DNA from: Conexivisphaerales archaeon
GTDB lineage: Archaea; Thermoproteota; Nitrososphaeria; Conexivisphaerales; DTJL01
Direction: 5' to 3'
DNA: 12,748 bases
Assembly (NCBI GenBank): GCA_049509455.1
Contig: JBEKZX010000043.1
Location: 1-12,748, forward strand
The position numbers were made by a program, and so were the translations under genes. Numbering within the stretch: position 1 is the first letter of the stretch; each line of letters opens with the position of its first letter. A model generated the notes under the pieces. The model saw only the letters and a program-made list of their open reading frames with translations, was not told the origin of the DNA and did no database searches. This document shows, piece after piece, positions 1 through 12,748 of this stretch.

Positions 1-114
1 AGGTGAACCATGCCGATAGTATCATAATAATGATGCATCTCTTAACCTTATTGCATTTGGATATGGGAATCATGTGATTTGAGGCAGATTGGTGAATTCC
101 TCCAGCGTAGTTGA

Positions 115-261
115 ACAAAAGTTACGCTGCTTGATTACATTACACTGAAGGGTGTGCTGGGGAAGCTTTTTGGCGGACTCGCCAAAGGAAGACTCGAGAA
201 GTTACTAGATGAAGATATGGAAACGGCCAAGAGCTACATAGAAGCGAATAAACCGAGTTAG
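115..261 (+). pseudogene. C-terminal remnant of a possible SRPBCC/START-like protein
   Basis: Frame +1 reads TKVTLLDYITLKGVLGKLFGGLAKGRLEKLLDEDMETAKSYIEANKPS* (strand then amphipathic helix, resembling SRPBCC C-termini). It is preceded by an in-frame TGA at 112 and more stops upstream, so there is no intact start. Family call is by resemblance only. Confidence 0.3.
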
Positions 262-292
262 AGAACAAAAGACCACTAGATTGATTGATTGC

Positions 293-535
293 CTAGAATC
301 TGTCCTCGTAAGCAGGTCCAAGCCTAGGTCCTCCTCCTTTGGCGTACTTCTTCCAGGGGCGCTTTTCGAGAAGTGCGGAGTCAATAGCTGGAGGTGCTGC
401 ATGGTTGCTGGAAGTGGCGCTCTGCTCAGTTGCGGCGTGGCTCTCCCCGTTGAACCTCTGCCTCCCGAGGACGTAGACGATGTTGCTGAACTGCCTCTCG
501 GTGTCGTTGGCCATTGCTTTCCAGGAACTACCCAT
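293..535 (-). CDS. small hypothetical ORF (start uncertain: 553, 535 or 514)
   Basis: ORF divergent from DUF1801 across an AT-rich stretch (541-570). No recognisable motif. Confidence 0.2.
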   Translation of the reverse strand: MGSSWKAMANDTERQFSNIVYVLGRQRFNGESHAATEQSATSSNHAAPPAIDSALLEKRPWKKYAKGGGPRLGPAYEDRF

Positions 536-598
536 AGCAGTGTAATACTTCAATATCTATTTCAATATAGGACGCCTTCAGTGTGGTGTGCGCCGTCG

Positions 599-1018
599 AT
601 GAACCCATCCGAACTTATTGACAAGCAAATCGCAGACCTTACGGACTGGCGCGGCAAAATGCTTGCCAATCTTCGCAATATCATTCATGATGCTGACCCC
701 GAGATAATCGAGGAATGGAAATGGATGGGCACTCCATGTTGGTATCACGATGGACTAATTTCGGTGGCTAACGCTCACAAGGATAAGGTAAAGCTGACTT
801 TCTTTCAAGGCGCAAGCCTTCCAGATCCGGACAAGCTCTTCAACGCCGGCCTTGAAGGCAATAAGTGGCGAGCAATCGATTTCCACGAGGGTGACAGAAT
901 CAATGAGCGCGCTCTGAAAAATATCATCCGTGCTGCCGTGGCTTACAATCGTGCTGGACTGAAGGGGAAAACCCCGGCAGATGCTCGCGGGATTCGGGCT
1001 AAAGTACACAAAAAATAG
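599..1018 (+). CDS. DUF1801 (YdhG-like) domain protein
   Basis: MNPSELIDKQIADLTDWRGKMLANLRNIIHDADPEIIEEWKWMGTPCWYHDG...KVKLTFFQGASLPDPDKLFNAGLEGNKWRAIDF matches the DUF1801 pattern (EEWKW-G-P-W, LTFFQGA-L-DP). ATG 599 chosen over the track's 281 start because an AT-rich TATA-like tract lies about 30 bp upstream. Confidence 0.9.
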   Translation: MNPSELIDKQIADLTDWRGKMLANLRNIIHDADPEIIEEWKWMGTPCWYHDGLISVANAHKDKVKLTFFQGASLPDPDKLFNAGLEGNKWRAIDFHEGDRINERALKNIIRAAVAYNRAGLKGKTPADARGIRAKVHKK

Positions 1019-1051
1019 AATACGCCTTCTGGCAATCCCGTATGATTGCAC

Positions 1052-1198
1052 TTACTTTTCCGGCGGCTGGAGTAGCGAGAAATTGTTTCCATCTGGGTCG
1101 CTGACATCCAATGCGGTAGCAGTCAAGCGGCCCGGTGAATAGAAGTCACCCCATTTTCGCAGGTCCAAGCCCACGTCGAAGATTGGCGGTCGCTGCTG
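1052..1198 (-). pseudogene. VOC/glyoxalase family C-terminal remnant
   Basis: Minus strand reads ...LDVSDPDGNNFSLLQPPEK*, the DPDGN motif of VOC proteins. Neighbouring frames give ENGVT and LFTGPLD, suggesting frameshift decay. No start codon; the 5' part is replaced at repeat copy 1. Confidence 0.55.
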
Positions 1199-1270
1199 TT
1201 CTTTCCAGCAGCGATAGATATCCAAAACTATCGTGACCAGCTTGGTCTGGGCTCTCGAGCATCCTAGTGA
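1199..1270 (+). repeat. Dispersed direct repeat, copy C1
   Basis: TTCTTTCCAGCAGCGATAGATATCCAAAACTATCGTGACCAGCTTGGTCT...CCTAGTGA. 24/28 ungapped to the core; similarity to C4 extends to CCTAGTGA. Confidence 0.9.
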
Positions 1271-1336
1271 AGAGGGAAAGCTTCAATGTCGTGGGAATTT
1301 CGTCAAGCAGTCCCCTGCGTTCTTGGATACGCGACA

Positions 1337-1360
1337 CCCGCCCTGGCGGGCAACCTTTTT
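1337..1360 (+). terminator. GC hairpin followed by T-run
   Basis: CCCGCCCTGGCGGG then CAACCTTTTT. The transcript it would terminate is unknown. Confidence 0.25.
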
Positions 1361-1388
1361 CAGATGGTTCCCCCGAACTTTCCAAGTA

Positions 1389-2108
1389 TTGGTCTGCTTT
1401 GTGGTTTGCAGGAACTGTGGACCCCTCCCCTTCCCGGTGAACCCGTCGCTATCGCTTCGCCGCCAGTCCGCAGAGCTGGCTGGCATCGTCGCGACTTCGG
1501 CGTGCAGCAAGTGCGGCTTGCTGAGCCTTGAGCTGAGGGAGTTCACCGATAAGGACGGCGCCATCATCGAATCCGACCTGAGGAGAGAGGAGCCTGAGTA
1601 CGGCAGAACGCAGGACCTCCTGAGGGCCTTGGCCGATGCCGACGATGAAGCCGAAGTCTTGGAGGAGATCGATGAGGCCAGCCGTGGCTTGCGGGAAAGG
1701 ATGGGGATAGCGTATGACTTTGCCCCACGCGGTGAGACTCCCGGCATCGAGAAGGAGCTGATAGATGAAGAGAAGCTGGAGACAGCGGAACCGGAGCCTG
1801 GTGTGTACCTGCCGGTCATCCGGGTGGAGGGCTGGGCGATTAAGACCCAGCCAGACCTCAGGACCGATATCTACATGATGAAGGATCAGGGAGACATTCT
1901 AGTCGCGTTCAAAGTAAGCCTCGACGTTCGAATCTACTGGTTCTTCACATCCATGACCAGGGACCTGGCATGGCTGAAGAAGGTAGTCGTGGCGAGGAAG
2001 GTGGGACTGGCTTTCGTGAACGGAATCCATGTCATGCGTCTGGACGATTCCTCTGCGCGCGAGGTAAACCTGGTCCTCCTTGGCTGGCAGATGGGGGCCA
2101 GAGGGTAG
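1389..2108 (+). CDS. hypothetical protein with N-terminal Zn-ribbon (CRNC...CSKC)
   Basis: Long open frame with gene-like codon usage from about 1390, two CxxC pairs, an acidic helical middle and a beta-rich C-terminus. Start uncertain (TTG 1389 or GTG 1401); the track's 1233 start lies inside repeat C1. Confidence 0.7.
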   Translation: MVCFVVCRNCGPLPFPVNPSLSLRRQSAELAGIVATSACSKCGLLSLELREFTDKDGAIIESDLRREEPEYGRTQDLLRALADADDEAEVLEEIDEASRGLRERMGIAYDFAPRGETPGIEKELIDEEKLETAEPEPGVYLPVIRVEGWAIKTQPDLRTDIYMMKDQGDILVAFKVSLDVRIYWFFTSMTRDLAWLKKVVVARKVGLAFVNGIHVMRLDDSSAREVNLVLLGWQMGARG

Positions 2109-2145
2109 GAAGTCATAATGGCGAACGACCAGAAGCAGAGTTGTC

Positions 2146-2212
2146 CGCGCCCTGACCGAGGCACCGATTTCTGATGAGGCCCAAGACCCCGTCTGGACGA
2201 ACATGCCGGGCG
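2146..2212 (+). repeat. Second repeat family, copy A
   Basis: Ungapped 67-bp similarity to 5264-5330 with exact blocks CGCGCCCTGACCG and CGATTTCTGA; 44/67 identical overall. Confidence 0.7.
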
Positions 2213-2411
2213 TCAGCTATTACACTTGGACAAGATGGCCGTAGAGCGGAATGGAGGACACCGTGCCCCTTTCTCCAACAACGGTCGAGCAGCCTAACTC
2301 ATCAGGAGTATAGCACTCGCTGTTTGAACGACAGAAATGGCGCCCAAGTCGAGATTCGTATTCAGCTTCTCGTCCAGGATGAGGGGGCGTAATGTAGGCA
2401 TCAATCGCCTA

Positions 2412-2450
2412 AATGACATTCATTTCTTTTCCAGCAGCAATAGATATCCA
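2412..2450 (+). repeat. Dispersed direct repeat, copy C2
   Basis: AATGACATTCA-TTTCTTTTCCAGCAGCAATAGATATCCA (core 2423-2450 equals the consensus). Similarity stops abruptly after ATATCCA. Confidence 0.9.
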
Positions 2451-2568
2451 GGAGCAGTCGTCCGTCCGATAAAGTATAATTGGCGCCCTGCTCTCAAGAT
2501 TCCATACACATGAGACCTGGAGAAGGTTGGGCTAGTGGAACGCTCACGATAATCTCTTTCGTTCGCAA

Positions 2569-2575
2569 GGAGGTG
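2569..2575 (+). promoter_or_regulatory. Shine-Dalgarno site of DoxX gene
   Basis: GGAGGTG ends 9 nt before TTG 2585. Confidence 0.7.
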
Positions 2576-2584
2576 GAGACCTAG

Positions 2585-3010
2585 TTGTCAGGTCTCTTAC
2601 AGTTTCTGAACCCGTACGGGCCTGAACTCCTACTCATCCTAAGGCTCGGCGTCGGGGCCGCTATGGCGCTCCACGGTTACCCGAAGGCAAAGGGAGGAAG
2701 GGTTCAGGCTGAACAATGGATGAAGGGCATGGGGATACCGCCGCTCGCCGCCGACCTGGTGACGGTGCTTGAGTTTCTCGGCGGGGTCTTCCTGATACTC
2801 GGCCTCCTGACGCCCCTTGTAGGCCTCTTCTTCGTCATCCAGTTTGGCTCAATCATCTGGATGAAGAAGTCGAAGATGCACGCCAAATTCATCAGCACGG
2901 AGCAGGGGAAGCCCACGTATGAGATCGACGCCGTCTACCTGCTGCTGGCCCTCGTCTTCCTTGTGCTTGGGGGAGGACCCCTCTCACTCGATAGGCTGCT
3001 GGGACTGTAG
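2585..3010 (+). CDS. DoxX family membrane protein
   Basis: LLILRLGVG...HGYPK, LEFLGG..LILGLLT, YEID..YL...L.GGGPLSLDRLL motifs; about 4 hydrophobic segments; SD upstream. Confidence 0.92.
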   Translation: MSGLLQFLNPYGPELLLILRLGVGAAMALHGYPKAKGGRVQAEQWMKGMGIPPLAADLVTVLEFLGGVFLILGLLTPLVGLFFVIQFGSIIWMKKSKMHAKFISTEQGKPTYEIDAVYLLLALVFLVLGGGPLSLDRLLGL

Positions 3011-3030
3011 CGGAAAGGATGTCGCGTCCG

Positions 3031-3082
3031 GCCAATGATATTGATTTCTTTTCCAGCAGCAGTGTATATCCAAAATCATGAC
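3031..3082 (+). repeat. Dispersed direct repeat, copy C3
   Basis: GCCAATGATATTGATTTCTTTTCCAGCAGCAGTGTATATCCAAAATCATGAC. Core 25/28; starts 21 bp after the DoxX stop. Confidence 0.9.
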
Positions 3083-3273
3083 GTCTGACAGGAAAGACCT
3101 GGCTGTTATCAAAGCCGACGATGACGCGGGCGCTGTGGTAATGGTAGTGGTCGTGGTGGACTCTTTCGGTTTATCTCGGGTATTCGTCATTCGTGCTTCA
3201 ATGGCCGCCTTTGCCTCACCTTTCGCCTCCCCCACCGGGGAGCATATTAGTCGGGTTGTCAGATGAAGTTCCG

Positions 3274-3915
3274 TTGAAGGAAGTAGTGCTGGCGGTCGGG
3301 ATGCCGAAGGGCCCCGCATGCCCCGTCCTGAGTCGCAGCTCCGGCCATTGCAAGCTCATCGACTTCAAAGTGAGCTCCCGAAACGACAGCTACCGGCACC
3401 TGGTGGAGCTAGATATGCCGGGGGGAGACGTGCGTTCCATCCTGGCTCGCATCAGGGAGGCCCGCTCCGTTCGTTCGATCGATGTCACCACGGCGGACAG
3501 GCACAAGCTCGTCGCCGAAGTCGTGAGCTCGGGATGCGACATGTGCAAGGCCTTCTCCTCCTTCGACTGCTTCGTGATGGGGGCCTACTCCAGGTCTCCA
3601 AAGGAGATCAGGTGGAGACTCCTGTTGGAGCAGAGCCAGTCCCTGCAGCCCCTCGTCGAACGCCTGGAGGGGATCGGGCTGAAGGTCGGCATACTCAGCA
3701 TCGCCAAGCTGGGGAGGATCGACAGGCTCACCACCCGGCAGGAGGAGGTCCTGCGGGCGTCAATCGACCTAGGCTACTTTGACTATCCCAGGAGGCTAAG
3801 CCTCAAGAGGCTGGCCGAAGCCATCGGGGTGGCTCCGGGTTCCCTGAGCGAGACCCTCAGGAGGGCCGAGAAAAACGCGGTCAGTGAGTGCCTGAAGAGC
3901 CGGAAGGGCACCTAA
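3274..3915 (+). CDS. HTH_10 (bacterio-opsin activator-type) transcriptional regulator with Cys-rich N-terminal domain
   Basis: C-terminal LTTRQEEVLRASIDLGYFDYPRRLSLKRLAEAIGVAPGSLSETLRRAEK is the archaeal HTH_10 signature. TTG 3274 gives 213 aa with C16, C26, C88xxC91 and C99. Confidence 0.9.
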   Translation: MKEVVLAVGMPKGPACPVLSRSSGHCKLIDFKVSSRNDSYRHLVELDMPGGDVRSILARIREARSVRSIDVTTADRHKLVAEVVSSGCDMCKAFSSFDCFVMGAYSRSPKEIRWRLLLEQSQSLQPLVERLEGIGLKVGILSIAKLGRIDRLTTRQEEVLRASIDLGYFDYPRRLSLKRLAEAIGVAPGSLSETLRRAEKNAVSECLKSRKGT

Positions 3916-3931
3916 CCCGTAACCCACAACA

Positions 3932-3949
3932 CCCTAACCTAGGTTAGGG
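3932..3949. promoter_or_regulatory. perfect 18-bp palindrome, putative operator of nirK
   Basis: CCCTAACCTAGGTTAGGG, ending 49 bp before the nirK start. Operator role is inferred. Confidence 0.6.
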
Positions 3950-3998
3950 CATACCTCTAATTCCCTCTTCGCACGATGATTGTGTAGGGTAGAGGGTT

Positions 3999-4955
3999 TT
4001 GTCTGGTAAGTCTAGGAAGAGGGACCTGACGATGCTGTCAGTGGGCGCACTGATAGGTGTGCTCGTTCTTGGAGCCTTGGTGGTAGTAGTGCCGCTGCTC
4101 AAGTTCCCCGCCAAGGCGACCGGCGCACCGTCCAACGTGTCGTTCACCCTGATCGCCGAGCAGCAGCAGGTCCTGATAGCGTCCGGCGTCACTTTCGACG
4201 CCTGGACGTTCAACGGCACAGTCCCCGCTCCCACCATCAGGATCACACAGGGCGAGAACATGACTTTCACCCTGATCAACGACGACACCATGGGCCACTC
4301 GATCGACTTCCACGCCGCCCAGGTGCCCTGGAACGTGGACTACAGGACCATCGGCCCCGGCGAGAACCTCACGTTCTCGTTCATAGCCAACTATCCGGGC
4401 GTCTTCATGTATCACTGCGGCACGCCTCCGGTCCTCGAGCACTTGGGCGAGGGGATGTACGGGGTAATCATCGTCGACCCGGTGACCCCGAGGCCCCCTG
4501 CGCAGGAGTTCGTCATCGCCGTCAGCGAGTTCTACCTGAACTCACAGCCGAATTCAGATGGCAGCTACTCAGGGAACTACCCCGAGATGCTGGCGGTCAC
4601 GCCTACCTACGTCGTGTTCAACGGCTACGCCAACAAGTACGTGGCCAACCCCCTGCAGGTCGTCGCCGGCCAGCTGGTGAGGCTCTACGTCATCAACGAG
4701 GGTCCCTCACTCTTCACGGCCTTCCATGTGATCGGAAACATATTCAGTACGGTCTACGTCGACGGCAATCCAGCTAACAAGCTTGTCGGAGTCCAGACCT
4801 ATACGATCCCGCCGGGAGGAGGGGCGGTGTTCGAGCTGACATTCCCCGGGCCTGGTCAATGGCTGTTCGTCACCCACTCCTTCGCGTACACCGGCCTAGG
4901 AGCCGAGGGAATCTTCAACGTCTCGGCCGCCGGCACCACCCTACCCAGCGGCTAG
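3999..4955 (+). CDS. nirK: copper-containing nitrite reductase (NirK-type two-domain multicopper protein), N-terminal membrane anchor/signal
   Basis: T1/T2 Cu ligands and catalytic residues all present: HSIDFH, YHC, EHLGEGM, FHVIG, FVTHSF. Basic N-region followed by a hydrophobic helix. Confidence 0.85.
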   Translation: MSGKSRKRDLTMLSVGALIGVLVLGALVVVVPLLKFPAKATGAPSNVSFTLIAEQQQVLIASGVTFDAWTFNGTVPAPTIRITQGENMTFTLINDDTMGHSIDFHAAQVPWNVDYRTIGPGENLTFSFIANYPGVFMYHCGTPPVLEHLGEGMYGVIIVDPVTPRPPAQEFVIAVSEFYLNSQPNSDGSYSGNYPEMLAVTPTYVVFNGYANKYVANPLQVVAGQLVRLYVINEGPSLFTAFHVIGNIFSTVYVDGNPANKLVGVQTYTIPPGGGAVFELTFPGPGQWLFVTHSFAYTGLGAEGIFNVSAAGTTLPSG

Positions 4956-5273
4956 ACCACGACCACCACGTCGACGACCACCACGGCCAAGACGACATAG
5001 GTCTCCATCCTCCCCGGTGGTGTCTACTCGAACCACACTCGGTACTACTCCCCCGACCCCGTCACGGTCGTGGTGGGGGTGAACAACACCATCACCTGGA
5101 CGAACAACGACAACATGGTTCACACGGTTACCTCGCGGACGGGTCTCTTCGATTCGGGGCTCATCGAGGCCGGCATGACCTGGACCTACACCTTCGACAC
5201 GCCGGGCATCTACAACTACTACTGCACGCTCCACCCATGGACGAACGGCACGGTGACGGTCCTCGCGCCCTGA
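4956..5273 (+). pseudogene. Thr-rich linker and plastocyanin-like cupredoxin domain, in frame with nirK but separated by TAG 4953 and TAG 4998
   Basis: Same frame: *TTTTTSTTTTAKTT*VSILPGG...YYSPDPVTVVVGVNNTITWTNNDNMVHTVTS...FDSG...YTFDTPGIYNYYCTLHPWTNGTVTV. The position of the usual axial Met is Thr (ACG). Confidence 0.8.
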
Positions 5274-5330
5274 CCGCTGTCACGATTTCTGACACGACCT
5301 ACGACGTCACCGCGATGAACCCGGTGGGCG
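5264..5330 (+). repeat. Second repeat family, copy B
   Basis: See copy A. Overlaps the cupredoxin stop codon and ends 30 bp before C4. Confidence 0.7.
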
Positions 5331-5360
5331 AAGGCGTTGTCCACGTTGCCCAGCCGCAGC

Positions 5361-5449
5361 GCCAACGATCTTGATTTCTTTTCCAACAGCAATTGAAATC
5401 CAACACTATCATGACCGGCTTGGTCTAAGCCAGCGGACACCCCTAGTGA
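5361..5449 (+). repeat. Dispersed direct repeat, copy C4 (longest)
   Basis: GCCAACGATCTTGATTTCTTTTCCAACAGCAATTGAAATCCAACACTATCATGACCGGCTTGGTCT...CCTAGTGA. Core 25/28; GATTTC-N16-GAAATC dyad at 5373-5400. Confidence 0.9.
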
Positions 5450-5608
5450 CGACATCTATTCCCGACGAAGTGCGACTCCGTGATTGCGGAGCTCTAGACC
5501 GACTTGTGCCCGTTTCTAAAAGGGACCGACGCTTGACCGGGTCAAAGTGGACCCCCCAGGGATATTGCGATGCAGATAGGTTCAGTCGCCAACGCTCCGC
5601 ACGGACCG

Positions 5609-6565
5609 TCAACGTCCTCCGGGGGACGGCTTGGTCTGCTTCCGCAGGCCCACCGACAGCGCAGCCGCGACGGCGATCACCGCCAGGACGATCGTTATCG
5701 AATAAAGCGTGGGTATCACGAAGCCGAGCTCCCCCGCTATCATCTTGAAGCCAAAGAAGACCAGGACCACCGCTAGGCCCTTGCTGAGGTACTTCAGCTT
5801 GTACATGAACATGGCCAGCACGGTGTAGAGGCTCCTCAGGCCGAGGATGGCAGAGATGTTCGAGGTGTAGGCGATGAAGAAGTTCAAGGTTATGGCGATG
5901 ACCGCAGGGATTGAGTCGAGGGCGAACACGATGTCCGTCGTCTCGATCGCCAGCAGGGCGAGCACCAGCGGCGTCAGGTACCTCTTCCCTTCATCTTGGG
6001 CTATGAACTTCGAACCGTAGTAGCGGTCGCTGACGGGAGCGAACCTCCTGGCGAACCTGACCAACGGGTTGCGACCCGGGTCCACCTCCCCCATGCCGCT
6101 TCGAGCGAGCCTGTAGCCCGAGTAGATGAGGACCGCGCCGAAGACCCCGATCATCCAGTCGAACCTCGCGATGAGCTCCAGACCTGAGGCGATGAAGACG
6201 CCTCGAAGGACCATCGCGGTGATTATCCCTATGTAGAGCGTCTTGTTCTGGTAGGCCAACGGGACGGAAAAGTAGGCGAAGATCACCGCGAAGACGAAGA
6301 GGTTGTCGAAGCTGAGGGAATACTCGACGATATAGGCTGTGAAATAGAGCAGAGTAGCGCTCCCGCCGAGATAGAGCCCGACCAGGGCGCCCGTCCCGAC
6401 CCCCACGGCGACCCAGACGAGAACCCAGGAGATGGCCCTCCTGAAGGTGGGGCTGTCACCCTTCCGGTGGAAGAACAGGTCTATGCCTATGAACGTGAAT
6501 ATGACCACGTTGTAGAGAACCCAAACCCAGAGGGGTATCTCTGGGAAGACCACGGGGGAGGGCAA
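5609..6565 (-). CDS. TerC/Alx family membrane protein
   Basis: YFTAYIVEYSLSFDNLFVF, LYIGIITAMVLRG, ETTDIVFALDSIPAVIAIT, SNISAILGLRSLY are TerC motifs. TTG 6565 (or GTG 6553) chosen by TATA position. Confidence 0.93.
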   Translation of the reverse strand: MPSPVVFPEIPLWVWVLYNVVIFTFIGIDLFFHRKGDSPTFRRAISWVLVWVAVGVGTGALVGLYLGGSATLLYFTAYIVEYSLSFDNLFVFAVIFAYFSVPLAYQNKTLYIGIITAMVLRGVFIASGLELIARFDWMIGVFGAVLIYSGYRLARSGMGEVDPGRNPLVRFARRFAPVSDRYYGSKFIAQDEGKRYLTPLVLALLAIETTDIVFALDSIPAVIAITLNFFIAYTSNISAILGLRSLYTVLAMFMYKLKYLSKGLAVVLVFFGFKMIAGELGFVIPTLYSITIVLAVIAVAAALSVGLRKQTKPSPGGR

Positions 6566-6592
6566 GACGACGACTCTGGTCGCTCGCGTCGA

Positions 6593-6600
6593 CTTAAATA
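6593..6600 (-). promoter_or_regulatory. TATA box of terC
   Basis: TATTTAAG on the minus strand, 27 bp before TTG 6565. Confidence 0.55.
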
Positions 6601-6785
6601 TGCTCTGGCCAGGAAGGCGCCGAAATCGGTTTGGGTGACGTGCAGGGCCATTCGAACGCACCACTCCCAGAAGAGAGGCCTGAACAGCGCAGAGGCATTG
6701 GAGCCTTGCTCACGATTCCAGAACTGTATCGTATCGAGGCAGCTTGGGGCAGCGTGTAAAGTGTAGCTTGAAGGCCTTCCAAGAG

Positions 6786-6792
6786 TTAAATA
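6786..6792 (+). promoter_or_regulatory. TATA box of TackOD1 gene
   Basis: TTAAATA 26 bp before TTG 6819. Confidence 0.5.
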
Positions 6793-6818
6793 GCCGTGGA
6801 GAGGTCCTAGTTAAGGAA

Positions 6819-7832
6819 TTGAAGGGGCTGAACGCGGAGTCCGAGCTTTCGCTGTCCTTGATAATTCGGGACTTCGCATATGAGAAACTCTCCAAGGTCG
6901 TCTCCATCCAGGAGAAGTTCTCCAACCACTACTTCTTCGATCCACCCCTCGACAAGGAGCTCCCCGTCCCCTACCACAACATCCTCAACGCGCTCGCCGC
7001 CCTCGAGAACTGGGGCTACATGGCCAGCTTAAAGTCGGTCACGCGCTACTGCGTCGAATGCTTCACCATGGGGCTCAACGTGGCTGGAAGGTGCCCGTTC
7101 TGCGGCTCCACCCGCATCAAGAAGGGGAGGATGTTCGCCCACAAGTGCGGCTACAGGGGGTTCGAGGAGATCTTCCGGATGGGAGACAAGTGGGTCTGCC
7201 CCAAGTGCCAGAAGCAGCTCTACATGGAGGGGGGCGACTACAAGGACGAGGGAAGTCAGTTCAAGTGCATGACCTGCGGGAACATCTTCGAGAACTTCGC
7301 CACGTTCTACCAGTGCCCCAACTGCCACACTTACTATGAGGAGGCGCAGGCTCCCTCCATCGAGTTCGTGACGTACAACCCCACCAACACCATGACCATG
7401 AGGAAGGGGACGATCAAGAGCGCCTACGACGTGACCGAGAGGGTGGCCCAGTACCTCCAGAAGTCGGGCTTCGAGCAAAAGATGTATTCGCTGACCGAGA
7501 TGAAGGAGGAGTTCTACTTTTGGGACGTAGTCGCCCAGAAGGGAAAGGAGCCGGGCACGGCGGTAGGCGTCGGCACCCTCCCGCTCTTCGACATCGTCGA
7601 CGACGATTTCGAGAAGGAGCTCATCGACAAGAAGGAGAGGTCGGACTTCGCATCGGCCCTCTACATCACTCCGGCCCAGGTGGCCAAGGGGCCCGTCGCC
7701 AAGATGAAGTCTAAGAACATCTTCATCGTGGACCCGAGGTTCGAGACGCTGATGAACGAGGATATCCTGAAAGAATATGTGGACCCGCTTCTGAACGTGG
7801 GCAAGGGGCGCGGACGCGCTCCTCGTGTCTAG
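6819..7832 (+). CDS. TackOD1-like (thaumarchaeal output domain) multi-Zn-ribbon protein
   Basis: CVEC, CPFCGS, HKCG, CPKC..L...GGDY.D.G..FKCMTCG, CPNC series. The C-terminal alpha/beta region with WDVVAQK resembles a restriction-endonuclease-like fold (weak). Confidence 0.75.
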   Translation: MKGLNAESELSLSLIIRDFAYEKLSKVVSIQEKFSNHYFFDPPLDKELPVPYHNILNALAALENWGYMASLKSVTRYCVECFTMGLNVAGRCPFCGSTRIKKGRMFAHKCGYRGFEEIFRMGDKWVCPKCQKQLYMEGGDYKDEGSQFKCMTCGNIFENFATFYQCPNCHTYYEEAQAPSIEFVTYNPTNTMTMRKGTIKSAYDVTERVAQYLQKSGFEQKMYSLTEMKEEFYFWDVVAQKGKEPGTAVGVGTLPLFDIVDDDFEKELIDKKERSDFASALYITPAQVAKGPVAKMKSKNIFIVDPRFETLMNEDILKEYVDPLLNVGKGRGRAPRV

Positions 7833-9832
7833 AACTCTGAAGACTTCTTGCTCAGCTGAGAGTAGGCCTTCCGCCCCTGGGGCGTTATCGTGACCAGGCT
7901 CTTGAAGCCGCCCTTCTCGCCCTTCTGTTCTACCGTAGCGTGGCCGATCTTCGTCAATATCCCCAGGATCTTCTCGAACTCGCTGGCGTCGAGGCCGGTG
8001 CTGCTAAGCAGGACGCTCTGCTCGACGGGGTCGTTGGCCTCCGACAGGCTCTTGAGGATCTTGAAGCTACCGGACTCCAGGAACTTCAGCGGCGGGGCCA
8101 CCGGCACGGTCGGCGCCGCGAGAGACTTCGCTTCGCCTGTCCTGGGCACCCCAGCGTCGACGACGGTGGTGCCACCTCCCTCGACGGTGGGGACCTCCTT
8201 AACCGCCTCCACTTCGATGCCGAGCCTGCGAAAGAGGCTCTTCGCGTCCACATAGTACTCCGTGATGTACTTGAAGACCTCCTTCACGTTCCGGATGTTG
8301 TTCCCCTGCATCCACTTGAGGAGCGCCTTCCTCTTCTGGATCTCCTCCAGCATGTCGCCGAAGCTCCTCCCGGTCCTGTACGCGAACCTGTGGAGCATGA
8401 CCGACCTCTTCGTGTAGTTGTAGTAGAGGTCCTCCGTGGGCGACCATTCGAACACCGGGACGTACTTGTTGAAGTCCTCGACCTCCCAGACGGTGGTGAT
8501 GCGCCTGCCGAAGGGGACGCCCGCCACGCTCTTGGGGAGCATCACCCTCTCTAGCATGACGGCGACGTTCATGAGGGGGATGTAGCTCTCGGCGACGTTC
8601 ATGGGCGGGCTGGTGAGCCTCTTCACCGCGGAATCGAACGACTCCCCGTGGATCGTGCAGAGGCCTCCGTGGCCCGTGGCCACGGCCTGGAACAGCACGA
8701 ACGCCTCCTCTCCCCTGACCTCTCCTACGACCAGGAAGTCGGGCCTGTACCTGAGGGAGGTCTTGACGAGGTCGAAGAGGGACACCTCGCCTATCTTGGA
8801 GCCGGTCATGCCGTAGCTCTCCCTGCTGGTGAACTGCACCCAGTTCTCCGTGGGGATGTTGATTTCGGCAGTCTCCTCCACCGTGACGACCTTGTAGCCC
8901 GGCTTGATGAGGCCGGCTATAGCGTTGAGGAGGGTGGTCTTGCCCGCGGCCGTGCCTCCGATGACCAGCATGGAGGCCCTGTTCTCCATCATGAGCCAGA
9001 AGTAGGCGGCTATCTCGTCGTTGACGGTGCCCAGGTTCATCAGGTCGACGATCGAATACGGCTCCTCCCTGAACTTCCTGATGGTGAACGTCGAACCCTT
9101 GGGCGACACCTCCTCCCTGAAGCTGGCCGCCAGCCTGTGCTTCCCGAATATCATGGCGTCGACGATGGGGAAGGCGGACGAGACGTGCTTCCCGGACTTG
9201 TGGGCGAGCTTGACGATGAAGTCGTCGAGGAGCTCCTTGTCGACGAACTTGACGTTGGTGGGGATGGACTCGTACCTCCTGTGCCAGACGTACATGGGGG
9301 CCATGACGCCGTCGCAGGAGATGTCCTCTATCCTCCAGTCGGCCATGATGGCGTGTATGGGGCCGTAGCCGAGGAGGTCCCTCTCGATATAGTAATAGAT
9401 CTTGTCCCTCCTCTCGGGGTTCCTGAGCATGGGGAACCTGCCGCTGTACTTGTCCAGGATCCTCTTCGCCTCCTTGAGGACGGCCTTCCTTACGTCCTCC
9501 TCCTTGCCGATGGCCATGGGGTTGATCTCGACCGACACGAAGGAGATGACCTTGTCTAGGAGCTTCTGCTCGCTTGGTGTCAGCTGGACCTCCTGGACGA
9601 AATACTCCAGAGAGCCACCCTGCTCCGGCATCTTGGCGATGGCGATGCCCGCGAACGGCTCCCTCACCCAGTACTTCTCGATCACCTGTGCGGACTCGGG
9701 GAGAGGTTCGGAGATGTATCCGTACGGGGCCGACTCCTTGAGCTTCTCCATGGGCGTCATGTTGGCCTTCGCTTCGGCTGCAGCCGCGGCCACCTTCTTC
9801 TTGTTCGCGAACATGCCCTTCAGACTGGCCAT
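7829..9832 (-). CDS. archaeal type II/IV secretion system ATPase (TadA/FlaI/PilB-like) with C-terminal winged-helix domain
   Basis: IEDISCDG, Walker A GGTAAGKTT, TVEETAE Asp box, LRYRPDFLVVGEVRG, TGHGGLCTIHG His box. Tail KILKSLSE...EFEKILGILTKIG...VTITPQGRKAY is wHTH-like. Confidence 0.93.
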   Translation of the reverse strand: MASLKGMFANKKKVAAAAAEAKANMTPMEKLKESAPYGYISEPLPESAQVIEKYWVREPFAGIAIAKMPEQGGSLEYFVQEVQLTPSEQKLLDKVISFVSVEINPMAIGKEEDVRKAVLKEAKRILDKYSGRFPMLRNPERRDKIYYYIERDLLGYGPIHAIMADWRIEDISCDGVMAPMYVWHRRYESIPTNVKFVDKELLDDFIVKLAHKSGKHVSSAFPIVDAMIFGKHRLAASFREEVSPKGSTFTIRKFREEPYSIVDLMNLGTVNDEIAAYFWLMMENRASMLVIGGTAAGKTTLLNAIAGLIKPGYKVVTVEETAEINIPTENWVQFTSRESYGMTGSKIGEVSLFDLVKTSLRYRPDFLVVGEVRGEEAFVLFQAVATGHGGLCTIHGESFDSAVKRLTSPPMNVAESYIPLMNVAVMLERVMLPKSVAGVPFGRRITTVWEVEDFNKYVPVFEWSPTEDLYYNYTKRSVMLHRFAYRTGRSFGDMLEEIQKRKALLKWMQGNNIRNVKEVFKYITEYYVDAKSLFRRLGIEVEAVKEVPTVEGGGTTVVDAGVPRTGEAKSLAAPTVPVAPPLKFLESGSFKILKSLSEANDPVEQSVLLSSTGLDASEFEKILGILTKIGHATVEQKGEKGGFKSLVTITPQGRKAYSQLSKKSSEF

Positions 9833-9910
9833 CGCTATCAAGATAACGATAATCAGTGGTCGATAGATAAGGATGCTGTTAAGATAGGACTTGAGCGGAT
9901 GGTCTAATCT

Positions 9911-10192
9911 GGTTCTGGCTCGAATTGAACGGCCTCCAGAAGCTGCCGCACGCCCGTGAGAACCTACGGCCGGCTCCTAAGGGCTGTCAAGGATGCGCGT
10001 GTCTTCAGGAGGAATAGGGGACCTTTGGGGACAGAGGTCCTTGCCTGCCTGCTTTACATGAGTGGACTCTCCTACGGGGGATGACGTACCAGAGGGCTCT
10101 GATAGATACTAGCCACGTGGCCGTGCATTGCTGGGTCCACGCCCTGAAGGATGGTATTCCGCCCCCCGAAGAGGGAAAGGAGGGTGGTCGCC
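9911..10192 (+). mobile_element. IS6-family remnant: left terminal IR and frameshifted transposase N-terminus
   Basis: Starts GGTTCTGGCTCGAATT (IS6-type GG..CTG end). GTG 9956 then VFRRNRGPLGTEVLACLLYMSGLSY / (shift in G5 run) MTYQRALIDTSHVAVHCWVHALKDGIPP / (shift in C6 run) PKRERRVVA. Stops just before the expected first catalytic Asp; no right IR. Confidence 0.75.
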
Positions 10193-10203
10193 GGGCGAGG
10201 TCT

Positions 10204-11544
10204 TCAGTGCCCGAAGGTGATCTCGGCGGGCTCGTAGTCCTTGAGCTTGCCCTGGTTGAACTCATCGTAGGCGCTGAGGTCAAGGAGGCCGTGGCCGCTC
10301 AGGTTGAAGAAGATCACCTTCTTCTCCCCCGTCCTCTTGCACTCCAGGGCCTCGTCGATGGCGACCTTTATGGCATGGGCCGACTCCGGCGCCGGTATGA
10401 TGCCGGTCGCGGAGGCGAACATGGTTCCGGCCCTGAACACCTCATTCTGATGGAGCGCCCTCGACTCCACCACCTTCTGGTTGACAAGGAGGCTCAGCGA
10501 CGGGGCCTTTCCGTGGTACCTCAGGCCTCCGGCGTGGATCGGCGGGGGAGTGTAGTCGTGTCCCAGGGTGTACATCTTCAGCAGGGGCGTCAGGCCGGCG
10601 GTGTCACCGTAGTCGTAGGCGTAGACGCCTCGGGTGGTGGAGGGGGTCGCCTTCGGCTCGACCGCGACGTACCTGGTCTCCCTCTTCCTCCCCTGCAGCT
10701 TGTCCTGAAGGAAGGGGTACGACGCACCGGCGAAGTTGGAGCCTCCGCCGATGCACCCTATGACGACGTCCGGGTAGCGGTCCAACATCTCCATCTGCTT
10801 CTTCGCCTCCTGCCCGATGATCGTCTGATGGAGGAGGACGTGGTTGAGCACGGAGCCCAGGCTGTAGCGGGTGTCCTCTCTTGAGAGAGTGTCCTCGAGG
10901 GCCTCGCTGATGGCCACCCCCAGCGACCCGGGGTGGTCGGGGAACTTGGCGAGGAGCTCCCTGCCGAACTTCGTGGCGGTGCTGGGTGAGGGGAGGACCT
11001 TCGCCCCCCACGTCTCCATCATGATGCGGCGGCCGGGCTTCTGCTGGTAGGAGACCTTCACCATGTAGACGCCGCACTTCATCCCGAAGAAGGTCGTCGA
11101 GAGCGCGAGCGCCGAGCCCCACTGGCCGGCCCCCGTTTCGGTGACCAGCCGCTCCACCCCCTGCTTCCTGTTGTAGTAAGCCTGGGCCAGGGCCGTGTTG
11201 ATCTTGTGGCTTCCCCCGGGGTTGACCGACTCGTTCTTGAAGTAGATCTCCGCGGGGGTGTTGAGGATCTCCTCCAGCCTCTTCGCCCTCATCAGGGGGG
11301 TGGGCCGGCCCACTGCCATGTAGGCTTCGAGGACCTCCTCGGGGATCTTGATGTGAGATTCGGAGGACATCTCCTGCCTTATCAGCTCCCTGGCGAAGAT
11401 GCGCTCCAGCTTCTGCGGGGACACCGGCTCCTTGGTCTCCCCATCCAGCGGGGGAGGGAGCGGGACGGGGAGGTCGGGGAGTATGTTGTACCACGAGGTG
11501 GGGATCTCCTCCTGCGGAAGGTGGACTACGACAGTGACGGCCAT
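10204..11544 (-). CDS. trpB2: TrpB2 (tryptophan synthase beta chain-like PLP enzyme), stand-alone
   Basis: [14 protein letters not shown]-terminus, PLP Lys motif [56 protein letters not shown]. Confidence 0.96.
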
Positions 11545-11559
11545 GCTTGTTCTGCGTCG

Positions 11560-11919
11560 TCATTTACTGGGCGTTATATAAGTTTTATGAGGTGTAAGGT
11601 ACGTTAATGCGCACTGCCAAGCCGAGGCCAACGGTCTGAAAAGGAGGATGGATTTGGCGATAACTTCCCTGGAAATACCCCACTTAGCGTGGGGTTTAGC
11701 GGCCTCTTCGGTAGGTTTGGCTTCCTTGAAAAGCATCCACTTCGTAACGGCGAGCTTCGAGCCTGCCTCTGTGTTGATCTTTCCGCCTTGCTCGTCGGCC
11801 AGGTCAAGGGGGTTTCCCGCGCTTTCCCGCGCGAGTAGGGTCGGCTCTTGGTTATCCGGGTGGGCTTGAGAGCCGAGTGAAGCGTCTCCTTGAGCTATGC
11901 CTAGGTTAGGTTCCGACAT
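11560..11919 (-). CDS. hypothetical ORF (MSEPNLG...), weak HTH-like segment
   Basis: Open frame containing EEAAKPHAKWGISREVIAKSI. Its 3' end runs over the trpB2 promoter, so it may be decayed or spurious. Confidence 0.25.
   Translation of the reverse strand: MSEPNLGIAQGDASLGSQAHPDNQEPTLLARESAGNPLDLADEQGGKINTEAGSKLAVTKWMLFKEAKPTEEAAKPHAKWGISREVIAKSILLFRPLASAWQCALTYLTPHKTYITPSK
11574..11581 (-). promoter_or_regulatory. TATA box of trpB2
   Basis: TTATATAA 29 bp before ATG 11544, with A-rich BRE-like ATAAAAC immediately 5' on the minus strand. Confidence 0.75.
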
Positions 11920-11938
11920 CTGGACCACTTGTGGAAAA

Positions 11939-12081
11939 AGGAGAGGGGTCAGGGTGTTACCAAGTTATACCGCATCCCACTCCGGCGTTTCCAGCGGATT
12001 TGTTGGGGAGGGGGGTGGCCTCGGTTCCCTGACAGGTCGGCGGGACCAATTCTTCTGCCGGACCTGCGCCTGTTTCCCCTC
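11939..12081 (+). repeat. 143-bp structured direct repeat, copy R1
   Basis: 111/124 identical to R2 outside a 19-nt variable segment (11978-11996). Hairpin CAGGTC-GGCGGGA/TTCTGCC-G-GACCTG at 12033-12066. Confidence 0.92.
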
Positions 12082-12139
12082 TGTGCGCCCTATGGCATTA
12101 GCCTGACCCACCCCCCCTCCCCCCTAAAATCGCTGGAAT
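11987..12139. other. inverted pair of TTCCAGCG-N8-GGGGAGGGGGG(G)TGG elements (ORB-like, G-strings facing inward)
   Basis: Plus copy 11987-12018; minus copy about 12107-12139. The intervening 95 bp is about 63% GC. Confidence 0.55.
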
Positions 12140-12386
12140 CGCTGGCTTCTCCCCAAGTAGGCCGCTGGAAACGCTGGAAACGTTGGAAACGCTGGTCGCG
12201 GCTAATGGTATCGTTTACTTAACCCGTTATCTCATTAGCGCGTGAGCATCATGTCGGAGCCACTTGACAAGCCAGCGGGGAACGCCGAGGCAACCGCTGG
12301 CCCTCCCGCTGGAAACGCTGGCCACCCAGCGCACCCGAAGAAGACCAGCGCTGGAAGCCCTAAACCCGCGCTGGAAACGCTGGCTC
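12131..12386 (+). repeat. iteron-like cluster of CGCTGG(AAA) motifs with 9-bp period
   Basis: Copies at 12131, 12140, 12163, 12172, 12181 (CGTTGG), 12190, 12295, 12307, 12316, 12349, 12369 and 12378, plus opposite-strand copies at 12272, 12326 and 12345. Confidence 0.85.
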
Positions 12387-12724
12387 CGGGAAAGGACGGT
12401 AGCGAGACGGCCAAACCCTCAGGGGGACCGGAAACTGACAAGGGTGGGCAGGCAGGAGGACCCGCGGCCTCCTCGGAAGAAGGGAAGCAAGCGACTCTGC
12501 CACCGCTCGACGACAATGACAAGCAAGCAATAGCCTTTCTCCGTGTGAAAGGCGTCTCACAGAACGCAATTGTCGGCATCTATGGTCCCGGGAGGAGGAG
12601 AGGGGTCGGGGTGTTACGAAGTAATACCGCATCCGGCGGAGTGGCCCTGGACGATTTGTTGGGGAGGGGGGGTGGCCCCGGTTCCTTGACAGGTCGGGCG
12701 GTCGAATTCTTCTGCCGGGCCTAA
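12251..12724 (+). CDS. hypothetical ORF: low-complexity N-terminus, HTH-like segment, 3' end inside repeat R2
   Basis: LDDNDKQAIAFLRVKGVSQNAIVGIYG resembles a helix-turn-helix. The last about 42 codons are R2 sequence. Confidence 0.35.
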   Translation: MSEPLDKPAGNAEATAGPPAGNAGHPAHPKKTSAGSPKPALETLAPGKDGSETAKPSGGPETDKGGQAGGPAASSEEGKQATLPPLDDNDKQAIAFLRVKGVSQNAIVGIYGPGRRRGVGVLRSNTASGGVALDDLLGRGGGPGSLTGRAVEFFCRA

Positions 12725-12738
12725 GCCTGTTTTCCCTC
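12596..12738 (+). repeat. 143-bp structured direct repeat, copy R2
   Basis: 657 bp downstream of R1. Hairpin retained as AGGTC-G-GGCGG/CTGCC-G-GGCCT at 12691-12722. May extend past the window end. Confidence 0.92.
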
Positions 12739-12748
12739 CGGCTCCTCT

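Follow-up and report, generated by a model that had tools for sequence, protein, structure and literature searches.

Short co-oriented repeats as probable junction sites of a gene-cassette array in a Nitrososphaerota genome

The four short repeats found in the window (the whole analysed stretch of DNA, 12,748 nucleotides in length) are probably the junction sites of a cassette array, and the preliminary description, which had read them as recombination junctions between gene cassettes, is partly supported. In the proposed mechanism, the variable islands of one Nitrososphaerota genus would be rows of short units with a median of about 0.9 kb, each usually carrying one gene on either strand, with co-oriented conserved modules between the units. 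Recombination between two co-oriented sites would remove or add one cassette together with one copy of the site, and the same recombination would join cassettes to new neighbours. What was observed comprises a family of co-oriented sites at cassette-sized intervals, breakpoints lying at them, indels in which one cassette and one site differ, and crossovers located within the site. Circular or foreign cassettes may also be inserted at a site.

The 28-bp core starts at positions 1197, 2423, 3045 and 5375 of the window, always on the + strand, and both these copies and the intervals of 1226, 622 and 2330 bp given earlier were confirmed on recount. The search with the 28-mer recovered + strand copies at 2423 (0 mismatches), 3045 and 5375 (3 mismatches each); 200 shuffles gave an expectation of 0 matches. 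The copy at 1197, with 4 mismatches to the 28-mer, was recovered as repeat family D4 (1202-1248 vs 5380-5426, 85%) and by nhmmer (E = 2e-10). The pairwise extension of the core, previously put at about 40-90 bp, held for 43-47 nt (repeat families D1 and D4). A hairpin, GACC(A/G)GCTTGGTC, had been described as compensated between C1 and C4; it is present in both but is not stronger than in shuffled sequences (z = -1.75 and -1.22), and it is lost in the other two genomic copies of its module, on contigs C59 (GACCGCTTGGCC) and C62 (GACCGGCTTGGCC), so the A/G compensation rests on two sequences only. The window resolves into five joints (311, 1156-1250, 2409, 3031, 5361) and four cassettes, with the following features:

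310-327, + strand: degenerate module A core AGCAGGTCCAAGCCTAGG, with the exact 13-mer GCAGGTCCAAGCC at 312-324
491-1104, no strand assigned: cassette 1, with the 5' stub of a regulator (-), the DUF1801 gene and the cut VOC gene
599-1018, + strand: DUF1801 gene (Pfam E = 3e-22)
1052-1104, - strand: last 17 codons of a VOC/glyoxalase gene, cut off at 1104
1141-1250, + strand: junction C1, a composite of modules A, B and H
1156-1177, + strand: module A in C1, core TTCGCAGGTCCAAGCCCACG
1197-1227, + strand: module B in C1, left arm replaced by the private inverted copy CGCTGCTG
1228-1250, + strand: module H, part of the composite C1
1251-2363, + strand: cassette 2, a hypothetical protein gene with its own flanks
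1233-2108, + strand: hypothetical protein ORF of cassette 2, no Pfam match
2409-2454, + strand: junction C2, module B alone, core 2423-2450 (fold z = -0.3, not significant)
2455-3030, + strand: cassette 3, the DoxX gene with about 130 nt conserved upstream and 20 nt downstream
2585-3010, + strand: DoxX gene (Pfam DoxX E = 1.6e-13)
3031-3111, + strand: junction C3, module B followed by G, B core 3045-3072 (fold z = +1.6)
3078-3111, + strand: module G in C3, a 5' fragment of a GNAT-type gene
3112-5360, + strand: cassette 4 (Pfam and translation)
3193-3915, + strand: HTH_10 regulator (Pfam)
3999-4955, + strand: two-domain multicopper oxidase/nirK-like gene (Pfam)
5001-5272, + strand: cupredoxin domain in the same frame as the nirK-like gene, behind two TAG stops
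5361-5477, + strand: junction C4, module B with full H, B core 5375-5402, H 5406-5477 (fold z = -0.15)
5609-6664, - strand: TerC gene (Pfam E = 3.7e-44)

The composite structure of C1, the additional A-like core at 312-324 (+) and module G in C3 had been missed in the preliminary description. Within the window, the core at 310-327 is probably the array's first junction site from the left, and its right flank is homologous to that of the A site at G004:C9:192 in a congeneric genome. C4 forms the right end of the array and is followed by the convergent TerC gene. Pfam agreed with the earlier assignments of the DUF1801, DoxX, HTH_10 and nirK-like genes, while the "Zn-ribbon hypothetical" had no Pfam match.

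Homology blocks in the window end at 1104, 1251, 2363, ~2455 and ~3030, each 0-52 nt from a module. Cassette 1 is 90% identical to G004:C9:655-1271 and, over 817-1104, 93% identical to the metagenome locus L123; neither homology continues beyond 1104, and the broken VOC gene reported next to C1 is real, with G004 retaining a longer VOC reading frame that ends ...FSDPDGNAFGLLQPP. Cassette 2 is 91% identical to G004:C4:183762-184873, a locus with different neighbours and no repeats, and the homology begins exactly at 1251. The alignment of the DoxX region with the loci of three other Nitrososphaerales lineages is confined to ~2455-3030 and runs from the right edge of C2 to the left edge of C3 within a few nt; the repeats sit at cassette joints, as had been claimed. 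None of these three loci contains the A 13-mer, and module B was not found at the L166 locus, the only one searched for it. Distant homologues of cassette 4 (65-69% nucleotide identity) occur in G001:C20 in a different arrangement. The identical DoxX protein is encoded in seven assemblies that keep the gene order of the window as far as their short contigs reach, and therefore no shuffling was seen among them at the window's own four sites.

Genome-wide searches showed that the 28-bp core is module B (~43 bp) of a modular family with the order (K)-P-A-B-(H/K/G), in which P and K are optional on the left and H, K or G on the right. Module A is 20-27 bp long, with sharp edges, no dyad symmetry and the core TTCGCAGGTCCAAGCC(C/T)ACG. 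K and P are always on the left side of A, at 8-55 nt, and B is on the right side at 13-35 nt; long unique DNA comes after A or B. The optional modules K and H form hairpins, P resembles an AT-rich promoter with an ATG, and B contains the T-run TTTCTTTT. The source genome (G000), a 2.05-Mb Nitrososphaerota MAG of 95.5% completeness, carries 40-45 copies of B and at least 62-73 copies of A, with 0 copies of either in reversed-sequence controls. Instead of the single hotspot pictured earlier, about 110 A/B sites are spread over many islands, at a density of 8.4 per 100 kb on contigs shorter than 40 kb vs 0.77 on larger contigs. The congeners G001, G002 and G004 carry module A, which is also present on 77 metagenome contigs; B occurs mainly in G000 and G004, and its core had no match in 36 genomes of other genera.

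Adjacent sites share their orientation in 266 pairs vs 8 across the family, and in 118 vs 1 on the metagenome contigs alone. The interval between sites has a median of 889 bp (interquartile range 592-1922 bp), and one ORF fills at least half of it in 184 of 220 cases. These ORFs lie on the same strand as the sites in 106 cases and on the opposite strand in 78 (58:42), and the genes flanking sites are split about 50/50, so the + strand module remarked on in every interval of the window is a local accident. In G004 the runs of one orientation extend over 75-320 kb and then flip abruptly, with at least 8 switches within contigs; the flip at C2:104 kb is close to a weak minimum of the cumulative GC skew. 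Replication-linked insertion could be another source of these long runs.

Comparison of the relatives revealed that cassettes are gained, lost and re-assorted, with breakpoints falling at the sites, as had been predicted. At ≥88% identity, 81 of the 298 internal block ends (27%, against 1.2% by chance) fall within 15 nt of module A and 7 within 25 nt of module B; the expected breakpoints are thus at sites, but mostly at A rather than at the core described earlier. At ≥90% identity, an A or B site is no more than 15 nt away from 72 of 108 block ends. As many as 158 of the 298 ends are far from any A or B site, and therefore A and B are not the sole breakpoints. Three indel polymorphisms comprise exactly one cassette and one copy of A (one site vs two sites, the two being 284, 296 and 1070 bp apart); each of these differences may have arisen by insertion or by deletion. 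Among the A sites, about 20 pairs have one flank in common and a single pair has both, and a 2.1-kb cassette with A on both sides is found in G004 and G000 between unrelated outer flanks. Two crossovers lie inside the invariant core, and the three that were mapped have no single fixed position. The addition of cassettes one at a time by site-specific recombination, as put forward in the preliminary description, keeps the standing of a proposal.

A putative sequence-specific enzyme acting in trans may recognise A and B. Ordinary homologous recombination or slippage between short direct repeats could also produce the deletions, and the variable crossover positions are more in keeping with exchange driven by homology than with cleavage at a fixed site. 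It is possible, though rather doubtful, that A and B are the targets of a distinct Nitrososphaerota recombination system with its own putative enzyme, a cassette platform independent of integrons that would capture, excise and re-order single genes, whichever way they point, at 20-40-bp sites that are asymmetric and unstructured.

The window contains no recombinase, as previously stated. In the genome (95.5% complete) no Xer-type gene was found besides one MGE-type integrase, the single PF00589 (Phage_integrase) match, which encodes 455 aa on contig C100 and is not adjacent to any site. This tyrosine recombinase is unlike a housekeeping Xer, because its family is patchy and multi-copy in relatives, with N- and C-terminal fragments and five matches in G004. 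No IntI was recognised in the search of the genome, which was made at the level of the PF00589 domain. The integrase and the IS200/IS605 tnpA and tnpB genes are located on contigs without sites, and no homologues of the three were found on the 77 A-bearing metagenome contigs; the genes that recur beside sites are ordinary accessory genes.

The earlier statement that the sites are neither attC sites nor tRNA ends was upheld, and no convincing dif-like symmetry was seen. The regex search of both strands of 900-5700 detected no pair of attC boxes R'' (RYYYAAC) and R' (GTTRRRY) 35-130 nt apart. An attC-type hairpin is absent from C2, C3 and C4 (z = -0.3, +1.6 and -0.15); C1 alone folds (1141-1256, z = -3.3), owing to a private 10-bp stem that the other copies lack. 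The spacing of 622-2330 bp in the window does agree with that of CALINs (at least two co-oriented sites less than 4 kb apart). The best dyad of module A matches at 4 of 7 positions, without dif-type arms, and B reads GATTTCTTTT-N8-AATAGATATC, a weak 10-8-10 symmetry with 8 of 10 matching, which we estimate is not above chance over the ~900 arm/spacer/offset combinations tried. A tRNA-end att site was ruled out, as ARAGORN found no tRNA in the window and there was no Rfam match. The features of IS200/IS605-derived or REP-RAYT elements were missing too: the single Y1_Tnp gene (contig C118) is on a module-free contig and A and B have no hairpin. MITE hallmarks were likewise not seen: terminal inverted repeats are absent from A and B, and no collinear block pair contains a module-only gap; within conserved blocks, both partners have the site in 168 cases and one partner lacks it in two.

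Three other origins of the repeats were weighed. The modules may be non-autonomous mobile repeats of small size, akin to REP/BIME, BOX or MITE elements. They would have spread in the intergenic DNA of the islands with an orientation set by the replication fork, in the manner of IS200/IS605-type single-strand transposons, and only later have become passive substrates of homologous recombination and slippage that yield cassette-like rearrangements. The mosaic structure with optional hairpin modules K and H, the intergenic position unrelated to gene strand, the 75-320 kb runs of G004 with their abrupt flips and the weak skew minimum, the one Y1 (HUH) transposase gene and the variable crossovers would suit this origin. 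We nevertheless consider it unlikely, as filled-vs-empty polymorphism of a module alone was not observed (168 vs 2), A and B lack hairpins and terminal inverted repeats, no target duplication was seen, and the transposase contig bears no module. Moreover, the at least 8 orientation switches within G004 contigs exceed one origin plus one terminus, and the sites are restricted to islands instead of being scattered across replichores.

Less probable still is an origin of the sites as att cores, in which P/K and B would be the arm-like flanks, left by the tandem integration of small integrative elements through an MGE-type tyrosine integrase, so that the cassettes would be decayed remnants of stacked elements. 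Co-orientation and the sharing of one flank are expected of an attL/attR series, the composite K-P-A-B joints look like the complete attP that re-forms where two tandem elements meet, and the genus has the patchy, fragmented integrase family with its five matches in G004. However, more than 100 sites per genome at a median spacing of 0.9 kb contrast with known integrated elements, which are far larger and fewer. The integrases are not adjacent to arrays and are missing from the 77 metagenome contigs, their homologues occur in genera without a B-core match (module A was searched within the genus), A has no inverted binding arms such as are usual for these cores, and no tRNA gene is involved. 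It seems very improbable that the repeats serve the island genes as host signals for regulation or transcription (promoter, leader, terminator or transcription factor site) and have no role in recombination. B, with its T-run, lies 20-300 nt behind + strand genes of the window, P is promoter-like, and B is found 30 nt upstream of a cyclase gene, a pair conserved in G004; yet neither the distance and strand relation to genes nor a reading frame is kept, Rfam gave no match, and the 266:8 co-orientation and the breakpoints at sites would be left unexplained.

The textbook system for the collection of single genes is the integron. As cassette junctions, the A/B sites would mean that a soil and peat Nitrososphaerota lineage arranges most of its flexible genome cassette by cassette with sites that share no defining feature of attC. 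Should there be a dedicated enzyme, gene-cassette capture would have been invented a second time, independently, and the system might serve as a new recombination tool; without one, short dispersed direct repeats alone can yield an integron-like population structure. Either case would account for the assembly of these MAGs into many small contigs and mark where accessory genes (DoxX, nirK-like oxidase, regulators) are exchanged. Clusters of attC sites without an integrase (CALINs) are known, including archaeal ones, and the cassette arrays described in Archaea are canonical attC arrays only (Ghaly et al. 2022, PMC9668308). Like sedentary chromosomal integrons and CALINs, the islands are made up of cassettes of ~0.6-2 kb, most with a single gene, arranged in rows between co-oriented sites that are homogeneous within a genome. 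Their cassettes vary among close relatives, and indels amount to one cassette plus one site; they carry accessory stress, redox and regulatory cargo, and often have no integrase nearby. Unlike them, they have sites without R''/R' boxes or an imperfect-palindrome fold, no IntI found, ORFs on either strand (58:42), many separate islands in place of one platform, two independent site types (A and B) with optional add-on modules, and no fixed crossover position.

In the pdif modules of Acinetobacter plasmids and in Xer-exploiting elements (IMEX), sites of ~28 bp flank discrete gene modules; the pdif sites carry inverted arms (11-6-11), and successive ones point in opposite directions. The arrays resemble these systems in layout, with short sites, modules in varied contexts and no dedicated recombinase gene inside; they differ from pdif in that A has no dyad, B has a weak 10-8-10 symmetry and all sites point one way. 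The REP/BIME of enterobacteria and the boxA-B-C BOX elements of pneumococci are intergenic, high-copy and lineage-specific, and are built of short modules in fixed order. The REP unit is a palindrome, and neighbouring units often face opposite ways; such elements are not known as boundaries of re-assorting single-gene cassettes. The A/B family shares with BIME and BOX the fixed module order with optional members, some of them hairpins, whereas its core modules are unstructured and strictly co-oriented.

In the window, the 28-bp core singled out in the preliminary description was found on the + strand as an exact copy at 2423, with three mismatches each at 3045 and 5375 (none expected, 200 shuffles) and with four mismatches at 1197, the latter copy having a nucleotide HMM E-value of 2e-10. 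The copies at 1197 and 5380 form a 47-nt repeat pair (family D4, 85%). The presence of four + strand copies was confirmed by the mismatch scan, the repeat family and the HMM. The alignment of the junction copies showed that they are mosaics of the modules P, A, B, K, H and G, which are listed below together with the junctions and cassettes of the window.

Module P: AT-rich module, ...CAATTAACCTATTGTTTTCAATAACACAAAGATGA
Module A: core TTCGCAGGTCCAAGCC(C/T)ACG, near-invariant across 20 nt, with sharp edges
Module B: the 28-bp core within about 43 bp
Modules K and H: modules bearing hairpins
Module G: gene fragment
491-1104: cassette 1, DUF1801
1141-1250, + strand: junction C1, modules A, B and H
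1251-2363: cassette 2, hypothetical protein
2409-2454, + strand: junction C2, module B alone
2455-3030: cassette 3, DoxX
3031-3111, + strand: junction C3, modules B and G
3112-5360: cassette 4, HTH_10 and nirK-like genes
5361-5477, + strand: junction C4, modules B and H

An additional A-like core is present at 312-324. The Pfam search agreed with the earlier assignment of the DUF1801, DoxX, HTH_10 and multicopper-oxidase/nirK-like genes, and gave no match for the ORF described as a Zn-ribbon protein. The VOC gene beside C1 is indeed broken, as its homology to contig C9 of the congener G004, which keeps a longer VOC frame, and to a metagenome contig ends at 1104. The VOC-like frame that runs through C1 is therefore considered a chance frame. 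The nirK-like two-domain multicopper oxidase (3999-4955, + strand) shares its frame with a C-terminal cupredoxin domain (5001-5272), from which it is separated only by a Thr-rich linker with two in-frame TAG codons (...LPSG*TTTTTSTTTTAKTT*VSILPGG...); this indicates either a fusion protein that was broken recently or read-through of the stops.

The source genome, G000, is a MAG of 2.05 Mb in 140 contigs (95.5% complete), of which the window is the entire 12.7-kb contig C79. Module B was matched 33-41 times in this genome by fuzzy search and about 45 times by the HMM, versus none in the reversed-sequence control, and the commonest repeat is module A, with 48 exact 13-mers and at least 62 BLAST matches. 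The modules keep a fixed order, with K or P 8-55 nt left of A, B 13-35 nt right of A, and long unique DNA adjoining the right side of A or B. No linkage of P or K to particular unique flanks was seen when looked for. Close B matches numbered 28 in G000 and 32 in G004, with few in the congeners G001 and G002 and none in G003 or in 36 genomes from other genera. Module A was matched 17 times in G001, 46 times in G002 and 49 times in G004, was not found in G003, and is carried by 77 metagenome contigs. A literature search for the motifs returned nothing but unrelated primer matches. A viral origin of the repeats was rejected, as the B core had no match in IMG/VR. The site density in G000 is 8.4 per 100 kb on small contigs versus 0.77 on contigs of at least 40 kb, so the junction sites are markers of variable islands that assemble poorly. 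Another exact repeat with a high copy number, ACGGTGACAGGCCCCACCACTACG (24 nt, about 17 copies across G000), is unrelated to the junction modules and is possibly a CRISPR repeat.

The comparison of relatives showed differences in cassette content whose breakpoints fall in the repeats. Pieces of the window match separate places in G004: 498-1104 on its contig C9, 1251-2363 on contig C4 and 6773-9874 on contig C5. Cassette 2 has different neighbours and no repeats in G004, and its homology starts exactly at 1251, at the end of junction C1. Across genomes, about 20 pairs of A sites have one flank in common (left and right about equally often) and only one pair shares both. A 2.1-kb cassette present in both G004 and G000 has A on either side, and homology stops at the outer edges of both A copies. 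When sequences with at least 90% identity are compared, A or B is no more than 15 nt away from 72 of the 108 internal block ends, and in a non-redundant set (at least 88% identity) 81 of 298 block ends fall at A and 7 at B, the chance value being 1.2%. Three polymorphisms were found in which one site corresponds to two sites plus 284, 296 or 1070 bp; informative positions place the crossover within the invariant A core in two of them, and in the third, where the cores differ, in a 5-nt AAGCC immediately left of A.

The results support the core of the preliminary idea, namely that the repeats are the joints at which a cassette array recombines. A search for a putative dedicated recombinase covered PF00589, PF01797, PF07282 and PF00239, plus tblastn against all site-bearing loci, and gave no enzyme linked to the sites. 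The sole Phage_integrase/tyrosine recombinase gene of G000 (contig C100, 1570-2934, locus L053) encodes 455 aa; its family, which is patchily distributed, multi-copy and often found as fragments, also occurs in genera with no B-core match. A complete IS200/IS605-type element (Y1 tnpA and tnpB) is located at 4006-5537 of contig C118 and two more tnpB-only genes on C65 and C89, all with no junction modules, and no resolvase was found in G000. Neither the integrase nor tnpA or tnpB lies beside any site, and their homologues were not found on the site-bearing metagenome contigs. An all-against-all ORF comparison for a multi-copy transposase returned paralogues of ordinary kinds alone, namely cNMP-binding, TFB, TBP, thermosome and beta-propeller proteins. 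The relatives of the C100 integrase include several full copies and fragments spanning only residues 1-167 or 298-411, which are reminiscent of integrases split on integration.

Because no enzyme is linked to the sites, crossover positions vary and 158 of the 298 block ends are remote from any A or B, homology-driven exchange between passively spread repeats stays a rival explanation. Modules were never observed as solo insertions: no module-only gap in collinear block pairs and no filled-versus-empty sites were found between genomes, and sites interior to conserved blocks were present in both partners 168 times and absent from one only twice. As regards the pace of exchange in the cassette array, the order DUF1801/hypothetical/DoxX/HTH_10/oxidase is kept in seven independent assemblies with an identical DoxX protein, each judged only over the stretch that its short contig spans, and this counts against frequent turnover. 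Other Nitrososphaerales encode DoxX proteins with 86-89% identity in unrelated contexts, one of them between ribosomal-protein genes. At the nucleotide level, these loci are homologous to the window from about 2455, the right edge of C2, to about 3030, where C3 has its left edge. The A 13-mer is absent from all three DoxX loci of other lineages, and B is absent from L166, the one locus searched for it.

Neighbouring junctions are co-oriented in 266 cases versus 8 opposed (118 versus 1 on metagenome contigs alone), with a median spacing of 889 bp (interquartile range 592-1922 bp). A single ORF covers at least half of the interval in 184 of the 220 intervals that are 250-2500 bp long, and thus one gene per interval is the general pattern. 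The all-+-strand layout is only local to the window, because the dominant ORF lies on the strand of the site in 106 intervals versus 78 on the opposite strand and the genes flanking the sites are divided about 50/50. The gene families seen repeatedly beside A are of the ordinary accessory kind: DUF7347/HTH_20, ABC ATPase, NHL propeller, adenylate cyclase-TPR and M29 peptidase. Site orientation in G004 stays constant over runs of 75-320 kb and then flips abruptly, at least eight times within contigs, and a weak GC-skew minimum coincides with one flip on its contig C2; a replication-linked component behind these runs is therefore possible. A replication origin at this flip was rejected, since the minimum is only weak and no GTTTCCAGCGG cluster occurs there.

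As had been described, the site is neither an attC nor a tRNA end: no R''/R' pairs were found between 900 and 5700, and no tRNA gene is present in the window. The Rfam search up to E = 1 matched no family, which led to the rejection of an RNA-family reading. No folding was seen for junctions C2, C3 and C4 (z = -0.3, +1.6 and -0.15). The argument from a hairpin shared by C1 and C4 did not hold up, as the H hairpins are no stronger than those of shuffled sequences (z = -1.75 and -1.22) and the other genomic copies do not keep them. Module A has no dyad symmetry, and the weak 10-8-10 symmetry of B (8/10 matching) was judged not significant. The fold of C1 is due solely to a private stem of up to 10 bp: at 1186-1216 the usual left arm of B (TGATGATATTGATTTC) is swapped for GGTCGCTGCTGTTC, an inverted copy of the centre of the same site (CAGCAGCGA), giving a perfect 9-10-bp hairpin only in this copy. 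The swapped arm could be the scar of snap-back or aborted strand exchange. Two coding readings, a - strand VOC helix and a + strand peptide of 36 aa, were rejected, as the frames are neither open nor kept across copies and the spacing from ATG to module A varies out of frame. A C/D-box sRNA and a promoter at fixed distance were rejected on box order and distances, judged partly by eye.

At the end of the contig, direct repeats of about 143 bp with G-runs (11939-12081 and 12596-12738) are 84-92% identical and 657 bp apart. Four copies of GTTTCCAGCGG in both orientations, at 11987(+), 12171(-), 12306(-) and 12368(-), surround a small ORF with AGNAG-type repeats. The motif bears a superficial likeness to archaeal origin-recognition boxes; the adjoining gene encodes a PLP-dependent enzyme rather than Orc1. 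The contig also has a conserved, core-like portion, which comprises a zinc-ribbon protein of the TackOD1 type (thaumarchaeal output domain; 6744-7832) and a T2SSE-type secretion ATPase of 670 aa (7829-9841), a pair that is 84-88% identical in three congeners, and synteny between this part and the array side is lost at about 6770.
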